A model generated the notes under the pieces. That model made no database searches. It was not told where the DNA came from and saw nothing but the letters and a program-made list of their open reading frames with translations. Below, in pieces: positions 1-64,000 of a stretch of 64,000 bases of DNA. The position numbers were made by a program, and so were the translations under genes. How positions within the stretch are numbered: position 1 is the stretch's first letter; the number at the start of each line of letters is the position of its first letter. The DNA comes from an uncultured Clostridia bacterium (GTDB lineage Bacteria > Bacillota > Clostridia > TANB77 > CAG-508). The stretch covers positions 4,933 through 68,932 of the forward strand of contig CAKOSX010000005.1 of the NCBI GenBank assembly GCA_934119935.1, given 5' to 3'.

Positions 1-823
1 GGCCTACTATTTTACCATACTCATTTAATTTATGTGTATACTCTTCTATCTCTTTTAACGTATTAATTCTGCTATAAATCTTGTCAAAGTAAGTCATACA
101 CATCATTTTTTGTGTTTCCATATATAGCTGTATTATCTTCTCTTCACTTCTTTTTTCTTCATTATTTTCATCCAGGATAGCATCAAAGTTTGATAAAATC
201 TTATTTGTATTTTCTTCGAATGTGTTATACAAATCATTTTCAAAATCTACTGTTCCATCTATCGCACTCTTAATAAGATTCTTCTCTCCTACAAAGAATA
301 ACAACTGTATTACTAAGCTCGTAAGATATGGATAATATTTATCATTTATTGTATAAATCGATATACTTTCATTATTCTTCCTATGTGGATTTTCTCCAAT
401 AGCTTTAGAAGCAATGTATTGGGTAACTGCTTCATTAAGTCCTAGACAATATATTTTAAATTCCGCAAAGTTACAAACCCCTATTCTTTGCTCACTTCCA
501 TCAAACTTTCTAAAATTTTGAAGATAATGAATACATTCTTGAATAACCTTCTCATCAATTTTGGCTATGTCAAACTTTTCGTCAAAATACAACGTATTAT
601 TAGGGTAAAAATACACAACATTTCCAAATTTAGGTGCAACTTGAGCATAACTCATATTGCAATTATAAATTCGCATATATAATTCATTATAAGAATCTCC
701 AAGCTCGTGTATGTTGTCAGCTAACTTCTCGGCAACAACCTTAGCTATATAATTCGTTTCATTAAACTCAAACTTTCTAGTTGGAATAATTCCAAGCACA
801 TTTAAACTTTTCTCTATATTCAT
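1..823 (-). CDS. hypothetical protein, truncated by the window edge (N-terminal ~274 codons present)
   Basis: Manual minus-strand translation from the ATG at 823 (MNIEKSLNVLGIIPTRKFEF...) stays open to position 1. It is absent from the ORF track because no stop lies in the window. No family recognised. Confidence 0.5.
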   Translation of the reverse strand, partial: MNIEKSLNVLGIIPTRKFEFNETNYIAKVVAEKLADNIHELGDSYNELYMRIYNCNMSYAQVAPKFGNVVYFYPNNTLYFDEKFDIAKIDEKVIQECIHYLQNFRKFDGSEQRIGVCNFAEFKIYCLGLNEAVTQYIASKAIGENPHRKNNESISIYTINDKYYPYLTSLVIQLLFFVGEKNLIKSAIDGTVDFENDLYNTFEENTNKILSNFDAILDENNEEKRSEEKIIQLYMETQKMMCMTYFDKIYSRINTLKEIEEYTHKLNEYGKIVG

Positions 824-920
824 AATCTTCCCTTATAATACATTTTTCTTTATTATATACTATATTACGGTAAAATTATATTGCATTTTTATTAAATTTA
901 TATTACAATTTTATTTCATA

Positions 921-1030
921 TACATTTTAGGGACGGAGAAAAAAATGTACATTTTAATAGAATTAATATATACTGTACATTTTTTTCTCCGTCCCCGAAT
1001 TGTACCGAATTGTACACTAATTGTACAAAC
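921..1030. repeat. Family-A palindromic repeat pair with a short loop (GGGACGGAGAAAAAAATGTACA ... TGTACATTTTTTTCTCCGTCCCC), followed by three AATTGTAC sub-repeats
   Basis: The inverted copies were read directly at 930-952 and 974-996. The same motif recurs at 9249, 42051, 50578/50793, 62271/62455 and 63013. Confidence 0.85.
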
Positions 1031-1058
1031 AAAAAAGACGAGGCTTTCCTCGTCTTTT
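1031..1058 (-). terminator. rho-independent terminator downstream of rny
   Basis: Hairpin GACGAGG/CCTCGTC, followed on the minus strand by a T-run. It lies 20 nt after the rny stop. Confidence 0.8.
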
Positions 1059-1078
1059 AAATTTATTTGTTTTTTAAT

Positions 1079-2620
1079 TTATTTTGCGTAGTCTACAACT
1101 CTTGTTTCTCTTATGATGTTTACTTTTATTTGTCCTGGATATTCCATTTCTTCTTCTACTTTCTTAGCAACATCTCTTGCAAGAATTGTCATATCTGCAT
1201 CTGAAATTTGCTCTGGTTTTACAACTATTCTAACTTCACGACCAGCTTGAATTGCAAATGATTTTTCAACTCCTTTGAATGAGTCTGCAATTGATTCTAG
1301 TTTTTCCAAACGCTTGATGTAATTTTCAAGTGTTTCTCTTCTAGCTCCAGGTCTTGAAGCAGATATTGCATCGGCTGCTGCTACTAAAACAGCTTCTACT
1401 GTTTGTGGTTCTACGTCTCCATGGTGAGCCTCTACCGCATTTATTACTAATGGATTTTCTTTGTATTTCTTAAGAATATCTACACCAATTTGAACGTGAG
1501 TTCCTTCTACATCATGATCTAGTGACTTGCCAATATCATGTAATAATCCTGCTCTTCTTGCAAGTTTTGGGTCTAATCCTAATTCGTCTGCCATAATTCT
1601 TGCTAAGTTAGAAACTTCTATTGAATGGTTTAATACATTTTGACCATAGCTTGTTCTGTATTTTAATTTTCCTAGCAAGTTTACGATGTCTGGATGAAGT
1701 CCAATTACACCTGTTTCCATGCAGGCTCTTTCTCCTTCTTCCTTGATTGTTTCGGCGACTTCTTCTTTTGCCTTTTCAACCATTTCTTCGATTTTTGCTG
1801 GGTGGATTCTTCCATCTTCCATCAATTTTTCAAGAGCTATTCTTGCAATTTCTCTTCTTAATGCATCAAATCCAGATATTACTACTGCTTCTGGTGTATC
1901 ATCAATTATTAAGTCTACTCCTGTTAAAGTCTCTAATGTACGGATATTTCTTCCTTCTCTTCCTATTATTCTACCTTTCATTTCATCATTTGGTAGTGGA
2001 ACTATAGATACAGTTGTTTCTGCTGTATGGTCTGCCGCACATTTTTGAATAGCATATCCAATTACTTCTCTTGCATTTTTTATAGACTCTTCTTTAACCT
2101 TATTTTCTGCAGCCTTTATTAAGTTTGCTTTCTCTAAAGTTAATTGCTTGTCCATATCTGAAAGTAATTGATTTTTTGCTTCTTCCTTAGATAATCCTGA
2201 AATTCTTTGAAGCTCTTGCATTTGCTTGTCCAAAGTTTTTGATATTTCTTGTTTCTTATTTTCAAGCTCTTGCTTCTTGTTTTCGATTTCTTGTTCCTTT
2301 CTCTCAATGTGCTCCATTTTGTTTTCAAGATTTTCCTCTTTTTGTAATAATCTTCTTTCTTGTTGTTGTACTTCGCTTCTTCTTTCTCTAATCTCGTTGT
2401 CAAGATCTTTTCTACTGTTCATGATCTCTTCTTTAGCCTTAAAAATTTCTTCCTTCTTTTTGTTTTCGGCTTCTTTTTGTGCAAGGTTAATTATTTTTTT
2501 TGCCTCTTCCTCTGCACTCCCTAATTTTGATTCTGCTACTTTTTTTCTTATTGCCATACCTACAAAGGTAAAAATGATTGCTGAGACTAGAAAAATGGCG
2601 ATATAAATTACAATTTGCAT
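1079..2620 (-). CDS. rny: ribonuclease Y
   Basis: N-terminal membrane helix, long Lys/Glu coiled coil, KH region ([12 protein letters not shown]) and HD domain (LLHDIGK, EAHHGD). Confidence 0.95.
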
Positions 2621-2927
2621 AATCTAACACCTCTTTCTATTAAATTTTCAATGTGCATAAATATATATCTAATACTCTCTCTAAATATATAAATTTTATT
2701 TAATTATCTATCTATAATTTTTATATTAGCTATACTTTACATATACTATTTTATATGTATTATTGACAACTGTCAAGTATTTTTTGTAAAAGTATAATTA
2801 TAGCCTTTCAAAAAAATTACCATTTTTTTCAACATTTTTAACGCTTATTTATAACTTTATCTGTTGTGTCACATATAAAAAAGATGGTTACTATTTGTAC
2901 TGAACCCAAAAAGTTGGACAGTATAAA

Positions 2928-3749
2928 TTAGGCTACTAACTCGGAATGTTCTCTGTATTGAACAGGGGACATTCCTTTTAGTTTGCTCTTAATTCTTCTG
3001 TTATTATAATATTCTATATATTCAATTATATTATTTTCTAATTCTTCTATATTTTTATACTCTTTTTCTTTTATATAATAGAGCTCTGATTTTAATATTC
3101 CAAAAAAGTTCTCTGCACATGCATTATCTAAACAATTTCCTTTTCTTGACATACTTTGCCTAATACCCTTTTGTTCTAATAAATATTGATATTGTTTCAT
3201 TTGATACTGCCATCCCTGATCAGAATGTAATATTAAATTGGTATTATCTGGTATTTTATTAAATGCTTTTTTTAACATATCTACTACTTGATTAAATACT
3301 GGATGTCGAGATAAATTAAAGCTTATTACTTCACCGTTAAACAAATCTACTATTGGTGATAAATAAAGTTTATCATTATTAACTTTAAATTCCGTTACAT
3401 CTGTAGCCCATTTTTGGTTTGGCTTATCTGCCTTAAACTCTCTTTTTAATAAATTATCTGCTATTTTTCCTATTGTTCCTTGATATGAATTATATCTTCT
3501 TTTTGGTCTTTGAATGCTTTGTAATCCCATTATTTGCATTATTCTTGCAACTGTCTTATGGTTTATTATATAGCCACGATTTCTCATTTCTAATGTTATT
3601 CTTCTATAACCATAACGTCCTTTATTTTCATTAAATATAGATAAAATTTCGTCTTTTTCTGCCTTATATTTATCTTTTTTCTTCATTTTTTTTAGATTAT
3701 AATAGAATGTACTTCTTGGTATTTCTGCTAATTTTAATAATTCTCTCAA
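2928..3749 (-). CDS. IS3-family transposase OrfB (DDE integrase core), probably made as an OrfAB fusion
   Basis: rve-type core (WATDVTEF..., HSDQGWQY, NACAENFF). The frame stays open upstream (VIVVDELRHKYS) into the orfA overlap. Confidence 0.9.
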   Translation of the reverse strand: MRELLKLAEIPRSTFYYNLKKMKKKDKYKAEKDEILSIFNENKGRYGYRRITLEMRNRGYIINHKTVARIMQIMGLQSIQRPKRRYNSYQGTIGKIADNLLKREFKADKPNQKWATDVTEFKVNNDKLYLSPIVDLFNGEVISFNLSRHPVFNQVVDMLKKAFNKIPDNTNLILHSDQGWQYQMKQYQYLLEQKGIRQSMSRKGNCLDNACAENFFGILKSELYYIKEKEYKNIEELENNIIEYIEYYNNRRIKSKLKGMSPVQYREHSELVA

Positions 3750-3781
3750 GCTATATTTGTGCCTTAATTCATCGACAACAA

Positions 3782-4291
3782 TTACTTTTTCTTGTTCTCT
3801 CGCTTGATTCTTTCCTGAACTAAGGCATTTAATTTTTTTAAGTATTCATTCTCCATTCTAAGTCTTTGATTTTCTGCGATTAAATCTTCTTCAACTTCCT
3901 TGTTCAAATTTTTCTTTCTTGGTTTAGAACTCATATTTTTCGACCTTCCACGTCGTTCTATATACAAACCTTGTGGTCCTTCCTCATAATATATACGTTC
4001 CCATTTACTAACTACATAATCTCCTGCTAAATTAAAATGAATTGCTGTTTCATGACATGATAAATGGTTCTCATGCATGTATTCTACTACATTTTGTTTA
4101 AAATTTCCACTATAACTTGATCTCTGATTTTTCATTAATCCTACATATCCATTTTCTTTGTATTTTCTAACCCATCTAAGAACGGGGGAATATGCTATAC
4201 CAAAGTGGTCGGCTGCTGTTTGATATCCAACATTATTTTCTAAATAATATTTTATAACCTCTAATTTAAATTCACTCGAATATTTACTCAT
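3782..4291 (-). CDS. IS3-family transposase OrfA (HTH)
   Basis: Short HTH protein with a leucine-zipper-like C-terminus ending in NKKK, in the 0 frame upstream of orfB. Confidence 0.9.
   Translation of the reverse strand: MSKYSSEFKLEVIKYYLENNVGYQTAADHFGIAYSPVLRWVRKYKENGYVGLMKNQRSSYSGNFKQNVVEYMHENHLSCHETAIHFNLAGDYVVSKWERIYYEEGPQGLYIERRGRSKNMSSKPRKKNLNKEVEEDLIAENQRLRMENEYLKKLNALVQERIKRENKKK
3785..3793 (-). other. probable -1 programmed frameshift site (AAGAAAAAG) joining orfA to orfB
   Basis: The orfB frame is -1 relative to orfA, and an A-rich slippery run sits directly before the orfA stop. This is the usual IS3 architecture. Confidence 0.6.
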
Positions 4292-4362
4292 AAAAAATGA
4301 ACCCTCCTTGTTAAACTTTTTTGTCTAACATTTTGGGTTCACTTCAATTTGTGTAACCATCC

Positions 4363-5667
4363 TTATTTCAGACTAATATATTCTTTGTAATTTATATCTT
4401 TTTTTCTATATGCACTTGGGCTCAATCCAACTCTTGTTCTCATATAATTTATTATTAAAATCATTATTGTAAAAAATACTATTCCAAATATTATCATTGA
4501 GTGTTTCATATCAAAGTTTGATGAGATTATAGCTCCAAAAGCACATATTATTAAGTTTCCAAGTCCTATTACAAAACTATGTGCAGAATATACTTTGTTT
4601 GCAACCTCTCCATTTGTAAAATTAGTTATATATTTTTTTATTAAAACATAATAAAATCCAGTTGATAAATAACGTACTACATATGTTGCAACAATTATTC
4701 CTATAATCAACCAATATGGCAATCCTGTAACGGCTATAATTCCAGCCATTAGGCATGCTAGTGTATATGATATTCCAACTATTGAAAGAGTTTTGTTTTT
4801 ATACTTTTGGTGTATTTTTTCATGCTGTTTCGATGATATACCTGCTATTATTTGCATTACCGCATAAATAATTCCTGTTACAGAAGCTGACAAACCAACT
4901 TCATCTAGCAATCCCATTTCATATGTATTCATAACCATTATAATTCCATACATCACTCCCGAAAACAACATAAGTGCTTTTAATCTGCTCGAATTAAATA
5001 TGAATGAGAAAGCTAATCTTAGGTCTCTGAAATATGTTTTGTAGTATTTCTTGATGTTTTCTTGTTTCTTTACCTGATTCAATTCTGTGAATCCTGTTGC
5101 AAGTAGTGCCGATATAATCAAGATTATTACACATATAGCCATTGGAATATATCCATTTATGTCATATAAAAATCCTGATATTATTGCAGAGATTGCTGAA
5201 AAGTAATAAAAATTTCCAACCGATTTTCCGTCAATTTTAGAATATATTTGACTCTTCTCTGCCACATCTGGAATCGAGGAATTTAAAAGTCCTGGTTCGG
5301 CAACATCCTTCATTCCAACGGCTATTGCTCCAAATAAATTTGCAAAAATCAACATAGGTACAGAGGTTGATAGCATTATTAAGAAAACAGATATAGCTTG
5401 AAAAATGTCTGCTATAATCAAACTTTTTCTATTTCCAATTTTGTCTATTACAACTGTTACAGGTATTTGAAACATAACTTTAAATAGTCCTAAAAATGCA
5501 CTTACAGTTACTATGTCACTCGCCGAAAAGCCTTTTATTTGCGTTAGAAATAAAAACTTTATGGCATAGTAAAATAGCAAATCGAATGTGAGCATTCTAT
5601 GAACTGAATATATTCTCATATTTTTCTTTCTTGCATCCGCTATTGCTTTTTCTTCTGCTTCCATCAT
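4363..5667 (-). CDS. MFS-type transporter
   Basis: About 12 predicted hydrophobic helices and an MFS-like loop (DKIGNRKS). Substrate unknown. Confidence 0.65.
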   Translation of the reverse strand: MMEAEEKAIADARKKNMRIYSVHRMLTFDLLFYYAIKFLFLTQIKGFSASDIVTVSAFLGLFKVMFQIPVTVVIDKIGNRKSLIIADIFQAISVFLIMLSTSVPMLIFANLFGAIAVGMKDVAEPGLLNSSIPDVAEKSQIYSKIDGKSVGNFYYFSAISAIISGFLYDINGYIPMAICVIILIISALLATGFTELNQVKKQENIKKYYKTYFRDLRLAFSFIFNSSRLKALMLFSGVMYGIIMVMNTYEMGLLDEVGLSASVTGIIYAVMQIIAGISSKQHEKIHQKYKNKTLSIVGISYTLACLMAGIIAVTGLPYWLIIGIIVATYVVRYLSTGFYYVLIKKYITNFTNGEVANKVYSAHSFVIGLGNLIICAFGAIISSNFDMKHSMIIFGIVFFTIMILIINYMRTRVGLSPSAYRKKDINYKEYISLK

Positions 5668-5763
5668 TACTCCTATTTTATTTATAGATTTTTTTGCTTA
5701 CAACTTTAAGGTGTAAAACTAGAATCTTCTAGTCGTTAAATTATTAGTTAGTTAATTAATTAT

Positions 5764-7188
5764 TTATTTTAAATTCCATGCACCATCAGCCTTTATCATG
5801 TCAATCATATTTGAACTAATTGTCACAACTGGTCTTAAGAATTTACCATCATCGTCAGTATATAATTGAGAACTCATCATGCAAGTTCCAAAAGTCCTTG
5901 TTGAATAATTTAACAAGTCAAAATCGGCTCTATTTTTATGGCTTACTACCGTTCTTGTTGCAAGCCAATATTCAACTCCACAATTAATAATTTCTGCTGC
6001 TGCACCATAGTTTTCCTCATTAATCTCTATGCCATAATAATTCATTGTTATAGTTAAACTTGAATTATCAGCCTGAGTATATGTTTCTGTTGTAGGGACA
6101 CTATATACCTCTGCACTTCCATCATATGGATCTATGGTATTTACAATATTAGGTTGTGTCACCTCACTACTTCCTATTCCAGCGCCCTTTTGTGTTGCAT
6201 ATATTTTTGGATAATAGCTTGCTCCATCAGTAAATGTTATAGTTTCTCCATATTTAGCGCCTTCGCTTTCATATACATATGTATTTCTTTTTTCAAATCC
6301 ATTAGCTGTTAAATGTCTTTCCATGTTAACCAAGTTAATACTCCTTGCGGTCACCCCAAGTCTACTATTGCTGTACTGTTTTTTACAAATATCATTCATA
6401 AAATATACTGCATTATTATAACCTACTGCATTTCCAAAATAAACATTATCGTTTGTTGCTTTTTCACTTACAAGTTCTATCTTCTTATTAGTGTTATCTA
6501 TGTTAAATATTCTCCATTTTAGCCCTGTTGTTTGAGGCACTCCATCCGTTGGATTTTTAGTCGAACCACAAGTAGCTTCTTCAAGAACATAGTTTGGTGC
6601 TTCATCATAGGTATAATTCACATAATCACCTATTTTAAATTTTTCAACTTTTTTGGTTGCTGATGAAGAGTTCCCTTCTACATCTGTTGCCTTAACAACC
6701 ACATTGTATTCTTCAAATCCTAAAGATATGTCATCAAAAGTGTATGATTTTGCCCTATTATCATATTTTGGAGTTGTAAAATGTTCTCCACCATCTATAC
6801 TATATTCAATTTTTGCCAACCCACTTCCAGTCTCAGTTACATTCACAGATACCTTAAACGATGTATCTGTTACATATGTTACATCCATACTATTTATTGT
6901 TGGTGCATCTTCGTCATTTAAGATAGTAGCTCCATCATTAGCAATTGTAGTTCCTTTTAAAGAATCTATTCTGTTTTGCCCTTCTTTCTGTGCTTTTTCA
7001 ATGTTTGCTTTTATCTCTTTTGCTTTTGCAACCATTCCATTATCTCCTGTTACAAGAGATATTGTTGCACCAGCTAGAATAATCATTACAATTATTGTTA
7101 CTGTTAAAGAGATTAAAGTTATACCTTGTTCTTTTTTAATTGTATTCTTTTCATATTTATCCATAAAATTCCTTGGCCTTTCAATCAT
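5764..7188 (-). CDS. prepilin-like N-terminal domain protein with an Fn3-like domain and a large C-terminal domain
   Basis: KEQG-ITLISLTVTIIVMIILAG helix followed by GDNGMVAKAKE, then a beta-rich Fn3-like segment. The true start may be the internal MDKYEK. Confidence 0.6.
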   Translation of the reverse strand: MIERPRNFMDKYEKNTIKKEQGITLISLTVTIIVMIILAGATISLVTGDNGMVAKAKEIKANIEKAQKEGQNRIDSLKGTTIANDGATILNDEDAPTINSMDVTYVTDTSFKVSVNVTETGSGLAKIEYSIDGGEHFTTPKYDNRAKSYTFDDISLGFEEYNVVVKATDVEGNSSSATKKVEKFKIGDYVNYTYDEAPNYVLEEATCGSTKNPTDGVPQTTGLKWRIFNIDNTNKKIELVSEKATNDNVYFGNAVGYNNAVYFMNDICKKQYSNSRLGVTARSINLVNMERHLTANGFEKRNTYVYESEGAKYGETITFTDGASYYPKIYATQKGAGIGSSEVTQPNIVNTIDPYDGSAEVYSVPTTETYTQADNSSLTITMNYYGIEINEENYGAAAEIINCGVEYWLATRTVVSHKNRADFDLLNYSTRTFGTCMMSSQLYTDDDGKFLRPVVTISSNMIDMIKADGAWNLK

Positions 7189-7345
7189 TTGTTATTCTCC
7201 TTATATCTATTATTTCTTATTATATAGTAAAGATTTTATTTTTTCAACAAAAAAAATAAACTAATTAATATTTTTATGTTTATCCGTTAAAACTTGCTTG
7301 TTACTGCAATTTCGGTTTCTATAAAAATATAAATTAGCTTTTTTT

Positions 7346-8191
7346 CTATTTTATATATATATTTGGATCTACATTTTCGCCATCTTTCTTAATTTCAAAA
7401 TGGATATGCGTGTTATCTGCAATTTCAAATCTTGCTGTATTTCCAACAGTTGCTATGGTTTGCCCTTGCTCAACTTGCTCCCCAACACTTATAAATTCGG
7501 CTGTTAGCAAATTAGAATATATACTTTCAAATCCATTTTCATGTTCAATTACAACTGTAAGTCCGAATCTTGGATCATTTTTTATCGATTTAATAGTTCC
7601 ATTAGCCGAAGCTTTTACTATATCTGTTTTTTGAGCAGCATAGTCAATTCCAAGGTGCGTGGTCCATTCGTCCAAGGTTGCTGAATACACCAGATTATCT
7701 TTTGAATAGTCTTTTAATTTTTCTCCTTCAACAGGTTGTATAAAAGTAGGATCTTTTGTTTTCTCGCCTTCGTCTGCATTTTGATTTTCTGATATATTAA
7801 CTTTCTCTGTGTTACTTTGTTCTGTTTTTTCTGCATTCTTAGAAGTTTCTTTTTTATTTTCCAAATTGCTTGTATTAACAGCCATCTTGTTTGTTAAGCT
7901 TTCATTATTTTCTTGTTTTGTAGTATCAATTGAATTTGATAATTCGTTTACAGTTTTACCAATTGAGCTACTTGTAGATTCAGTGTTTCCAATTATGTTC
8001 ATCATATTTTTGTCTGATGATGACGCAATTTTTTGAGTATTGTTTATTTGTTTTGCCTGTCCTGCCATTCTTCCGCTATACAATACATACGCCATCACAA
8101 AGGCAATAACAGCAATTATTGCTATAACTCCAAAATAAATAAAACCTACATTCTTGTTCGCCTCTGTATCTCTTCTGCCTCTTCTATTCAT
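7346..8191 (-). CDS. membrane-anchored M23/LytM-domain protein, SpoIIQ-like
   Basis: N-terminal TM segment plus a C-terminal M23 domain (HLGIDY, HIHFE). It sits next to spoIID, as in C. difficile. Start set at MNRRGRR, which has an AAGGAGG SD; the ORF-track start at 8251 is an upstream extension. Confidence 0.6.
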   Translation of the reverse strand: MNRRGRRDTEANKNVGFIYFGVIAIIAVIAFVMAYVLYSGRMAGQAKQINNTQKIASSSDKNMMNIIGNTESTSSSIGKTVNELSNSIDTTKQENNESLTNKMAVNTSNLENKKETSKNAEKTEQSNTEKVNISENQNADEGEKTKDPTFIQPVEGEKLKDYSKDNLVYSATLDEWTTHLGIDYAAQKTDIVKASANGTIKSIKNDPRFGLTVVIEHENGFESIYSNLLTAEFISVGEQVEQGQTIATVGNTARFEIADNTHIHFEIKKDGENVDPNIYIK

Positions 8192-8299
8192 ACTTTTCCT
8201 CCTTATTTTTTTATTAATAAAAGTATTTCCATTTTTTCTAAATATATACATAATATTAATTTCAAAATAAGGATACTCTTCTAAATTTTATTATTATAT

Positions 8300-9313
8300 T
8301 TATAATGTAGTAATTTCCACTCCCGTATAGTAATGTTTTATAATCTGTTCATAATTGTTCCCTTGTTTAGCCATGCTATCAGCACCGGTTTGACTCATTC
8401 CAACTCCATGGCCATATCCCGTTACCGAGAATTTTATTTCACTCTCATTTATTTCTGTTTTAAAGTTAGCAGACCTTAATCCTAATAAATTTCTTACTTC
8501 AACTCCGGATAATTCTAAGTTTCCAATTTTTATTGTTTTTACTCTATTTCCTTGAGTATATTCTAGTACCTTTATACAATCACTTTCATCATAATTTATT
8601 GTAAATTCAGGATGTTTTTCTTTCATCTTATTTTCGAATTCTTGCTTGGTAAATACTGCTTCAGATTGATATTGGCTGTATCCCTCTTCACCCGCAGTCT
8701 CCACACTTTGCAAATATGGTAGATTGGCTCCACCCCACACATTTGAAACTTCTTCGGTTTTTCCCCCGCTATTCGAATGAAAAAAAGCATCTATCACTTC
8801 TCCATTATATGTTACCACTTTTCTTGAAGTTGAATTTACAGCTTCTTTTATTTTATCCCAATTACTTTCTCTTTCACTTTCTTCCCATCTTGCGAACCTG
8901 TCTTCCTTCGAAATCCAAGCCTGACAACACGCAGAATTATCACAAATATCTGCTCCTTCATGTTTATTAGAGTTATGTTCAATAATATACCTTGTATATG
9001 TTCTTGCAACAACAGCTTGAGCCTTCAATGCTTCTTCTTCAAAATTTGCTGGCATCTCAGCAGACACAACGCCTAATAAGTATTCTTCCATTTTCATCTC
9101 TTCTATACTGTTATCTTTTGTATGCAAAATCTTCACTGTTAAATCTTCGCCCAATAGGGACGCCCCCTTTTGAGCGAAGTTTTCTTCATCATTTTGTTGC
9201 ACATTATTGCTGATTTCTTTGTCTTTTTCAAGTTCTCCGACTCGTTTTTTGTACAATTTTTTCTCCGTCCCCAAACTGTACAAATTGTCCAGTAAATATA
9301 ATCGGTATGGCAA
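8300..9313 (-). CDS. spoIID: stage II sporulation protein D (SpoIID/LytB lytic transglycosylase domain); 5' end disturbed by repeats
   Basis: VVARTYT, HSNSGGKTE and GHGVGMSQTGA motifs. The track start is a TTG, and the membrane anchor is in another frame (see 9228-9359). Confidence 0.85.
   Translation of the reverse strand: MPYRLYLLDNLYSLGTEKKLYKKRVGELEKDKEISNNVQQNDEENFAQKGASLLGEDLTVKILHTKDNSIEEMKMEEYLLGVVSAEMPANFEEEALKAQAVVARTYTRYIIEHNSNKHEGADICDNSACCQAWISKEDRFARWEESERESNWDKIKEAVNSTSRKVVTYNGEVIDAFFHSNSGGKTEEVSNVWGGANLPYLQSVETAGEEGYSQYQSEAVFTKQEFENKMKEKHPEFTINYDESDCIKVLEYTQGNRVKTIKIGNLELSGVEVRNLLGLRSANFKTEINESEIKFSVTGYGHGVGMSQTGADSMAKQGNNYEQIIKHYYTGVEITTL
9145..9179. repeat. Family-C hairpin repeat copy inside the spoIID linker coding region
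   Basis: CTTCGCCCAATAGGGACGCCCCCTTTTGAGCGAAG closely matches the reverse complement of the dnaK-dnaJ terminator hairpin at 52084-52116. Confidence 0.7.
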
Positions 9314-9359
9314 ATGTAGCCAATATGATTAGCATTACAATTATTATTAAATTCTTCAT
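9228..9359 (-). CDS. short ORF encoding a signal-anchor helix (MKNLIIIVMLIILATFAIPIIFTG...), likely the displaced N-terminus of SpoIID
   Basis: GGAG SD then ATG, about 20 nt after the sigF stop. The ORF runs through the family-A repeat and stops at TGA. It is offset by one nucleotide from the spoIID body frame. Confidence 0.5.
   Translation of the reverse strand: MKNLIIIVMLIILATFAIPIIFTGQFVQFGDGEKIVQKTSRRT
9249..9287. repeat. solo Family-A repeat inside the spoIID 5' region
   Basis: TTGTACAATTTTTTCTCCGTCCCCAAACTGTACAAATTG. Confidence 0.85.
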
Positions 9360-9377
9360 CATTTTCTCCATAATAAT

Positions 9378-10109
9378 TTATATTACTAATTTTTGTTTCA
9401 TAGAATATAATATTCTTTTTTCTATTCTGGATACTTGTACCTGGCTTATGCCAAGTTTTTTTGCAACTTCTGTTTGTGTTTTTCCTTTGTAATATCTAAG
9501 TATTACTATTTCTTGTTCTTGATTATTCAATTCGTCTATTAATTTTTTTATTGTAAGTTTGTCTGCTATTTTTCCTTCTTCGTCTTTTTCACTTGCTAGC
9601 ATGTCTTCTATGCATAGTTCCTTACCAGATTTTTCACTGTATACTGGCTCGTTTATTGATGTAACAATGCTAGCTGAGCTTGCGTCTAGCGCTAGTGCTA
9701 TTTCTTCTTTTGGTACTTGCAATATTTCTGCCATTTTTTCTATTTTTATTTCTTCTCCATTTTTTTCTATTGCTTCTTTCTGTATTTGCATTATTTTGGT
9801 TGCAAGCTCTTTTATGCTTCTGCTTACTTTTATTCGTCCATCGTCTCGTATATATCTTTTTATTTCTCCTATTATGAATGGAACTGCATATGTAGATAAT
9901 TGAACATTGTAATTTGTATCAAATTTTTTTATTGATTTTACTAGTCCCATTGCTCCAATTTGGTTTATGTCATCTATTTCGTATCCTCTTCCTACAAATC
10001 TTTTTGCTATGTTGTACACAAGTCCCATATTATTTTTTACAAGTTCGTCAAGTGCATCTTTGTCTCCACTCTGAGCTTTTATAATGTTTTCATATGTACT
10101 TTCCAGCAT
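9378..10109 (-). CDS. sigF: RNA polymerase sporulation sigma factor F
   Basis: Sigma-70 regions 2-4 (GLVYNIAKRF, TQTEVAKKLGISQVQVSRIEKR) in a spoIIAA-spoIIAB-sigF operon. Confidence 0.92.
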   Translation of the reverse strand: MLESTYENIIKAQSGDKDALDELVKNNMGLVYNIAKRFVGRGYEIDDINQIGAMGLVKSIKKFDTNYNVQLSTYAVPFIIGEIKRYIRDDGRIKVSRSIKELATKIMQIQKEAIEKNGEEIKIEKMAEILQVPKEEIALALDASSASIVTSINEPVYSEKSGKELCIEDMLASEKDEEGKIADKLTIKKLIDELNNQEQEIVILRYYKGKTQTEVAKKLGISQVQVSRIEKRILYSMKQKLVI

Positions 10110-10123
10110 TTCTTAAAACCTTC

Positions 10124-10615
10124 CTAAAAATTAGAATTTTCTTTAATTTCGTGTGTTTCTTCCGAGTCGCACTCTTCGTCTTTACCAGACATTATGTATT
10201 TTTTCATTGTTACTTTAGTTCCCATATCTGGAATTGATTCTACTTTCATTTCGTCCATGAAACTTTCCATTATTGTAAAGCCCATTCCCGATCTTTCAAG
10301 GTTAGCCTTTGTCGTGTACAATGGCTTTTTTGCAAGCTCTATGTTTTCAATTCCCTTGCCTGTATCCGCTATCTGTATTTCTATGCAATTGCCTTTTAGC
10401 TTACATTCTATTTTTACTATTCCAACTGTATTTTCATAACCATGAATTATGCAATTTGTTACAGCTTCCGATACTGCAGTCTTAATATCAGCTATTTCTT
10501 CTATTGTCGGGTCCAATTGTGATGCAAAAGCTGCTACTGTAATACGTGCAAATGCCTCGTTTGATGATTTACTAACAAATTCTAGTTTCATTTCATTATC
10601 ATAAATTCCTACCAT
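10124..10615 (-). CDS. spoIIAB: anti-sigma F factor (serine kinase) SpoIIAB
   Basis: HATPase_c-type motifs ([21 protein letters not shown]) and operon position. Confidence 0.92.
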
Positions 10616-10710
10616 TTTATCCTCCTCGTATATGTTTATAAAATTTATCTATAACCATATATTTTTATACGCTTTGAAATCTTAATTTATATTTTAATTT
10701 TAATGTAATG

Positions 10711-11040
10711 TTAACCAACATTCTCTTCTTGATCTCTTATTAAAGGAATTATTTTTAATATTCCGCTTATCTCAAATACCTTTTCTACTTGTTTATTTAC
10801 ATTTAATAATTCTAACTGTCCACCTAACATTTTTATTACCTTATATCTACCAAGCAGCAATCCTATTCCTGCACTATCCATAAAAGCAACGTTACTAAAG
10901 TCAAATATAACTTTTCTCGGCAAAAATCTAGTAATTTCATTATCAATTTTCCTCCTTAATTTTTCTGTTGTGTGCTCGTCAATTTCCTCTGTAATTTTAA
11001 GCGTTAATTGCTTGTCCTTTGGTACATAAATACATTCCAC
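10711..11040 (-). CDS. spoIIAA: anti-sigma F factor antagonist SpoIIAA (STAS)
   Basis: STAS domain with the phosphorylatable FMDSAGIG motif. GTG start preceded by GAGGAGG. Confidence 0.9.
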   Translation of the reverse strand: MECIYVPKDKQLTLKITEEIDEHTTEKLRRKIDNEITRFLPRKVIFDFSNVAFMDSAGIGLLLGRYKVIKMLGGQLELLNVNKQVEKVFEISGILKIIPLIRDQEENVG

Positions 11041-11280
11041 CTTCGTTCCTCCTCTTCTTAAGACTGCATATATCTACACATTTTCTTTATATAATTTTAT
11101 GCATCTTTCCCTTATTTTTATTTTTTAGTTCTTTACAAAGTTTATATGCTATCTTTTTTCTATATAGACTATACTACATATTCCATATTTTTCCAATAGC
11201 AAAATTTGACTACTTTTATCGATTTATAAGAAGTTTTCGACTTTTTTCGCCTGTAATTTATCGAAGCAACACGCTAAATG

Positions 11281-11311
11281 CTCAAAAAGAAACGTCCATA
11301 TTGGACGTTTC
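11281..11311 (-). terminator. rho-independent terminator after the ftsEX-M23-ctp operon
   Basis: GAAACGTCCA/TGGACGTTTC hairpin followed by a T-run on the minus strand. Confidence 0.75.
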
Positions 11312-11366
11312 TATTAATTTAAATTTTTATTTAATTTAGTTTGATTTATTTTAGTCGATTCGAACT

Positions 11367-12623
11367 TTATTTTATTTTTGACTTTACTGTTTCTATTGCT
11401 TTTTTTACTTGAGCATCTTTATCAAACGATGTTTCATATTTTCCATCCGCATCTTTTGTTAGATCTACTTCTACATCTGGTGTTATGCCTTCTTTGTTTA
11501 TTTTGTTATGGTTTGGTGTATAATATTCTTCTGTTGTTATTTTTAGTCCACTTCCATCTGTTAAACTATATAAAGTTTGTATTACACCTTTTCCATATGT
11601 TTTCATTCCAACTATTGTTGTATTTGGATATTTGTCTTTTAATGCTCCTGCTAATATTTCTGACGCACTTGCAGTACTCTCATTTACCAATACTACAACA
11701 GGTAGGTCTTCAATTATCGGATCATTTTTAGACACTGTTAGTTGCTCGTCTTTTTCTTTTGCTTTTGTAATAAGAATTGTTTCATTTTTCTTTAAGAATA
11801 AGTCTGCAATTCCAGTCGCTTCATCAACAATTCCGCCACCATTGCTTCTTAAATCTATTATTATTCCTTTTGCGCCATCATTTTTTAGTGATGTTATTTG
11901 TTGCTTAAATGAATCTGCAACTCCACTATCAAATGAATCGATTTGTAGATATGCAATTTTATCATCTAACATTTTTGAAGCAACATGTTCAACTGTTATT
12001 TTCTTTCTTGTAACTGTAAGGTCAACCTCTTTATTATCTCTTAATACTGTAACTTTTGCAGTTGTTCCTTCTTCACCTTTTAATACTTTTATTGCATCAT
12101 TTAATTGTTCTCCAGTATATGCAACATCGTTTACTTTTTCTATTATGTCTCCTGCTTGCATTCCGGCTTCTAATGCTGGTGAAGATTTCATTATTCCAAC
12201 AACCAGAATTGTGTTTGTTGTCTTGTCATTTGTTAAATAAACTCCTATTCCAACATATTCACTACTTGTTTCTTCTGTAAATTCAGCCATTTCTTCTTTA
12301 TCTAAGTAAGTTGTATATGGGTCACCTAATCCTTCAACATATCCCTTTATAGCCCCATCAATCATCTTTTCTTCATCAATTTCACCAATGTATTTTTGTT
12401 GCAACATTGCTTTGAAAGATTCTAATGTTTTTATTAGTGATGTATTACTTGTTGTTGATTGTGATGTGTTGCTTCCCTTTATTGTGCTACCAATGCTTCC
12501 ATACGTAGCAGAGAATTTGTTGTACATTACCATTGTTGTTAGCATAAATGTAATTGTTGCCGTTAATACAACCAGCATGATTATCTTGTATACACTTTGC
12601 TTTTTTATTTTATTATCCTTCAT
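11367..12623 (-). CDS. S41 carboxy-terminal processing protease
   Basis: N-terminal anchor, PDZ region, catalytic STASASEI Ser motif and TYGKG Lys motif. Confidence 0.88.
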   Translation of the reverse strand: MKDNKIKKQSVYKIIMLVVLTATITFMLTTMVMYNKFSATYGSIGSTIKGSNTSQSTTSNTSLIKTLESFKAMLQQKYIGEIDEEKMIDGAIKGYVEGLGDPYTTYLDKEEMAEFTEETSSEYVGIGVYLTNDKTTNTILVVGIMKSSPALEAGMQAGDIIEKVNDVAYTGEQLNDAIKVLKGEEGTTAKVTVLRDNKEVDLTVTRKKITVEHVASKMLDDKIAYLQIDSFDSGVADSFKQQITSLKNDGAKGIIIDLRSNGGGIVDEATGIADLFLKKNETILITKAKEKDEQLTVSKNDPIIEDLPVVVLVNESTASASEILAGALKDKYPNTTIVGMKTYGKGVIQTLYSLTDGSGLKITTEEYYTPNHNKINKEGITPDVEVDLTKDADGKYETSFDKDAQVKKAIETVKSKIK

Positions 12624-12684
12624 TTTTTAACATTCTTCCTTTCGTTTTATTATATTTAATAATTATTTTTTTATTCCCTTTGTT

Positions 12685-13959
12685 TTAACCTGTTACTCCC
12701 GAAGAAATCTCTGTATTATTCACTTCTGTATTGTTTGCAGCATTGTTATCTTGATCTTTTTTTCCTTGTAAATATGGAATTGGATCTACCGCAGTTCCAT
12801 TCTCTCTAACTTCAAAGTGCAAATGTGGACCTGTTGAATTTCCTGTCGATCCAACAGCCATTATCACTTCACCTTGCTTTACAGATGCTCCTAATGTTGT
12901 ATATATTTCCTGTCCATGTCCATATAGTGTAACAATGCCACTTCCATGGTTTATCATAACGCAATTGCCATAGCCTCCCATAACTCCGGCAAAAGTAACA
13001 ATTCCATCGGCAGCAGCAACAACCGGTGCACCGAAGCCTGCATTACCTATATCCAATCCATCATGGTACCTGTATACACCTTGGATAGGATGTAATCTGT
13101 TTCCAAATGGAGACGTTATATATGTGCCTTCTTTTCCAACTGGCCATATCATAACTCCACCTGTGTACTGTATTGCCAGGGCTCCGCTCCAGTTAATTGC
13201 TGCTCGAATTTGGTTTTCTAAATCTTCTTGCTCTTTTTTGTATTGCTCTATTTGCGTATAAAGCTCTTTTTCCTCGTCGCTCAGCTTTGCTGCATAGCTT
13301 TCTTGCAAAGTTTTCTGATTTTCCATCAAAATTTGCATTTGCCCTTCTTTTGCTCTTGCAACTCTTAGGTCGGTTTTCTTCTTTTCTTGTTCAGCCTTTT
13401 TCACTTCTACATTATGCTTTTGCTCCGTCAATTCATCAAGCAGTCCACTATCAAGTTCCACAATCTGCTCTAGCATATAATAATTCGACAAAAAGTCAAA
13501 CAGACTTTTTGATGACAACAGCACATCTAAATATGTTGCGTCACCGTCTTCATACATGGCTACAACTCTCTTCTTAAGAAGATTTTCCTTTCTTAGATAT
13601 TCTTCCTCTATTCTTGAAAGATCATTTTCAGTTGCATTTATCTCATTTTCCAAAGATGTAATCTGCGCTTGTATATTATTATATTTATTTTGATAATCAT
13701 TTATAGAATCATCTAATTCTTGTACTTTTTGCAATGAAGCAGAAATCTCGTTTTTTACATATTCTAGCCTTTTATTAGATTCTGTTAATTTATTATCAAC
13801 TTCTGTTTTTTGTTCCCATAAAGTCATATTATTAGCTTCACTATTTGTTTCGTTTTCTAATATGTTATTTTCTGCAATTTCATTATCAGAAAAAACATTT
13901 ATGGAAAAACATAACAATATTGAACATATTATAATTATTGTTATTATTTTCTTTTCCAT
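12685..13959 (-). CDS. coiled-coil M23 family peptidoglycan endopeptidase
   Basis: Signal sequence, long coiled coil, and a C-terminal M23 domain (HDGLDI, GPHLHFE). Confidence 0.85.
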   Translation of the reverse strand: MEKKIITIIIICSILLCFSINVFSDNEIAENNILENETNSEANNMTLWEQKTEVDNKLTESNKRLEYVKNEISASLQKVQELDDSINDYQNKYNNIQAQITSLENEINATENDLSRIEEEYLRKENLLKKRVVAMYEDGDATYLDVLLSSKSLFDFLSNYYMLEQIVELDSGLLDELTEQKHNVEVKKAEQEKKKTDLRVARAKEGQMQILMENQKTLQESYAAKLSDEEKELYTQIEQYKKEQEDLENQIRAAINWSGALAIQYTGGVMIWPVGKEGTYITSPFGNRLHPIQGVYRYHDGLDIGNAGFGAPVVAAADGIVTFAGVMGGYGNCVMINHGSGIVTLYGHGQEIYTTLGASVKQGEVIMAVGSTGNSTGPHLHFEVRENGTAVDPIPYLQGKKDQDNNAANNTEVNNTEISSGVTG

Positions 13960-13987
13960 AAATGTTTCCTCCCTCTATGTATTCAAT

Positions 13988-15208
13988 TTAATCGACTATA
14001 GTATAACCACCTGGCAAATAATCAAGCGGATTTAACCAGTTGTTTCCAAAGAAATCACCAACTGATGTCGCTTTTCTAATCTCAAAATGTAAATGAGGTG
14101 CAACTCCTCCAGTGTTTCCTGAATACCCAATTAATTGCCCTTGAGATACCTTCTGTCCAGTGCTTACAGCTTTAGAATTCATATGTGCATATAATGAACA
14201 ATATCCGTTTCCATGATAAATAATTATGTAATTTCCGTAACCTACATTAGACGAAGTTCCAGCTTGATAAGCACTATACACAACTGTTCCTGATGCAGCT
14301 GCTACAACTCTTTTACCAGTTTCTGCATTAGTTCCAATATCAATTCCTTTGTGCCATCTTCCCCATCTGTATTTCATTCTAGATGTAACTCTTCTTGGTG
14401 AATAATCCAATGGCCATGCAAAAGTACCGTCAAAGCTACTTCCATTTCCACCTGTGCTTGCATTGTTCTTTCTTTCTTCTTCTTGTGCTTTTCTCAAAGC
14501 CTCCGCAATTGCATTATCAATTTCTTTTAATTTAGCGTTATAAGCATCTAATTCATCTTGTTTTGCCTTTTCATCAGCAGATAGCTTATTAACCTCAGAT
14601 TGTTTTTTCTCTTGCAAAGCACTTAATTCTGCTCTTTTTACTTCTTGATCAGCCTTAGTACTTTGAACCTTTGCTTTATCTTCTTCCAAACTTTTTTTAT
14701 CTTCTTCTAGTTGTTGTTTTTGATCTTCTAATTCATTTATTAAATTAGTATCATTTTCAACAATCTGTTGAATAATAGAATAATTTGATAGGAAGTCTAA
14801 TAAGTTTTCTGAATTGAACAATACATCTAAATATGAAGTTTCTCCAACTTCATATAAAGCTACCATTCTATCTTTAAGCAACTTATCTTTCTTTTGTATT
14901 TCGGCTTCTTCATCTTCAATTTCTTTTTGTTTATCACTTATCGAATCATTTAAATCTTCTATTTGAGCATTTAATGTATCTAACTGTCTTTGTACCTCTG
15001 TCACCTGATTTGTAAGCTTTTGTAATTCTGTTTCAGCCTCATCCTTATCATCAGATATACCACTTAACTCATTTTTTGTTTGATCAATTTTATCTTGAAC
15101 ATCCTTTTTATCGTCAGACAAAGCCGCATACGATTTCACCGATACAGATGATATTAGTATGAACACTGTTAAAATAGAAAGTATTGTTAACAATATTTTT
15201 TTTCTCAT
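13988..15208 (-). CDS. coiled-coil M23 family peptidoglycan endopeptidase (paralogue)
   Basis: Same architecture as the neighbour (HKGIDI, APHLHFE), immediately downstream of ftsX. Confidence 0.85.
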   Translation of the reverse strand: MRKKILLTILSILTVFILISSVSVKSYAALSDDKKDVQDKIDQTKNELSGISDDKDEAETELQKLTNQVTEVQRQLDTLNAQIEDLNDSISDKQKEIEDEEAEIQKKDKLLKDRMVALYEVGETSYLDVLFNSENLLDFLSNYSIIQQIVENDTNLINELEDQKQQLEEDKKSLEEDKAKVQSTKADQEVKRAELSALQEKKQSEVNKLSADEKAKQDELDAYNAKLKEIDNAIAEALRKAQEEERKNNASTGGNGSSFDGTFAWPLDYSPRRVTSRMKYRWGRWHKGIDIGTNAETGKRVVAAASGTVVYSAYQAGTSSNVGYGNYIIIYHGNGYCSLYAHMNSKAVSTGQKVSQGQLIGYSGNTGGVAPHLHFEIRKATSVGDFFGNNWLNPLDYLPGGYTIVD

Positions 15209-15227
15209 GGTTTTATCTCCTTTTAAT

Positions 15228-16151
15228 TTATACCTGTAAGTATTTTCTCATTGAAATTGAACTTCCAAGTGCACCAATTCCAATTCCAAGTGTCATGTAA
15301 ACTATAACTAATAATGTAATCATATCTGAGAATCCTAATAGTTTTAGTCCCATTCTGTTTAGCATATTTGAGCCCGACATTGCATTTGTAATCAAGTTAT
15401 ATGCAACACCTAAAATAAGGATTGATATAAGTGCTGCTACAATTCCTATTATTATACCTTCTATTACGAAAGGCCATCTTATAAAGCTATCTGTTGCTCC
15501 CACATACTTCATAATTGATATTTCTTTTCTTCTTGCATGAACAGTTAATTTAATTGTATTAGCAATAATAAATATTGATATTAGTACTAGCAATGTTAGT
15601 ATAACCGCTGAAACAATTCTTACTCCATTTGCAATTGTTACCAATCCATTTATAGTTTCATCTCTGCTTTGAATTTTCGCTACATTATCAATCTTGCCAA
15701 TTTCTTCTTGAACCTGTGAACTCAATTTTAAGTCTGTAAGTGTTACAAGATATGATGCCTTAAATGGGTTGTTCTCATCCCATCCAGTAATTAATGATTG
15801 ATAATTTTTAAGTTTTTCCTTAGTCTGGTTCAAAGCATCCTCTTTAGATACAAAGTTTACATTATTTACTCCGTCAATTTGTAAAATTTGCTCTCCTATT
15901 TGTTGTATTTGTGCATCCGATGCGTCTTTCTCTATAAAAACCTGCATTCCTTGTTGCGATTCCAATGTTTCAACCGCATTATTAAGGTTCTCTATAATCA
16001 TGAAAAACAATCCAAAAATCAACATAGTGGCACACATAATTGCAAGTGACGCACCCGATGATTTTTTATTGTGAAATACATTTCTAAAACCTTCTCCTAA
16101 TAAATAACCCAATATACTATGCTTCACTGTCATACCCACCTTTTTTATCAC
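15228..16151 (-). CDS. ftsX: cell division permease-like protein FtsX
   Basis: Four-TM FtsX topology with a large extracellular loop. It overlaps the end of ftsE. Confidence 0.88.
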   Translation of the reverse strand: MIKKVGMTVKHSILGYLLGEGFRNVFHNKKSSGASLAIMCATMLIFGLFFMIIENLNNAVETLESQQGMQVFIEKDASDAQIQQIGEQILQIDGVNNVNFVSKEDALNQTKEKLKNYQSLITGWDENNPFKASYLVTLTDLKLSSQVQEEIGKIDNVAKIQSRDETINGLVTIANGVRIVSAVILTLLVLISIFIIANTIKLTVHARRKEISIMKYVGATDSFIRWPFVIEGIIIGIVAALISILILGVAYNLITNAMSGSNMLNRMGLKLLGFSDMITLLVIVYMTLGIGIGALGSSISMRKYLQV

Positions 16152-16800
16152 TTATAATATTTCCGTTTTCTATACGAATAACTCTTTTGTTCATTTTGTC
16201 TACTATATCTTTTGCGTGTGTTGCAACAACCAAAGTAGTTCCTCTTAAATTAATTTCATTTAAAAGTCTCATAATATCCCAAGCTGTGTCTGGGTCTAAG
16301 TTACCAGTAGGCTCGTCTGCAATTAACATTGATGGATTGTTTACTAGTGCTCTAGCTAGTGCAACTCTTTGTTGCTCACCACCAGATAACTCGTTTGGAT
16401 ACACATTAGCCTTGTCTGATAGTCCTACCATTGCAAGTACCATTGGTACCTGTCTTCTTATATGCTTTGGTGTAGCTCTTACAATATACATTGCAAAAGC
16501 AACATTCTCATAAACAGTTTTATCTGGCAAAAGTCTGAAATCCTGGAAAACCACCCCCATACTTCTTCTTAAATATGGAACTCTCTTAGGCTTTAAGAAA
16601 GTAGTATCTTTTCCATTAATAATAATGTGTCCAGAAGTTGGTTCTTCCTCTTTCAAAATTAACTTTATTAAAGTAGACTTACCAGAACCAGAACTACCAA
16701 CCAAGAATGCAAAATCTCCTTTATTAATAGTAAAATTAGCATTATGTACAGCCTCTGTACCAGTATCGTACACTTTAGAAACATTCCTAAACTCTATCAT
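16117..16800 (-). CDS. ftsE: cell division ATP-binding protein FtsE
   Basis: Walker A GSSGSGKST, ABC signature LSGGEQQRV and Walker B LIADEPTG. Confidence 0.92.
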   Translation of the reverse strand: MIEFRNVSKVYDTGTEAVHNANFTINKGDFAFLVGSSGSGKSTLIKLILKEEEPTSGHIIINGKDTTFLKPKRVPYLRRSMGVVFQDFRLLPDKTVYENVAFAMYIVRATPKHIRRQVPMVLAMVGLSDKANVYPNELSGGEQQRVALARALVNNPSMLIADEPTGNLDPDTAWDIMRLLNEINLRGTTLVVATHAKDIVDKMNKRVIRIENGNIISDKKGGYDSEA

Positions 16801-17020
16801 TTTAAAATCCTCATTTCATACTCTTCGACATTTTATATCATAATATTTTATTCTTCTCTATAATAACAATAAACGATGTTAAATGCAAGAGTATTTATCA
16901 AAAAAAATAGCAATTTAAGTTTAATTTTCTCACTTAAATCGCTTGATATTCACTATTATTCAAAAGTATAAAATTCACAAAAAATTCACAATTATCTTGT
17001 AAGCTTCATATACTAAAAAA

Positions 17021-17129
17021 CGATAGTTCTTATTTTTATAAGTTCTCAACATGTCGTGCTTGGTCGGAGCTCCTTCGGACTCCTCAAAAGGCGCACTTCC
17101 AGTTTCGGTTTAAAAAATAAGAACTATCG
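17021..17129. repeat. Family-B palindromic element, copy B1 (conserved ~60-nt core inside copy-specific inverted arms)
   Basis: Core CAACATGTCGTGCTTGGTCGGAGCTCCTTCGGACTCCTCAAAAGGCGCACTTCCAGTT. Arms CGATAGTTCTTATTTTT / AAAAATAAGAACTATCG. Confidence 0.85.
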
Positions 17130-17165
17130 CTTTTATCTAGGTGTCTTTCTTATATTGTTCACCTT

Positions 17166-18113
17166 TTATTTAGATAATATTTTTACCAAATATTCGCTAT
17201 TTAAATTGTATTTTTTTAAAAGCTCTTCTGCTTTTCCAGATTCTCCAAATGTATCATTTATTCCTATTCTTGTTACCTTTGCTGGGTAATTCTCTGAAAG
17301 GACTTCGCATACAGCCGTTCCAAGGCCTCCAATTATGCTGTGGTCTTCTATTGTAATTATTCTTTTAGTTTCCTTGGCACATTTTATTATCATTTCTTTA
17401 TCTAACGGTTTTATTGTATGCACATCTATCACTCTTACATTTATGCCTTTTTCTTTTAATTCTTCCTGCGCCTTTAAAGCCTCCGAAACTGCCACTCCTG
17501 TTGCTATTATGCTGGCGTCTGTTCCGTCTCCAATTTGAATTGCTTTGCCAATTTCAAATTTTATATTATTTTCTTTAACAAATTCTTCATCATATATTAC
17601 TGGTGTTTCAAGTCTCGATAATCTTACATACACAGGTCCTTTTACATTTGCAATTTCTTTTATTGCCCATTTAGTTTGAATATCATCAGATGGACTCATA
17701 ACCATCATGTTTGGAAGAGTTCTCATCATGCTTATATCTTCTAGCATTTGATGTGTCGCACCATCTTCACCAACAGTTATTCCGGCATGTGTCGCACATA
17801 TTTTTACATTAGCATTTGTGTGTGCTATTGTATTTCTTATTTGATCATACGCTCTACCAGCTGCAAACACTGCAAAAGTACTTACATATGGAATTTTTCC
17901 AAAAGTACTTAATCCAGCTCCAGTTCCTATCATATCTTGCTCTGCGATTCCCATATCAAAAAATCTTTCAGGGAATTTCTTTGCAAAAATTGATGTTTTT
18001 GTTGCTCCAGATAAATCTGCATCTAGTACAACTACATTTTTATTTTCTTCTCCTAGCTCTACTAAAGCCTCTCCATAGCTTTGACGTGTTGCAATTTTCT
18101 TATCTAAAAGCAT
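17166..18113 (-). CDS. transketolase, C-terminal (pyrimidine-binding) subunit
   Basis: Typical split-transketolase subunit sequence (FFDMGIAEQDM), overlapping the N-terminal subunit gene. Confidence 0.9.
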   Translation of the reverse strand: MLLDKKIATRQSYGEALVELGEENKNVVVLDADLSGATKTSIFAKKFPERFFDMGIAEQDMIGTGAGLSTFGKIPYVSTFAVFAAGRAYDQIRNTIAHTNANVKICATHAGITVGEDGATHQMLEDISMMRTLPNMMVMSPSDDIQTKWAIKEIANVKGPVYVRLSRLETPVIYDEEFVKENNIKFEIGKAIQIGDGTDASIIATGVAVSEALKAQEELKEKGINVRVIDVHTIKPLDKEMIIKCAKETKRIITIEDHSIIGGLGTAVCEVLSENYPAKVTRIGINDTFGESGKAEELLKKYNLNSEYLVKILSK

Positions 18114-18997
18114 ATTGAATCCTCCTTTCCAGGTAGTTCCGAAATATTATATTCTATTTTTTCTTCCTCTAATTTTAGTGCCTTCATTGCCTTTTCATAT
18201 TCTTCATCACTTGGAGCCTTTCCATGCCATTCGGCTTTGTTCTCCATGAACGGTACTCCTTTTCCTTTTACAGTTCTAGCAATTATTATACTTGGCTTTT
18301 CTTTAGTCTGTCTTGCTTTCTCGAAACTATCTATCAACATCTCGATGTTGTGACCATCACATGGAATAACATTAAAACCAAATGATTCCCATTTGCTATA
18401 CAAACAATCCAAAGCTTTAACATCTTCAACTTTTCCATCTATTTGCAAGCCATTATTGTCTAAAATTACACATAAATTATCTAATGCATATTTATTAGAA
18501 GTCATCGCAGCTTCCCAAATTTGTCCTTCTTCAATTTCTCCGTCTCCTAAAATGCAATAAACTCTACAACCCAAATTATCCATTTTAGATGCAATAGCCA
18601 TTCCATTTGCAATAGACAAACCTTGGCCCAGCGAACCAGTAGACATATCTACTCCCGAAACTTTCTCCATGTCTGGATGTCCTTGTAAGTTTGAACCTAA
18701 TTTTCTGAAAGTTTTTAAATCTTCTTTATTAATAAATCCTCTTTCTGCAAGCACCGCATATAAAGCAGCTGATGCATGCCCCTTAGAAAGCACCAATCTA
18801 TCTCTTAAATTAGATTCCGGCATCTCTGGATTTATATTCATCTGATTAAAATATAAAACCGTTAATATATCTGCTATTGATAGTGCTCCTCCTGGATGCC
18901 CAGATTTAGCACTGTATACTTCATTTATTATATCAATTCTAACATCATTTGCAATTTTTCTTAATTCCTTCTCATCAGTAATTTTCAAATAAATCAC
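18104..18997 (-). CDS. transketolase, N-terminal (TPP-binding) subunit
   Basis: GHPGGALS and GDGEIEEGQIWEA thiamine-diphosphate motifs. Confidence 0.9.
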   Translation of the reverse strand: MIYLKITDEKELRKIANDVRIDIINEVYSAKSGHPGGALSIADILTVLYFNQMNINPEMPESNLRDRLVLSKGHASAALYAVLAERGFINKEDLKTFRKLGSNLQGHPDMEKVSGVDMSTGSLGQGLSIANGMAIASKMDNLGCRVYCILGDGEIEEGQIWEAAMTSNKYALDNLCVILDNNGLQIDGKVEDVKALDCLYSKWESFGFNVIPCDGHNIEMLIDSFEKARQTKEKPSIIIARTVKGKGVPFMENKAEWHGKAPSDEEYEKAMKALKLEEEKIEYNISELPGKEDSICF

Positions 18998-19162
18998 ACT
19001 CCTTCGAAGAATAATATACTATAACTTATGTAAAAATACAAGGTGATTTTCAGAAAACCTCAAGCATCAGTATTCATCTACATTTCGATTGATTTTTGTT
19101 CTATATTGTGGTATAATGTTCCTAGTTTGCAACAAGCAATTTTTTGAAAGGATGGTAACACA

Positions 19163-20113
19163 ATGACAGAACGGCAACTCAAAATATTAAAGGAAGATTA
19201 TTTTTACATAACGGGAATAGTACGTGCAAAAACAGTTGACAAGTCTTTTATCGCAATCAAACTCGGCGTAAGTTGGCCTACTGTGAAGAAAAAAGTTGCA
19301 TCTTTGCTTAATGAAGGCATAATAATTAACGAAGGAGATTCTTATAAGTTCAATCCAGATATTTTAGACACATCATTATTTATTGGCATTTATTCTGATG
19401 GAATTAGCATTAATTGCATTGCACTGAATCTAGCCCAAGAAACTGTTGAATTAAGTGAAGTGCTCTCTAAGGAAAACTATGATAGTTTTATTGCAAGCAT
19501 TCATAACACAAACCTTAGTCTTTTGTCCAAAATCACATTTTTAGTTCATCTCTTCTCGCAAGAGGACAAAATACTAAATGTCGGCATTTCCATTCAGGGA
19601 ACAATAACTCTCTCAGGTGATGTCGTTATCTCCAATTCACATTTATCATTGAGCAGTTCTTCTTTCCTAGACAAATGTACACTTTTCGAAGCAGTACGAG
19701 CTAATTACTACATGTTAAAATCAGATCACTTACTAGATGATATGTGGTATCTGTATGTTGGCAATGACGCCATTTATCTGTTATCAAATGACACAATTAG
19801 TCCCGCCAAGGGATTAATTACTCTTGACACATGCGAGAAAAAGGCTATTAGCACGCTGTTTAAGCATAACACAGATCAAATTAGCCTTTTTGAGGCAAAA
19901 GACATCGTATTGCGTAAAATTATTCCTTTTATGCAGTTTGTACATCCTTCCATTTTAATCGTCGGAGGAGCTTTAGCCAGCCAGGAAGTTTCCAGTTTTG
20001 TCTATTCCGACTTTAAGGCTTTAAACATCAGCGAAGTAAAATTCGATGACAGCAACTTTACAAAGTCTATTGCATGCTTTGCGATGAGCAAGTTCTTCAA
20101 AGGTCGGGAATGA
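19163..20113 (+). CDS. putative winged-HTH regulator with a degenerate ROK/sugar-kinase-like C-terminal region
   Basis: N-terminal HTH-like segment (IAIKLGVSWPTVKKKVASLLNEGII). The remainder resembles ROK proteins only loosely. G+C looks slightly higher than the flanks. Confidence 0.35.
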   Translation: MTERQLKILKEDYFYITGIVRAKTVDKSFIAIKLGVSWPTVKKKVASLLNEGIIINEGDSYKFNPDILDTSLFIGIYSDGISINCIALNLAQETVELSEVLSKENYDSFIASIHNTNLSLLSKITFLVHLFSQEDKILNVGISIQGTITLSGDVVISNSHLSLSSSSFLDKCTLFEAVRANYYMLKSDHLLDDMWYLYVGNDAIYLLSNDTISPAKGLITLDTCEKKAISTLFKHNTDQISLFEAKDIVLRKIIPFMQFVHPSILIVGGALASQEVSSFVYSDFKALNISEVKFDDSNFTKSIACFAMSKFFKGRE

Positions 20114-20115
20114 TA

Positions 20116-20394
20116 TCATTCGCAATAAAAGAGTCGTATCTTCTGAATAGATGGTACGACTCTTTTAGGCATTTTTATCGTTTTCCTGACGTCAGGAAAA
20201 TGTTCAGTTACGCTAATACCAGTGTTTTCACAGGCAATCATTGCTTTATTTATTACCTTTTCAAAGTTCTCCCATTTATTATACTCTAATATCTTTTGTA
20301 ATTCTCTTCCATACCAATACTCAATTCAATTCTCGTCAATGTGTCTAGTGTCTTCAAACGTTTGATTTTCTCTCTTCGCATTTCTCATCCCCAT
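20116..20394 (-). pseudogene. DinD-like (DNA-damage-inducible protein D) 5' fragment with an in-frame TGA and a truncated C-terminus
   Basis: Manual translation gives MGMRNAKRENQTFEDTRHIDEN*IEYWYGRELQKILEYNKWENFEKVINKAMIACENTGISVTEHFPDV... This matches the conserved DinD N-terminal block, then diverges and stops. Confidence 0.6.
20130..20166 (+). terminator. hairpin terminator after the ROK-like gene
   Basis: AGAGTCGTA/TACGACTCT stem followed by TTT. Confidence 0.6.
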
Positions 20395-20535
20395 CACTCC
20401 ATTTACATTTAATGGAATTAAATATAAAACGTTTGTTTGTGTTTGTCAAGCATTTTTTATATTTTCCTAAAAAAAAAGTTGTATTCTTCTAAATAGATAA
20501 TACAACCATTTTTCACTTAATACATATATAAATTT

Positions 20536-20620
20536 TGGTGGAGATGAAGGGAGTTGCCAAGCCGCGTCGGGAAAATTGTCCACTGGACAATTTTCTATTC
20601 CTCCTTTTCGACTCCCTAGA
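20536..20620 (-). repeat. distal att-like unit: 21-nt tmRNA 3'-end core plus a 64-nt conserved arm
   Basis: TGGTGGAGATGAAGGGAGTTG, then GCCAAGCCGCGTCGGGAAAATTGTCCACTGGACAATTTTC... Nearly identical to 25063-25147. Confidence 0.8.
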
Positions 20621-20926
20621 ACTTTATATTATTCATTTAAGTTATATATAAAGTTCTAGTTTTTCTTTCTGTTCTGGTGCCATCGAGGTAGTTATCTACA
20701 ACTTTTTGGCTCTCATAACGATTGAGACAAATATCAATCAATTTATATATAAATTAACAGATTTTTTTATAAAAATCAAGAAATTTTATAAAAAAATCTT
20801 GCGAAATTTTGTTTCTTTTATATTGATTAATTTTAAATTCTATGTTATACTAGCTGACATAGGAAATGATGATAAGCAGATGTGGTTTTGCCACCAATTA
20901 TACGAAATATCGTAAGAGAGGTGGTG

Positions 20927-21046
20927 ATGTTTATGGTTAAAGTGATACTATTTTTTATAATATCATTTATGTTATCTTTAACATTAAACGTTGCCTTGAC
21001 AGCAGTTCTGTATAAGAACTGGGTTGATAAGCAACTACATAAATAA
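20927..21046 (+). CDS. small hydrophobic peptide, type I toxin-like (39 aa, or 37 aa from the second ATG)
   Basis: GAGGTGGTG SD. MFMVKVILFFIISFMLSLTLNVALTAVLYKNWVDKQLHK has a single TM helix and a basic tail. A paralogue lies at 59271-59372. Confidence 0.6.
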   Translation: MFMVKVILFFIISFMLSLTLNVALTAVLYKNWVDKQLHK

Positions 21047-21049
21047 AAA

Positions 21050-21135
21050 AGCTCACATCTGTAACTTTGGCGAGTTAGGTGTGAGTTTTTACAACTAATT
21101 TCGGCAAAACCACGTTTGTGGGTTTGTCATTTCCT
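21050..21135 (-). ncRNA. predicted antisense (antitoxin-like) RNA convergent with the peptide gene
   Basis: Minus-strand promoter TTGACT-17-TATAAT (21170-21142). The start lies near AGGAAATGAC, and the RNA shares the bidirectional hairpin at 21050-21085. Confidence 0.45.
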
Positions 21136-21190
21136 ATATTTATTATACACAGATATTTAAGAAAAGTCAAATAAAATTTCGCAATTAAAA

Positions 21191-21646
21191 TTATTTACTA
21201 AAAAATCTTATTATAAATTTCCATACTTTTTTATACCATTTAATATTATTTATTTCTATTAAATCTAATTTTTGCTCTTGTTCGGTAGCATCCAAAATAA
21301 TTTTTTTCTTATTATTCTTAAAAATATTATCAGAATTATATCTTTCTTTCTTTTTTTCTTCTAATTGCATTCTATCATAATTTTGTTTAGTAATAATTTT
21401 TTCTTTTTGTAATTCTGTAGCCCAATAATCTCTAAATAAAATCGCAATAATTGCTTTTGCAGTTTTTGATACATTTTGTTCATCTAAAGTTTTATTTGGA
21501 TTATATTTAAATATATATTCTTTATTGTGATTTGTTTCGAAAAGCTCTATTTTAGAATTTGGTATTTTTTCATAATCTTCTTTGGAAATGTATTTTAAAA
21601 TTTCTAAAACTTCACTATAAGCATTTGCATATTCAACACTTACCAT
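21191..21646 (-). CDS. hypothetical protein (151 aa), translationally coupled to the upstream 787-aa gene
   Basis: The ATG lies 1 nt after the upstream stop. N-terminal helical region and Lys-rich C-terminal half. No family recognised. Confidence 0.6.
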   Translation of the reverse strand: MVSVEYANAYSEVLEILKYISKEDYEKIPNSKIELFETNHNKEYIFKYNPNKTLDEQNVSKTAKAIIAILFRDYWATELQKEKIITKQNYDRMQLEEKKKERYNSDNIFKNNKKKIILDATEQEQKLDLIEINNIKWYKKVWKFIIRFFSK

Positions 21647-21647
21647 T

Positions 21648-24011
21648 TTATCCTCCTATAGTTGCTTGATTTTCCTTTGTTTTATCTAAATCTCTTTCTT
21701 GACTTTCAATTGTTCTTTCAGTTTCATCTATTAAAATAGTATCAGATATTTCATCAATAACTTGTTTTCCTAATTTTTGTCCATTTGTTAATTGACTATC
21801 TTTAAATCTATCTTTACACATCTCTATAAATTCTAAATGAGTAAAAATCTTTTTATAGTCCATTCCAAACTCTTGCAACCACTTCTGAATTCTTTCTTTG
21901 TTTTCTTCTGTTGTAATTATTCCAACAAATCTGTCATCATCTTCCTTAAAATCAATTGATTGAACTCCTCCTGGTACTTCAGAGCCAAAATTTTCTAAAC
22001 CTTTATAAATCTCATCTTTTTTTGGATAAAATGCAAATATAGCTCCATAAGGTCTGGCTGAGTCGATTCCTGGGTCTGCAAATTCAACAGGAACATGAAT
22101 ATCATATTTATTAGCAACAGCAATTTGTATAGCAAACGATTTGAAATCTACACCTCTTTCTTCAGGTGTTTTTAGTCCACCAGTCTTTAATATTTCATAT
22201 ATTGCTGCAATATCATTATTCCCGTGAAATACCATAGGAATGCCATCTGGTATAATTTCAGCAACTTGCTTGCTAAATGACTGACGAATTCTTTTCCTTT
22301 CTTCTAAATCTTCTGGAATATCTTCTCTCATATATGAAAGTTGATTTTCTAGCTCATTTATTCTTCTTTTTATCTTTTCAACTCGACTACCATATGCCTC
22401 TGCTTTTCTTGTTTCATTATTCTTTATCGCTTCATCATACATTGTTTTATATTTTGTTAAACTATTTTTTTGACTTTCTAAAATTTTTCTAACATACATT
22501 TTTTTATTTTCAAGCATAATTGTTTGATTCCTTTCTAAGCCAGAGTATAAGCCTGCATACCTTGTTTGAGCTATCTCTCTTTGCAATCCTTGTTCATAAG
22601 TTTTTCTATTAGTTCTTTCTAAATTATGATCTAATGTATCACTTATAGACCAATATGTTATTCCATCTAACTGTACTCCAGTTTCTTCAATAGCTTTTGA
22701 AATTTCATCCATTCTCATTGATTTAAACTCTGCTATACTTCCAATAGTAATACCACTTTTACTTATTTTACTATTAATAAGTTCTACCAAATCCTGCTCA
22801 GAACGTATTTTTCCATTTTCATCAAACATAAATCTTTCTGGTAAACACATATCAAATTCTGTTATTTGAGTTCTAATTCCTAATTGTTCTAATCTTTTAA
22901 AGGCCTCAAAACATTGTCTAATATCATCTGTATTTTGTGTCATCTCAATATGCATCTGTGTACCAATTGTATCAATTAATCCAGGAGCTAGTCCATTAAT
23001 TCGAGATAATTGTTCTATTACAACTTGTCTTCTTTCAGGATTTTCCAAAAACGGTTCATTATATACATACGTTACTCCATCTGGTTTGTTTTCTAATGCA
23101 TACTGAAAAATGCTAACTAATTCTTCGTTGGAAATTCCGTATAATTCTTGCCACATATTTCTGTATGGTTCATCAAAAGAAATTATCTCATTAAGCAAAT
23201 CTACAGAACATATTACTCCTTTTCCATTTATCTTATGCTCCTCATTATATTTTGAAATAAAATCTATAGATTTCTTTACATATTTTTGCAGTTCTCCTAA
23301 AACATATTCTTTTTGCTTGCCTATTAAATGTTCTTCCATAGTTTGTTTATCTAATAATGTATGATATCTTGCATACATTCCATTTTTATAGCAAAAATCT
23401 AGACCCCTTTGAGCATAATAAAAATCATATTTTTCCATATTTGGTATATGTTCATCATACATTTTTTTTGTAACATCATAATATCTTCCTGCTCCTATTA
23501 GAAGAGTATTATGATTAGATAAAATATCATTTAATCCGGATAATTCTTCATAAGTTATGCTTGTCATTTGATCTCTTTCTGTTCCAATAAATCTATGAGC
23601 TTTTTCTGTAAAAATATCATAACTTTCAGGGTGTTCTGCTTTTAATTTTTTCTTAATACCTTCATAACCATTATTTTGAAATACTGAAATGTATGAATCT
23701 ACTTCATCAGCAGTAATTCCTGAATGCTTTAATGCTAATTTCAAAACACTTCTTCTGTTTTTAATACTTTGTTCCATTGATACTAATGTGCTCTTATATT
23801 GTTCGACAAGCATTCTTTTTATATCTTCAATATCGTTATCATTCCAACTAGTTAAATCTTCTTCAGAAATATTTAACTGTGAACAATTAATTGCAAAATC
23901 TTTTAATTCTTCTATATTTTTACATTGAATTATACTTAATAATTCAATAGTTTCTGAATTCAAATAAATTCCATTTATTTGACTCTCTAACTTTAATGAA
24001 AATTCTTGCAC
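21648..24011 (-). CDS. large multidomain island protein: GH10-like TIM-barrel region, coiled coil, and a possible ADP-ribosyltransferase/Tpt1-like C-terminal domain
   Basis: Blocks YDFYYAQRGLDFCYKNGMYARYHTLLD, VDLLNEI, YVYNEPF, IDTIGTQMHI, QITEFDM and GITYWSISD parallel the GH10 signature blocks. The C-terminal segment reads VFHGNNDIAAIYEILKTGGL. No signal peptide. Confidence 0.55.
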   Translation of the reverse strand: MQEFSLKLESQINGIYLNSETIELLSIIQCKNIEELKDFAINCSQLNISEEDLTSWNDNDIEDIKRMLVEQYKSTLVSMEQSIKNRRSVLKLALKHSGITADEVDSYISVFQNNGYEGIKKKLKAEHPESYDIFTEKAHRFIGTERDQMTSITYEELSGLNDILSNHNTLLIGAGRYYDVTKKMYDEHIPNMEKYDFYYAQRGLDFCYKNGMYARYHTLLDKQTMEEHLIGKQKEYVLGELQKYVKKSIDFISKYNEEHKINGKGVICSVDLLNEIISFDEPYRNMWQELYGISNEELVSIFQYALENKPDGVTYVYNEPFLENPERRQVVIEQLSRINGLAPGLIDTIGTQMHIEMTQNTDDIRQCFEAFKRLEQLGIRTQITEFDMCLPERFMFDENGKIRSEQDLVELINSKISKSGITIGSIAEFKSMRMDEISKAIEETGVQLDGITYWSISDTLDHNLERTNRKTYEQGLQREIAQTRYAGLYSGLERNQTIMLENKKMYVRKILESQKNSLTKYKTMYDEAIKNNETRKAEAYGSRVEKIKRRINELENQLSYMREDIPEDLEERKRIRQSFSKQVAEIIPDGIPMVFHGNNDIAAIYEILKTGGLKTPEERGVDFKSFAIQIAVANKYDIHVPVEFADPGIDSARPYGAIFAFYPKKDEIYKGLENFGSEVPGGVQSIDFKEDDDRFVGIITTEENKERIQKWLQEFGMDYKKIFTHLEFIEMCKDRFKDSQLTNGQKLGKQVIDEISDTILIDETERTIESQERDLDKTKENQATIGG

Positions 24012-24086
24012 TTTTTCACCTTCTATTGTTTAATTCAAAAATATTATATCAATAACTTTTAATTTTTACAATGATTTAGAACATTT

Positions 24087-24383
24087 TTAAGTATAATTAA
24101 TATTGTTAAACAAATATAATGCTACTTTATTTTGCTCTGTTGTTTCCATTTCCATAAGTTTAGCCATTGCAAACATTACAATCTTATATTTAGCAAAGTT
24201 TCTAAGTGTAATTCTATACTCTTCATCAATATCTTTTAGCATAGTATCAAATTTTTCATAATTGTCTTTAGTATTATATGACCATTTACTTTGACTCATA
24301 CATATTGCTAGTCTTAATTTATCTTTTATATCCATGTCATTTATCCTATTTATTAAATATTTTATTTTTTCACTTTCCAACAT
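24087..24383 (-). CDS. hypothetical protein (98 aa)
   Basis: ORF only. Same strand as, and upstream of, the 787-aa gene. Confidence 0.4.
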   Translation of the reverse strand: MLESEKIKYLINRINDMDIKDKLRLAICMSQSKWSYNTKDNYEKFDTMLKDIDEEYRITLRNFAKYKIVMFAMAKLMEMETTEQNKVALYLFNNINYT

Positions 24384-24391
24384 TGCACTCC

Positions 24392-24948
24392 TTACTTTAA
24401 TTCCATATTATTTTTCTTTTTAACATTAGTATTATTAAGTTCATCTGCTGGTTTAATTTTTCTTGATATATCATTAACAATTCGATTATCATTGTCATCA
24501 AAAATACCATTTTTATATAGGTCATCGCTAACATATTTATACTTTTCATCTTTATCAAATCCAATTTTATTTTGGAAGTATTTAATTAACTTATGCCAAA
24601 ATCCTTTGAATTTTTGTAGCTCTGTTTTAAGCTTTGCTTTTTCAGTTTGTAATTTATTAATAATCTTATCTTTAGTAGATAATTCGCTTTTCAAACTGAT
24701 AATTTGATCTTTTTAGATAAATTAGAAATATAAACATCATTTGAATAATTGAAAACTAACAAATTAATGTTTTTTACAATTACCTTATGTGGTTCGATAT
24801 AAGATAAATTGGTCTTTTCAATTTTTCTAATACTACCTTTTATAAAAGTAGGAGTTACTTTTGAAAACTCACATATAAATTCTAGTCTTTGCTTTAAACT
24901 TTCCTCAAATTGTATTTCCTGTTTAATTATCTTCATTACAGACACCAT
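24392..24948 (-). pseudogene. frameshifted island ORF (85-aa and 100-aa pieces)
   Basis: The two ORFs abut in different frames around an A5 run (TCTAAAAAG). A one-nucleotide change would join ...YISNLSKK to DQIISLKSELSTKDK..., a continuous coiled coil. Confidence 0.45.
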
Positions 24949-25062
24949 CCTTTCGTTTGGATGATTTTTATATTGTTTTTAAACAACAAAAAAATCAACC
25001 AGATTTATTTTCTGATTGATTTTTGTATCTATCTGTTTTATTAGTTCGAACAGATACGTCAT

Positions 25063-25147
25063 TGGTGGAGATGAGGGGAGTTGCCGAGCCGCGTCGGGAA
25101 AATTGTCCACTGGACAATTTTCTATTCCTCCTTTTCAACTCCCTAGA
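25063..25147 (-). repeat. proximal att-like unit: 21-nt tmRNA 3'-end core plus a 64-nt conserved arm
   Basis: TGGTGGAGATGAGGGGAGTTG, then GCCGAGCCGCGTCGGGAAAATTGTCCACTGGACAATTTTC... It lies only 51 nt from the true tmRNA end. Confidence 0.8.
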
Positions 25148-25198
25148 CCAACTATTTTTCAGCCTAGTTATTTTTTGTCAAAATTCTAATTTTTATTC

Positions 25199-25560
25199 TG
25201 GTGGAGATGAGGGGAGTTGAACCCCTGTCCAATATTCTTTCCATATACGTTTCTCCGAGTGCAGTTTGTTATTTAATTTTCCCTGTAAAATTCATTAACA
25301 AACAAACGGATTTTACAAGTAACCATTTGTTTTACCTACTGTTTTAATGGCTAAAACAGTGTTGTTATCCTACTAATTGACGCCTTATCTAAGACCGTAG
25401 GCCTTCTTAGTAAGACGGGCCGCCTAAGCTTAGGCAGCGTATGCTAATTCTGTATTATCAGCGTTTATTTTTATTTCTGCTTTTTTATAGTGGCCGAAGC
25501 AGCCATCCACTACTCGCTACATATACTTCTGGGATACTGTCGAAAACCAAATACATCCCC
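25199..25560 (-). ncRNA. ssrA: transfer-messenger RNA (tmRNA)
   Basis: The 5' end GGGGATGTATTTGGTTTTCGACAG pairs with the 3' end CATCTCCACCA. T-arm AGGGGTTCAACTCCCCT. Tag reading frame GCT GAT AAT ACA GAA TTA GCA TAC GCT GCC TAA encodes ADNTELAYAA. Confidence 0.93.
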
Positions 25561-25679
25561 ATATGTATTTATTATACTCTAATTTCACATTAAAGTCCAC
25601 TATTTTTTTATACTATACATAATTTTCGAAATAATTTACTTTATAGTTAACTGGCACACCATAAAAGTACATTTATAAT

Positions 25680-25708
25680 TTGACATAAAGTGGAAAATGT
25701 CGTATAAT
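25680..25708 (+). promoter_or_regulatory. perfect consensus sigma-A promoter (TTGACA-17-TATAAT)
   Basis: Read directly; located 62 nt upstream of the ATG at 25770. Confidence 0.75.
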
Positions 25709-25769
25709 AGGAGTAGAGGCGTTTGCCTTTTTTACACACACAAAAAACATCAGAAAAAGGAGATAGACT

Positions 25770-26885
25770 ATGAATCAAAAAGAATTAGTTAATCCTAGCG
25801 CCGTTCCGACTCTCAAGTTTCGGAGTAAGTTTTTAAGGTTGTTTGAGACCTTATCCGAGAGCACTCAAAAGGAGTTGTACTCGATTATCGAGAAATTTGT
25901 AAACGAGCAGAATGACGTGTATGCAGCCGACATCCTGTGGAAGATTACTTATAACTGTTTTTGGGGGCTTAGCATTCTTGGTCTGAAGGTAAAGGATGAA
26001 ATCTTTAAAGACATCCTTGTTCTTGAGGAGAAATACCGTTCTCCTCACGCAAGGCCGCTCGAGATTCCTCCTGAACTTGTGACACCACTTAAGAACGAAC
26101 TTAGGTTTCAGCGGAAAAAATTTCATCCAGATTTTCTAATTGTTCATTTCCCTGAGGAATGTGAACAACCTTTCAAGAAGCTTTTGGATGCTTCTGCCGA
26201 TCCAGTTCTAACATACGTCGCATGTTATCATTGTTACGATGTTTGTTACTTATCCAATGAGCAGGAAGTTGAAAGAATTCTATTCCTGCTAAAAAGCAAA
26301 GTTAAAGAGAACGTATTTGGTGGAATCCGAAGCTTGAAGTTTAGTTACGAACAGGCTCAATATTTCATGAAGTTAGCACCTTACATTGCTAACTATCTGG
26401 AAGCTCTTTGGCAATCAATTCTTCCAGAAAAAGAACCTGTTTTGAACACCCCGCTTGCAGCTCCGCTCGAAGCATGGCGTGATTCTCACTCCGAAGCACT
26501 ATCGTCTGATGAGCTTCCTTTTGATGAAAGCTCTGCCGAAGAAGTTTTTGGCGAGAACAACTCCACACAACAACCTGCTATGGATGAAATGCCCGAGGAC
26601 ATTGATGAGTCTCTCCAATCTCAGCTATCTTGCCTAAAATCAGCACTTTCTGTTGATTTAGTGGCAAAAAGACCTCTGTCTGTGCACAATATTCTTTCAG
26701 ACAGAGAGCTTTTCCAAAAGCTGTTGGAAAAGGCCTACGATGACTCTTTCAAAAAGTCACTAGGCGAGTTTGCTCAGATTGTGTATGCTCTAAAAAGCAG
26801 GGGCTACGATTACAAAGAGGCAATTGTTGTTTTACCCAGAATCGAAGCAATAATTGGTTCCATGTCTATTCTGGAAGGGGCTTAA
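25770..26885 (+). CDS. hypothetical protein (371 aa) with an acidic, probably disordered central segment; compositionally foreign
   Basis: AAGGAG SD. G+C is visibly higher than in surrounding genes. Followed by a strong hairpin terminator. No family recognised. Confidence 0.6.
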   Translation: MNQKELVNPSAVPTLKFRSKFLRLFETLSESTQKELYSIIEKFVNEQNDVYAADILWKITYNCFWGLSILGLKVKDEIFKDILVLEEKYRSPHARPLEIPPELVTPLKNELRFQRKKFHPDFLIVHFPEECEQPFKKLLDASADPVLTYVACYHCYDVCYLSNEQEVERILFLLKSKVKENVFGGIRSLKFSYEQAQYFMKLAPYIANYLEALWQSILPEKEPVLNTPLAAPLEAWRDSHSEALSSDELPFDESSAEEVFGENNSTQQPAMDEMPEDIDESLQSQLSCLKSALSVDLVAKRPLSVHNILSDRELFQKLLEKAYDDSFKKSLGEFAQIVYALKSRGYDYKEAIVVLPRIEAIIGSMSILEGA

Positions 26886-26927
26886 GCTTATGATAGCTAT
26901 CCCCATATCACTTCCTGAGACACCAGG

Positions 26928-26965
26928 AGTGGCAGACTAACTTGTCTGCCACTTTTGGTATTTTT
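26928..26965 (+). terminator. rho-independent terminator
   Basis: AGTGGCAGAC/GTCTGCCACT stem followed by TTTTGGTATTTTT. Confidence 0.8.
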
Positions 26966-27037
26966 ATAATTTAATTAATTTTTTTTCTTTTAGTATTGCA
27001 CATTTTGCTATTTTATGCTATTATAATAAAGTCAGTT

Positions 27038-27112
27038 AGGGGTATGGTGTTAGTGGTAGCATGCCGGTCTCCAAAACCGTTGGGCTGAGTTCGAGTCTTA
27101 GTACCCCTGCCA
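27038..27112 (+). tRNA. trnW: tRNA-Trp (anticodon CCA), encoded CCA end
   Basis: Manual cloverleaf: acceptor AGGGGTA/TACCCCT, anticodon loop CTCCAAA, T-arm CTGAG-TTCGAGT-CTTAG. There is one C-U mismatch at the top of the anticodon stem. Confidence 0.9.
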
Positions 27113-27251
27113 AAAGCTTAGTAATTTATTACTAGCTTTTATTTTTTTCAAAAATATCTTGTGACTTCTGATTTGTGTCTTTTTCGTGAAAAGTATGGAC
27201 AAACTTTGATCAGTATGCTATTATGCTTATTATTAATGAAATGGGGTTTTT

Positions 27252-27677
27252 ATGAAGGATTTAATTAAAAAAATAATCGACAAATTTTTTACTAAAGAAG
27301 TAATTTTATATATTGTTTTTGGAGTTCTTACAACTATCATAAACCTAGTTGTAACCTATATATTGAACAATTTTATGCATATTAATGGTGCAATTTCAAG
27401 TGCCATAGGAATTATTGCAGCAGTTATAGTTGCATATCTTACAAATAGAAAAATGGTATTTAATTCTGAGGCAGTCGGTTTTAAGCAAAATTTAAAAGAA
27501 TTTGGCAAGTTTATTTTAGGCAGAGCGGGTACAATGCTTGTTGAAGAAGGTGGAGTCATTCTGTTTAACACAGTATTAAAATTACCTTTGATGCCTGTAA
27601 AAATCGCACTAACAATTTTAGTAATAATATTAAACTTTTTTATTAGCAAATTTTTCGCATTTAAAAAATCAAAATAA
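27252..27677 (+). CDS. GtrA family membrane protein
   Basis: Small four-TM protein with GtrA-like sequence features. Confidence 0.7.
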   Translation: MKDLIKKIIDKFFTKEVILYIVFGVLTTIINLVVTYILNNFMHINGAISSAIGIIAAVIVAYLTNRKMVFNSEAVGFKQNLKEFGKFILGRAGTMLVEEGGVILFNTVLKLPLMPVKIALTILVIILNFFISKFFAFKKSK

Positions 27678-27721
27678 TTCTTACTACTAGTATAGATATT
27701 CTCTAAAAAAGGAGGCTTATC

Positions 27722-28279
27722 TTGTCTAGTAGTTTTTTTAAATATTTTATTACATATATATGTGTAATATTGTTTTCTATTGTTTTAATTTTTTTCGTCA
27801 TTATTCAGTCTGCAAATTCTACTCAGTATGACGGCACATTCGTATGGCCTTTGCAAGACTATTCTTATATAAGTTCATATTTTGGTCATAGGGTCTCTCC
27901 CACATCAGGTGCCTCTTCATATCATTCAGGAATTGATATTCCTGCCCCAGAGGGCACTCCAATTTTGTCAGTCTGCGACGGAACTGTAACTTTTGCAAGT
28001 TGGGGTGCCGGCGGCGGATATACTATTGTTGTAGAAAATGGTAACATTAGAGTTTCTTATTGTCATGTTTCTCCAGCTTTCGTTGTGGCCAAAGGTGATT
28101 ATGTTGTTGCAGGCAGTGTTATTTCAAATGTTGGTCCCAAAAATGTGTATGGAATTTTAAATAATCCATATAAAGATTCTTCCGGTAATCCCACAAATGG
28201 TGCTACTACCTGATGTCATCTTCATTTAACAATAAAAAAAGACGGCATAGCCGTCAATCCTTTAGACTTTTTTACATAA
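27722..28279 (+). pseudogene. M23 family peptidase interrupted by an in-frame TGA just before the HxH zinc motif
   Basis: The ORF reaches ...NGATT, then TGA (28211-28213). The same frame continues CHLHLTIKKDGIAVNPLDFFT-stop, the expected M23 C-terminus. Confidence 0.7.
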
Positions 28280-28282
28280 TTT

Positions 28283-28774
28283 CTACATATCATCGTCTTC
28301 GTCATTTTTATCTTCTTCTTCATCATCTTCTTCACATTCAACATGATGATGTCCACAAGAAGCACAACCACCTGAACAGCAGTCATCTTCTCCGTCCCAA
28401 TCAAGTTCAATTACATTATGGCATTCTGGACATTCTATTTCTTCTTTTAACTCATCTTCAACATTAGCTACAAACTCATGATTGCAATATGGGCATACGA
28501 TTTCAAAATCATACTCCTCATCTTCGTAGATATCTTTTTTTATTAAATCAACTGTTTCTTTTACTTTATCTAGTTTCTGCTCAAGTTGATCTTGATATTT
28601 TTCTAATTCATCCATTCTATCTGAATTAACACTTGTAACTCTATCTATAATACCCATATATAAAGATGCAAGTTCTGAAATTTTACTTAAAACATATTTC
28701 TTTTCGTTCTCATCAGATATATTTTCTTCAATATCCTTTATAATTTTTGAATATTCTTCACTTAATTTAGCCAT
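28283..28774 (-). CDS. zinc-ribbon protein with a coiled-coil N-terminus and a Cys/His-rich acidic tail
   Basis: CPYC...CPEC ribbon followed by CCSGGCASCGHHHVECEEDDEEED. Located upstream of efp. Confidence 0.6.
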   Translation of the reverse strand: MAKLSEEYSKIIKDIEENISDENEKKYVLSKISELASLYMGIIDRVTSVNSDRMDELEKYQDQLEQKLDKVKETVDLIKKDIYEDEEYDFEIVCPYCNHEFVANVEDELKEEIECPECHNVIELDWDGEDDCCSGGCASCGHHHVECEEDDEEEDKNDEDDDM

Positions 28775-28793
28775 AATTCTTACCTTTCTAAAA

Positions 28794-29360
28794 TTAAACT
28801 CTTTCCATATACTCGCCAGTTCTTGTGTCTATTTTTATAACATCACCGATGTTAACAAACATTGGAACTGTAAGTTCATATCCATTTTCTAATGTTGCAG
28901 GTTTTCCAGATGTTGTTGTTGTGTTTCCAGCAAATCCTGGTTCTGTATATTTAACTTCTAATTCAACAAACATTGGTGGCTCTACTGCAAATACACTTCC
29001 TTTATATGAAAGCATTGTTACACTCATGTTTTCTTTTATGAATTTTAATGCATCTCCAATTTGTTCTTTGTTTAAAGGTATTTGCTCATATGTATCATTA
29101 TCCATGAAGTAGTATAAATCTTCATCATTGTATAAATATTGCATCTCCTTTTTCTCTATTTGAGCTGCTGGATATTTTTCTGATGGGTTAAATGTTTTTT
29201 CTATAACTGCTCCTGATATTACATTCTTTAATTTTGTTCTTACGAATGCTGATCCCTTTCCTGGTTTTACATGTTGGAATTCTACTACTCTGAATACATT
29301 TCCATCCATTTCAAATGTTGTTCCGTTTCTAAAATCGCCTGCTGAATATACGCTTGCCAT
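28794..29360 (-). CDS. efp: elongation factor P
   Basis: Full-length EF-P similarity ([17 protein letters not shown]). Confidence 0.95.
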
Positions 29361-29502
29361 TATTATTACCCCTTTCTAATTTTTTATTATATTTTTAAAT
29401 TTTTTTCTCATTAAAATGCGACTATATTATAATACCATATTATAGCTTAAAAATCAAGTGTTGTAGCACTTTTTTTCAGTTTTTCAAATTTTCTGGTTTA
29501 AC

Positions 29503-29617
29503 ATGAGATATATTAACTTTTTAGAAATTCAACTGGAAGTGCGCCTCTTGAGGAGTCCTAAGGAGCTCCGACCAAGCACGACATGTTGATATTTCGTAAA
29601 AAGTTAATATATCTCAT
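29503..29617. repeat. Family-B palindromic element, copy B2 (opposite orientation to B1)
   Basis: Conserved core at 29530-29589. Copy-specific arms ATGAGATATATTAACTTTTTA / TAAAAAGTTAATATATCTCAT. Confidence 0.85.
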
Positions 29618-29628
29618 TTGCACTAATT

Positions 29629-30708
29629 CTATGCATCTACAACCACATAGTCTTTTTCTGATTTTGTAAGACTCGTGCTCATTCCTCTGTTTACAAGCAC
29701 TGTGTCTTCTATTCTTACACCAAATTGATTTGGTATATAAATTCCTGGTTCATCTGTTACTATCATGTTATTTTTTAATACAAAGTCCATTCTAGTACTT
29801 GCAAATGGAAACTCATGTATTTCTAATCCAACTCCATGCCCTAATGCGTGTATTAAATCATAACCATGCAATTTGAAATCGTTTTCAACCATTCTGCTTA
29901 CAAGCTTTAAGTTAACTCCCTCTTTCATTTCGTTTATTACCTGTCTTTGATTTTTTAATACTAACTCATATACAGGTTTTACTTCTTCTGGTACAAAGCC
30001 TGCAAATATCGTCCTTGTCATATCAGAACAATATCCTTTGTATTTACAGCCCATATCTATAGTTATTGGATCTCCTGCTTCAATCTTTTTATTGGTTGGT
30101 ACAACATGTGGCATTGAAGAATTTTTTCCTGATGCTACTATAGTACTAAACGCAACATCATCAGCACCATTATCTATAAAAAACTCATCAATTTCTTTTG
30201 CAATTTGTTTTTCTGTTAATCCTATCTTTATGAAACTTTTTAAATGATTAAAGCAATCGTCTGTAATTTTACAAGCTTTCTCTATAAGCTCTATTTCTTC
30301 TGGATCTTTAATCATTCTTTGTTTTTCGATTATTCCTTCTGTTTCTTCCAGATTATTTATTTTATATCTGTGCATAAAGTCTTTATATTTTGCATATGTC
30401 ACATATTCTTCTTCGAATCCAACATTTTCGCAGAACAGAAAGAAATTCTCGTAGTCGTCTCTCGAAATATCTTTCATATCGTAAACAACTATCTCATCAT
30501 TTAGTGTTAATGTGTTGTTTACACCTTCTACATATCTACCGTCTGTTATGTAAATGTTTTCCTTTGGTGTAATTAAAAATACTCCTTCTGCTTCAATTCC
30601 AGTTAAATACTTTATATTAATAGGATTAGAAATTATTATTCCTTGCAAATCCAACATTCTTATTTTATCTCTTAACCAACGAATATTATTATTCATGTTT
30701 TCACCCAT
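29629..30708 (-). CDS. M24 family Xaa-Pro aminopeptidase
   Basis: Creatinase/prolidase N-terminal domain plus M24 metal ligands (DMG, HGVGLEIHE, EDT). Confidence 0.88.
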   Translation of the reverse strand: MGENMNNNIRWLRDKIRMLDLQGIIISNPINIKYLTGIEAEGVFLITPKENIYITDGRYVEGVNNTLTLNDEIVVYDMKDISRDDYENFFLFCENVGFEEEYVTYAKYKDFMHRYKINNLEETEGIIEKQRMIKDPEEIELIEKACKITDDCFNHLKSFIKIGLTEKQIAKEIDEFFIDNGADDVAFSTIVASGKNSSMPHVVPTNKKIEAGDPITIDMGCKYKGYCSDMTRTIFAGFVPEEVKPVYELVLKNQRQVINEMKEGVNLKLVSRMVENDFKLHGYDLIHALGHGVGLEIHEFPFASTRMDFVLKNNMIVTDEPGIYIPNQFGVRIEDTVLVNRGMSTSLTKSEKDYVVVDA

Positions 30709-30735
30709 TTCTATTAATGATTTTTGCTATATTTA

Positions 30736-31479
30736 TTATATCAATTGAGCTTTATATGTCCCCAGAGTAAATATTTTTAGCATTATATATAATAAAATAT
30801 TAAATGGTACAAACATCGCCGTTATTGCAGCAATTACAATGAATGGACCAAAAGGGATATATTCATCACCTGTTTTTCTTTTGCATATTATTAACGCTAC
30901 ACCGATTATTGCCCCTAGTAGGAATGCTATTAATGAAATTATTATTATTGTTCTCCATCCAAAGAATAATCCGAGTGCCCCCATTAGTTTTACGTCTCCG
31001 AAACCCATTGCTTCCTTACCTGCAATCAGTCCGCCTACTAGCGTTATAAACAAGAATATTCCAGCTCCAGAAACCATTCCAAGTAACATGTCTATTGCGA
31101 TGTTTATATTTACAATTCCTTCTACGAATGTATAAATTAGTCCAACTTCGAAGATTGTTAAATTTAGTCTATTAGGAATTATTTTTAGTCTATAATCTAT
31201 CGCTAAAGCGCTAATTAGCATTGGTATTAAGACTAAATAAGCTAACGTTTTTATTTGGAATCCATACAAATACAAGACTCCAACATACAGTAACGCCATC
31301 GCCACCATGTATATGTATTTAGGCTTTTCATTTTTTAAGTAAATTGTAAAAAATTCTCTTACGAAAACTTTTTTATAATCAGGGAGTCTTACAGTACTCC
31401 ACGCCACAAATTGACCAATTCCAAGCCCTATAATACCTAAAAATAAGTAATATAATATGTTTATATTGTTAATGTACAT
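30736..31479 (-). CDS. A24 family prepilin peptidase
   Basis: Polytopic membrane protein with the GFGDVKLMGALGLFFGW aspartyl motif. Confidence 0.85.
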   Translation of the reverse strand: MYINNINILYYLFLGIIGLGIGQFVAWSTVRLPDYKKVFVREFFTIYLKNEKPKYIYMVAMALLYVGVLYLYGFQIKTLAYLVLIPMLISALAIDYRLKIIPNRLNLTIFEVGLIYTFVEGIVNINIAIDMLLGMVSGAGIFLFITLVGGLIAGKEAMGFGDVKLMGALGLFFGWRTIIIISLIAFLLGAIIGVALIICKRKTGDEYIPFGPFIVIAAITAMFVPFNILLYIMLKIFTLGTYKAQLI

Positions 31480-31492
31480 TTAAATACCTCTT

Positions 31493-31981
31493 TTACTTTT
31501 GTTTATATTTTTTTAAAATTTGTCTTTCTATTAATCTGTTAAATCTAGTTATAAAAATGTCTTTTTCGGCAAGTGGTTCGACTAAAATAGAGTACATATG
31601 GCTCCTATTTGCTCCAAGCACATCTGTTAGTACTTGGTCTCCAATTACTGCTATATTTTCACTATTTTCTTGTACTATTTTTTTAGCCCTATTGAATCCA
31701 AATTTTAATGGTTTTTTAGCAAAATAAATATATGGAACCTCCAACTTTTTTGACATTTTTTCTGCTTTTTTCTTTTTATTTGTGTTAGATAGAATACAAA
31801 ATTTTATACCATGTTTTTTTGCTTTTTTTACCCAATCCTCTAGACCCTCTAAAATGTTATTATCAGTGTCTATCATGGTGTTATCTATGTCTAACAGAAT
31901 AGCCTTTATATTATTTTTTTCTATAAAGTTCATGTCTATTTCTAATATGTTTTTAAAGTAACTTTTAGGGTAAAAAATCAT
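31493..31981 (-). CDS. YqeG family HAD-IIIA phosphatase
   Basis: LLDIDNTM and GDQVLTDVLGAN motifs. Confidence 0.85.
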   Translation of the reverse strand: MIFYPKSYFKNILEIDMNFIEKNNIKAILLDIDNTMIDTDNNILEGLEDWVKKAKKHGIKFCILSNTNKKKKAEKMSKKLEVPYIYFAKKPLKFGFNRAKKIVQENSENIAVIGDQVLTDVLGANRSHMYSILVEPLAEKDIFITRFNRLIERQILKKYKQK

Positions 31982-32048
31982 TGTATCCTCCTAATATTTC
32001 TGCTACTTTATATTATCAATATGTTGGAGGTTTGTCAAGCATTTATTG

Positions 32049-32750
32049 CTATTTACAAAATCTATGTTTTCCTATTGTAACAACATGCGGTCTTGACCAA
32101 ATCCATGCATTTGTTGCAGTGCTTGGATTGAAGTAGTATATTGAGCCATATGATGGGTCCCAACCATTTAGCGCATCTCTTGCAGCATTGTATGCTGTTT
32201 GGTTTGGTGTTAAATTAATCTGACCATCTGATACAGCCGTGAATGCACCTTTTTGATATATTACTCCTGCTATTGTGTTTGGAAACGAACTGCTTTTTAC
32301 TCTATTTAATACGACCGCTGCAACGGCAACCTGCCCGGCATATGGTTCTCCCCTTGCCTCACTATACACAGCTCTTGCAAGCAGATTTAAATTGCTGCTA
32401 CTTGTACTGTTGCTAGAATTTGAATTACCACTAGAATTAAATATTCCCATTGCCTCTAGTGTCTTTTTTCCGGCAATTCCATCGACTGTTAATCCATTTT
32501 TTCTTTGAAAATACTTAACAGCTGCTAACGTTTCAGAGCCATAAATTCCGTCAACACTTCCAGAGTAATATCCCCATCTCTTTAATTTAGTCTGAATCTG
32601 CGTAACTTCCGATCCTCTCGAACCATATTTTGATAATGCTAATATATTATTATTTGTAAAAAATATGTTATATAACAAAAATATTATTAATAATACTGAA
32701 ATAATTGCGATCGCTCTTTTATTTTTTAACATAAAAATTCCACCTTTCAA
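32049..32750 (-). CDS. SleB/CwlJ-type cell wall hydrolase with a peptidoglycan-binding domain
   Basis: PG_binding_1 repeat (DGIYGSETLAAVKYFQRKNGL) plus a Hydrolase_2 domain (ARAVYSEARGEPY..VLNRV). Confidence 0.85.
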   Translation of the reverse strand: MKGGIFMLKNKRAIAIISVLLIIFLLYNIFFTNNNILALSKYGSRGSEVTQIQTKLKRWGYYSGSVDGIYGSETLAAVKYFQRKNGLTVDGIAGKKTLEAMGIFNSSGNSNSSNSTSSSNLNLLARAVYSEARGEPYAGQVAVAAVVLNRVKSSSFPNTIAGVIYQKGAFTAVSDGQINLTPNQTAYNAARDALNGWDPSYGSIYYFNPSTATNAWIWSRPHVVTIGKHRFCK

Positions 32751-32781
32751 GTTTATTATTCCTTGATTCGGTGGATTTATA

Positions 32782-34446
32782 CTAAAATATTCCTATTATA
32801 TTTCCGTTTTTATCAATATCAATTTTTTCGGCAGCTGGAACCCTTGGAAGTCCTGGCATTGTCATTATCTTTCCAGTGATTACAACTATAAACTCCGCTC
32901 CAGTTTTTAATGCTATGTCATTTACATGTAACTCATACGGTTCATTACATTCTAGATTTTTTGGATCATCCGAGAATGAATACTGTGTTTTAGCAATACA
33001 TACTGGATAATGCGAATATCCCATTTTTTCTATTTTTTCAATCTCTTGCAATGCTTTTTCCGAATATTCTACACCTGTTGCACCATAAATATTCTTAGCA
33101 ACTTTTTCTATTTTTTCCTTTACACTATCTGAATTATTATAAGCAAATTGCATGTTTTCTTCTTCATCTACAATTCTTATAATTTTCTCGGCTAAATCGA
33201 TTGCACCTTTGCTTCCTTTTTCATGGCTCTCAACAAGGCTCATTTCAATATTTTGCTCTCTTAGTTCATTACTTAGAAGTTCAATCTCCGCATCTGTATC
33301 TGTATCAAATTTGTTTATTGCAACAATAACATTTAATCCAAATACATTTTTTAAATTATCTAAATGTTTATTTAAATTTTTTATTCCTTTTTGTAATGCT
33401 TCAAGATTTTCTGTTTTTATTTCTTCCTTTGCTTGTCCTCCATGATATTTTAAGGCTCTAATTGTAGCAACACATACAACCGCATCTGGCTGTATGTCTG
33501 CCTTTCTGCATTTAATATCTATAAATTTCTCTGCGCCCAAGTCAGAGCCAAAACCGGCCTCTGTTATTGTGTAGTCTGCTAATTTCATTGCAGTTTTAGT
33601 AGCAATAATACTGTTACACCCATGAGCAATATTTGCAAAAGGTCCTCCATGAATTATTGCTGGAGTATGTTCTAAAGTCTGAACCAAGTTTGGCTTTATT
33701 GCATCTTTTAGTAAAACAGTTAACGCTCCTTCTGCATGTAAATCTCTTACTGTAATCGGCTTTTCTTCTTTATTATAACCGACTGTAATGTTTCCAATTC
33801 TTCTTTTTAAATCTTCAATATCAGTTGCCAAGCATAAAATAGCCATTATTTCAGAGGCAACAGTAATATCGAATCCATCTTCTCTTGCAACTATATTTTT
33901 CTCACCAGATAGACCTGTCTCAACTTTTCTTAACTGTCTATCGTTAAGGTCAACACATCTTTTCCATGTAACTCTTTCAAATCCTAATTCATTTCCATAA
34001 TAAATATGATTATCAATAAGAGCCGAAAGCAAATCGTTTGCAGAAGTAATTGCATGAATGTCTCCAGTGAAATGCAAATTTATATCTTCCATTGGAGCTA
34101 CCTGAGCATATCCACCGCCAGTAGCACCACCTTTAATTCCAAAAACAGGACCTAAAGAAGGTTCTCTTAAGGCTATAATTGCACTCTTTCCAATTCGTGT
34201 TAAACCATCTGCAAGACCAATAGCCATAGTAGTTTTTCCTTCTCCTAATGGAGTTGGATTAATTGAAGTAACTAAAATAAGCTTTCCATCTTTTCTATCT
34301 TTTAATCTATTAAGCAATTTTTTGCTATCAATCTTAGCCTTAAAATTTCCATACTGTTCAAGTTCATCATCAGCAATTCCAGCCTTTGCAGCAATGTTCT
34401 TAATATTCTCTAACTTAGTATTTCTAGCAATTTCAATATCTTCCAT
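32782..34446 (-). CDS. fhs: formate-tetrahydrofolate ligase
   Basis: Full-length FTHFS similarity (PTPLGEGKTT, GGPFANIAHG). Confidence 0.95.
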   Translation of the reverse strand: MEDIEIARNTKLENIKNIAAKAGIADDELEQYGNFKAKIDSKKLLNRLKDRKDGKLILVTSINPTPLGEGKTTMAIGLADGLTRIGKSAIIALREPSLGPVFGIKGGATGGGYAQVAPMEDINLHFTGDIHAITSANDLLSALIDNHIYYGNELGFERVTWKRCVDLNDRQLRKVETGLSGEKNIVAREDGFDITVASEIMAILCLATDIEDLKRRIGNITVGYNKEEKPITVRDLHAEGALTVLLKDAIKPNLVQTLEHTPAIIHGGPFANIAHGCNSIIATKTAMKLADYTITEAGFGSDLGAEKFIDIKCRKADIQPDAVVCVATIRALKYHGGQAKEEIKTENLEALQKGIKNLNKHLDNLKNVFGLNVIVAINKFDTDTDAEIELLSNELREQNIEMSLVESHEKGSKGAIDLAEKIIRIVDEEENMQFAYNNSDSVKEKIEKVAKNIYGATGVEYSEKALQEIEKIEKMGYSHYPVCIAKTQYSFSDDPKNLECNEPYELHVNDIALKTGAEFIVVITGKIMTMPGLPRVPAAEKIDIDKNGNIIGIF

Positions 34447-34477
34447 AATGGCCTCCTCTTATTATTAATGGCATATA

Positions 34478-34594
34478 ACTTTGAAAATAATTTCAATTTT
34501 TGAATAAATCAACTGGAAGTGCGCCTTTGAGGGGTCGAATGAGCCCCGACCAAGCACGACATGTTGATTTTTCAAAAATAAATTTTTTCAAAGT
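34478..34594. repeat. Family-B palindromic element, copy B3
   Basis: Conserved core at 34510-34568 with copy-specific AT-rich inverted arms. Confidence 0.85.
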
Positions 34595-34600
34595 GAATTA

Positions 34601-35050
34601 TTAAAATATTAGTCCCACAATTAAGCCCACAATCGCACCAACAAATACTTGAAATGGCGTGTGTCCTACTAATTCTTCTAGCTTTACATTAAATGTCATT
34701 TTTGAGAGTTCAGAATCTGGATTTGTCATTATCTCGTTTAGTACATGGGCTTGTTTTCCAGTCTCATACCTTACTCCACACGCATCATACAGAACTACCA
34801 TTGAAAATACGAATGATAAAGCAAATAGTGGAGATGAAAAACCTTGGCTACGTGCTATCATTGTAGTGATTGAAACAACAACTGCAGAATGAGCACTTGG
34901 CATACCACCAGCACCCCATAATCTTCTAATATTTAATCTCTTTGTTTCTGCATATTCCCATATTATTTTAAATAATTGTATTCCAATCCATGTAAAGAAT
35001 GGCACAACTAAATATCTATAATCATTATAAAAATTCATTAAGTTACTCAC
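34601..35050 (-). CDS. divergent PAP2 (acid phosphatase/vanadium haloperoxidase-related) membrane protein
   Basis: GGMPSAHSA and GHTPFQV motifs. Confidence 0.8.
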   Translation of the reverse strand: MSNLMNFYNDYRYLVVPFFTWIGIQLFKIIWEYAETKRLNIRRLWGAGGMPSAHSAVVVSITTMIARSQGFSSPLFALSFVFSMVVLYDACGVRYETGKQAHVLNEIMTNPDSELSKMTFNVKLEELVGHTPFQVFVGAIVGLIVGLIF

Positions 35051-35103
35051 TTTTGTGATGTTCCTTTCTTTGCGAACTAATTTTGGTTATGAAATAATTA
35101 CAA

Positions 35104-35340
35104 CTAGTCTTCTTTTGGAACAAAATTCTCTTCCTTAATTTCGTCTCCATTATTTATCAACATTGTAATCTTCTTTTCTGCTGAATTTAAAAAATCGTTA
35201 CATTTTTTAGACAAATTCATTCCTTCTTCGAATTTTTTTACAGATTCATCTAATGTTAGATTTCCCTTTTCTAGTTCATTTGCAATGTTTTCTAATTGTT
35301 TCATTGCATCTTCAAAATTTATATCTTCGTTCATATTCAA
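35104..35340 (-). CDS. xseB: exodeoxyribonuclease VII small subunit
   Basis: FEDAMKQLENIANELEKGNLTLDES is the typical XseB N-terminus. Downstream of xseA. Confidence 0.92.
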   Translation of the reverse strand: MNMNEDINFEDAMKQLENIANELEKGNLTLDESVKKFEEGMNLSKKCNDFLNSAEKKITMLINNGDEIKEENFVPKED

Positions 35341-35378
35341 TAGTATTCCTTTCTCACAGTACTAATTCATTTCAATAA

Positions 35379-36569
35379 CTAGTCTATTGTTGCCGTTCTT
35401 TGTCCATCTGATAATCTTAAATTTACTTTTTCCCCAGAATTTAAACCATTTACAGATTTTATTACTTTTCCATCTGGTTCTGTTATAATACTATAACCTC
35501 TTGTTAAAGTTTTTAATGGACTTAAAGAATCTAGTTTAGCAGTCTCTTTTACAAAACTTGTTTTTGCTTCTTTTAATTTCAGCATTACGCTATTTTGCAG
35601 AGTTTTTACCTTCATATCAATTACCATATATTGTTCATTTATTTTCTGTGTCGGATTCTTGTATGCAGGTCTTGCCATACATTTTTCGTATGATAATCTC
35701 ATTAATTCTATTTTCTTTTTCAGAGCAACTTTATATCTGTTATTATACAATTTTAAAGTTTCTCTTACGTCGTCTATATTAGCAACCGCAAGCTCTGCAG
35801 CAGCTGATGGAGTTGGTGCTCTTAAATCTGCTACAAAATCTGCAATAGTAAAATCTGTTTCATGACCAACTGCCGAAATTATTGGTAATTCCGAATCATA
35901 AATTGCTCTTGCCACAATTTCTTCGTTAAATGGCCATAAGTCTTCGAGCGACCCTCCTCCTCTACCAATTATAAGAACATCAGCAAGTTTGTTTTCATTC
36001 ATAAATTTAATACCCTCTGCAATTTTCTCTGCAGCCCCAGGTCCTTGCACCGGAACAGGATACAACCTAATATGTACCCCTGGATTTCTTCTTGTGCTTA
36101 CATTTATAATATCTCTTATTACAGCACCTGTATTAGAAGTCAAAACACCTATCGTTTTAGGCATGAACGGAATTTTCTTTTTATGTGCCTCTGCAAACAA
36201 TCCTTCTTGTTCTAACTTTTTCTTTAATTCTTCATATGCCGTGTATAAGCTTCCAAGTCCATCTTCCTTCATGGCTTTTGCATAAATTTGATAGATTCCA
36301 TCTCTTTCAAACACAGCAACACTGCCTAAGACCATGACTTTCATCCCGTCCTTAGGCATAAAAGATAAATGTGTGGTGTAACTTTTGAACATTACACATT
36401 TTATTAATGAATTTTCATCTTTTAAAGTAAAATACATATGTCCAGTATAATGGTTTTTGAAGTTAGATATTTCTCCTTTTACTAAGACATTATTTAGCAT
36501 TTCATCGCCATCAATTTTGTTCTTTATGTATTTGTTTAAATCTGTTACCGTAATTGGATTATATTCCAT
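35379..36569 (-). CDS. xseA: exodeoxyribonuclease VII large subunit
   Basis: OB-fold N-terminus plus the catalytic region (IGRGGGS, GHETD). Confidence 0.93.
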   Translation of the reverse strand: MEYNPITVTDLNKYIKNKIDGDEMLNNVLVKGEISNFKNHYTGHMYFTLKDENSLIKCVMFKSYTTHLSFMPKDGMKVMVLGSVAVFERDGIYQIYAKAMKEDGLGSLYTAYEELKKKLEQEGLFAEAHKKKIPFMPKTIGVLTSNTGAVIRDIINVSTRRNPGVHIRLYPVPVQGPGAAEKIAEGIKFMNENKLADVLIIGRGGGSLEDLWPFNEEIVARAIYDSELPIISAVGHETDFTIADFVADLRAPTPSAAAELAVANIDDVRETLKLYNNRYKVALKKKIELMRLSYEKCMARPAYKNPTQKINEQYMVIDMKVKTLQNSVMLKLKEAKTSFVKETAKLDSLSPLKTLTRGYSIITEPDGKVIKSVNGLNSGEKVNLRLSDGQRTATID

Positions 36570-36577
36570 TTTTTCTC

Positions 36578-37048
36578 CTATTGTTCGCTATTAACATCAT
36601 TATTATCTGTAGACACATCAGTTTCAGTATTTTTCTCATCTGATAATTTATTCTCTGCAACTATTTTTGCAAGAACTCCATTAACAAAAGATGGCGAATT
36701 TTCTTCTCCATACTTCTTTGCCATATTAACAGCTTCATTTATAATTATTTTATAAGGTGTACCCATATAATTCATTTCATATATTGCAAGTTTCAATAAA
36801 GCTAAATCAATCTTTGAAATTCTATTTATTGTCCATCCTGTTTTCAAATTTTTTGATATCATTTCACTAATCTCAGAATCATTTTCTTTAATCCCACTCG
36901 CAACAATTTTAACATACTCTCTCGAACGACCATTTTCTACTTCTGTGCTATCTAAAAATAATTTTACTTGAGCCTTGCTGTTGTCTCCTTGTATTTCTTG
37001 ACTATATATATAGCAAAAAGCAAGCTCTCTTCTAGTCATTTCTTCCAT
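36578..37048 (-). CDS. nusB: transcription antitermination factor NusB
   Basis: NusB fold sequence and the conserved position upstream of xseA. Confidence 0.88.
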   Translation of the reverse strand: MEEMTRRELAFCYIYSQEIQGDNSKAQVKLFLDSTEVENGRSREYVKIVASGIKENDSEISEMISKNLKTGWTINRISKIDLALLKLAIYEMNYMGTPYKIIINEAVNMAKKYGEENSPSFVNGVLAKIVAENKLSDEKNTETDVSTDNNDVNSEQ

Positions 37049-37064
37049 CTAAATCCCCTTACTA

Positions 37065-37268
37065 CTACAATCTATCTATAAATTTTTTTAATTTTTCTTT
37101 CACTTCTGATTTGTTGTGTTGTACATAATTTCCTATGTATAATCCTAAGCATATAAATACTATCCATATAATTAATTCATACAAACGTGTACACAATATT
37201 AGAATTGCAATTAATGCTCCAATTATTGCTCCGCCATATGTTCTAAAAAACTTTTTTATATCGTCCAT
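37065..37268 (-). CDS. DUF2273-like small membrane protein
   Basis: Two-TM 67-aa protein that ends an asp23-amaP operon. Confidence 0.6.
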   Translation of the reverse strand: MDDIKKFFRTYGGAIIGALIAILILCTRLYELIIWIVFICLGLYIGNYVQHNKSEVKEKLKKFIDRL

Positions 37269-37292
37269 ACTACCCCTCCATACTATACTTAT

Positions 37293-37853
37293 TTATATTT
37301 CTTTTGTTTCTTCTGCAGGTGTTACCATGTCTTTTACTTTAATATCCAAGCTTTTTACTTCAACGTCCAAAGATTTTTTTATTGCATCTTTTACACGAAT
37401 TTGAATATTATTGCTTAGTTCCTTTATAACCGCTTTATCAGATACCTCTATTGTTAATAATATAGAAAGATCGTTATTTTCATCTAGTGTAATTCTTGTT
37501 TGTTGACCTTGTACACTTTCAAATCCAGCTACTACAGAATTTACAATGCTTACTAAAGTTTCTTTTGTTATCAATAACTTGCCATCATCGTTCTCTAATA
37601 ATATTCCATTTCCCGATCCTTTTTCTTCTTCTGTATTTGACTCAAAAAATATTCCTTTTAGCGCCATTATTATTAGTACAGCATTTAATCCTAATAATAT
37701 ATTGCATGTTGTTTTATCTGCCAATGCTTTTGTTGCAAGTAAATATAAATTTGTTACCTCAATCCATCCAAATATACATGCACATGAAAAAATTGCAATT
37801 AGCAACATTAATACTGAAAATACACATAATATCATTTTATCTATAAACTTCAT
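37293..37853 (-). CDS. amaP: alkaline shock response membrane anchor protein AmaP-like
   Basis: N-terminal TM pair plus a soluble domain, directly downstream of the Asp23 homologue. Confidence 0.6.
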   Translation of the reverse strand: MKFIDKMILCVFSVLMLLIAIFSCACIFGWIEVTNLYLLATKALADKTTCNILLGLNAVLIIMALKGIFFESNTEEEKGSGNGILLENDDGKLLITKETLVSIVNSVVAGFESVQGQQTRITLDENNDLSILLTIEVSDKAVIKELSNNIQIRVKDAIKKSLDVEVKSLDIKVKDMVTPAEETKEI

Positions 37854-37917
37854 ATGATTTTTCCTCCATATACTTATATAAAGGCACGAAATATACGTGC
37901 CTTATAAGTATTTATTC

Positions 37918-38379
37918 TTATTTGTTTTCTTCATCTGATGATTGATCTTCTTTTTCTTCTGTAGCAGCTTCTGTGTTAACTCCTTGTACGTGAACATTTA
38001 CAGCTACAACTTTCAATCCTGTCATACCTTCAACAGCTGTTTTTACTCTGTTTTGAATTTCAAATGCAACGTCTGGAATTCTAGAACCATATTCAACTAT
38101 AATATTTACATCTATTTTTGTTTCTTTTTCTCCAACGTCAACTTTTATACCTTTTGATAGATTTTTTCTTCCACTTAATACTTCTGATATACCACCAGCA
38201 AAGCTTCCTGCCATTGCGTATACACCTGGAGTTTCTGCTACTGCTTTTCCTGCAATTACAGATACAACATCGTCAGCTATTTGAATACTGCTTGTTTCTC
38301 CCTCTGTGTTTTCTATTGTTATCTCACTCTCATTTACTTTCTCATTTTCATTATTTTCCATAATAGTACCTCCATACAT
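37918..38379 (-). CDS. Asp23/Gls24 family envelope stress protein
   Basis: Asp23 core (DVVSVIAGKAVAETPGV, VNVHVQGV). The true start is probably the internal MENNEN. Confidence 0.85.
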   Translation of the reverse strand: MYGGTIMENNENEKVNESEITIENTEGETSSIQIADDVVSVIAGKAVAETPGVYAMAGSFAGGISEVLSGRKNLSKGIKVDVGEKETKIDVNIIVEYGSRIPDVAFEIQNRVKTAVEGMTGLKVVAVNVHVQGVNTEAATEEKEDQSSDEENK

Positions 38380-38453
38380 TTATTATCTCTAATAGTTTTT
38401 TACTATCCATATATAGTATACCAATTTATTTGAAATTTTACAAGTGTTTTTAC

Positions 38454-38762
38454 CTATATTGACACACCATGTTGAATTTCACTTGCCATTTCATTTGCTT
38501 GCTCTTCTTGTTGTCTTAGTTCTTCATTTTTCATCTCTTCATTTTGTATTCTTTCTTGCTCGGCCATCATTGCATTCTGCTCCTCTTCCGGCTTTGTAAT
38601 ATAATCATATGTAATATTAGCCCTTATTTTATCTCTTAAAGATGCTTCATCTGTTATTACTTCTTCCTTTTTAGGTTTTGCAAATTCTACAATTACTGCA
38701 ATTAGCGCAATAGCTAATATTATAATTATTACATTTAAAATTTTGTTTTTATTTTTATCCAT
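38454..38762 (-). CDS. hypothetical membrane-anchored protein
   Basis: Single N-terminal TM helix with a Glu/Gln-rich tail. Confidence 0.45.
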   Translation of the reverse strand: MDKNKNKILNVIIIILAIALIAVIVEFAKPKKEEVITDEASLRDKIRANITYDYITKPEEEQNAMMAEQERIQNEEMKNEELRQQEEQANEMASEIQHGVSI

Positions 38763-38910
38763 CTTTCCTCTCCTTTTCTTATTTTAAGATAATTTTATTT
38801 TAATAAATCATTCAAGTCAATAATTTTCTAAAACTGTAATAAATTTGTAATATTGTCATTATGCCAACAACGTGTTATAATTATATAAGTTTTATTTAGG
38901 AGATTTTATA

Positions 38911-41295
38911 ATGTTACAAAAATATTTAAACAAATTAGAATATGATAAAATTGTTGATCTAGTATCAAATTACTGTTCAACATATATCGGGCAAAATTTT
39001 GCCACAAGCATGCTACCAAGTAATGATTCAGATTTAGTAAAAACAAAACTTTCTGAAACAAATTTGGCTCTTATTTTACTTTTTAGAAAAGGAGAACCTT
39101 CTTTTTCTAACATTACAAATATTGAGGTCTATATAAAAAATCTTGAGAGTTATAATACAATTTCTGCAAAAGCCTTGCTAGATGTTGCTCATGTATTGCA
39201 AACCTCTCGTCTTTTGCATGAATATTTCTTTGCAGACGATTCTTTTGACCTATCTGAATTTAGTTTACTAGAAAATTACTTTTCTATGCTTTATTACAAC
39301 GAAAATATAGAAAAAAATATTTTACGTTCAATAATAGATGAAGATACTATAGCCGATGATGCATCCAAAACCTTACTATCGTTAAGAAAAAATAAACACA
39401 AATTAGAGCAAGATGTTCGTGATAAATTATCTAATTTTATTCACTCTTCGTCATACTCGAAATACATAATGGACTCTATTGTAACAATAAGAAACGATAG
39501 ATTTGTTATTCCGGTAAAAGAAGAATTTAAAGATAATATTTCTGGTGCAATCCTGGATGTTTCTGCAAGTGGCTCTACCGTTTATATTGAACCATCAGCT
39601 ATATTCGAGTTAAATAATAAAATCAATGTAATTAAAGCCGAAGAAGCTATAGAAATAGAAAAAATTCTGAAAAATCTTTCTTTGTCTTTGTTTCCAATTG
39701 CAGACAAATTAAGAGTTGCATTAGAAGCAATAGGTCAAATTGACTTTATATTTGCAAGGGCAAAATATTCGAGGAAAATCGATGGAATACTTCCACAGAT
39801 ATCCGATAAGAAAGAAATACATCTATTAGGTGCCAGACATCCACTTATCAATCCAGATGTTGTAGTTCCAGTTGATATATCTATAGGAGATAAATATACT
39901 TCTTTATTAATTACAGGTCCAAATACCGGCGGAAAAACCGTATCTTTAAAGACTGTTGGGCTATTTTGCCTTATGGCTTGTAGCGGTATTTTGATTCCAG
40001 CAAAAGAAAATAGCAGTGTATTTGTTTTTGATAACATTTTTGCCGATATAGGCGATGAGCAGAGCATTCAAGAATCTTTAAGTACTTTTTCTGCACACAT
40101 GTTAAATATTATCGAAATTTTACATGACGCAACTTCTAACAGTCTCGTACTGGTTGATGAACTAGGCTCTGGAACTGATCCCTTAGAAGGTGCAAGCCTT
40201 GCAATAAGCATTCTTGAGTATTTTCATAATTTAGGAACACTTACTATATGTACAACTCACTACCCAGAGTTAAAGCAATATGCATTAACTCACGACAGCT
40301 TTGAAAACGCAAGTTCAGACTTTGATGTTGAAAATCTACGCCCTACATACAGATTGTTAATCGGTATTCCAGGCAAAAGCAATGCTTTTGCAATAAGCAA
40401 AAAACTTGGACTTCCAGAGGACATATTAAACAGGGCCAAATCATTTCAAAAAGAAGATGATATCAGCATTGAAACACTTCTGAAAAATATTTACGATGAT
40501 AAGCTTGCAATAGAAAAAGAAAAGGAAAAAATAGAAAAGAATTCTAATCAAATAGAGCTTTTGAGAAAATCATTAGAACGAGATAATACCAAATTATCTC
40601 AAGAGGCAGAAAATATAGTTTCTGACGCTAAGCAAAAGGCTCGTGAGATTTTGTTAGATGCAAAAGACGAAGCAAACGATATAATTAAAGAATTGAACAA
40701 AAAATCTATTACAACAAAGTCGGCCAATGAAATGCGAAATAAGCTAAACAACTCCATAAATTCTTTGGTAGACGACGTCAATCCCGTGACAATCAAAGTT
40801 CTCTCTCCTTCTGATATATTTGTCGGAGAGGAAGTATTTTGTAATACTTTTAACGCCAAAGGTACAATTGTCTCTCTTCCAAATAAATCTAAGGAAGTAC
40901 GTGTTCAAATTGGAAGCTTAACGACAAATTTAAAAGTAAATACTCTATCTGCTGTTCCAGGTTCGAATTCAGTAGTTTCATCGTCTAACGAAGCAGGCAC
41001 AAAATCTAAAAGAGGCAATATATCTTTTTCAAAAAACTTTAAAGCTAAAAATGTAGCCTCAGAAATAAATATTATCGGCTTAAATGTTGATGAAGCAATT
41101 CCAATAGTGGATAAATACTTAGATGACTGTTACATGGCGAATTTAGAATCTGCCAGAATCGTTCATGGCAAAGGCACAGGCAGACTTCGTGAAGGAGTTC
41201 ACTCATTTTTAAAGAAACATCCTTATGTAAAATCATATAGAATGGGAACTTACGGCGAAGGCGAAATGGGCGTTACCGTTGTATATTTTAAATAA
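38911..41295 (+). CDS. mutS2: endonuclease MutS2
   Basis: MutS ATPase domain (GPNTGGKT, DELGSGTDP) plus a C-terminal Smr domain (HGKGTGRLR). Confidence 0.95.
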   Translation: MLQKYLNKLEYDKIVDLVSNYCSTYIGQNFATSMLPSNDSDLVKTKLSETNLALILLFRKGEPSFSNITNIEVYIKNLESYNTISAKALLDVAHVLQTSRLLHEYFFADDSFDLSEFSLLENYFSMLYYNENIEKNILRSIIDEDTIADDASKTLLSLRKNKHKLEQDVRDKLSNFIHSSSYSKYIMDSIVTIRNDRFVIPVKEEFKDNISGAILDVSASGSTVYIEPSAIFELNNKINVIKAEEAIEIEKILKNLSLSLFPIADKLRVALEAIGQIDFIFARAKYSRKIDGILPQISDKKEIHLLGARHPLINPDVVVPVDISIGDKYTSLLITGPNTGGKTVSLKTVGLFCLMACSGILIPAKENSSVFVFDNIFADIGDEQSIQESLSTFSAHMLNIIEILHDATSNSLVLVDELGSGTDPLEGASLAISILEYFHNLGTLTICTTHYPELKQYALTHDSFENASSDFDVENLRPTYRLLIGIPGKSNAFAISKKLGLPEDILNRAKSFQKEDDISIETLLKNIYDDKLAIEKEKEKIEKNSNQIELLRKSLERDNTKLSQEAENIVSDAKQKAREILLDAKDEANDIIKELNKKSITTKSANEMRNKLNNSINSLVDDVNPVTIKVLSPSDIFVGEEVFCNTFNAKGTIVSLPNKSKEVRVQIGSLTTNLKVNTLSAVPGSNSVVSSSNEAGTKSKRGNISFSKNFKAKNVASEINIIGLNVDEAIPIVDKYLDDCYMANLESARIVHGKGTGRLREGVHSFLKKHPYVKSYRMGTYGEGEMGVTVVYFK

Positions 41296-41301
41296 TTATA
41301 A

Positions 41302-41343
41302 AAAAATGTTTTTAGAAAGCTTTCACTTACTAAAAACATTTTT
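41302..41343. terminator. bidirectional AT-rich hairpin terminator
   Basis: AAAAATGTTTTTAG/CTAAAAACATTTTT stem between convergent genes. Confidence 0.65.
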
Positions 41344-41356
41344 ATTTATATTAAAT

Positions 41357-41896
41357 TTATTTTGATACAGAATAACTGTAGGCATTTGCTAAATCAATAG
41401 TCGCAGCAGTTTCAAATGTTGTTGTTTCACCAGCAGGAACTTCATCAACATATATTCCAACAGCAAGTACTTCAATACCAGAATCATCTTTTAATGAAAT
41501 AGTTAATATTTCGTCTCCGAGAGTAGCTCTTCCAGTATTTTTTATAGTTCCAGAAATCATAGTGTTGTTATCCTTGCTTGTTATTTGTATTCCTTCAACC
41601 TCTAAGTCTCTTTCGCCATCAACGGTAACTGTTTCTTTCATTTTTTCACTTGTGTTTACTCTGTTACCATTTTCATCATGTGTTATATATTTTTCTTCTC
41701 CATATAATACTTCTGTGTAAACCTCTTGGTATATCTCGTCCTCAGTTAATACTGAGTCTTCCAATGCTACTTTCGTCTTTACCTCTTTATCATTCTTTTT
41801 TATTATTAACAATGTAGAAAACACAATTAATAGAATGACTAATACAGCTATAATTACATATTTAACTCTCTCTTTTTTCATAGGTTCCCCTTTCAT
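41357..41896 (-). CDS. hypothetical membrane-anchored beta-rich protein
   Basis: N-terminal TM helix. The C-terminal ~90 aa is immunoglobulin-like in composition. Confidence 0.45.
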   Translation of the reverse strand: MKGEPMKKERVKYVIIAVLVILLIVFSTLLIIKKNDKEVKTKVALEDSVLTEDEIYQEVYTEVLYGEEKYITHDENGNRVNTSEKMKETVTVDGERDLEVEGIQITSKDNNTMISGTIKNTGRATLGDEILTISLKDDSGIEVLAVGIYVDEVPAGETTTFETAATIDLANAYSYSVSK

Positions 41897-42046
41897 ATAT
41901 TTAAAATTAATATTTACACTTCAATTAAAGCATTAATAAAAATATATGTCAATATTTTATATGAATTTTATTTTTCTTGTTACATGTCTATCATAAGACT
42001 TCCTTATATATATTTTATTTGCACTCTTTTTCAGTTTAGAAATTAT

Positions 42047-43051
42047 TTAATTGTACAATTTTTCCTCCGTCCCCAAAATGTACCCTACATCAATCTTATT
42101 TCCTCTTAGAAAATCAGAAATTGCCATTCTCTTTGAGTTTTCTCCTTGTATTTCAAGCACTTGTAGTATTCCTTCATTCGCCTTTATGTATAAGCCCTTT
42201 TTTTCGTCTGAAAACAATACGGTCCCGGCTTGCATTTTGTTTAAATGGTATTTGTATTCTTCTAATTCTTGAAATTTTTCTAATAATTCATTTTCTGTTA
42301 ATGTTTGTACTTTCCAGAATTTTATCTTTTTGCCGTCTAGAAATGTGTATGCTCCCATTATTGGATTTAGTCCTCTTACGAGATTTTTTATCTCTTGAGC
42401 AGTCTTGTTTTCCCAGTCTATTTTTGCCATTTCTTTAGATAGCATTGGAGCCATAGTTCCTACTTCTGGTTGTTTAGTTCTTGTGGCAGTTCCATTCTCA
42501 ATTTCTTTTACTGTTTTTATTAATAGATTTGCCCCTATCATTTTTAATCTATCCCACAATTCACCAGTAGTTTCATCTTCTCCTATTTCGACTTCTTCTT
42601 TTAATATCATGTCTCCAGTATCCATTCCAGCATTCATAAACATAGTGGTTACACCTGTTTTCTTATCTCCGTTTAGTACAGCCCACTGGATTGGTGCAGC
42701 GCCTCTATATTCTGGCAATAAAGATCCATGAACGTTTACACATCCATATTTTGGAATATCTAATAATTCCTGTGGCAAGATTTTTCCATAAGCCACAACA
42801 CAAATTAAATCTGGATTTAATTTCTTTACCTCCTCCAAAAATTCTGGATTATTTCTAACTTTTACAGGTTGATAAACTTGCAATTTTTTCTCTATTGCAT
42901 ATTCTTTTACAGGAGAAGCTACCATCTTCATTCCTCTTCCTTTTGGTTTATCTACATTTGTAACAACCCCAATTATATCATATTTTGCTTCATATAATGC
43001 TTTAAGCGACTCTAACGCAAAATCCGGTGTTCCCATAAATAAAATTCTCAT
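42047..43051 (-). CDS. fmt: methionyl-tRNA formyltransferase (last ~8 codons and the stop are supplied by a family-A repeat)
   Basis: Full-length Fmt similarity (HGSLLP, RGAAPIQ). The C-terminal ...GTEEKLYN is encoded by the repeat at 42051-42085. Confidence 0.93.
   Translation of the reverse strand: MRILFMGTPDFALESLKALYEAKYDIIGVVTNVDKPKGRGMKMVASPVKEYAIEKKLQVYQPVKVRNNPEFLEEVKKLNPDLICVVAYGKILPQELLDIPKYGCVNVHGSLLPEYRGAAPIQWAVLNGDKKTGVTTMFMNAGMDTGDMILKEEVEIGEDETTGELWDRLKMIGANLLIKTVKEIENGTATRTKQPEVGTMAPMLSKEMAKIDWENKTAQEIKNLVRGLNPIMGAYTFLDGKKIKFWKVQTLTENELLEKFQELEEYKYHLNKMQAGTVLFSDEKKGLYIKANEGILQVLEIQGENSKRMAISDFLRGNKIDVGYILGTEEKLYN
42051..42085. repeat. solo Family-A repeat overlapping the fmt 3' end
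   Basis: TTGTACAATTTTTCCTCCGTCCCCAAAATGTACCC. Confidence 0.85.
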
Positions 43052-43237
43052 ACTCTATTTTTCCTTTCATAACATTCTGATTTTTTGTTTTCCAAATATT
43101 TTTGAGTAAAATTTACACTTTCATTAAACAAAATAGTATTTTCTAAAATTTATCATAATCAAAATTAACTTTTTAATTATTAAGCTACTAACTTGTTTTA
43201 TACAAAATTAGTAGCATTATTCTAGTCAAACTATATT

Positions 43238-43720
43238 CTATTTTTCATCCTCTGGACTAATATATTCTAAAGTTCCTGGAATCATGTTATCAATAAACAA
43301 AACCCCATTTAAATGATCTATTTCATGAGCTAAAGCTTGAGCTAATAAATCTTTTCCAACAATTTTAACTTTCTTTCCTTCTTCATTTAAAGCTTCAACA
43401 ACAACCTCTTTAGGTCTTATTACTTTAGCATACTCGTTTGGAAAGCTTAAGCATCCCTCATCAACTTCTTGTTCTCCCTTTGCCTTAATAATTTTAGGGT
43501 TTACAAGTTTTAGTGGTTCTTCTCCGTCATATAAGTCTATAACTATCACTCTTTTAAGCACACCAACTTGTGGGCCAGCTAGTCCAACTCCATTATATTT
43601 ATGCATGGTTTCAACCATATCATCTAACAATTCTCTTATTCTATCATCAACAGTTTCAACCTCTCTTGAAGTCTTTCTTAGAATTTCATCATTTGATAAT
43701 CTTATCTCTCTTATTGCCAT
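43238..43720 (-). CDS. def: peptide deformylase
   Basis: GVGLAGPQVG, EGCLSFP and HEIDHLNG motifs. Confidence 0.95.
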   Translation of the reverse strand: MAIREIRLSNDEILRKTSREVETVDDRIRELLDDMVETMHKYNGVGLAGPQVGVLKRVIVIDLYDGEEPLKLVNPKIIKAKGEQEVDEGCLSFPNEYAKVIRPKEVVVEALNEEGKKVKIVGKDLLAQALAHEIDHLNGVLFIDNMIPGTLEYISPEDEK

Positions 43721-43832
43721 TCTACTTGCTCCTTTCTCTCATTATAAATATTGATACTTCTATATTTCTTTCCATAGCATTCCATTTTATATTTTATTTT
43801 GTACATTTCACTAGTCATATTTCAAACAGCTT

Positions 43833-46094
43833 TTACAACATATTACTTGGATTTACATCTACAACTATTCTAGTATCATTTTTTGTATTTTTATTTCCAA
43901 CATTTTTTACAGTATCGTCTATTGCATTTATTATCGGTTCTCCCACAATACATTTTACTATTATTCTCCACCTGAATTTATTTTTTATTCTGTCAATTGG
44001 AGCTGGAACAGGCTTGTACAATAATATTTGCAATTTTTCCGTTTGTATTTTTGCCTTCAAACTTTCATATATTTTATTCGAAGTTTCTTCCAATTCTTTA
44101 TACGATTTACTAGAAACTCCAATTAGTATTATATCACAGAAAGGTGGATATCTCAACTGTTTTCTTAGGTGTATTTCTGTATCATAAAATAATTTGTAAT
44201 CTTGTTTTTGTGAATATTGAATACAAAATGCATCTGGATTGTAAGTTTGGATTATTACTCTTCCTTTGTCTTTTCCTCTTCCAGCACGACCGGCAACTTG
44301 AGTAAGAGTTTGAAAAGTACGCTCGTGAGCCCTATAATCATCTATATTTAAGCTACTATCAGCAGCAATTACTCCAACAAGAGTAACATTTGGAAAATCG
44401 TGTCCCTTTACAACCATTTGAGTTCCAATAAGTATATCTATTCCATCTTTTTTGAAGCTATTTAAAATATCTTCGTGTGAATTTTTCTTTGTTACTGTAT
44501 CTATGTCCATTCTGATTGTTGTAGCATCAGGAAACATTGTTTTTATCTGCTCTTCTAGTTTCTGTGTTCCAGTTCCGAAATACCTAATATTCTTGCCTCC
44601 ACATTCTGGGCATACTGTAAGTGCCTTTGTCTCGTAACCACAATAGTGGCACTTTAATTTATTTTCCTTCAAATGATATGTAAGAGTTATGTCACAGTTC
44701 TTGCATTTAGCGGTATATCCACAATCTCTACACATTATGAAAGTAGCAAATCCTCTTCTATTTAAGAATAAAATTGTCTGCTTCTTATTTTTTAAATTTT
44801 CTTCAATCTCGTCATGTAATTTTTGACTAACCATTGTTTTATTACCACTTGCAAGTTCATGGCGTAAATCTACAATTTCTATATCTGGAAGGCTCGCATT
44901 ATTAGCCCTTTTGGTCAATTCTAACAATTCTTTCTTTCCATTTATAGCATCGTGATATGTTGTCATATCTGGAGTAGCACTTCCAAGAACTACTGGTACA
45001 TTATGCTGTTTTCCTAAGTAACTTGCAATCTCTTTTGCACTGTAGCGAGGACTCATCTCAGACTTATATGAATCGTCATGCTCCTCATCAATTATGATTA
45101 ATCCCAGATTTTGGACTGGTGCAAAAATTGCAGACCTTGCTCCTATTACAATTTTGGCATCTCCACGCTCAATCTTTTTCCATTGGTCATATCTTTCACC
45201 AACTGATAATTTGCTATGTAGAACCGCTATTTTTTCTTCACCAAATCTACTCAAAAATCTATTTACAGTCTGAGGAGTAAGCGAAATTTCCGGAACTAGC
45301 ATAATGCTGTCTTTTCCAAGTTTCAACGCCTCTTCTATGAGTCTAATATAAATTTCTGTTTTTCCAGAACCAGTAACACCAAATAGCAAAAATTCATCAT
45401 ATTCATCAAATTGCAAAGAGGCATTTATTTTATCAAAAGCATCTTGCTGTTCCGGATTTAACACCAAATCCTGACTCTTTTCTATAACTTTATGTATAAA
45501 TGGATTTCTCTCTACCTCTTTTTCTACAATTTCAATATAACCATTCTTTTCAAGAGTTTTTAAAACAGCATTCGTTACATCTGCAAACATCTGCAAATCC
45601 GTACTTAATATTTCATTTTCAACATTTTCCACTAAAAATTTCAAGGCTCTAATCTGCTTCTCAGATTTCAACTTTTTACTCTCTATATCTGCCTCAATTT
45701 CGTCCGCTTCTTTTGTTAAGTATACAAAATTTTGTGTCTTATCATTTACTCTATTAGACATGACCTTTGCAGTTGTTCCAGGTGGCAACATTAGCTTCAT
45801 ACAGTCTGAAACATTGCAGAAATATCTATGAGCCATCCACTTTGCAAGCTCAATTTTCTCATCACTTAAATGCAACTTGCTCTCAATCTGAGCAATACTC
45901 TTTAATTTATCTAAATACTCAGAAGTCTCTTTGATTCCAACAATGTATCCTTCTTCAAGCTCCTTCTTATTGCCAAAAGGCAGCAAAACTCTAGCTCCCA
46001 CAATAGCCTGTGCTTCAAGCTCTTCTGGGATAATATAGTCAAATTTTCTATTCAAATTCTTAACATTGCTGTTTATAATAACTTCTGCTATCAT
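43833..46094 (-). CDS. priA: primosomal protein N' (replication restart helicase PriA)
   Basis: Walker A GVTGSGKT, DEEHD box and Cys4 zinc fingers. Start set at MIAEVII, which has an AAGGAG SD; the ORF-track start at 46166 is an upstream extension. Confidence 0.93.
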   Translation of the reverse strand: MIAEVIINSNVKNLNRKFDYIIPEELEAQAIVGARVLLPFGNKKELEEGYIVGIKETSEYLDKLKSIAQIESKLHLSDEKIELAKWMAHRYFCNVSDCMKLMLPPGTTAKVMSNRVNDKTQNFVYLTKEADEIEADIESKKLKSEKQIRALKFLVENVENEILSTDLQMFADVTNAVLKTLEKNGYIEIVEKEVERNPFIHKVIEKSQDLVLNPEQQDAFDKINASLQFDEYDEFLLFGVTGSGKTEIYIRLIEEALKLGKDSIMLVPEISLTPQTVNRFLSRFGEEKIAVLHSKLSVGERYDQWKKIERGDAKIVIGARSAIFAPVQNLGLIIIDEEHDDSYKSEMSPRYSAKEIASYLGKQHNVPVVLGSATPDMTTYHDAINGKKELLELTKRANNASLPDIEIVDLRHELASGNKTMVSQKLHDEIEENLKNKKQTILFLNRRGFATFIMCRDCGYTAKCKNCDITLTYHLKENKLKCHYCGYETKALTVCPECGGKNIRYFGTGTQKLEEQIKTMFPDATTIRMDIDTVTKKNSHEDILNSFKKDGIDILIGTQMVVKGHDFPNVTLVGVIAADSSLNIDDYRAHERTFQTLTQVAGRAGRGKDKGRVIIQTYNPDAFCIQYSQKQDYKLFYDTEIHLRKQLRYPPFCDIILIGVSSKSYKELEETSNKIYESLKAKIQTEKLQILLYKPVPAPIDRIKNKFRWRIIVKCIVGEPIINAIDDTVKNVGNKNTKNDTRIVVDVNPSNML

Positions 46095-46266
46095 GACTGC
46101 TCCTTTTCTTATGGTAAGATTATATAATTTTTTTTGAGGATTCGCAAGATAATTTAGTTTTTTCATTTAAAGAGTAAGTAAAACCCAGGTATATAAACTA
46201 TATACCTGGGTTTATATAATATATTCAATAATTTTTCATAGTTTTTTATAAATAAATTTAAAATAT

Positions 46267-46797
46267 TTATTGTACGTGGTCGATGTAAATTTCTATATAC
46301 TTTCCTTCTTTATCATATCTAACAAATATATCATATCCATTTGACTTTACATATATTTCATAAAATTCTCCATTAGTTTCCGTCTCCCTTAACGACCATT
46401 GACTACCACCTTTTAAAATTTCTACAGTATTACCGGAATTATCTTGTATTGGTTCTTTAAAATAAACATAGCCATCCCTTACTTCCAACTCATCTGTACT
46501 ATAATCCGTCTGTAAATTATAAACCTTCCCATCTTGCCCATAAAACATAAGTTTATCGCCTTCTATTCTTACACCATATTGAAAGCTTTGGTCGATAAAA
46601 TTATCTAGGCTATTTAAGAATTCATTGTCTGATGTTGTTGCATTTGACATAGCATTTCTTGCTTCTTTTGCTTTAGTTATTATTCCATTGTTTCCTAGTG
46701 TCATGTTTATACTAATTCCTGCAAGAATTAATAATACGACTATTGTTACCACAAGTGCAATTAATGTAATACCATTCTTCCCCTTTTGTATTTTCAT
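46267..46797 (-). CDS. prepilin-like N-terminal domain protein (176 aa)
   Basis: GKNG-ITLIALVVTIVVLLILAG helix, then GNNGIITKAKE, the same N-terminal module as 5764-7188. Confidence 0.6.
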   Translation of the reverse strand: MKIQKGKNGITLIALVVTIVVLLILAGISINMTLGNNGIITKAKEARNAMSNATTSDNEFLNSLDNFIDQSFQYGVRIEGDKLMFYGQDGKVYNLQTDYSTDELEVRDGYVYFKEPIQDNSGNTVEILKGGSQWSLRETETNGEFYEIYVKSNGYDIFVRYDKEGKYIEIYIDHVQ

Positions 46798-46910
46798 ATT
46801 TTTCTCCTTCCGTTCAATTTTACTTCATATTATCATAGCAAAAAACTTTTTTCAACATTTTCTCAAAAAAAAGAATGGAACATTTCTTCCATTCCTTACA
46901 TTTTCTATTT

Positions 46911-47486
46911 TTAAAATTCTACATTTTTAACTTTGCTTTCGCTATCAATTATTGCAGTTATTATTTGTATTGTTTTTTCTAAGTCATTATTTTTCAACAC
47001 ATAATCATATACACCAATTTTAGATTCTTCATAATCGAATCTATTTAGACGTAATGTTATTTCCTTTGGATCTGCATCTGGTGTTCTTTCTAATAATCTT
47101 CTATGCAATTCTTCTTTTGGAACACGTAGAAATATAGTAACTATTTTTGTGTCTTTTCCTAATAATTTTACTAGATTCTCTGTTCCATTTACATCGATAT
47201 CTTTTACTATTATTTTTCCACTTTTTAATCGTTCATTTAACAAATGTTTTGATGTGCCATAATAGTGATTATGGTGTACGTCATACTCGTACAAATCACC
47301 ATTTTTTATTAGTTCTTCAAATTCTTGTGTAGAAATAAAATTATATATTTCTCCGTTTACTTCTCCTTCTCTTGGTTCTCTATCTGTATAGGATGGTAAA
47401 GATGTGATATTAGAATTTCTTTTTATTAATTCTCTCTTTATAGTGTCTTTACCCGCACCAGAAACACCTGATAATAATACTAGCAT
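46911..47486 (-). CDS. gmk: guanylate kinase family protein
   Basis: P-loop SGVSGAGKDT, REPREGEVNGEIYNF and YYGTS motifs. Confidence 0.8.
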   Translation of the reverse strand: MLVLLSGVSGAGKDTIKRELIKRNSNITSLPSYTDREPREGEVNGEIYNFISTQEFEELIKNGDLYEYDVHHNHYYGTSKHLLNERLKSGKIIVKDIDVNGTENLVKLLGKDTKIVTIFLRVPKEELHRRLLERTPDADPKEITLRLNRFDYEESKIGVYDYVLKNNDLEKTIQIITAIIDSESKVKNVEF

Positions 47487-47668
47487 ACTTTCACCTTTCC
47501 AGCTTCAATCTCATCTGCTGCTATAGAATCTGGAGCAACATCGTCTGTTTTTACTAGTGGCTCTGCTCCTTGTGCAATTTGTCTTGCTCTTTTTGATGTT
47601 GCAATTACTAACTCGTATCTGTTATCTACTTTTTCTAGTAATTCAGCAACACTTGGTTTTATCATCAT
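47480..47668 (-). CDS. rpoZ: DNA-directed RNA polymerase subunit omega
   Basis: MMIKPSVAELLEKVDNRYELVIATSKRARQI. The ORF-track N-terminal extension was discarded. Confidence 0.88.
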   Translation of the reverse strand: MMIKPSVAELLEKVDNRYELVIATSKRARQIAQGAEPLVKTDDVAPDSIAADEIEAGKVKVC

Positions 47669-47773
47669 AATACAATTACCTTCTTTCCAATTTTCTACTA
47701 TTATAACACGTTTCAGTGAATTTGTCACTTAAAAAACTTAATTTTCTATTATTATGTTTAGTTCAAGCTCATT

Positions 47774-48646
47774 TTATTCTATGTTCTGAACTTGTTCTCT
47801 TATATCTTCTAATTCCACCTTTAGGTCTATTACATCCTTTGTTATTTCTCCGCTTCCTGCTTTTGAGCCTATCGTATTAGTCTCTCTGTTCATTTCTTGG
47901 ATCATAAAATCTAACTTCTTGCCGACTGGACCGTCACTATTGGCTAACTCTTTAAATTGAACTATGTGACTGTTCAAACGGGTTAGCTCTTCTTCGATTG
48001 ATGTTTTATCTGCATATATTACCGCTTCTTGTGCAATTCTATCTTCATCCACAACATCTATTTTTAGTATTTCCTTTACTCTTTTTTCTAGCTTATTCAC
48101 ATATTCCTCAACTATTCCTTTTGAATTTTGAGTTATTTCGTCAACTAACTTTTGAACTCTTTCAATTCTTACTAATAAATCCTGTTTTATATTTTCTCCT
48201 TCATTTCTTCTCATTTCAATTAAATTTTCTATTGCCATATTTAAACATTGCAATAATTCATTTGCTATTTCATCATCGTCATCTGAGTCTATAGAATTTA
48301 ATATATCAGGAAGTTTGGCTATTTCTACCACACTAATATTCTCAGATAAATTATTTTCATCTGCAATTTCTCTTAATTGTGTAATATATTCTTTAGCAAT
48401 TTCTTTATTTAGTACAATATTTTTAGACTTGCTACTAAAGTCAAAAAAGCTTATGGAAACATCAATTTTTCCTCTTGTTATTTTGTTCGCAATTTGCTTT
48501 CTAATTTTATCTTCCATAAAACTAAATCTTTTTGGAGCTTTAACTGTTATATCACTGTATTTATTGTTTACAGTCTTTATTTCTATTACGTAATTTCTAC
48601 CATTACTTTCTAAAGTAGCTCTGCCAAAGCCTGTCATACTTTTCAC
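47774..48646 (-). CDS. YicC family stress-induced protein
   Basis: MTGFGR N-terminus and C-terminal DUF1732-like motif (EMNRETNTIGSKA). Confidence 0.88.
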   Translation of the reverse strand: MKSMTGFGRATLESNGRNYVIEIKTVNNKYSDITVKAPKRFSFMEDKIRKQIANKITRGKIDVSISFFDFSSKSKNIVLNKEIAKEYITQLREIADENNLSENISVVEIAKLPDILNSIDSDDDDEIANELLQCLNMAIENLIEMRRNEGENIKQDLLVRIERVQKLVDEITQNSKGIVEEYVNKLEKRVKEILKIDVVDEDRIAQEAVIYADKTSIEEELTRLNSHIVQFKELANSDGPVGKKLDFMIQEMNRETNTIGSKAGSGEITKDVIDLKVELEDIREQVQNIE

Positions 48647-48663
48647 TTTCTATCTCCCCTTTA

Positions 48664-49668
48664 CTAATCATCAGAAATTATTTCTTTTACATCGCTTATT
48701 GTTTTTTTCCAGCTTATTTTATCTTTTATATACACCGATATTGCTCTGATAAAATAATAAGCTATTGCTACGCAAGAGCAGATGCTGGTTATCATTACAA
48801 ATTTATCTTGATATAATATATACATGTATAACAATACTAGCGAAACAATTGCCACTACTAACATTTCTACCCCTTTTAGTGCAGCTCTTCCACTATCTTT
48901 GTTATACGCATATTCAAACAATATAATTGTAATGCCAAGCAATATAACGCTAAATACTTTTAAATCTGTTACAAAACTTCTGGTATTTATATTAACAAAT
49001 CCCCAGCCAAGTGAAATAAAATAAATAGAAATTAATATGCCAAATAAAATGTTTCCAAATACATTCTTATATATTTTTTTCTTCTCATCTTTAGGCATTT
49101 TCTGAGCTTTTTCAATTTGCATAGAAATTTGCTTTTCATCCATCTTAGGAGTTTCTTTTTTTACTACTTCCTTTTCTGGTTCCTCGGCCACCTCTTTAAA
49201 TTTATCTACATTATTTAATTGTTCTGCAATAATTTGTTTTATTTTTTCATCCGTCTTTTTGGCTTTCTTCACTTGTTTGGATTTTTCTATTTTCTTCGTG
49301 TCTTTGCTGTTTTTATTTTTCTTTTGTGCTGTTGCCTTGGTTGTTGTTGATTTTCTAGTTGGCTTTGCCGCCTCTCTCGTTGTTGATTTAGTAGTTGATT
49401 TTTTTGTTGATTTCGTTGCTGTTTTAGTTGTTGTTTTTGCTGTTTTTGTTTTACTTTCGACTTGCTCGCCTGTTGTCTCATTTTTAGTTGATTGCCTACC
49501 AGTTGCTTTTTTACTTGTAGTCGTACTCTTTTTAGCTTTTGTTGTTGAGGTTGATGTTTTGGTAGGCGTTTTTTTCTTGGTTACACTACTTGTTTTCTTG
49601 TTTTTATTAGTATCTGCTTTGTTTACATCGTTATTCTCTTGTATATTTTCTTCATTATTATCCGCCAT
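48664..49668 (-). CDS. hypothetical membrane protein with a long Lys/Thr-rich low-complexity N-terminal tail
   Basis: About 130 aa of K/T/S repeats, followed by a Lys/Glu-rich linker and about four TM helices in the C-terminal part. Confidence 0.5.
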   Translation of the reverse strand: MADNNEENIQENNDVNKADTNKNKKTSSVTKKKTPTKTSTSTTKAKKSTTTSKKATGRQSTKNETTGEQVESKTKTAKTTTKTATKSTKKSTTKSTTREAAKPTRKSTTTKATAQKKNKNSKDTKKIEKSKQVKKAKKTDEKIKQIIAEQLNNVDKFKEVAEEPEKEVVKKETPKMDEKQISMQIEKAQKMPKDEKKKIYKNVFGNILFGILISIYFISLGWGFVNINTRSFVTDLKVFSVILLGITIILFEYAYNKDSGRAALKGVEMLVVAIVSLVLLYMYILYQDKFVMITSICSCVAIAYYFIRAISVYIKDKISWKKTISDVKEIISDD

Positions 49669-49772
49669 TTTTTCAAAATCCTCCTAATACAGATTATACC
49701 AAATTATACTTTATCATTTCAAGGCTTATTATTTTATTTTTCATTTCTATTCTTCATTTCTATTCTTCATTC

Positions 49773-50516
49773 CTATTTTTCCAACTCATATAAAATATTT
49801 CCTGCCATTACAAGTCCCGCAGTTTCTGTTCTTAAAATTCTCTTTCCGAGTGAAACAAATTTAACATTTTTTTCATCTAGTAATTCTATCTCTTTCTCAG
49901 AAATTCCACCTTCAGGGCCTATCACAATTGCTATGTTGTACTCTTGTTTATTTTGGCTCTCTAATTTTTTTAGCTCTGCTTTTAACATATTATGCTCTTC
50001 ATTTTCATATGCAACTAATACAACATCATACCCGTCTACATCAATTTCTTTTGTCTTTATTATACTTTTTATATTTGGAATAATGTCTCTCATAGATTGT
50101 TTAGCAGCTATCTCAGCAATTTTTTGCCATCTATCCAATTTTTTACTAGCGACCTTTTCATCAAGCTTTACAACCGTTCTTTCCATTATCACAGGTACAA
50201 TATTATTAACCCCGACTTCAGTATTTTTTTGAATAATAAGCTCCATTTTTTCAAACTTCGGTACCCCTTGAAATAGCGTTATATGCACATTTGATTCTGT
50301 TGTTTTGCTTATTTTTTCTATAATTTCACAATTAACTTCATTTTTTGTATACTGAGTAATCTTTGCATTATAATTATCTCCAGTCACCTGATTGCAAACT
50401 TGAATTTCATCATCTTTTTTCATTCTTAATACATTTAATATATGGTTCACGTCATCTCCATCTATTATAATATTATCGTTTTTTATTTGTTCTGGTTTTA
50501 CAAAAAATTTAGACAT
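49773..50516 (-). CDS. rsmE: 16S rRNA (uracil1498-N3)-methyltransferase RsmE
   Basis: PUA-like N-terminus and SPOUT knot motif (IGPEGGISEKE). Confidence 0.88.
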   Translation of the reverse strand: MSKFFVKPEQIKNDNIIIDGDDVNHILNVLRMKKDDEIQVCNQVTGDNYNAKITQYTKNEVNCEIIEKISKTTESNVHITLFQGVPKFEKMELIIQKNTEVGVNNIVPVIMERTVVKLDEKVASKKLDRWQKIAEIAAKQSMRDIIPNIKSIIKTKEIDVDGYDVVLVAYENEEHNMLKAELKKLESQNKQEYNIAIVIGPEGGISEKEIELLDEKNVKFVSLGKRILRTETAGLVMAGNILYELEK

Positions 50517-50577
50517 ACAAAACCTCTCTTTACAATTTTATGTTTACATTATACCAAAAAATAGTTTAACTAGCAAT

Positions 50578-50830
50578 AGTACAATTTTTACAATTTTGTA
50601 CAATTTGGGGACGGAGAAAAAAATGTACGTACTAAATTAATAAATATAAAAAAAAATAATACTTTAATATTTTATAAAACATCAACACGTTGTGCTTGTT
50701 CGGAGCTACTTCGGGCTCCCCAAAAAGTGCATTGCCGGTTTCGTTTTTAAAATATTAAAGTATATTATTTTTCGAGAAGAAAAAATACAAAAACGTACAT
50801 TTTTTTCTCCGTCCCCAAATTGTACAAAAA
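50578..50830. repeat. composite nested palindromic element: family-A terminal inverted repeats enclosing family-B copy B4
   Basis: The A arm ...TTGTACAATTTGGGGACGGAGAAAAAAATGTACGTAC (within 50578-50632) has its inverse at 50793-50830. The B arms plus core lie at 50656-50769. Confidence 0.85.
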
Positions 50831-50837
50831 TTATATT

Positions 50838-51989
50838 TTATCCAAATATTCCTCTCTTTTTTACTGGAGGTTGTTCGTTCATAGTTTTTGCAAGTTCTAC
50901 TAGTAGGTCTCTTTGTTCTTTAGACAAACGTTTTGGAACTTGTACCTGTACTGTGAATATTAAATTTCCTCTATAGCCAGAATTAATGTGTACAAATCCT
51001 TTGTCTTTTATTGTGAATTTTGTACCTGTTTGTGTTCCTTCTGGTATTCTATATGTCGTTTTTGTTCCATCTACTAGTGGAATTTCTAGTTCTGCACCAA
51101 GTGTTGCTTGTGTAAATGTGATTGGAATATCACAATACACATTATCATCTTTTCTAGTAAATATGCTGTGTCTCTTCAAATTTACTGTTACATATATATC
51201 TCCATTTGGTCCACCGTTTGTTCCTGGTTCACCTTCGCCTCTTAATACTACTGTTTGACCATCGTCAATTCCTGCAGGTATTTTTAGATTTATTTTAGCC
51301 TGTTTTCTTACCGTTCCTTTTCCAAGACATGTATCACAAACATCTTTTATTACTTTACCAGTTCCATGACAATTTGAACATGTTGTTTGGACTCTCATTT
51401 GTCCTAATAGAGTAGTCTGCATCTTTGTAACAGTTCCTTTTCCTCCACATATAGAGCACGTTTCTGGATGTGTTCCAGGTTTTGCACCTGTACCAGAACA
51501 TGTAGGACATTTTTCATTTCTAGTAATATTTATTTCTTTATTTACTCCACTATATGCTTCTTCAAAAGTAAGGTTTACACTATATTTCAAATCTGCACCT
51601 TTGCTTGGAGCATTTGGATTTCTAGATGATGACCTTCCAGTTCCGAATCCAAATAAATCTCCTAAGTCTCCGAAAATATCACTAAATCCATCAAATCCAG
51701 ATGTTGAATACGTGTATGTTCCCCCACCAAATGGACCTCCAGCACCGCCAAAACCTTGGCTTGGATCTGCTGTTCCGAATTGGTCGTACATTTTTCTCTT
51801 TTGCGGATTAGACAAAACTTCATATGCTTCATTTACTTCTTTGAATTTTGCTTCTGCTTCTTCTTTATTATCTGGATTAGCATCAGGGTGATATTTCTTT
51901 GCAAGACGTCTATATGCTTTTTTTAGTTCGTCATCTGTTGCTGTTTTTTCAACACCTAAGACTTCATAATAATCCTTCTTTTCAGCCAT
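50838..51989 (-). CDS. dnaJ: molecular chaperone DnaJ
   Basis: J domain (HPD), G/F region and four CxxCxGxG zinc motifs. Confidence 0.96.
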
Positions 51990-52083
51990 TGCTTTCTCCT
52001 TTTCTACAATTATCCTTTTCTAAATTTTACGTCTAGATTGTATTAATCAGTAACGAAATCTATTAACGAAAAATATTTAGAAA

Positions 52084-52116
52084 ATCGCCCAAAAAGGGGC
52101 GTCCCTATTGGGCGAT
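52084..52116 (-). terminator. dnaK-dnaJ intergenic hairpin terminator or attenuator (Family-C repeat copy)
   Basis: ATCGCCCAA/TTGGGCGAT stem with a T-run on the minus strand. Confidence 0.7.
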
Positions 52117-52121
52117 TTTTA

Positions 52122-54011
<1,890 letters not shown>

Positions 54012-54085
54012 CTAAAGTTATTTTTCTATATTAAATTTTCTTAAGTTCTATCTATATAAATTTTAAAATTAATAACATATAAATT

Positions 54086-54625
54086 TTAGTTTGCTACAAC
54101 AACCATAGAATGCCTAATAACCTTACTTCCAATCATGTAGCCTTTTCTATATTCTTGTGCAACTATTTTTTCTCCAAGTTTTTCATCTTGTATCATGCTT
54201 ACTGCCTCATGTAATTCTGGATCAAAAGGTTGTCCTACTGCCTCTATCTCTTTTACTCCATTTGCTGTAAGCACATCTTTAAATTGTTTTAACACAAGCT
54301 CGATTCCTTTTTTGTATTCTTCATCTTTTGTCTCGGCTTCTGTTGCTTTTTCTAAGTTATCAATTACTGGTAATAATGATGATATTATATCCCCTATTAT
54401 CGAATTGTATAACCCTTCTCTTTCTTTTGCACTTCTTTTCTTTAAATTATCGAATTCTGCAATAAGCCTTGTGTGTCTATCTTTTACGTCTGTCAATTCA
54501 TCTTTTAATTTTGATATTTGCTCATTTAATTCTTTTTCTTTATTTTCTGTCTTTTCTTCTTTTTTTACTTCTTGCTTTTCATCTTTTTCTTCTTGTACTT
54601 TTTTCTCTTTATCCATTATCATCAT
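54086..54625 (-). CDS. grpE: nucleotide exchange factor GrpE
   Basis: Coiled-coil N-terminus plus GrpE core (RLIAEFDNLKKR). Confidence 0.93.
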   Translation of the reverse strand: MMIMDKEKKVQEEKDEKQEVKKEEKTENKEKELNEQISKLKDELTDVKDRHTRLIAEFDNLKKRSAKEREGLYNSIIGDIISSLLPVIDNLEKATEAETKDEEYKKGIELVLKQFKDVLTANGVKEIEAVGQPFDPELHEAVSMIQDEKLGEKIVAQEYRKGYMIGSKVIRHSMVVVAN

Positions 54626-55682
54626 CCTTTCTCTCTTTAGAATTTGGATTGTCTAGTTTTGGTGTTTCACTATTTTCGCCTAGCTTTTTACTAATATATT
54701 TCATTGCCGATATTACTTTTGAATAGTCCATTCTGGTAGGTCCAATTATAGCAATTGTTCCTAAATCTTTGCCTTCTTCTTTATGTTTAAATGTTATTAT
54801 GCTAAAGTCTTTTAGAGCTTCATCCACATTTTCATCACCAATGTAAACATTTATTTCATCTTGATTATCATCACTATTCAAAACATCTATCATCTGTTTA
54901 GTTTTGTCTGTATCTAATATATTTACAAAATTTTTGGCTATATCTAAACTCTTGAATTCTGGCAAATCAAACGATTTATTGGCCCCCTCCATATAAATCG
55001 GTGCGTCTTCGTTTATTGCTTTATTTAACTGTTCTAACACAGGTTTTACCACATTTAATACACTGCTCATTTCTGAATGCATGTATTCTTCCATCGGTTT
55101 ATCTATTTGAGTAAGTGGTTTTCCTTTTAGCTTGTTGTTAAACAAATACGTTATTGTATCAACTTGTTCCTGTGTTACATCTTCGTCAAACTTAATTATT
55201 GTTTCTTTTATGAGTCCACTCTCTGTTAGAATTATAGCCATTAAAAGCCTGCTACCTAACAATACAAATTTAACTTCTTCTATATTTTGGCTCGCTACTC
55301 GTGGCCCTATTCCAACTGATGTGTAATGAGTTATTTCCGATAATGTTGATGTTGCAATTTTTGTTAAATCTTCTATCTGATTAACTTTAGTTGCAAGTTG
55401 TGTTTGTATATATTTTATCTCTTGCATACTAATATCATTATAGTTTAAAAGTTCATCAACATAATATCTATAACCTTGTGCCGACGGAATACGTCCAGCT
55501 GATGTATGTGGTTTATCAAGCAAACCAATCTTTTCTAGCTCAGCCATATCGTTTCTTATCGTGGCACTGCTGTAATCAATTCCATGTTTTTCTACAATAG
55601 ACTTTGAGCTTACAGGCTCAGCTGTTTCGATATATTCTTCTACAATAGCTTGTAATATTTTTTTCTTTCTATTGTCTAGCAT
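54609..55682 (-). CDS. hrcA: heat-inducible transcription repressor HrcA
   Basis: MLDNRKKKILQAIVEEY wHTH N-terminus. Start moved to 55682 (GAGGTG SD) because CIRCE lies inside the longer track ORF. Confidence 0.92.
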   Translation of the reverse strand: MLDNRKKKILQAIVEEYIETAEPVSSKSIVEKHGIDYSSATIRNDMAELEKIGLLDKPHTSAGRIPSAQGYRYYVDELLNYNDISMQEIKYIQTQLATKVNQIEDLTKIATSTLSEITHYTSVGIGPRVASQNIEEVKFVLLGSRLLMAIILTESGLIKETIIKFDEDVTQEQVDTITYLFNNKLKGKPLTQIDKPMEEYMHSEMSSVLNVVKPVLEQLNKAINEDAPIYMEGANKSFDLPEFKSLDIAKNFVNILDTDKTKQMIDVLNSDDNQDEINVYIGDENVDEALKDFSIITFKHKEEGKDLGTIAIIGPTRMDYSKVISAMKYISKKLGENSETPKLDNPNSKERKDDDNG

Positions 55683-55696
55683 TTTTTCACCTCTTT

Positions 55697-55723
55697 TTAG
55701 CACTATACTATCTCGAGTGCTAA
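55697..55723. promoter_or_regulatory. CIRCE operator (HrcA binding site)
   Basis: TTAGCACTA-N9-GAGTGCTAA, read directly and matching the TTAGCACTC-N9-GAGTGCTAA consensus. Confidence 0.9.
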
Positions 55724-55874
55724 ACTGTGTATATAATACATCGTAAGTTAGCAAAAGTCAATAGAGATTGCTAATTTTATTGTGAAAGTTTTGTGAATTT
55801 TCGCTCGTTTACTACATAATTTTTACAACATAAAAACTCGAGACAGTCTATATAGACCATCTCGAGGCAGGAGT

Positions 55875-56237
55875 TTATTCTTTTCGGTTATTTTTAATTC
55901 TTTTTACGTTCTCAGTCTGTTTAAAAATTGATTTCAAAAAAATTGGTATAATGATAGTTATAATTATAAGTCCCGATGCAAAAATCACAAGATTTTTATC
56001 AATCTTAAATTTACTATCAATTACCATTCCAGCAATAATAGCTATAAGAAACCATCTTTCAGTTCTCGCCATAATATCATAATTATAAACTATGGTTATT
56101 GGTATCTGCATTGCTACTACGAAAATAGCATACCGAACTGTCAAAATGGGAATTTTCGTTAAAAATATACTTATGTTTATCCCCATAATGACTCCAAGAA
56201 TAATTGCATTTAGTTTCATTGAAAATTTCATATGCAC
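55875..56237 (-). CDS. hypothetical small integral membrane protein
   Basis: Four hydrophobic helices. No family recognised. Confidence 0.45.
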   Translation of the reverse strand: MHMKFSMKLNAIILGVIMGINISIFLTKIPILTVRYAIFVVAMQIPITIVYNYDIMARTERWFLIAIIAGMVIDSKFKIDKNLVIFASGLIIITIIIPIFLKSIFKQTENVKRIKNNRKE

Positions 56238-56305
56238 ACTCCCTTTGTTATATTATTTTCTGAAACATATTTAATTTATACCATATTTTTCACTTTATGT
56301 AAAGA

Positions 56306-57394
56306 TTATACATTAAATTTAAATAATACTATATCTCCATCTTGCATTACATATTCTTTACCTTCTGAACGAACTAATCCTTTTTCTTTTGCAGCTGTCA
56401 TCGAGCCTTCTCTCATTAAATCTTCATAAGAAACTATTTCTGCTCTAATGAATCCTCTTTCAATGTCTGAGTGAATTTTTCCTGCAGCCTGTGGAGCTTT
56501 TGTTCCTTTCTTTATTGTCCAAGCTCTTACTTCTGGCTCTCCAGCTGTTAAGAATGACATTAATCCAAGTAAATCATAGCTTGCCTTTATTACTTTATCT
56601 AGTCCAGATTCTTCCAAACCTAGTGCTTCTAGCATTTCTTTTTTATCATCGCCATCTAAGCTTGATAATTCTTCTTCTATTTTTACACAAAGCTTTATAA
56701 CTTCTGCCTTGTCTTGTTTTGCATATTCTTTTACACTATTTACATTTGCATCATTTTCATCTAATAATTGATCTTCTGAAACATTTGCAACATATAAAAT
56801 TGGCTTCATTGTTAATAAGAATCCATCCCTTACTATTTCTAGTTCTTCATCTGTATACTCCAAGCTTCTTGCTGGCTTGCCATTTTGCAAAGCATCTCTT
56901 ACTTTTTTCCATGTATCAAATTCTAATTGATATTTCTTATCACCTTTTATTAATTTACTTGCTCTATCAATTCTTTTTTCAACAGTCTCTAAATCTGCAA
57001 AAACTAGCTCTAAATTAATAGTTTCTATATCTCTTACTGGATTTATACTTCCATCAACATGTATTATGTTTGAATCTTCAAAACATCTTACAACTTGGCA
57101 AATTGCATCTGTTTCTCTTATATGAGATAAAAACTTATTTCCTAATCCTTCACCTTTGCTTGCTCCTTTTACCAAACCTGCTATATCCACAAATTCAATT
57201 ACAGCATGTGTAACCTTTTGAGGATTATACATCTTTGCTAGGTTGTCCAATCTCTCGTCTGGCACTGGAACTACTCCAACATTTGGTTCTATTGTACAGA
57301 ATGGATAATTTGCACATTCTGCTCCTGCATTTGTTATTGCATTAAATAAAGTACTCTTTCCTACATTTGGAAGTCCTACAATTCCTATTTTCAT
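56306..57394 (-). CDS. ychF: redox-regulated ribosome-binding ATPase YchF
   Basis: GLPNVGKSTLFN G1 motif and a TGS-like C-terminus. Start set at MKIGIVG; the track ORF is extended upstream. Confidence 0.93.
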   Translation of the reverse strand: MKIGIVGLPNVGKSTLFNAITNAGAECANYPFCTIEPNVGVVPVPDERLDNLAKMYNPQKVTHAVIEFVDIAGLVKGASKGEGLGNKFLSHIRETDAICQVVRCFEDSNIIHVDGSINPVRDIETINLELVFADLETVEKRIDRASKLIKGDKKYQLEFDTWKKVRDALQNGKPARSLEYTDEELEIVRDGFLLTMKPILYVANVSEDQLLDENDANVNSVKEYAKQDKAEVIKLCVKIEEELSSLDGDDKKEMLEALGLEESGLDKVIKASYDLLGLMSFLTAGEPEVRAWTIKKGTKAPQAAGKIHSDIERGFIRAEIVSYEDLMREGSMTAAKEKGLVRSEGKEYVMQDGDIVLFKFNV

Positions 57395-57520
57395 TATATC
57401 TTCGACCTTTCTTTTTCTTATAGCTATTATAATATAACACAAATTATTACTTTTGGCAATTAATTTATTTAAGGTTCCATACCGGAACCCCAAATAGAAT
57501 TTTAAATATATTTTTCACTA

Positions 57521-58369
57521 TTATTTGAATAATTTATTAAACGTATTCTTTCCAACTATTCCATCTTGTGATAATCCATTTCTTTTTTGAAATTCTCGTA
57601 TCGCACTTTCTGTTGCAGGTCCGAATATTCCGTCTGCATTAATGTTAAATAATTTGCAAATAAGCATTGACTGAATTAGCCAAGTGATGTTTCCTTCTGC
57701 TCCTCTTCGAACATTTATGCAGGCATTGTAAGTGTTAGTTCCAAATATTCCATCGACTGCTAGTTTACTTCCAAACTGTTTATTTAATTCTGTTTGTAAT
57801 CCCTTCACCAATGCCTTCTTCGTCTCGTTTCCATAAATATTATCTACTGAAATATTTAAGCCATATTTTTCATTTAAAGAGGTTTGTATTGTAGCTATTT
57901 TTCCCTTTTCTTGGCTTGGTTTTGATACTCCTGTTTCATTTGAATTTGCTATTTGATCAAATGGAAAATTGTCACCCGGGCAATTTGTTGCATTTACATT
58001 TTTATGAACTTGTACTGTGTTTATTCCATATTTATTTTTTAAAAAATTTACAAGTTCTCTTCCAGCCTTAATCTCCTCCTCTTGCATTATTTCTTCCTTA
58101 TAATCTCCTTCAAAGCAAATTCCCAATGAATCATAATTTGCACCATATGCATGAGCTCCAACTTTATCCTCTGGACGAAGTCTATATATTGTGCCGTCTT
58201 TTCTTACCAGAAAGTGATATCCAGCTCCACTCCAACCGTTGCTTAAATGCCACCTGTGAATATCTTCAGCTGAGCACCTTTTTGCAGCAGCATGATGCAA
58301 AATTATTCTTTTAGTAGAGCTACGTGTATCCATTTGTTTAAAATTTAAATTTGTATTAATTATATTCAT
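57521..58369 (-). CDS. N-acetylmuramoyl-L-alanine amidase (Amidase_2/PGRP) with tandem peptidoglycan-binding repeats; endolysin-like
   Basis: The HHAA...GYHF...NCPG amidase_2 pattern plus PG_binding_1-like repeats (DGIFG...). Confidence 0.85.
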   Translation of the reverse strand: MNIINTNLNFKQMDTRSSTKRIILHHAAAKRCSAEDIHRWHLSNGWSGAGYHFLVRKDGTIYRLRPEDKVGAHAYGANYDSLGICFEGDYKEEIMQEEEIKAGRELVNFLKNKYGINTVQVHKNVNATNCPGDNFPFDQIANSNETGVSKPSQEKGKIATIQTSLNEKYGLNISVDNIYGNETKKALVKGLQTELNKQFGSKLAVDGIFGTNTYNACINVRRGAEGNITWLIQSMLICKLFNINADGIFGPATESAIREFQKRNGLSQDGIVGKNTFNKLFK

Positions 58370-58371
58370 AT

Positions 58372-58572
58372 TTATTTTTTCTCCCTATTGCTAATAGCCT
58401 TCTGACCAAGTAAATACGTACTTATTACACCTTGAACAACGGCTATTACTTGTACTATTTGAATCGCATATGGTATTGTTATTCCTTCTACAGCATTAAT
58501 TCCAGTAACCAAAGCACTAATAATTGCCAAAACATTTATTGTATATTTTGCTATTGTCTTAATCTTTTCCAT
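58372..58572 (-). CDS. putative holin (66 aa, two TM helices, basic C-terminus)
   Basis: Small membrane protein ending in NREKK. Its stop lies 2 nt before the amidase start. Confidence 0.6.
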   Translation of the reverse strand: MEKIKTIAKYTINVLAIISALVTGINAVEGITIPYAIQIVQVIAVVQGVISTYLLGQKAISNREKK

Positions 58573-58676
58573 ATTAAATCCTCCTAATATATTGTATTCG
58601 AGAATTTTTTTATTGAGACTATTTACACGAATTTAGATAAAAAATTTATTTTTTCATAATTTTCAATTGGAAATAT

Positions 58677-58705
58677 TTGACTTTTCCTGTAAAATATTGT
58701 ATAAT
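58677..58705 (+). promoter_or_regulatory. near-consensus sigma-A promoter (TTGACT-17-TATAAT) for the 72-aa ORF
   Basis: Read directly. It is followed by a ~90-nt leader containing two hairpins. Confidence 0.6.
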
Positions 58706-58798
58706 TTTGCCAGTAACATATTTTAATATGTGTTGCCTTCGAATATATACAGAGTTCGGAGGCACAATCCTCCGAACAATCACAAGGAGGAAGTTTTA

Positions 58799-59017
58799 AT
58801 GAAAGTATCGATGAATGACAAGGTCAAAGTCAAACTGAACAAGATCGGCGATGAATTGCTTCAAAAAGTTTTGGGAAGTTCTCAGGAGCTTCCCAAAAAG
58901 GATCCTGAGGGTTATACCGAAATGAAGTTTCTCTATCTCCTTAAGATGTTCGAGGATTTCGAATATCTGGGTGAGGTCAACAAGCCGTTTGACGGCGATG
59001 TTATTGTAATCGCATAA
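58799..59017 (+). CDS. hypothetical 72-aa protein, compositionally atypical
   Basis: AAGGAGG SD 8 nt before the ATG (MKVSMNDKVKV...). G+C is visibly higher than the flanks. Followed by a 16-bp-stem terminator. Confidence 0.55.
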   Translation: MKVSMNDKVKVKLNKIGDELLQKVLGSSQELPKKDPEGYTEMKFLYLLKMFEDFEYLGEVNKPFDGDVIVIA

Positions 59018-59054
59018 TTTCATTTCATGGTACAGGCCTTATCACATGTACCAC

Positions 59055-59108
59055 AACCACCAGCAGAGTTACTCATTTCAGAGCAACTCTGCTGGTGGTT
59101 TATTTTTT
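59055..59108 (+). terminator. strong rho-independent terminator
   Basis: AACCACCAGCAGAGTT/AACTCTGCTGGTGGTT stem followed by a T-run. Confidence 0.85.
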
Positions 59109-59151
59109 ATATAACTAGATTAAATTTATAACAAAAATCGTTGTCAAAAAA

Positions 59152-59180
59152 TTGACAAACAGATAATTAATGTATATAAT
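59152..59180 (+). promoter_or_regulatory. perfect consensus promoter (TTGACA-17-TATAAT) for the antisense RNA of type I module 2
   Basis: Read directly. The -35 hexamer lies within the palindrome TTGTCAAAAAATTGACAA. Confidence 0.7.
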
Positions 59181-59186
59181 AAATAT

Positions 59187-59270
59187 AGGAAATGAAAAAC
59201 CACAATCGTGGTTGCCACATATTATTGTAACAACACATCTGCTGGCCAAAGCAAAGATGTGTTGTTTTAT
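59187..59270 (+). ncRNA. predicted antisense (antitoxin-like) RNA of type I module 2
   Basis: It starts at AGGAAATGAAAAACCAC... six nt after the -10 and ends at the shared hairpin AACAACACATCT.../...AGATGTGTTGTT. Confidence 0.5.
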
Positions 59271-59372
59271 TTATTCCTTATTTGACAAAATTATGTATAT
59301 AATTGCTAATAAGGCTACGTTTATAGTAAGGGAAAATCCCAATGCATATATTAAAAATAATATAATACCCAT
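59271..59372 (-). CDS. small hydrophobic peptide, type I toxin-like (33 aa)
   Basis: GAGGTGGTG SD. MGIILFLIYALGFSLTINVALLAIIYIILSNKE shares the SLT(L/I)NVAL core with the peptide at 20927-21046. Confidence 0.6.
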   Translation of the reverse strand: MGIILFLIYALGFSLTINVALLAIIYIILSNKE

Positions 59373-59567
59373 AAACACCACCTCACTTTCCCATAGTATA
59401 TACTATGAAGTAAAGTGGCAACACACTTGCTTATCTCATTTCCTATATCAATTACTATACTATATATATTAATAAAAAACAAGCGAACACTAAAAATATA
59501 TGCATATTTTTTTATGTTAGATAAAATAAAAAAATTAAAGTTATATAAAACTCTAATTTTTTCATTC

Positions 59568-59643
59568 TGGAGCTAACAACCGGAATTGAACCGGTGACCT
59601 CAGCCTTACCAAGGCTGCGCTCTACCTACTGAGCTATGATAGC
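59568..59643 (-). tRNA. trnT: tRNA-Thr (anticodon GGU), encoded CCA end
   Basis: Manual cloverleaf: anticodon arm CAGCC-TTGGTAA-GGCTG, T-arm CCGGTTCAATTCCGG. One T-T mismatch in the acceptor stem. Confidence 0.85.
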
Positions 59644-59674
59644 ATGTATTGCTTCTGTTTTTCATCAGAAGCTT

Positions 59675-60307
59675 TTATATATTACTTTCTGCTTGTATAT
59701 TTTTTGCAGTTTTCTTTCTAATTCTTTGTATTGCATTGTCCACAGATTTTACTGGAGCATCTAATCTTTCTGCAATTTTTACATAAGATTCTCCTTGTAC
59801 ATATCTATTAAGTACTTTCTTTTCAAAATCACTTAATGATGAGTCTATCACATTTTCTACACTTAAGAAATATTCTTTTTTTGTAATTGTATCTAGTGGA
59901 TCTTCTATTACTGTGTTTTCAAGCACGTCCACTATTTGTGTATCATTGTTCCCATCTTCGTTTTCAAAAGCTGTCATATTCAATGATAAATATGAATTTA
60001 GTGGCATATGTTTTTGTCTATTAGAGGATTTTATTGCTGTTATTAGCTGTCTTTCTATACATAAATTTGCAAATGATTTAAATGAATTCTGCTTGTCCGG
60101 TTTGTAATCTTTAATCGCTTTATATAACCCTATCAAACCTTCTTGTACTATATCTTCTTTTTCGGCACCAATTATAAAATATTTATTCACTTTTGAATTT
60201 ACTAGGTCTTTATATTTGCATATTAAAAAATCTAGTGCATCTGTATCTTTTTTATTTATCAATTCCAGTAGTTCATCATCAGACATATTATTATAATTGT
60301 TGTTCAT
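59675..60307 (-). CDS. sigH: RNA polymerase sporulation sigma factor H
   Basis: SigH-type region 2 (EDIVQEGLIGLYKAIKDY..SFKSFANLCIERQ) and region 4. Confidence 0.88.
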   Translation of the reverse strand: MNNNYNNMSDDELLELINKKDTDALDFLICKYKDLVNSKVNKYFIIGAEKEDIVQEGLIGLYKAIKDYKPDKQNSFKSFANLCIERQLITAIKSSNRQKHMPLNSYLSLNMTAFENEDGNNDTQIVDVLENTVIEDPLDTITKKEYFLSVENVIDSSLSDFEKKVLNRYVQGESYVKIAERLDAPVKSVDNAIQRIRKKTAKNIQAESNI

Positions 60308-60479
60308 CTTTTAGCAAGTTCCTCCTAATAGTGCCTCATTGGTTTGTATTATATGCCAAAAAAGCTTGAAATGTCAATATTTTTTGCAAATTATTTTCAT
60401 TTTTTTAGTGGTTTTTTTATTGCTAAACCGTCTTTTTTGAGGTATAATCATTCTATTAAAATTTAAGGAGATTTTTGCA

Positions 60480-62270
60480 ATGGCTTTTGATGGTATTGTA
60501 ACTAAAGCAGTCGTTTCAGAATTGAATACTTGTCTTATTAATGGAAAGATAAATAAAATTTTTGAACCTAATAAAAACGAGATTTTATTGGGTATTTATT
60601 CTGGTGGAAAAAATTATTGTTTGAATATTTCTATAGATTCAGTAAACTATAGAATTAATTTAACTACCAGTTCTAAGCCTAACCCTCAAAATGTTTTGAA
60701 TTTTTGTATGGTTCTTAGAAAACATTTGACTGGTGGAACTATAAAAAAAATCTATTCTACTGGCTTGGAACGTATTGTTTTTATTGATGTTGATGTATAC
60801 AACGAGCTTAATGATTTAATTACAAAAACTCTTGTTGTTGAACTTATGGGAAAGCACAGCAATGTTATCCTACTAAATTCAGAGCATATAGTTATCGATA
60901 GCTTACGTCATCTAAATAAGTTTGATAATTCAAATAGAGACATCTTCCCTGGTTCGAAATATTTGAATATTGAAAGTGATAAAAAGGACTTTCTTGCAGT
61001 TAGAACTTTTGATGAATTTTATAGAGATGTCACAATAGATTGCGGAAATTTACCATCAACATTATCTAAAATTTACAATGGATTTGGAAAGAAAAATATA
61101 TCATATTTATTAGAAACATTGAATATTCCAACAGCTGTTTCTACTAATGATTTGAAAAAAGTTTACTCATATTTAAAAGATTTATTTGCAAGCATGCCTG
61201 ATAATGTTGTTTTAAAAGAATATGCCGCTGACAAGAAAGACTATTTTGCTTATAACTCTATAAATGACGGACTTTCTGTAAATTTCTTTTTAGATGATTT
61301 TTATACTTCAAAAGAACAAGCTGAGCAGTTTAAACAATATAGAGATACAGTATTAAAGCTTGTTTTAAATCATGTTGGAAAAATAAAAGAAAGAATTAGC
61401 ACAATAGATTCAAAAATTGCCGATTGCACAAATGCTGAAAAATACAGATTATATGGTGAGTTAATAACCTCTAACTTATACAGAATCCCAGATTATCCAC
61501 AGTCTGAAGTTACTTTGGAAAATTATTATGATAACAACAATTTAATTACTATACCTTTAGATGAGAAATTTAGTCCATCTAAAAACGCCAAGAATTTTTT
61601 CAAGAAATATAGAAAATTACAAAATACAATAGCTATTGTAGAAAAGCAAAAAGAATTGGCCGAAGCCGAACTATCATACTTGGATAGCATTGTATACGAA
61701 TTAGAAAATGTTTCCACAATTGAAGATATAGACAATATTTATTCTGAAATTTGTGATAATTTAATTTTTGGAAAAAATGCAAATACAGTAAATAATCATG
61801 TTTATAATAGCCACGATAAAATTGCTAATTCAAAGAATTCAAAATCTAATAAGCAGTCAAGCTCAAGCAATATGCCGGAGAAGCGTGATATTGATGGTTA
61901 CACTGTTTACATTGGAAAAAATAATAAACAAAATGATTATTTAACTTGCAGACTCGCACAAAATTCTGACATTTGGTTCCACACAAAAGATATACATGGA
62001 AGCCACGTTGTATTAAAAGTAGATAGTAACCCTAATGCCTCTCATGTAAACTCAGAAAATCCTGGTATATCTAATACATTCAGTGTTCCAGACGCCGTTT
62101 TATATAAATGTGCATCTGTTGCAGCATACTACAGCAAAGCCAGAATGTCTCAGAATGTGCCAGTTGACTATACCTTAATAAAATACGTAAAGAAACCTAA
62201 TGGTGCAAAACCAGGAATGGTAATATACACAAATAATAAAACCATATATGCAAATCCACAAAATATATAA
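60480..62270 (+). CDS. rqcH: ribosome quality control protein RqcH (NFACT / FbpA family)
   Basis: NFACT-N domain, coiled coil and NFACT-R motif (DIWFHTKDIHGSHVVLK). Confidence 0.9.
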   Translation: MAFDGIVTKAVVSELNTCLINGKINKIFEPNKNEILLGIYSGGKNYCLNISIDSVNYRINLTTSSKPNPQNVLNFCMVLRKHLTGGTIKKIYSTGLERIVFIDVDVYNELNDLITKTLVVELMGKHSNVILLNSEHIVIDSLRHLNKFDNSNRDIFPGSKYLNIESDKKDFLAVRTFDEFYRDVTIDCGNLPSTLSKIYNGFGKKNISYLLETLNIPTAVSTNDLKKVYSYLKDLFASMPDNVVLKEYAADKKDYFAYNSINDGLSVNFFLDDFYTSKEQAEQFKQYRDTVLKLVLNHVGKIKERISTIDSKIADCTNAEKYRLYGELITSNLYRIPDYPQSEVTLENYYDNNNLITIPLDEKFSPSKNAKNFFKKYRKLQNTIAIVEKQKELAEAELSYLDSIVYELENVSTIEDIDNIYSEICDNLIFGKNANTVNNHVYNSHDKIANSKNSKSNKQSSSSNMPEKRDIDGYTVYIGKNNKQNDYLTCRLAQNSDIWFHTKDIHGSHVVLKVDSNPNASHVNSENPGISNTFSVPDAVLYKCASVAAYYSKARMSQNVPVDYTLIKYVKKPNGAKPGMVIYTNNKTIYANPQNI

Positions 62271-62493
62271 TTGTACAAAGTGGGGACGGAGAAAAAAAAG
62301 TACATTTTCATAATAATCAAAAGAATCAACACTATGATATTTTTAAAACGAAACCGGCAGTGCGCCTTTGAGGGGTCCGATAGGAGCCCCGACCAAGCAC
62401 AACGCGTTGAGTCTTTATAAAATATCATGGTATTGATTTTATATACAGAACTTTCGTACATTTTTTTCTCCGTCCCCATTTTGTACAAATAAT
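62271..62493. repeat. composite nested palindromic element: family-A terminal inverted repeats enclosing family-B copy B5
   Basis: The A arm TTGTACAAAGTGGGGACGGAGAAAAAAAAGTACA has its inverse at 62455-62493. The B arms plus core lie at 62324-62438. The element starts on the base after the rqcH stop. Confidence 0.85.
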
Positions 62494-62494
62494 T

Positions 62495-63019
62495 TTATGC
62501 TGGCGGATTTATTATTGCCTGTATTTCTTCATCTTGTCTTAATTCTGGCACGATAAAGTCATAGGCTCTTTTATCCTGCTTTATCGCTTCTATTGCTATT
62601 GTTTTATCTGAACGCAAACGCTTGCTTGCATATTTAATAATTAGTCCTTTATTTTTTACCGCTTCAAGCACAACATCGTAATCGTCTCTCAATTCTTTGC
62701 TTACATAATATAAAATTTGACCATCTGTTTTGGCAGCTTTTAAAGCTAATTCCTTGTCTGCTTTTAGTTCATCTGATGCATAACAAAGAACCCAGCCTTT
62801 TTTCTCAACTGCTTGCATCAATATTTCTCTATCCGCTTTTAATCTTTTTGAGGCAAATTCCAATGCTCCACCATCTTTTGTAACGGCTTTCATTACTAGA
62901 TCTTTGTCGTCTTGAAACTCCGGATCTGCTGCATCCAATAAAAGTCCATCTTCTTCTATTGCTTTTTCCACATATTCTTTGTCATTGCTATGTTCTTTTA
63001 CATCGTCATAAGTGTACAT
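62495..63019 (-). CDS. DUF4116 repeat protein
   Basis: Repeated (D/E)KE(L/I).(L/M)KAV..(D/N)G..L.YAS..L(K/R).D units. Start set at MYTYDD, whose SD and ATG lie inside a family-A repeat. Confidence 0.7.
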   Translation of the reverse strand: MYTYDDVKEHSNDKEYVEKAIEEDGLLLDAADPEFQDDKDLVMKAVTKDGGALEFASKRLKADREILMQAVEKKGWVLCYASDELKADKELALKAAKTDGQILYYVSKELRDDYDVVLEAVKNKGLIIKYASKRLRSDKTIAIEAIKQDKRAYDFIVPELRQDEEIQAIINPPA

Positions 63020-63046
63020 TTTTTCCTCCGTCCCCAAAATGAACGC
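63013..63046. repeat. solo Family-A repeat providing the SD and start codon of the DUF4116 gene
   Basis: The minus strand reads GGGGACGGAGGAAAAAATGTACAC. Confidence 0.85.
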
Positions 63047-63074
63047 CAAGCCGATTGCCAATATGATCGTTCTT

Positions 63075-63317
63075 TTATATAGCGCTCGTTTTGTATTCTA
63101 TGTTTTCCATGTATGGATATATTTCTTTTAGTCTCTTATGTGTAATTATTGTTAAACGTGGTAATGGATTTTTTAGATTTTCTGTTAGTAACTGCTGTGT
63201 GTAGCAGTTTTCTGATGTTTTGAATAGCTGATATCTATTCCTTACATATGTGTAGAAAATTATATATCCATTATCCAATTCGTTTTCCATTCGTTCAAAT
63301 GAGTATTTGCCGTCCAT
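63075..63317 (-). CDS. hypothetical protein (80 aa)
   Basis: ORF only. No family recognised. Confidence 0.4.
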   Translation of the reverse strand: MDGKYSFERMENELDNGYIIFYTYVRNRYQLFKTSENCYTQQLLTENLKNPLPRLTIITHKRLKEIYPYMENIEYKTSAI

Positions 63318-63393
63318 AAGTTTGATTTTTTCCTTTCATTTATTTGTTACGCCAAGATTTAGAAAGAAATAAATTTTGACCCATCAAAATTGT

Positions 63394-64000
<607 letters not shown>

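What the first reader, a model, noticed from the sequence alone, without database searches (positions are those of the whole stretch)
21191..24383. Coupled 787-aa (GH10-like barrel plus possible ADP-ribosyltransferase-like domain) and 151-aa genes: candidate uncharacterised defence or toxin module
The 787-aa protein has no signal peptide, yet it contains blocks that parallel every glycoside hydrolase family 10 (GH10) signature block. These include both catalytic glutamates (LLNEI for WDVVNE, ITEFDM for ITELD) and the RGHTLVW-like ARYHTLLD block. A heptad-rich linker follows. After it, a C-terminal domain begins VFHGNNDIAAIYEILKTGGL, which resembles the first motif of H-Y-E ADP-ribosyltransferases and Tpt1/KptA; a later segment reads RPYGAIFAFY. 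The stop of this gene is 1 nt from the start of a 151-aa ORF, so the two are probably co-translated. I do not know of a cytoplasmic glycosidase-like barrel fused to an ART-like domain in any described system. Its location on a tmRNA island beside a type I TA-like module is typical of phage-defence or addiction cargo.
Basis: inference. Interest (0 to 1): 0.75.

Follow-up and report, generated by a model that had tools for sequence, protein, structure and literature searches.

The report
Glycosidase–ART-like fusion on decayed mobilizable element
A gut Clostridia chromosome carries the remnant of a small mobilizable element whose main cargo is a cytoplasmic protein that fuses a xylanase-family glycosidase to a previously undescribed ADP-ribosyltransferase-like domain, followed by a small partner gene; both domain calls hold up, but the function is unknown and it does not behave like a classical toxin–antitoxin or a listed defence system.

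Summary
The ORFs are real. The 787-aa gene (21648-24011, -) and the 151-aa gene (21191-21646, -) are 1 nt apart, with a strong SD.

Residues 189-458 match Pfam GH10 (E=1e-20). Both catalytic Glu (E275, E385) are kept in 38 of 39 family representatives.

The C-terminal ~150-aa domain has no Pfam family. Its AF2 model (pLDDT 91) is closest to DarT (Foldseek prob 0.87, TM 0.49) and PARP. Its FHG motif aligns with the HGT motif of KptA. H596, F659 and E703 are (near-)invariant.

New findings:
- The protein fuses two autonomous modules (A = N-domain + GH10; B = coiled coil + ART-like). Each is common alone; the fusion fills one 50%-identity cluster.
- p151 also follows A-only and B-only genes, so it is a constant helper, not a cognate antitoxin.
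- The locus is a deletion derivative of a Tn4451-type integrative mobilizable element (serine recombinase, Mob_Pre relaxase, p98, 787, 151, type-I-TA-like). It is nested in a tmRNA island bounded by 86-nt repeats.
- There are no carbohydrate genes and no PADLOC hits. All parts are under purifying selection.

Most likely this is a modular mobile-element conflict or host-modifying enzyme. The mechanism is unproven.

The parts
21648..24011 (-). 787-aa gene (p787). GTG start with an AAGGTGA SD. It has its own promoter-like site at 24071-24043.
   Evidence: 319 homologues were found, and almost all of the top 120 are 784-787 aa long. dN/dS is 0.24-0.27.
23502..24011 (-). Residues 1-170: helical N-domain specific to the module-A family (G14, K65, Y72 and Y154 conserved). 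Fold unknown.
   Evidence: It is conserved together with the GH10 part in 38 representatives. A PDB profile search found no match.
22572..23501 (-). Residues 171-480: GH10-type barrel. Acid/base N274-E275 (E275 at 23187-23189), nucleophile E385 (22857-22859), Q352/H354, W454.
   Evidence: Pfam PF00331 E=1.1e-20. Alignment to 1vbr. Catalytic residues are kept in 37-38 of 39 sequences, whereas the ENxMKW substrate-binding block is not conserved.
22242..22571 (-). Residues 481-590: helical, coiled-coil-like segment. It forms the N-terminal ~90 aa of free-standing module-B proteins.
21777..22241 (-). Residues 591-745: ART-fold-like alpha/beta domain. H596 (22224-22226) is near-invariant (>=90%); F659 (22035-22037) and E703 (21903-21905) are invariant.
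   Evidence: AF2 pLDDT 90.9. Foldseek: DarT E=0.044, prob 0.87, TMq 0.49, with PARP-1 ranked lower. BFVD also returns PARP-like hits. hhalign to KptA aligns the HGT motif. Conservation. dN/dS 0.10-0.12.
21651..21776 (-). Residues 746-787: acidic C-terminal tail, homologous in A-only, B-only and A-B proteins.
   Evidence: blastp E=0.004 between the tail regions, plus the printed tail sequences.
21191..21646 (-). 151-aa gene (p151). N-terminal ~85-aa domain, Lys-rich linker with a YNxDNIF motif, and a C-terminal amphipathic helix. No known family.
   Evidence: dN/dS 0.25.
24087..24383 (-). 98-aa gene (p98). This backbone gene follows the Mob_Pre relaxase in intact copies of the element.
   Evidence: tblastn 82% identity to the 100-aa gene of L020/L021/L023. 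dN/dS 0.13.
24392..24694 (-). 100-aa ORF: remnant of the last ~96 codons of the Mob_Pre relaxase gene.
   Evidence: 59% identity to the C-terminus of the 461-aa Mob_Pre proteins of L020/L021/L023.
24691..24948 (-). 85-aa ORF, the first gene of the element. The deletion joins it directly to the relaxase remnant.
   Evidence: 84-88% identity to the 89-aa gene at the left end of L020/L021/L023.
20675..25079 (-). Extent of DNA homology (87-89%) with Tn4451-type elements elsewhere. The window copy lacks the serine recombinase and most of the relaxase.
   Evidence: blastn. Gene maps.
25062..25147 (.). Left copy of the 86-nt direct repeat. It ends in a 21-nt copy of the tmRNA 3' end.
20535..20620 (.). 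Right copy of the 86-nt direct repeat (97% identical to the left copy).
25199..25560 (-). tmRNA gene whose 3' end is the island's insertion site.
   Evidence: ARAGORN. Rfam RF00023, 169.7 bits.
20882..21170 (.). Type-I-TA-like unit at the right end of the element: a 54-aa hydrophobic ORF (20882-21046, +) and a convergent promoter (21170-21142, -) for a short antisense RNA.
   Evidence: Conserved in the other copies.

Best explanation
SHOWN.
- The 787/151 pair is the accessory operon of a Tn4451-type integrative mobilizable element. Intact copies read: small ORF, large serine recombinase, MobV/Mob_Pre relaxase, p98, 787, 151, type-I-TA-like unit.
- The window holds a 4.4-kb derivative. It has lost the recombinase and most of the relaxase, and it sits inside a tmRNA-targeting island.
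- p787 is a soluble protein with no signal peptide. It arose by fusion of two autonomous modules. Module A is a family-specific helical N-domain plus a GH10-type retaining glycosidase; its two catalytic glutamates and the Q-x-H and W residues are conserved, while the xylan-binding ENxMKW block is not. Module B is a coiled coil plus a ~150-aa domain whose predicted fold is closest to DarT/PARP/Tpt1-type ADP-ribosyltransferases. Its triad candidates are H596, F659 and E703.
- p151 is a constant small partner. It also follows A-only and B-only versions of the gene.

INFERRED.
- The protein is a modular, polyvalent-type mobile-element enzyme that modifies targets inside a cell for the element's benefit.
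- Module B would use NAD+ to ADP-ribosylate a macromolecule, most likely a nucleic acid by analogy with DarT and Tpt1.
- Module A would hydrolyse a non-xylan glycoside that is available in the cytoplasm or at the inner face of the membrane.
- p151 (acidic-tail partner, Lys-rich linker, amphipathic C-terminal helix) would act as a general adaptor or membrane tether, not as a cognate antitoxin. This would mirror the C-terminal Lys-rich-plus-TM anchor that distant module-A proteins carry in cis.

The confidence of 0.35 refers to the inferred function. The architecture and the element context are about 0.9.
For: - Architecture and modularity.
- Catalytic conservation in module A.
- ART-like fold and motifs.
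- Element identity: (recombinase, Mob_Pre, p98, 784 aa, 151 aa in L020/L021/L023). TnpV lies next to relatives. The Tn4451 family is defined by a serine integrase plus a MobV relaxase and integrates at many sites (PMC5704250).
- Relaxase adjacency: module-A genes sit directly downstream of Mob_Pre in three divergent lineages (L020 type at 89% identity; L090 at 40%; L049 at ~30%).
- Module B inside a larger conjugation-linked protein: a 1464-aa protein carries module B and then an ADPrib_exo_Tox domain. It lies between VirB4/TraC-like genes and an ADP-ribosylglycohydrolase gene.
- Distant module-A proteins are multidomain (HExxH region, PHP) and tail-anchored.
- Polyvalent proteins of conjugative elements are defined as multidomain enzymes, often with ART domains, flanked by relaxase or T4SS genes (PMC5512222).
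- p151 is constant beside variable heads.
- Purifying selection acts on every part, most strongly on the ART-like domain.
Against: - No biochemical evidence exists for any step.
- The fold match to ARTs is below conventional significance (Foldseek E=0.04, TM 0.49, rmsd 6.4 A). Pfam PTS_2-RNA is hit by only 2 of 58 members, at E=0.016. The position of E703 in the fold relative to the ART catalytic Glu could not be checked.
- Known polyvalent-protein marker domains (MPTase-PolyVal, ArdC-N, MuF) were not detected.
- The pair stays intact in at least four decayed copies that have lost the recombinase and relaxase (window, L001/L002, L018/L019, L022). That fits a function useful to the resident host better than one needed only at transfer.
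- Solo module-B genes sit among housekeeping genes in Saccharibacteria, Bacilli and Clostridia, which is not typical of conflict genes.
- p151-like genes also occur away from module A or B, so the partnership may simply reflect a shared element backbone.
Confidence: 0.35

Rival explanations
1. Toxin-antitoxin, abortive-infection or defence module. The ART-like domain would be a DarT-like toxin, held in check by the co-translated 151-aa protein and released on phage infection.
For: - Tight translational coupling.
- The best fold match is the DarT toxin.
- The genes lie on a mobile island beside a type-I-TA-like unit.
- They stay intact and under purifying selection in decayed element copies at several chromosomal sites, as expected for addictive or host-beneficial cargo.
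- Some copies lie next to DUF4238, AbiEii or Abi_2 genes.
Against: - No PADLOC family matches any of the five island ORFs.
- p151 equally follows A-only proteins that have no ART-like domain (12 loci, against 4 with the fusion). It precedes a module-A gene in L015.
- L029 has an intact module B next to only fragments of a p151-like gene.
- Nineteen distant solo module-B genes have no recurrent neighbour.
- No macrodomain, NADAR or ARH antitoxin is adjacent in the window.
- The apparent defence enrichment among neighbours was generic.
Confidence: 0.2
2. Envelope-precursor remodelling or exclusion function. A glycosidase tethered to the inner face of the membrane (via p151 here, via a TM tail in relatives) would trim lipid-linked cell-wall glycopolymer precursors. 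This would change the cell surface and block phage adsorption or entry of competing elements.
For: - No signal peptide, yet the catalytic machinery is conserved.
- Distant family members carry a Lys-rich segment plus a C-terminal TM anchor, with the basic side facing the cytoplasm.
- p151 has a Lys-rich linker and an amphipathic C-terminal helix.
- The genes are retained in decayed elements.
- That mobile elements remodel surface glycans is general knowledge, not tested here.
Against: - This is pure inference. No cell-wall glycopolymer genes are nearby.
- It gives no role to the ART-like domain.
- B-only versions exist with the same partner.
Confidence: 0.12
3. Ordinary carbohydrate enzyme: an intracellular xylanase (like IXT6) that degrades imported xylo-oligosaccharides. 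The C-terminal region would be a non-catalytic oligomerisation or binding domain.
For: - The Pfam GH10 match is significant, and the PDB hits include the intracellular xylanase IXT6.
- The catalytic residues are intact.
- The host is a gut bacterium.
Against: - No sugar transporter, xylosidase or xylose-utilisation genes appear around any of ~22 surveyed loci. Neighbours are GNAT, NUDIX, TnpV, Mob_Pre and integrases.
- The ENxMKW substrate-binding block is not conserved.
- The genes are consistently placed on mobilizable elements behind the relaxase.
- The C-terminal domain is the most constrained part (dN/dS 0.10) and has an invariant Glu.
Confidence: 0.05

Closest known systems
GH10 endo-beta-1,4-xylanases (e.g. 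Thermotoga XynB 1VBR; intracellular Geobacillus IXT6 1N82/2Q8X)
   Same: Significant Pfam and PDB sequence matches. The N-E acid/base, T-E-x-D nucleophile, Q-x-H and W-x-x-D blocks are present. Like IXT6, it has no signal peptide.
   Different: About 25% identity. It has an extra ~170-aa helical N-domain. The ENxMKW and WH substrate-binding blocks are lost. It is never found in carbohydrate loci; it is encoded behind Mob_Pre relaxases on mobile elements. Relatives are tail-anchored or fused to PHP or HExxH regions.
DarT of the DarTG toxin-antitoxin/defence system (PDB 7OMV)
   Same: It is the best structural match of the C-terminal domain. Both have an N-terminal beta-strand His followed by an 'IL..GGL' helix, and an essential-looking Glu about three-quarters of the way along the domain.
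   Different: 8-9% identity, TM 0.49 only, and no DUF4433 Pfam hit. There is no macrodomain or NADAR antitoxin. A ~90-aa coiled coil is attached. The partner gene is not specific to the domain.
Tpt1/KptA RNA 2'-phosphotransferase (PF01885)
   Same: The FHG...ILKTGGL...R segment aligns with KptA YHGT...IKKQGL...R. PF01885 is the only Pfam family hit by more than one member.
   Different: The hits are far below threshold (E=0.016; hhalign probability 1%). There is no winged-helix N-lobe and no R-H-R-R tetrad.
Polyvalent proteins of conjugative elements and phages (Iyer, Burroughs, Anand, de Souza and Aravind 2017, PMC5512222)
   Same: Several unrelated enzyme domains in one polypeptide without a signal peptide. 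Encoded next to relaxase or T4SS genes. ART domains are a recurrent component. Domains are shuffled between relatives.
   Different: None of the described marker domains (MPTase, ArdC-N, MuF, LPD families) was detected. A GH10 domain is not mentioned in that paper's text ('glycohydrolase', 'TIM barrel' and 'xylanase' each returned 0 occurrences). The pair persists in immobile remnants.
Tn4451/Tn4453 family of integrative mobilizable elements (TnpX serine integrase, TnpZ MobV relaxase)
   Same: Intact relatives of the window island encode a large serine recombinase and a Mob_Pre relaxase. They are inserted at many different sites, and TnpV occurs beside relatives (PMC5704250).
   Different: The cargo is the 787/151 pair rather than catP/catD. 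The window copy has lost both mobility genes and lies inside a separate tmRNA island with 86-nt repeats. Sequence relatedness to Tn4451 itself was not tested.

Membership tests
Glycoside hydrolase family 10 | Sequence match to the family profile above the curated threshold | tested here: met
   PF00331, 74.6 bits against a cutoff of 22.1, E=1.1e-20. Relatives score 72-105 bits.
Glycoside hydrolase family 10 | Catalytic acid/base Glu (N-E) and nucleophile Glu (T-E-x-D) | tested here: met
   N274-E275 and E385 align with the WDVVNE and ITEMD blocks of 1vbr. They are conserved in 38 of 39 sequences.
Glycoside hydrolase family 10 | Xylan-binding subsite residues (ENxMKW block, W-H after HTL) | tested here: not met
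   The block reads KKMYDE and falls in a gapped, unconserved region. HTLVWH has become HTLLDK.
Glycoside hydrolase family 10 | (beta/alpha)8 barrel fold | not tested
The barrel is inferred only from the profile match, which covers profile positions 51-279 of 311.
ADP-ribosyltransferase superfamily, H-Y-E (DTX/PARP/DarT/Tpt1) side | Split beta-sheet ART fold | tested here: inconclusive
   The best PDB matches are DarT (E=0.044-0.061, prob 0.72-0.87, TMq 0.45-0.49), with PARP-1 at E~1-4. BFVD includes PARP-like proteins. No match reaches E<=0.001.
ADP-ribosyltransferase superfamily, H-Y-E (DTX/PARP/DarT/Tpt1) side | His at the end of strand 1, aromatic residue in strand 3, catalytic Glu | tested here: inconclusive
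   H596 is conserved in >=90% of members. F659 is invariant in a predicted strand; the neighbouring Tyr is not conserved. E703 is invariant but lies just after a strand rather than at its start. Spatial equivalence could not be checked.
ADP-ribosyltransferase superfamily, H-Y-E (DTX/PARP/DarT/Tpt1) side | NAD+ binding and ADP-ribose transfer | not testable with these tools
   Needs biochemistry.
DarTG toxin-antitoxin system | DarT (DUF4433) profile match and an adjacent or fused macrodomain (DarG) or NADAR antitoxin | tested here: not met
   No DUF4433, macro or NADAR hit in p787, p151 or their neighbours.
Tpt1/KptA | PF01885 above threshold, N-terminal winged helix, R-H-R-R tetrad | tested here: not met
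   Only 2 of 58 members hit PF01885, at E>=0.016. hhalign covers 36 columns with probability 1.2%.
Polyvalent proteins of mobile elements | Two or more disparate enzymatic domains in one polypeptide, encoded beside relaxase or T4SS genes | tested here: met
   GH10 plus the ART-like domain. Mob_Pre lies directly upstream in intact copies and in distant relatives.
Polyvalent proteins of mobile elements | Characteristic marker domains (MPTase, ArdC-N, MuF, LPDs) | tested here: not met
   No such Pfam hits in p787 or in relatives P0188-P0291. An HExxH region in P0228/P0274 is unassigned.
Polyvalent proteins of mobile elements | Delivery into the recipient cell together with the DNA | not testable with these tools
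   Needs a translocation assay.
Type II toxin-antitoxin / toxin-immunity pair | The partner gene co-occurs specifically with the toxin domain | tested here: not met
   p151 follows A-only, B-only and A-B genes. Distant module-B genes lack it. The p151 family has 2760 hits against 319 for p787.
Tn4451-type integrative mobilizable element | Large serine recombinase plus MobV/Mob_Pre relaxase within one short integrated element | tested here: met
   L020/L021/L023 carry Resolvase+Recombinase (639 aa) and Mob_Pre (461 aa) upstream of the same p98-784-151 block. The window keeps only a 96-codon relaxase remnant.

The most novel reading that the evidence does not exclude
The GH10-type barrel of this mobile-element family is not a polysaccharide hydrolase. 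It would instead be a cytoplasmic or membrane-face glycosidase acting on a nucleotide-linked, ADP-ribose-linked or DNA-linked sugar. It would work alongside a previously unrecognised ART family (module B, H-F-E triad) in a new NAD+/glycoside-based conflict system, with the 151-aa protein as its adaptor.
Probability: 0.1. Interest if true: 0.85.

Novelty: new variant of a known kind. Interest (0 to 1): 0.55.

Why it matters
- It would define two uncharacterised protein families that are abundant in uncultured gut Clostridia, Bacilli and Saccharibacteria. One is a relaxase-linked GH10 subfamily without a signal peptide and with intact catalytic residues. The other is a ~250-aa coiled-coil plus ART-like family with an invariant Glu.
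- It would also define a large family of small partner proteins.
- If module B is an active ART, it adds a new branch next to DarT and Tpt1, whose bacterial roles are themselves only partly understood.
- If the GH10 module has a non-xylan intracellular substrate, it widens the known chemistry of a textbook CAZyme family.
- It gives a concrete example of cargo that outlives the mobility genes of a Tn4451-type element.

Tried and rejected
- PHROGs, NCBIfam and PADLOC scans of all island ORFs found nothing significant.
- PDB sequence-profile searches found only chance hits: module B (calmodulin, E>0.04) and the N-domain.
- tblastn against plasmid and phage collections returned only ordinary GH10 xylanases.
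- The search for related loci with the diverse alignment A2 failed because it has no sufficiently conserved stretch. A1 was used instead.
- I tested whether the 531-aa gene after module A in L016 was a module-B protein. It is a BspA-type LRR protein.
- The neighbour survey of solo module-B genes found no recurrent partner.
- PADLOC hits among module-A neighbours looked like defence-island enrichment. Inspection showed an AddA/UvrD-like helicase, a UvrA-like ABC ATPase and one Cas9, so this lead was rejected.
- The idea that A and B are an obligate writer/eraser pair is weakened. The fusion is confined to one cluster, and A-only+p151 is commoner than the fusion.
- Pfam scans of p151 relatives and other neighbouring small ORFs gave nothing.
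- Literature searches found no description of a GH10 gene linked to a relaxase.

Full report
**1. The observation**

The 787-aa gene starts at a GTG that is preceded by AAGGTGA, and an extended -10 promoter-like site lies at 24071-24043. Its end reads GGAGGA-TAA-A-ATG. That leaves one nucleotide between the stop codon and the 151-aa start, with an AGGAGGA Shine-Dalgarno inside the upstream gene. The region has lower GC (0.23-0.30) than its flanks.

Both genes are under purifying selection against copies that are 89% and 97% identical:

| Gene or region | dN/dS |
|---|---|
| p787 overall | 0.24-0.27 |
| p787 ART-like domain | 0.10-0.12 |
| p151 | 0.25 |
| p98 | 0.13 |

**2. GH10 module**

- Pfam assigns residues 189-458 to Glyco_hydro_10 (E=1.1e-20, 74.6 bits, cutoff 22.1).
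- phmmer against the PDB finds about 50 GH10 xylanases. The best is Thermotoga XynB (1vbr, E=1e-10), and the list includes the intracellular IXT6.
- I aligned the query with 38 family representatives (clusters at 50% identity). N274/E275, E385 and H354 are present in 38 of 39 sequences, Q352 and W454 in 37 of 39, and H217 in 33 of 39. The first GH10 substrate-binding block (ENxMKW) is gapped and unconserved.
- The protein has no hydrophobic segment; the highest 19-residue Kyte-Doolittle mean is 1.0.

So this is a catalytically competent GH10-type enzyme without a signal peptide, and its sugar-binding subsites are altered.

**3. C-terminal domain**

No Pfam, NCBIfam, PHROG or PADLOC family covers residues 480-787.

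- A search with this part alone found about 60 proteins of 245-300 aa. They consist of a ~90-aa helical N-terminus plus the same ~150-aa domain.
- An AF2 model of the trimmed domain, built on 58 diverse sequences, is confident (pLDDT 90.9, pTM 0.86).
- Foldseek against the PDB returns three Thermus DarT entries first (E=0.044-0.061, probability 0.72-0.87, TMq 0.45-0.49). PARP-1 catalytic fragments and two DarTG entries rank lower. The earlier untrimmed model also ranked DarT first.
- Against viral models, the best hits are uncharacterised giant-virus proteins (probability 0.97-0.99). PARP-like, WWE-domain and 'polyvalent protein associated' proteins appear further down.
- When the 58 members were scanned one by one against Pfam, the only family hit by more than one member was PTS_2-RNA (Tpt1/KptA), at E=0.016.
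- hhalign against E. coli KptA aligns PMVFHGNNDIAAIYEILKTGGLKTPEER with [25 protein letters not shown].
- Across the 58 sequences the invariant residues are F595, F659 and E703, and H596 is present in at least 90%. The Tyr of 'PYGAIF' is often Ala. The candidate triad is therefore H-F-E rather than H-Y-E. Variants of this kind are documented for other ARTs, for example AcrIF11 (PMC8120803).

I conclude that an ART-like fold is the best-supported assignment and the only recurrent one. It is not proven.

**4. The protein is a fusion of two autonomous modules**

An exhaustive search of cluster representatives at 50% identity found 405 relatives. They split into two groups.

- Proteins matching only residues 1-~500 (module A) are typically 490-650 aa. 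Some are larger, with extra regions.
- Proteins matching only residues ~500-745 (module B) are typically ~250 aa.

Only one cluster holds the full 787-aa architecture. Among close relatives, all three forms exist:

| Form | Loci | Identity to the matching part of p787 |
|---|---|---|
| A-B fusion | L051, L055-L057 | 89-98% |
| A-only, 537-547 aa | 12 loci | 50-93% |
| B-only | L009-L011 (an internal deletion of codons ~2-468) and L012-L014 | 77-78% |

All three forms share a homologous acidic C-terminal tail.

More distant relatives show other combinations:
- Distant module-A proteins have no signal peptide. Several end in a Lys-rich stretch plus a single TM helix, some contain an HExxH region, and one is fused to a PHP phosphoesterase.
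- Module B occurs inside a 1464-aa protein, upstream of an ADPrib_exo_Tox domain.

**5. The 151-aa protein**

It has no recognisable family but 2760 database relatives, against 319 for p787.

- It directly follows the A-B, A-only and B-only genes listed above.
- It precedes a module-A gene in L015 (35% identity).
- It also occurs elsewhere on the same contigs.

The family shares an ~85-aa N-domain, a Lys-rich linker with a YNPDxxF motif, and a C-terminal amphipathic helix.

Nineteen distant solo module-B genes have no p151 and no recurrent neighbour. Their hosts are uncultured Clostridia, Bacilli and Saccharibacteria, and their neighbours are housekeeping genes. In L029, an intact module B lies beside only fragments of a p151-like gene. 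This pattern does not fit a cognate antitoxin or immunity protein. It fits a general helper or a backbone gene.

**6. Genomic context**

The tmRNA gene (25199-25560) is confirmed. Two 86-nt direct repeats, 97% identical, lie at 25062-25147 and 20535-20620. Each ends in a copy of the tmRNA 3' end, and together they bound a 4.5-kb island without an integrase.

Loci carrying 89%-identical copies show what the island once was. L020, L021 and L023 read: 89-aa ORF, large serine recombinase (Resolvase+Recombinase), Mob_Pre relaxase (461 aa), 100-aa ORF, 784-aa protein, 151-aa protein, and an antisense small hydrophobic ORF.

DNA and protein comparisons fill in the window copy:
- Window 25079-20675 is the same element with a deletion.
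- That deletion joins the first ORF (p85) to the last ~96 codons of the relaxase (the '100-aa ORF' at 24392-24694).
- p98 is the gene that follows the relaxase.

Other decayed copies lie at unrelated sites: next to tRNA-Leu in L001/L002, and at other positions in L018/L019 and L022. One intact element carries a frameshifted 784-aa gene (L023).

A serine integrase plus a MobV relaxase, together with insertion at many sites, defines the Tn4451/Tn4453 family of integrative mobilizable elements (PMC5704250). TnpV genes lie beside related loci. Module-A genes also sit directly behind Mob_Pre in two much more distant lineages (L090 at 40% identity; L049 at ~30%). The module-B giant protein sits between VirB4/TraC-like genes and an ADP-ribosylglycohydrolase gene.

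**7. What it is not**

- *Not a carbohydrate locus.* Neighbours of 22 module-A loci include GNAT (6), NUDIX (4), TnpV, Mob_Pre, integrases and dUTPase, but no xylan- or sugar-utilisation genes.
- *Not a catalogued defence system.* PADLOC gives nothing for the island ORFs.
- *Not in a demonstrable defence island.* An apparent enrichment of PADLOC families among neighbours resolved into an AddA/UvrD-type helicase, a UvrA-type ABC ATPase and a single Cas9. I do not count it as evidence.
- *Not found on sequenced plasmids or phages.* No relatives occur there beyond ordinary xylanases.

**8. Interpretation**

What is shown: a decayed Tn4451-type element whose conserved cargo is a modular two-enzyme protein plus a constant small partner. 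All of these are under purifying selection.

What I infer, at about 0.35 confidence, is this:
- The protein belongs functionally with the 'polyvalent' multidomain enzymes that conjugative and mobilizable elements encode next to their relaxase or T4SS genes (PMC5512222).
- Module B would be an NAD+-dependent ADP-ribosyltransferase.
- Module A would be a glycosidase for a non-xylan intracellular substrate.
- p151 would be an adaptor or membrane tether.

The main argument against this reading is that the pair survives in copies that can no longer move. That keeps a host-beneficial defence or addiction role alive (0.2). A surface-glycan remodelling role (0.12) and plain xylo-oligosaccharide catabolism (0.05) are weaker alternatives.

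**9. Novelty and score**

Both enzymatic domains belong to known superfamilies, and the element type is known. Four things are new:
- the GH10 subfamily (N-domain, no signal peptide, relaxase-linked, sometimes tail-anchored);
- the module-B family as an ART-like branch;
- the p151 family;
- the combination of these parts.

I rate it a new variant of a known kind, with interest 0.55. It is worth biochemical follow-up, but there is no evidence yet for a categorically new system.

Noticed in passing
window 25561-27037 (ORF 25770-26885, +): A 371-aa ORF with unusually high GC (0.36-0.41, against ~0.31 around it) and no family hit lies between the tmRNA and tRNA-Trp genes. In the syntenic relative L012 these two RNA genes are only 112 nt apart. 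The 1.5 kb is therefore an insertion of foreign DNA with no visible mobility gene.
   Followed up: partly
window 20882-21170: Type-I-TA-like unit. It has a 54-aa strongly hydrophobic ORF (+ strand) that converges on p151, and an 11/12 sigma-70-like promoter on the - strand (21170-21142). That promoter would produce a ~100-nt antisense RNA ending at a hairpin plus T-run near 21045. The unit is conserved at the right end of all copies of the element.
   Followed up: partly
window 20535-20620 and 25062-25147 (also 25199-25219): The 86-nt direct repeats contain a perfect hairpin (AAAATTGTCC-AGT-GGACAATTTT) and an 8-bp outer inverted repeat (GGGAGTTG / CAACTCCC). With the tmRNA gene itself, the tmRNA 3' end is present three times. 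This suggests tandem or nested insertions at ssrA, with the serine-recombinase element nested inside an older tmRNA-targeting island.
   Followed up: partly
L050 10001-15524: A 1464-aa protein carries module B followed by an ADPrib_exo_Tox domain. It sits directly after TraC-like and VirB4-like conjugation genes and directly before an ADP-ribosylglycohydrolase gene. It looks like a T4SS-linked ART effector with its immunity enzyme.
   Followed up: no
L049 8409-14299; L090 1245-6656: Distant module-A proteins (1027 and 933 aa; the L049 protein, P0274, has an HExxH region and a C-terminal TM anchor) directly follow Mob_Pre relaxases. Each is followed by two ~200-aa genes, one of which weakly resembles Zn-dependent phospholipase C. 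In L049 an Abi_2 gene comes next.
   Followed up: partly
L012 9586-16852: In the genome syntenic with the window, the tmRNA site holds a different island: a 412-aa unknown ORF, a B-only gene, p151, a hydrolase, tRNA-His/Gln, an integrase, and then DUF4238 and AbiEii genes. The site is therefore a variable hotspot.
   Followed up: no
window 20113-20420 (- strand): A short, apparently truncated reading frame (…WENFEKVINKAMIACENTGISVTEHFPDVRKTIKMPK…) lies just outside the right repeat. From memory it resembles DinD/Bro-type phage-associated proteins.
   Followed up: no

Follow-up and report, generated by a model that had tools for sequence, protein, structure and literature searches.

Composite inverted-repeat elements at gene ends in a gut Clostridia genome and their probable link to a RAYT/TIRYT-type Y1 transposase

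What are the two nested palindromic elements that lie against gene ends in this uncultured Clostridia bacterium, and which enzyme could have spread them? The stretch of DNA analysed here, referred to throughout as the window, is 64,000 nt (64 kb) long. An earlier note on this DNA had described nested palindromes at 50578-50830, 62271-62493 and 921-1030, built from a terminal repeat family (A) and a second family (B). The motifs are present at these coordinates, and the arms are 86–100% complementary. The note's reading of them as a non-autonomous mobile family stands in part: A is a multi-copy family and has a candidate partner gene, but its basic entity is a 31-nt unit, and the partner is not a classical IS. 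We propose, with a probability of roughly 0.7, that the two elements are REPIN-like A doublets with a B interior, and that A is the cognate repeat of a RAYT/TIRYT-type Y1 transposase that genomes of this clade encode at another locus, outside the window.

The composites and the 31-nt A unit

The A copies of the window, together with the hairpins that two of the A pairs enclose, are as follows.

50578..50630, + strand: left A arm of composite 1, with its 31-nt unit at 50598-50628
50647..50761, − strand: interior of composite 1, a family-B hairpin with a conserved core at ~50683-50750 and copy-specific arms taatactttaatat / atattaaagtatta
50793..50829, − strand: right A arm of composite 1, its outer end 8-10 nt from the dnaJ stop (50838-50840)
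62268..62303, + strand: left A arm of composite 2, in which TTGTACAA starts on the base following the rqcH stop (62268-62270)
62331..62445, + strand: interior of composite 2, a family-B hairpin with arms aataccatgatat / atatcatggtatt
62456..62491, − strand: right A arm of composite 2, its outer end 3 nt from the stop of a DUF4116 gene (62495-62497)
921..1028, no strand assigned: short A doublet with arms at 921-956 / 969-1004 and three GTAC iterations reaching 1028
9251..9281, − strand: solo A unit in the 5' coding region of spoIID
42053..42083, − strand: solo A unit at the 3' end of fmt
63014..63044, − strand: solo A unit at the start of the same DUF4116 gene (start 63019)

Both composites consist of an A pair around one family-B hairpin. 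In composite 1, two to three degenerate ~10-nt GTACAATTT iterations, starting at 50578, precede the left unit. Its inverted arms (50594-50630 / 50793-50829) are 37 nt long, 100% complementary and spaced by 162 nt; the dnaJ stop is close by, and rsmE lies downstream. Composite 2 is placed between the convergent rqcH (NFACT) and DUF4116 genes, and its arms (62268-62303 / 62456-62491) are 36 nt long and 92% complementary, with a spacing of 152 nt. Single-strand folding predicts one long hairpin for each composite, at −94.1 and −94.0 kcal/mol (z = −12.4 and −11.9), in agreement with the earlier suggestion that the whole element could fold as a unit. The tight fit against gene ends that had been described for both composites, directly after the rqcH stop and 8-10 nt from that of dnaJ, is likewise correct. 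The short doublet has 36-nt arms with 86% complementarity; its extended arms are spaced by 12 nt and its cores by 24 nt, and it adjoins the rny terminator (1030-1060). The three solo A units, as well as the three stand-alone B elements listed below, had been overlooked in the earlier note.

Family A is defined by a 31-nt unit with sharp edges, GTAC-N5-G-GGGACGGAG-R-A5-W-T-GTAC, which is AT-rich except for GGGGACGGAG and carries a GTAC tag at each end. The logo of 102 distinct units gives the consensus GTACAWWTYG-GGGACGGAGRAAAAAWT-GTAC; its information is confined to positions −10 to +20 around the core and falls to background level outside. With up to three mismatches allowed, the core GGGACGGAGAAAAAAATGTAC occurs nine times in the window, compared with 0.00 expected from 100 shuffles, corresponding to a density of ~9 units per 64 kb. 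Further copies are plentiful in related human-gut contigs, where 209 A units were found in 1.17 Mb, and about one intergenic region in ten contains a unit. Solo units and tandem arrays form the majority, and inverted pairs make up the remaining arrangement. The polarity of the pairs is strict: in the 1.17 Mb, all 28 inverted adjacent pairs have their GGGG ends outward and none has the opposite polarity, while direct adjacent pairs number 18. The length of one tandem array, built of 44-nt periods, differs between strains, with five periods in one and two in another.

Family A is a multi-copy, non-coding family common to several related species. When species-representative genomes were scanned for the exact pattern, the motif turned up in low-GC (~30%) human-gut Clostridia, namely Clostridium sp. 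CAG:245, the uncultured Clostridium UMGS1476, HGM13643 and Hadza MAGs. A metagenome scan returned at least 120 loci, from the human gut wherever the record names a source, and the motif was absent from a viral-contig collection. Single matches in GC-rich sequence of Geobacillus and Eubacterium sp. 14-2 were discounted as probably due to chance. Across 46.7-64 kb, contig ODHV01000787.1 shares 94-98% identity with the window.

Taken alone, the A unit is a weak hairpin, with about −4 kcal/mol in three of five variants and no hairpin in one variant, and no covariation across the stem was found within the GTAC family. According to the GC skew, the G-rich strand of the three solo A units is the leading-strand sequence, i.e., the lagging-strand template sequence. 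This strand bias coincides with gene orientation, and the two biases are inseparable.

The family-B hairpin and the A-B-A composites

Family B has a layout of its own: its GC-rich core of ~70 nt lies between an A/T tract, which is preceded by the copy-specific arm X, and a T/A tract, which is followed by the inverted arm X'. From 18 distinct copies we obtained a consensus hairpin of 25 pairs. Its pairing is well conserved, with 90.9% of cells paired, compared with 76% after shuffling and 40-52% when the partners are slid. Compensatory changes occur at 15 of the 25 pairs, for example GTGC/GCAC to GCTC/GAGC and GGGG/CCCC to GGAG/CTCC. B is a hairpin under structural constraint and independent of A, and it resembles a terminator. 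No Rfam family matches B, and at the gathering threshold the whole window gave tmRNA and two tRNAs, with nothing else passing. When Rfam was run in E-value mode on both element types, the long hairpins produced sub-threshold matches to miRNA precursors, which we regard as meaningless. No gene linked to family B was found. Outside the composites, the window holds three further copies.

17033..17117, − strand: stand-alone B hairpin, 49 nt past the stop of a transketolase-like gene
29518..29602, + strand: stand-alone B hairpin, 27 nt past the stop of an M24 peptidase gene
34496..34578, + strand: stand-alone B hairpin, 23 nt past the stop of a DUF212 gene

The stand-alone copies of the window thus occur in either orientation, 23-49 nt after stops.

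Among A-pair interiors, the B core is present in every long interior (148-166 nt) and in no short one (0-76 nt). Arm sequence divides the composites that carry B into three subfamilies, every one of which is represented at two or more loci or in two or more species; within these subfamilies, the A arms are matched (0-3 mismatches) and the spacers are homologous. Since matched arms and homologous spacers recur together at several loci, the A-B-A composite is itself a repeated unit. The arms of the 52- and 76-nt A doublets are no more alike than random units, and these doublets therefore probably represent two independent units behind convergent genes.

Placement at genes and variation between strains

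The position of the units relative to genes is strongly asymmetric. In 28 of 56 site clusters, an A unit lies at most 25 nt after, or overlaps, a same-strand ORF stop, compared with 6 of 56 for the mirror arrangement, and post-stop placement holds for six of the nine window units. Such a distribution invites the explanation that these are host-selected 3'-end elements, serving in termination, mRNA protection or insulation of convergent genes and spread by recombination. In B, a GC-rich stem that shows compensatory changes is flanked by an A-tract on one side and a T-tract on the other, an architecture that fits this explanation. The exchange of hairpins at equivalent positions fits it as well: in another lineage, a post-stop A unit is swapped for a hairpin of a further family, C, between strains whose flanks are 98-99% identical, at a site adjoining a 560-nt indel that contains a small ORF. 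The rqcH/DUF4116 site, which carries A-B-A in the window, is occupied by a short, decayed A-A pair lacking B in a relative at ~85% identity and by one or two C hairpins in two other relatives. Different or decayed elements thus occupy orthologous positions, which answers the earlier note's concern that perfect conservation across relatives would point to regulation.

However, several observations do not fit a purely host-selected role. A scan for intrinsic terminators found none at 50300-51000, and the sole site in 62100-63300 falls outside composite 2; the A hairpins have no T-run behind them. The rny gene retains its own canonical terminator beside the doublet. Units also occur within coding sequence, as in the split spoIID gene, and tandem arrays of two to five units make no sense as terminators. 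As a replacement for the transposase reading we consider host selection unlikely, even though it is the strongest of the alternatives discussed here. The two explanations are compatible, and it is possible that a host function at 3' ends exists alongside a transposase-driven origin.

Because the units are placed right behind stop codons, they have become incorporated into genes. At fmt, the final ten codons and the stop (..GYILGTEEKLYN*) come from the solo unit at 42053. At the DUF4116 gene, the unit at 63014 furnishes both GGAGG as ribosome-binding site and the ATG start; among relatives, the gene has an SD of its own where the unit is missing (contig L043) or lies 25 nt further upstream (L093), and in L127 the unit is doubled. 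The spoIID gene is split in all strains of the species into a membrane-anchor peptide of 44-58 aa and a SpoIID part, and deletion of the 31-nt unit at 9251 in silico rejoins one ORF. The unit provides GGAG...TTG in frame with the downstream SpoIID part, which starts at the unit's own start codon. In a related species, a decayed unit is read in frame within SpoIID (..IRFEDGEKNVKET..), and more distant orthologues lack the unit.

Composite 2 also differs between strains in the orientation of its interior. In contigs L027 and L032, the segment corresponding to 62304-62455 is inverted, while the flanks are 97-98% identical; 146 of 152 positions are identical when the interior is aligned as reverse complement, compared with 105 of 165 in direct alignment. 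It could be argued that the composite is an inverton, in which the A arms act as invertase sites and the orientation of the interior controls the neighbouring genes, and the reversal of a 152-nt interior between near-identical flanks in two strains is what such a switch would produce. The interior, however, is nearly palindromic, with no ORF and no convincing promoter, and no invertase gene was found adjacent to it. Composite 1 has a single orientation in the three strains compared, and the majority of A units lie outside invertible pairs. The flip itself can be explained by recombination between the 36-bp inverted arms or by re-insertion. We therefore rank the inverton as the least probable of the explanations considered.

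Tandem A units are gained or lost by slippage, and the number of outer GTACAATTT iterations of composite 1 varies between contigs L068 and L081. Deletions and synteny breaks start exactly at A-unit ends; in L080, for example, synteny breaks right after the inner GTACA of the fmt unit. Several strain comparisons also revealed small gene cassettes at A-unit ends that enter or leave intergenic regions. The rny doublet is kept in six of seven contigs with identical Rny, and the seventh, L157, diverges within the rny terminator. In a related species that is 86% identical (L002/L143), there is no doublet at the rny site of the window, and a doublet lies upstream of rny instead. We had considered the UMGS1476 copy (L002) as an ortholog of the window doublet, and rejected this when realignment placed it upstream of rny. 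The IS3 element of the window is polymorphic between strains and unrelated to A.

The window copies are fixed in all strains sampled. An all-against-all comparison of the flanks of 144 loci revealed slippage, deletions, inversion and replacement, and no clean insertion of a whole unit or doublet. The target-site duplications that the earlier note had proposed to look for did not appear either, as no direct repeats flank any copy. Present-day mobility of the A elements is thus an inference.

A Y1 transposase gene between A units

The earlier note had found no cognate transposase in the window, and a tblastn search of the 64 kb gave the same result. In related contigs, a gene does lie inside TTGTACAA...GGGGACGGAG ends, as would an autonomous partner. 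The candidate gene is located at 1081-1815 on the − strand of contig L050 as an ORF of 229-245 aa, and it is also present in L134 and L151. The contig that bears it, ODHV01000414.1, shares its source metagenome with ODHV01000787.1.

The protein matches Pfam PF01797 (Y1_Tnp) with 36 bits against a cut-off of 23. The NCBIfam model NF047646, REP-associated tyrosine transposase, is matched with E = 2e-18 and 66.6 bits, below its 80-bit cut-off. The top solved structure by sequence is 4ER8_A, E. coli TnpA(REP), and the alignment spans the HUH and YIYxNPVKxG motifs. For an AlphaFold model built with 34 homologues (pLDDT 85.8), the only fold match to reach significance is 4ER8_A (E = 9e-4, probability 1.00); the TnpA structures of IS608, ISDra2 and IS200 rank next. 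Conservation extends to the HUH motif and the tyrosine, with H44, H46 and Y104 invariant in A2. The C-terminal region, residues 167-228, is helical in the model; Pfam matches to a C-terminal HTH are weak (E = 0.03-0.05), all under the cut-off.

In six of seven homologue contexts (35-99% protein identity), the Y1 gene is flanked by A-type units with GGGG outward. The contexts are listed below, with identities to the L050 protein.

L050: one A unit 4 nt past the stop and two A units upstream
L148-150 (68%): A units of the GGGACGGGG variant to either side of the gene
L152/153 (44%): perfect 37-nt inverted repeats TGGGTGCTCATTTTGGGGACGGAGAAAAAAATCATCA, core TTTTGGGGACGGAGAAAAAAAT
L154 (43%): inverted (G/A)GGGACGG units, GGGG outward
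L162/163 (42%): clear GGGGACGGAG unit directly after the stop; upstream, an 11-nt partial match and no more
L164/165 (38%): 21-nt inverted repeat AAGGGGACGGTTCTCTTGTCC, GGGG outward
L166/167 (35%): inverted AGGGACGGAGG units, two per side, GGGG outward

The A units are common, so part of this bracketing could be coincidence. Coincidence is disfavoured because six of the seven contexts show the correct polarity. Around the L050 gene, synteny with other contigs ends precisely at the units, and the flanks differ between contigs: the left flank of the Y1 gene in L134 differs from that in L050, L144 has the left flank and unit of L050 with the Y1 gene absent, and in CAG:245 (L013) both neighbour genes of Y1 are present with A units alone between them. 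L148-150 and L050, which represent two species, share synteny after a plsC-like gene.

The end tags vary by lineage (GTAC..GTAC, ATGA..TCAT, CTG..CAG and TGAGAA..TTCTCA), whereas the GGGGACGGAG core is constant. In four of the five variants, the two tags of a unit are complementary to each other. This is suggestive of a weak stem at the level of the single unit, with GGGGACGGAG forming the loop; the predicted energies are small.

In the sampled 1.2 Mb of contigs, the Y1 gene is present as one locus per lineage. It is the only transposase type among the A-bracketed genes of this set, the other brackets enclosing ordinary genes, and no DDE transposase was found between A ends. These results bear on the explanation of the composites as classical MITEs, that is, deletion derivatives of a DDE IS with TIRs of ~35 bp, moved by cut-and-paste with target-site duplication, which is the model implicit in the earlier note. 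In outward form the composites agree with it, having TIRs of 31-37 bp, a length of 220-250 bp, AT-rich non-coding sequence and subfamilies at several loci. Conversely, no copy shows a target-site duplication, the solo and direct tandem units that make up most of family A are left unexplained by an element defined by its TIRs, and the sole transposase-type gene inside inverted A ends is Y1. The IS3 of the window, whose inverted repeats the earlier note had already set apart from A, is indeed unrelated. A DDE-derived MITE is accordingly very improbable. An IS200-like TnpA in L141 was also rejected as partner, since the hairpins that belong to it are unrelated and the nearby A-like match (3 mismatches) falls in coding sequence.

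We propose that the Y1 locus is the master copy of the system, in which the gene would occupy the place held by B in the composites, with the same unit polarity. By homology with TnpA(REP) and the IS200/IS605 TnpA proteins (PMC3333891, PMC3479197), the enzyme would recognise A units as single-stranded DNA and may cut and rejoin at or next to the GTAC tags. Acting in trans, it could spread units and doublets. As the comparison of strains and species shows, copies already in place are remodelled by slippage, by loss of one arm to give solo units, by flipping of the interior, by deletions from unit ends and by replacement with another hairpin family. B is found either by itself behind genes or as cargo carried by A doublets, and the A-B-A arrangement is by now repeated as a whole.

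Among known systems, RAYTs are single-copy Y1 transposases with flanking REPs, usually in the form of REPIN doublets; group 1 RAYTs are found in Clostridia, while abundant repeats are tied to groups 2 and 3 alone (PMC5581495). As in the REP/REPIN-RAYT systems, family A consists of short, extragenic, high-copy repeats that occur as singlets, hairpin-forming inverted doublets and clusters (PMC3116915, PMC5581495, PMC3333891, PMC3479197). The systems of Enterobacteria and Pseudomonas have a single-copy, vertically inherited Y1 transposase between the same repeats; in the 1.2 Mb sampled here, there is one locus per lineage. Persistence at orthologous sites across species-level divergence is shared, and E. 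coli TnpA(REP), 4ER8, is the closest structure of the protein. In contrast, the classical REP is a GC-rich imperfect palindrome with a 5' GTAG (or CGTC) tag, whereas the A unit is AT-rich, folds weakly and has GTAC tags, and the protein scores under the NCBIfam equivalog cut-off.

A closer parallel in several respects is provided by TIRYTs, RAYT-like genes that lie between long inverted repeats in TIRtrons (Di Nocera et al. 2013, PMC3733652). Many TIRYT repeats carry GGGGWSAS, and their genomic copies stand singly, as dimers or in groups; Clostridia and Firmicutes go unmentioned in that description (PMC3733652). Most TIRYTs belong to TnpA-Y1 subclass 2.1, characterised by a C-terminal HTH and flanking GGGG[AT][CG]A[CG] (Quentin et al. 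2018, PMC6006769). Here too, a Y1/HUH gene lies between inverted repeats that are not GC-rich GTAG hairpins, the repeats are dispersed as singles, dimers and groups, and the protein is longer than IS200 TnpA, with a helical C-terminal extension. The motif GGGGACGG agrees with GGGGWSAS at seven of eight positions, position 7 being G instead of A. The differences concern the host, which is here a member of the Clostridia, with no Clostridia example given for the subclass in PMC3733652 or PMC6006769, and the weakly detectable C-terminal HTH. The TIRYT families are described as 'moderately abundant', whereas the A repeats, at ~9 per 64 kb, look more abundant. Furthermore, the A units are GTAC-tagged at both ends and lie directly behind stops in gene orientation, and some doublets bear a second hairpin family as cargo.

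With MITEs such as Correia, RUP and Nezha (PMC10969869), the elements have in common their size, terminal inverted repeats, non-coding sequence, potential for a long hairpin and insertion near or inside genes, where reading frames are affected. They differ from MITEs in having neither target-site duplication nor DDE parent, and in that the lone terminal repeat is the commonest form. Family A is accordingly, in our view, a new TIRYT/RAYT-associated repeat family, neither a classical GTAG REP nor a DDE-derived MITE.

A bolder extension can be imagined. A domesticated Y1 transposase together with hairpin modules A, B and C might allow the host to build and exchange the 3' ends and starts of its genes; flips would then set an orientation-dependent terminator or RNA-stability element, and unit ends would serve as entry and exit points for cassettes. 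We regard this as speculative and rather improbable, somewhat below host selection at 3' ends though above the MITE.

The reading that we favour, a RAYT/TIRYT-type enzyme with A as its cognate repeat, places such a system in a group where it has received little attention. RAYT-driven repeat families are well studied in Proteobacteria and hardly described in Clostridia; the literature consulted includes RAYT-like genes from Clostridia (PMC5581495) but gives no abundant cognate repeats for them. Because the 31-nt unit is well defined and there is a candidate for the enzyme, the pairing is directly testable, and the natural variants, in which the tags differ while the GGGGACGGAG core is constant, are useful for working out recognition rules. 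The consequences for genes are visible: spoIID is split, and units have supplied a start codon to one gene and a stop to another. Such a repeat system would explain the strong strain-to-strain variability of intergenic regions in these reduced gut genomes, and it is relevant to the annotation and metagenome assembly of these organisms.

Repeats within and beside coding sequence

The 31-nt, GTAC-tagged A unit divides spoIID into a membrane-anchor peptide and the SpoIID domain, whose start is the TTG/ATG of the unit itself. This split is found in all strains of the species. Because the junction of the two parts is flanked by two A6 runs, frame-restoring slippage, whether transcriptional or translational, is conceivable. 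A third repeat family, C, is a GC-rich hairpin of 31 nt (TCGCCCAAAAAGGGGCGTCCCTATTGGGCGA) with 48 matches across the loci, and one of its two window copies is also part of the coding sequence of spoIID, with codons for FAQKGASLLGE.

Window 8300-9361 (- strand): spoIID, split by an A unit
Window 9147-9177: C copy within spoIID
Window 52085-52115: C copy between dnaK and dnaJ

Other strains carry a C hairpin in place of an A unit at identical post-stop positions. The motif GGGACG is common to the C repeat and the A core.

Intergenic differences between strains

Between the window and L027, a locus from another strain whose genes are 95-98% identical, whole intergenic segments differ.

Window sites differing from L027: 54083, 55803-56306 and 57400-57521

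Relative to the window, L027 has a 121-nt insert and about 950 nt of extra sequence carrying two small ORFs; a 395-nt window segment with a small ORF corresponds to two C hairpins in L027. These intergenic regions behave like cassette sites.

Possible islands, an insertion sequence and repeats

The presence of the tmRNA gene 3' end (TGGTGGAGATGAGGGGAGTTG) in triplicate suggests that one or two islands have integrated at ssrA; two of the three copies carry 65 nt more. A GH10-like glycoside hydrolase is encoded in the 20.6-25.1 kb segment; Pfam recognised no integrase there. Among strains whose Rny is identical, some have the IS3-family element upstream of rny and others lack it (loci L155-L161); the insertion is active or recent, and the element is unrelated to family A.

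Window 20535-20620, 25062-25147 and 25199-25560: tmRNA gene 3' end
Window 2928-4291: IS3-family element (HTH_Tnp_1 and rve ORFs)
Window 63382-63502: tandem array, about 11 copies of an 11-nt unit (TAATTATTTCT), partly overlapping the ORF at 63473-63910 (- strand)
L105, reverse-strand position ~7123 (forward ~1454-1473): half-deleted element of the hairpin family B

In the L105 element, the core is reduced to its 3' half, and both copy-specific arms are still complementary.

The start of the RAYT-like genes

In both RAYT-like transposase genes, which are bracketed by A units, ATA replaces the expected ATG at the conserved N-terminus (ARQPR/ARKPR), preceded by a Shine-Dalgarno sequence and a two-codon mini-ORF (ATG-xxx-TAA).

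L050 1780-1835: RAYT-like gene start region
L148 5960-6010: RAYT-like gene start region

This conserved start, apparently a non-canonical one, would hold expression of these genes down.

Follow-up and report, generated by a model that had tools for sequence, protein, structure and literature searches.

[quoted passage not shown] In par RNA I, an intramolecular stem-loop occludes the SD, the very 5' end is sequestered as well, and a bidirectional terminator is shared (PMC7472228). Among the Clostridia, type I systems have been described essentially only for C. difficile (PMC6563280), where small membrane peptides are matched by cis-antisense RNAs and some copies lie beside prophage DNA (PMC6563280, PMC7699646). 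Here we analyse a locus, module 2, from the genome of an uncultured Clostridia bacterium. Comparison with related sequences supports its membership of a large, unnamed type I toxin-antitoxin-like family in uncultured gut Clostridia.

The window (the whole 64,000-nt stretch of DNA that was analysed) contains module 2 and one paralogue (Table 1). A first-pass annotation had placed a promoter TTGTTT-17-TATAGT, a leader starting at AGGAAATGA, the SD GAGGTGGTG and a 33-aa ORF on the minus strand, and all of these were found in those places. Reading the sequence also confirmed the perfect plus-strand promoter TTGACA-17-TATAAT, with AGGAAATGAAAAACCACAATCGTGGTTGCCAC six nt after its -10. The proposed paralogy with a module 1 on the opposite strand holds as well, module 1 having been located at 20823-21170. 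The toxin 5' arm and the segment at 59185-59218 were recovered as an inverted repeat by a repeat search of the window, and the 32-nt start-motif pattern is expected 0.00 times in shuffles of the same DNA. Module 1 is of type A and module 2 falls within subfamilies B and C.

Table 1. Predicted features of module 2 and its paralogue, in window coordinates
Feature	Position	Strand	Remarks
Module 2, whole	59141-59500		toxin gene (-), antisense RNA gene (+), convergent
Toxin promoter -35, TTGTTT	59477-59482	-	read directly from sequence
Toxin promoter -10, TATAGT	59454-59459	-	17-nt spacer to -35; ends 9 nt before AGGAAATGA
Toxin leader start motif AGGAAATGA	59444-59436	-
Toxin mRNA 5' arm AUAGGAAAUGAGAUAAGCAAGUGUGUUGCCAC	59415-59446	-	holds terminal motif and GUUGCCAC block
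Leader hairpin P2 CAUAGUAUAUACUAUG	59392-59407	-	palindrome; enclosed by anti-SD:SD helix
SD GAGGTGGTG / GAGGUGGUG	59376-59384	-	predicted to be sequestered by upstream GCCAC(U)
Toxin-like ORF MGIILFLIYALGFSLTINVALLAIIYIILSNKE	59271-59372	-	33 aa + stop; ATG at 59372
Central hairpin	59229-59266	both	arms 59229-59240 and 59255-59266, 12 nt each, 100% complementary
Proposed 3' arm of read-through toxin mRNA	59185-59218	-	GUGGCAACCACGAUUGUGGUUUUUCAUUUCCUAU (TCAUUUCCU)
Antisense promoter TTGACA-17-TATAAT	59152-59180	+	TTGACA 59152-59157, TATAAT 59175-59180
Antisense start motif AGGAAATGAAAAACCACAATCGTGGTTGCCAC	59187-59218	+	begins six nt past -10
Antisense (antitoxin-like) RNA, ~86 nt	59187-59275	+	predicted from sequence; start A/UAGGAAAUGA
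Inverted repeat TTGTCAA-AAAA-TTGACAA	59141-59158		spans antisense -35
tRNA-Thr(ggt)	59568-59643	-	neighbour of module 2
Module 1, paralogous	20823-21170		toxin (+), opposite orientation to module 2
Module 1 toxin 5' motif	20861-20869	+
Module 1 toxin ORF MVKVILFFIISFMLSLTLNVALTAVLYKNWVDKQLHK	20933-21046	+
Module 1 antisense RNA start	21135	-	promoter TTGACT 21170-21165, TATAAT 21147-21142

Module 2 lies near a tRNA-Thr gene, as had been noted, and a lysis-gene remnant adjoins it, the sole phage-like trace beside the module. Several other readings of this region were rejected. The window is mostly core chromosome and does not hold a large prophage around module 2. A 100-aa plus-strand ORF (59170-59472) was dismissed as a true gene, an ORF of at least 80 aa being present there in just 16 of 123 modules, and a MITE-like element was dismissed because the promoter boxes (-35 and -10) fall beyond the inverted repeat and a flanking duplication was not visible. 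The suggestion that the palindrome over the antisense -35 could be an operator is not supported by comparison: the palindrome is found only in module 2 and the near-identical L001/L002 (2 of 123 unique sequences), and is probably a lineage-specific feature outside the family design.

The same architecture is found in at least 120 species-level genomes of uncultured Clostridia of the gut, the carriers coming from humans, chickens, rabbits and ruminants. The genome scan used the pattern ATAGGAAATGA-N235-265-TCATTTCCTAT, in which both arms stand 235-265 nt apart, and returned at least 120 genome loci where roughly 2 would be expected by a rough estimate; most loci were ascertained with a pattern that fixes 11 nt in both arms. 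In nearly all matched loci an SD and a 33-40-aa ORF follow at 68-82 nt from the motif on one strand only, and the full combination of SD, ATG and hydrophobic 33-40-aa ORF on one strand only is present in 126 of 127 loci (122 modules analysed). A profile search with the peptide alignment as query added 573 unnamed protein clusters. Searches of existing collections gave little: Pfam, NCBIfam and PHROGs contained no match to five peptide subtypes, with permissive E-values used for Pfam and NCBIfam, Rfam 15 placed nothing over the module at gathering score, and permissive Rfam scans gave sub-threshold hairpins only, the best being Spy779816 on the module 1 antisense RNA (26 vs 67 bits). Isolated phage genomes and plasmids yielded no match at the DNA or protein level (including tblastn, in which the low-complexity filter may hide hydrophobic peptides), and with looser DNA patterns on viral contigs 53 of 55 loci proved by tblastn to be chance matches, the real ones being L001 and L002 only. 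Our literature search found no paper describing the family.

Toxin promoters in the family are weak, with a mean of 8.9 out of 12 consensus matches (122 modules), and TTGTTT-17-TATAGT represents one recurrent class. Since the toxin -10 ends 9 nt before AGG, the toxin RNA probably begins 2-3 nt upstream of AGG. Within the leader, five base pairs of P2 co-vary (44 sequences), and at least 4/5 of the SD is paired in 99 of 102 unique leader MFEs. The anti-SD:SD helix undergoes compensatory changes, from GGUGG:CCACC to GGAGG:CCUCC and also GGCGG:CCGCC, with the GUUGCCAC block of the toxin 5' arm doubling as the anti-SD. These observations point to sequestration of the toxin SD in cis by an upstream anti-SD. 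The predicted module 2 peptide of 33 aa has ~29 hydrophobic residues, forming one hydrophobic helix, and ends in a short polar SNKE tail. ORF length is 33-40 aa in 121 of 122 modules, and 36-59% of single-nt codon differences are synonymous as against a neutral expectation of ~25%, supporting coding constraint on the toxin-like ORF. The family peptides contain no proline and no PXXXG motif.

All 122 modules have an antisense promoter that agrees with the consensus at 11 or more of 12 positions. The RNA that these promoters would produce begins with the same AGGAAATGA as the toxin leader and consists, in order, of a single-stranded AGGAAAUGA, hairpin 1 (59198-59213 in module 2), GUUGCCAC, a linker and the terminator hairpin; for module 2 the predicted fold has an energy of -26.5 kcal/mol (z = -3.6). 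Co-variation is seen in the 5' hairpin (CCAC/GUGG, CGCA/UGCG, CCGC/GCGG) and in 6 of 6 predicted pairs of the terminator hairpin. A role of AGGAAAUGA as a mini-ORF or as the SD of a 5' stabiliser was rejected by inspection: the variants AGGAAAUAA and AGAAAAUGA lose the AUG or the SD-like part and the arms still agree. Duplexes between the antisense RNA and the toxin leader/TIR were no better than shuffled controls (z +0.5 to -1.4).

In the antisense direction the central hairpin is consistently T-rich, and in module 2, where it lies just past the toxin stop codon, it is followed by a T-rich tract (59267-59277); on the toxin strand it is a structured element that lacks a T-run. The shared hairpin proposed at first is present and would make a good antisense terminator; its reading as a bidirectional terminator is not supported in the module 2 subfamily, where the toxin-direction T-run is absent. 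Runs of four or more T in the toxin direction are present in 45 of 122 modules overall, in 3 of 36 in subfamilies B and C and in 32 of 58 in type A. About a third of modules, mostly type A and including module 1, have a usable run of this kind past the central hairpin, and in these many toxin transcripts may end before the 3' arm. A YUNR-like UUUG is seen in the loop of the central hairpin in 57 of 103 sequences when read in the toxin sense, compared to 12 of 103 in the antisense sense. The two loci had been read at first as a type I toxin-antitoxin-like functional family, and the architecture kept in the 122 analysed modules, with its promoters, hairpins, predicted SD locking and ORF constraint, supports that reading.

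The first ~34 nt of the toxin mRNA and of the antisense RNA are near copies of each other. The inner block switches jointly in both arms, through GUGGUUUUGCC, GUGGUUUGCC, GUUGCCAC, GUGCUACCA, GUUAGCCA, GUGUUUCCAC and others, and variant terminal motifs are likewise present in both arms (AGGAAAUAA in L060, AGAAAAUGA in L177 and L178). In a metagenome scan that used only the toxin arm (AGAAAATGA) for selection, the matching change in the antisense arm was present in 19 of 20 readable modules. In a formal count, 89.8% of arm cells are paired vs 80.6% in shuffles (0 of 500 reach 89.8%) and changes on both sides occur at 14 of 25 pairs. Slid controls give 41-45%. The sequences are phylogenetically related, and the counts do not equal independent events. 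Lack of compensatory variation between the two repeat arms, 5' and 3', had been set beforehand as grounds for refutation; such variation is present across copies.

Concerted evolution of a DNA inverted repeat could in principle produce such co-variation. The differences between the arms are, however, asymmetric with respect to strand. Transitions giving G·U number 266 on the toxin strand vs 51 on the other, and the arm duplex is more stable on the toxin strand in 94 of 95 unique pairs (-39.4 vs -29.4 kcal/mol). In fixed-register constructs, the share of G·U cells is 6.3% for the toxin strand compared with 1.6% for its mirror; paired cells differ modestly (89.7% vs 85.0%). The strand asymmetry and the G·U pairs on the toxin strand suggest that toxin transcription continues past the central hairpin and that the 5' and 3' ends of the mRNA pair with each other. 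Folding of the full-length module 2 toxin-strand RNA (262 nt) gave an MFE of -85.6 kcal/mol (z = -7.3) with paired ends, the partners of the 5' arm being the 3' arm and the ascending strand of the central hairpin, and in MFEs from all subfamilies 23-30 of the first 36 nt are paired with the last 40 nt. The models thus predict a long-distance 5'-3' interaction in the full-length toxin mRNA.

In the mechanism that we propose, the weak promoter would give rise to an mRNA for a single-helix hydrophobic peptide, its SD held in the anti-SD helix around P2, and the convergent near-consensus promoter would yield an antisense RNA of ~86 nt ending at the central hairpin terminator. The toxin transcript would run on past the central hairpin and take in the complement of the antisense gene, and its 5' arm would pair with its own 3' arm to form a 5'-3' clamp. 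With both ends hidden, the message would be stable and poorly translated. Since the antisense RNA is fully complementary to the 3' region and has the same sequence as the toxin 5' arm, it would compete for the 3' arm and form a duplex of ~85 bp with the toxin 3' region. It is tempting to speculate that RNase III cuts this duplex and that the unclamped message is then degraded; once synthesis of the short-lived antisense RNA ceases, toxin mRNA in its clamped form might persist and be slowly activated, and the membrane peptide could halt growth or kill the cell. As a whole, a type I toxin-antitoxin-like family with a 5'-3' clamp and a competing antisense RNA is the best explanation of the sequence patterns, and one that we consider rather probable. 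More tentatively, at somewhat less than even confidence, we suggest that the antitoxin RNA is a mimic of the toxin mRNA 5' end which opens the clamp rather than covering the ribosome-binding site, in a multi-copy, chromosomal and co-evolving arrangement.

A type I pair without a clamp seems unlikely, although it is the alternative to be taken most seriously. Here the toxin mRNA would stop at the central hairpin, the RNAs would overlap by ~40-45 nt, and arm similarity would be maintained at the DNA level, either by concerted evolution or gene conversion of the inverted repeat or by one host factor needed at both promoters or initial transcribed regions. The frequent T-run in both directions at the type A hairpin would fit, as would the use of a shared bidirectional terminator by par/Fst-type loci (PMC7472228). 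The 9-11-nt terminal motif is also extremely conserved and not freely variable, the scanned loci having been selected for it. Gene conversion or a common protein site nevertheless predicts zero strand bias, in conflict with the 266:51 and 94/95 reported above, and the toxin-direction T-run is absent in subfamilies B and C. Moreover, AGG/AGG and AGA/AGA arms occur on nearly identical peptides (L107 vs L187) and even adjacent in one contig (L060). As both kinds of arm exist, one host factor must accept both; yet mixed arms are rare (1 of 20).

That the ORF encodes a non-toxic small membrane protein, e.g., a regulator or accessory subunit, with an ordinary cis-antisense RNA and no addiction, we regard as improbable. 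Many small hydrophobic proteins are harmless, and the module peptide is a putative toxin. The flanks consist of ordinary chromosomal genes (163 Pfam families among 143 neighbours) with no mobile-element bias, which favours this reading. On the other hand, the module behaves as a self-contained unit of ~320 bp: it turns up in unrelated genomic settings, genomes can carry several copies, and tandem arrays occur. A tRNA or tmRNA gene is found no more than 600 nt away in 19 of 127 modules. Broken toxins beside a surviving antisense gene or arm (L121, L123, L201/L224; a frameshift in L076) are expected of a toxic gene, and the strong antisense promoter, weak toxin promoter and apparently doubly locked SD correspond to the known type I design (PMC8594479, PMC7472228). 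Membership of a divergent Fst/par (RNA I/RNA II) lineage is highly improbable and already contradicted on two defining features, for although convergent promoters, a common central terminator hairpin, a 33-aa peptide, the YUNR-like loop and, as in par, an SD in an intramolecular stem-loop with the extreme 5' end sequestered (PMC7472228) are all shared, the repeats are inverted instead of direct and the 5' regions of the two RNAs identical instead of complementary, antisense-to-TIR complementarity is never above shuffled controls, and the peptides lack a PXXXG(C) motif and fail to match Pfam Fst even at E <= 1.

The toxin-antitoxin-like family, abundant in uncultured gut Clostridia, is invisible to current protein and RNA family libraries, and its natural sequence variation suffices to read out a candidate RNA mechanism in which a message clamps itself and an antitoxin copies its 5' end. 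If true, this would be a third way to couple mRNA folding with antisense control, beside the hok/AapA and par designs, and would bring to type I toxin-antitoxin systems a regulatory topology that is new, one present in hundreds of uncultured Clostridia of the gut. It could also improve the annotation of thousands of 'hypothetical' 33-40-aa ORFs and offer a compact ~330-bp module for counter-selection or RNA devices in Clostridia.

Compared to par (Enterococcus faecalis pAD1, and the Fst-like loci of Firmicutes), the module has the same convergent promoters, a toxin mRNA of ~200-260 nt with a short antisense RNA, a shared central hairpin, a hydrophobic toxin of ~33 aa and an SD in an intramolecular stem-loop. 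The direct repeats DRa/DRb of par allow its antisense RNA to pair with the toxin start region, whereas the repeats of the module are inverted, so that the 5' region of the antisense RNA duplicates that of the toxin mRNA, its only complement being the 3' region of the toxin strand. The proposed clamp would be functionally similar to the 5' upstream helix of par RNA I, but the 5' end would have the far 3' end as its partner in the module, and has a nearby upstream segment in par. Long-distance 5'-3' closure, predicted here and backed by co-variation, is reminiscent of hok/Sok (plasmid R1) and aapA1/IsoA1 (Helicobacter pylori), as are the sequestered SD and a message that is stable but inert by design. 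In contrast to the module, where the antisense RNA lies opposite the 3' end, the antitoxins of those systems pair with the 5' leader of a 3'-processed mRNA; their hosts are Gram-negative, and their toxins have no sequence similarity to the module peptides, which have no Pfam match. With the CD toxins and RCd antitoxins of C. difficile, the module has in common a clostridial host, a small membrane peptide, a cis-antisense RNA and, for some copies, prophage DNA alongside. The C. difficile toxins, reported at 34-59 aa, mostly exceed the module peptides in length and have lysine-rich tails, the module promoters are sigma-70-like and not SigB-type, and no similarity to those toxins was found by tblastn against phage genomes, nor any Pfam family in common.

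The layout of the module agrees with that of txpA/RatA, bsrG/SR4, bsrE/SR5 and yonT/SR6 (Bacillus subtilis) and of sprA1/SprA1AS and sprG/SprF (Staphylococcus aureus), in which convergent genes overlap at their 3' ends and the toxin, a small and hydrophobic peptide, carries a polar tail; in the module family, too, some copies adjoin an integration hot spot or the remnant of a prophage. No similarity to the Firmicutes toxin families just named was found, and to our knowledge a duplicated 5' arm with a 5'-3' clamp has not been described for these 3'-overlapping Firmicutes systems. SprA1AS works in trans on the toxin start region via its non-overlapping 5' domain; unlike it, the antisense 5' domain of the module has no complementarity to the toxin SD or start codon above shuffles. 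As in the 3'-overlapping Firmicutes systems, the antisense RNA of the module would probably act through degradation of the duplex formed at the 3' end.

The first-pass annotation described module 2 as a type I toxin-antitoxin-like locus with a gene for a 33-aa peptide and a convergent antisense promoter, and all of its elements were found within 59141-59500 of the window, which has a G+C content of 31% and is clostridial in appearance. The start motif had 0.00 matches in shuffled sequences, hence is not expected by chance, and no third module copy was detected in the window. The suggestion that a palindrome at the antisense -35 could be an operator gained no support, as this palindrome is limited to module 2's own lineage.

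Features of module 2 and its surroundings (window numbering; L001 and L002 are IMG/VR contigs with near-identical copies of module 2)
Feature	Position	Strand	Remark
Module 1 (paralogue)	20823-21170		toxin on plus
Phage-derived cassette	56306-58572	minus	embedded in core chromosome right after hrcA-grpE-dnaK-dnaJ
95-aa ORF	58730-59017	plus	kept in L001 and L002 directly upstream of module 2
Strong 20-bp hairpin terminator	59055-59100		after 95-aa ORF
Antisense promoter -35, TTGACA	59152-59157	plus	17-nt spacer to -10
Antisense promoter -10, TATAAT	59175-59180	plus
Antisense RNA 5' sequence, AGGAAATGAAAAACCACAATCGTGGTTGCCAC	59187-59218	plus	6 nt 3' of -10
Central hairpin, perfect 12 bp	59229-59240 with 59255-59266		T-rich tract next, plus-strand direction
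Toxin ORF, 33 codons, MGIILFLIYALGFSLTINVALLAIIYIILSNKE	ATG 59372, stop codon end 59271	minus
Toxin SD, GAGGTGGTG	59384-59376	minus
Leader hairpin, 16 nt	59407-59392	minus
Toxin RNA start motif, AGGAAATGAGATAAGCAAGTGTGTTGCCAC	from 59444	minus	9 nt 3' of -10
Toxin promoter -10, TATAGT	59459-59454	minus
Toxin promoter -35, TTGTTT	59482-59477	minus	17-nt spacer to -10
tRNA-Thr	59568-59643	minus

A GTDB scan of one genome per species with the pattern ATAGGAAATGA-N235-265-TCATTTCCTAT returned at least 120 loci with both arms, so that module 2 belongs to a family and is not a coincidence. The hosts of the listed loci are nearly all MAGs of uncultured gut Clostridia (humans, chickens, rabbits, goats, deer). 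Essentially every listed locus carries, on one strand only and 68-82 nt past the motif, an SD, an ATG and a hydrophobic ORF of 33-40 aa, the exceptions being one locus without an ORF and one that is frameshifted. The peptides sort into five subtypes that are related to one another, with type B for module 2 and type A for module 1, and their profile retrieved 573 clusters at E ≤ 0.01 from 5.8 billion proteins, none with a name or Pfam domain. Pfam, NCBIfam and PHROGs gave no match to the peptides, collections of isolated phages and plasmids no match to the module, and Rfam no match at the gathering score, only sub-threshold hairpin matches. We found no description of the family in the literature; the review that deals with type I systems in clostridia treats C. 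difficile and, in addition, a few matches of the Fst or TxpA type (PMC6563280). The module 1 antisense RNA (21045-21133, minus) matches Rfam RF02589, the S. pyogenes sRNA Spy779816, over its full length, terminator loop UCGCCAAA included, at a sub-threshold 26 bits versus a gathering score of 67, which is probably generic hairpin similarity.

Promoters and coding pattern indicate that both genes are real. In all 122 modules analysed, 11 or more of the 12 consensus positions are matched by the antisense promoter, with a spacing of 17±1 and the -10 ending 6 nt before AGG, whereas the toxin promoter averages 8.9 of 12 matches and occurs in several interchangeable classes. A strong antitoxin promoter and a weak toxin promoter are typical of type I systems. 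In many genomes the left end of homology to module 1 coincides exactly with the toxin RNA 5' end (window 20857) and the toxin promoter classes upstream differ (TAGACA-17-TAGAAT, TTGATT-17-TATACT, TTGTTT-17-TATAGT), as if promoters had been swapped in front of a conserved transcribed unit. The toxin ORF is 33-40 aa long in 121/122 modules, and within subtypes 36-59% of the codon differences at a single nucleotide are synonymous, against a neutral expectation of roughly 25%. A long ORF on the antisense strand (100 aa in the window) was rejected as unconserved, being present in 16/123 modules.

RNAalifold, run on a plain MAFFT alignment of 44 diverse toxin leaders, predicted a hairpin just 5' of the SD, with double changes at all five pairs (5-18 sequences each). 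A helix between a GCCAC(C/U) block and the SD surrounds this hairpin, varying from GGUGG:CCACC to GGAGG:CCUCC or GGCGG:CCGCC, and when the 102 unique leaders are folded one by one, the SD is sequestered in 99. The predicted antisense RNA opens with an unpaired 5' motif; next come a short co-varying hairpin (CCAC/GUGG, CACA/UGUG, CGCA/UGCG, CCGC/GCGG), a linker and the terminator, where 6/6 pairs co-vary. For the antisense RNA of module 2 the folding energy is -26.5 kcal/mol (z = -3.6).

The first ~34 nt of the toxin and antisense RNAs (the arms) are near copies and form an inverted repeat in the DNA. The annotation had proposed a search for compensatory changes between the 5' and 3' repeat arms, and these do occur: the inner block differs between subtypes and changes in both arms together (GUGGUUUUGCC, GUGGUUUGCC, GUUGCCAC, GUGCUACCA, GUUAGCCA, GUGUUUCCAC and others), although most loci were ascertained by the two-arm pattern and all counts are of related, phylogenetically non-independent sequences. 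Some modules were reached via the peptide instead of the motif, and these have a variant terminal motif in both arms (AGGAAAUAA in L060); both arms carry AGAAAAUGA in L177, L178 and L179, and the two terminal motifs of L067 are AAGAAAAUAAGG and UAGAAAACAAGG. A metagenome scan with the toxin arm alone fixed to AGAAAATGA yielded 22 real modules, 20 with a readable second arm, and the second arm showed the same G-to-A change in 19 of these 20. The double change is not a single inherited event, because AGG/AGG arms (L107) and AGA/AGA arms (L187) accompany peptides that are nearly identical. In a formal count over 64 distinct arm pairs, using fixed-register constructs of 25 pairs that omit the module middle and have 11 nt per arm fixed by ascertainment in most rows, 89.8% of cells were paired compared with 80.6% in shuffles, and 0/500 shuffles of these related sequences reached the observed 89.8%. 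Both sides had changed at 14 of the 25 pairs, the covariation score was 0.277 versus 0.123, and slid-register controls were 41-45% paired.

Identical 5' arms cannot pair mutually, and the toxin 5' arm has only one complement inside the module, namely the stretch of toxin strand that faces the antisense 5' arm. Arm-to-arm transitions give G·U on the toxin strand in 266 cases versus 51 on the other strand, a bias with the same direction in all five subtypes, and the G·U share in fixed register is 6.3% versus 1.6%. The arm duplex is more stable on the toxin strand in 94 of 95 unique arm pairs (-39.4 versus -29.4 kcal/mol), and cognate inner arms reach -25.6 kcal/mol versus -18.3 kcal/mol for non-cognate ones. 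Downstream of the central hairpin the sequence is T-rich in the antisense direction; in the toxin direction a T-run of at least 4 is present in only 45/122 modules and in 3/36 of subtypes B and C. In folds of full-length toxin-strand RNAs of every subtype, 23-30 of the first 36 nt pair with the last 40 nt, and the 262-nt module 2 RNA (-85.6 kcal/mol, z = -7.3) is predicted to form 13 terminal pairs while its SD remains sequestered. The strand asymmetry, the terminator asymmetry and the folding all point to an RNA helix on the toxin strand, from which we infer that the toxin transcript reads through and that its 5' arm is clamped to its 3' arm. A par- or SprA1-like interaction, in which the antisense RNA would bind around the toxin start, did not exceed shuffled controls.

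Several module copies lie on different contigs of one MAG, and tandem or clustered modules occur on one contig in L056, L137 and L060 (4197-6330). In L060, a pair of canonical type A modules and a single type D module lie within about 2 kb, the type D module having a variant AGGAAATAA motif in both arms. In decayed copies (L121 7200-7620, minus; L123 760-1250; L201/L224; L076 1130-1410) truncation or a frameshift has damaged the leader or ORF of the toxin, and what is retained is the antisense gene or, at a minimum, the antisense arm, with an antisense promoter that is intact in L121 and L123 and degenerate in L201/L224. Such a pattern would be expected if the toxin were harmful and the antitoxin were not.

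The window is core chromosome (hrcA-grpE-dnaK-dnaJ, priA, mutS2, FTHFS), and module 2 has tRNA-Thr on one side and a small group of phage-derived genes on the other. The cassette encodes a 395-aa protein matching PHROG_23947 (E = 7e-166, a function-unknown PHROG), an Amidase_2 and PG_binding_1 endolysin and a 66-aa holin-like ORF; the 95-aa ORF, which also belongs to this group of phage-derived genes, had no match in family databases. The endolysin, the holin, the 95-aa ORF and module 2 recur in L001 and L002 with 96.5-96.7% identity (window 57362-59586 versus L001 1-2224 and L002 7960-10024). The homology ends at 59586, 18 nt inside the tRNA-Thr 3' end, past which different phage genes follow in L001, among them a second endolysin (77% identity). 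This boundary resembles an att junction in a hot spot for integration at tRNA-Thr, and the homology stop inside the tRNA and the phage genes place module 2 beside such a hot spot and next to a prophage remnant, not within an intact prophage. Between genomes, homology is restricted to the module (about 320 bp), and the neighbouring genes are mixed: 143 of them span 163 Pfam families, and neither integrase nor phage genes are enriched. A tRNA or tmRNA gene lies within 600 nt of 19 of 127 modules (L056-L175, L001/L002 and the window). In L174 a distance of 116 nt separates a type B module from tmRNA, and this part of L174 is syntenic with the tmRNA/tRNA-Trp region of the window, where the tmRNA gene (tag ADNTELAYAA, 25199-25560) adjoins a 371-aa ORF (25770-26885, no Pfam match), with module 1 about 4 kb off. 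For a type A subset, homology reaches about 190 nt upstream of the toxin start (window 20665-20857, 5' of module 1; the same block in L070, L072, L073, L084, L085, L092, L112, L135, L160, L165 and L166). This block begins with TGG and a variable 7-mer resembling the complement of a tRNA 3' end, followed by a small hairpin (GTAG-TTAT-CTAC) and the conserved palindrome CGATTGATAcaaaTATCAATCAATT; it received no call from ARAGORN or Rfam and may be an att-like scar or an operator.

By sequence and comparison, the module comprises two convergent genes, a locked SD and co-varying arms with a toxin-strand bias. In the mechanism we propose, the toxin mRNA would read through the central hairpin, and its two ends would be clamped together. 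The antisense RNA matches the toxin 5' arm in sequence and is perfectly complementary to all of the toxin 3' region (about 85 nt), so it would displace the 5' arm; it is tempting to speculate that RNase III then cuts the duplex and that the message, once unclamped, is degraded. If antisense RNA were no longer replenished, the clamped message might persist and eventually be translated into a membrane-damaging peptide. In the toxin sense the central hairpin loop contains UUUG (YUNR-like) in 57/103 cases versus 12/103 in the other sense, by crude loop calling, and recalls the kissing-loop start of par (PMC7472228).

The layout is closest to par/Fst, which likewise combines convergent promoters with a central hairpin common to both genes, a toxin of 33 aa, a stem-loop at the SD and sequestration of the 5' end. 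Two features that define par/Fst are lacking: its repeats are direct where those of this family are inverted, and the PXXXG(C) motif of Fst is absent from the module peptide. The putative 5'-3' clamp is akin to that of hok and aapA1 (PMC5416894, PMC8594479), but their antitoxin targets the 5' leader. The 3' overlap is reminiscent of Bacillus and Staphylococcus systems (PMC6563280), whose toxins lack homology to the module peptides. We class the family as type I-like, set apart by a toxin family of its own and by the way it is wired.
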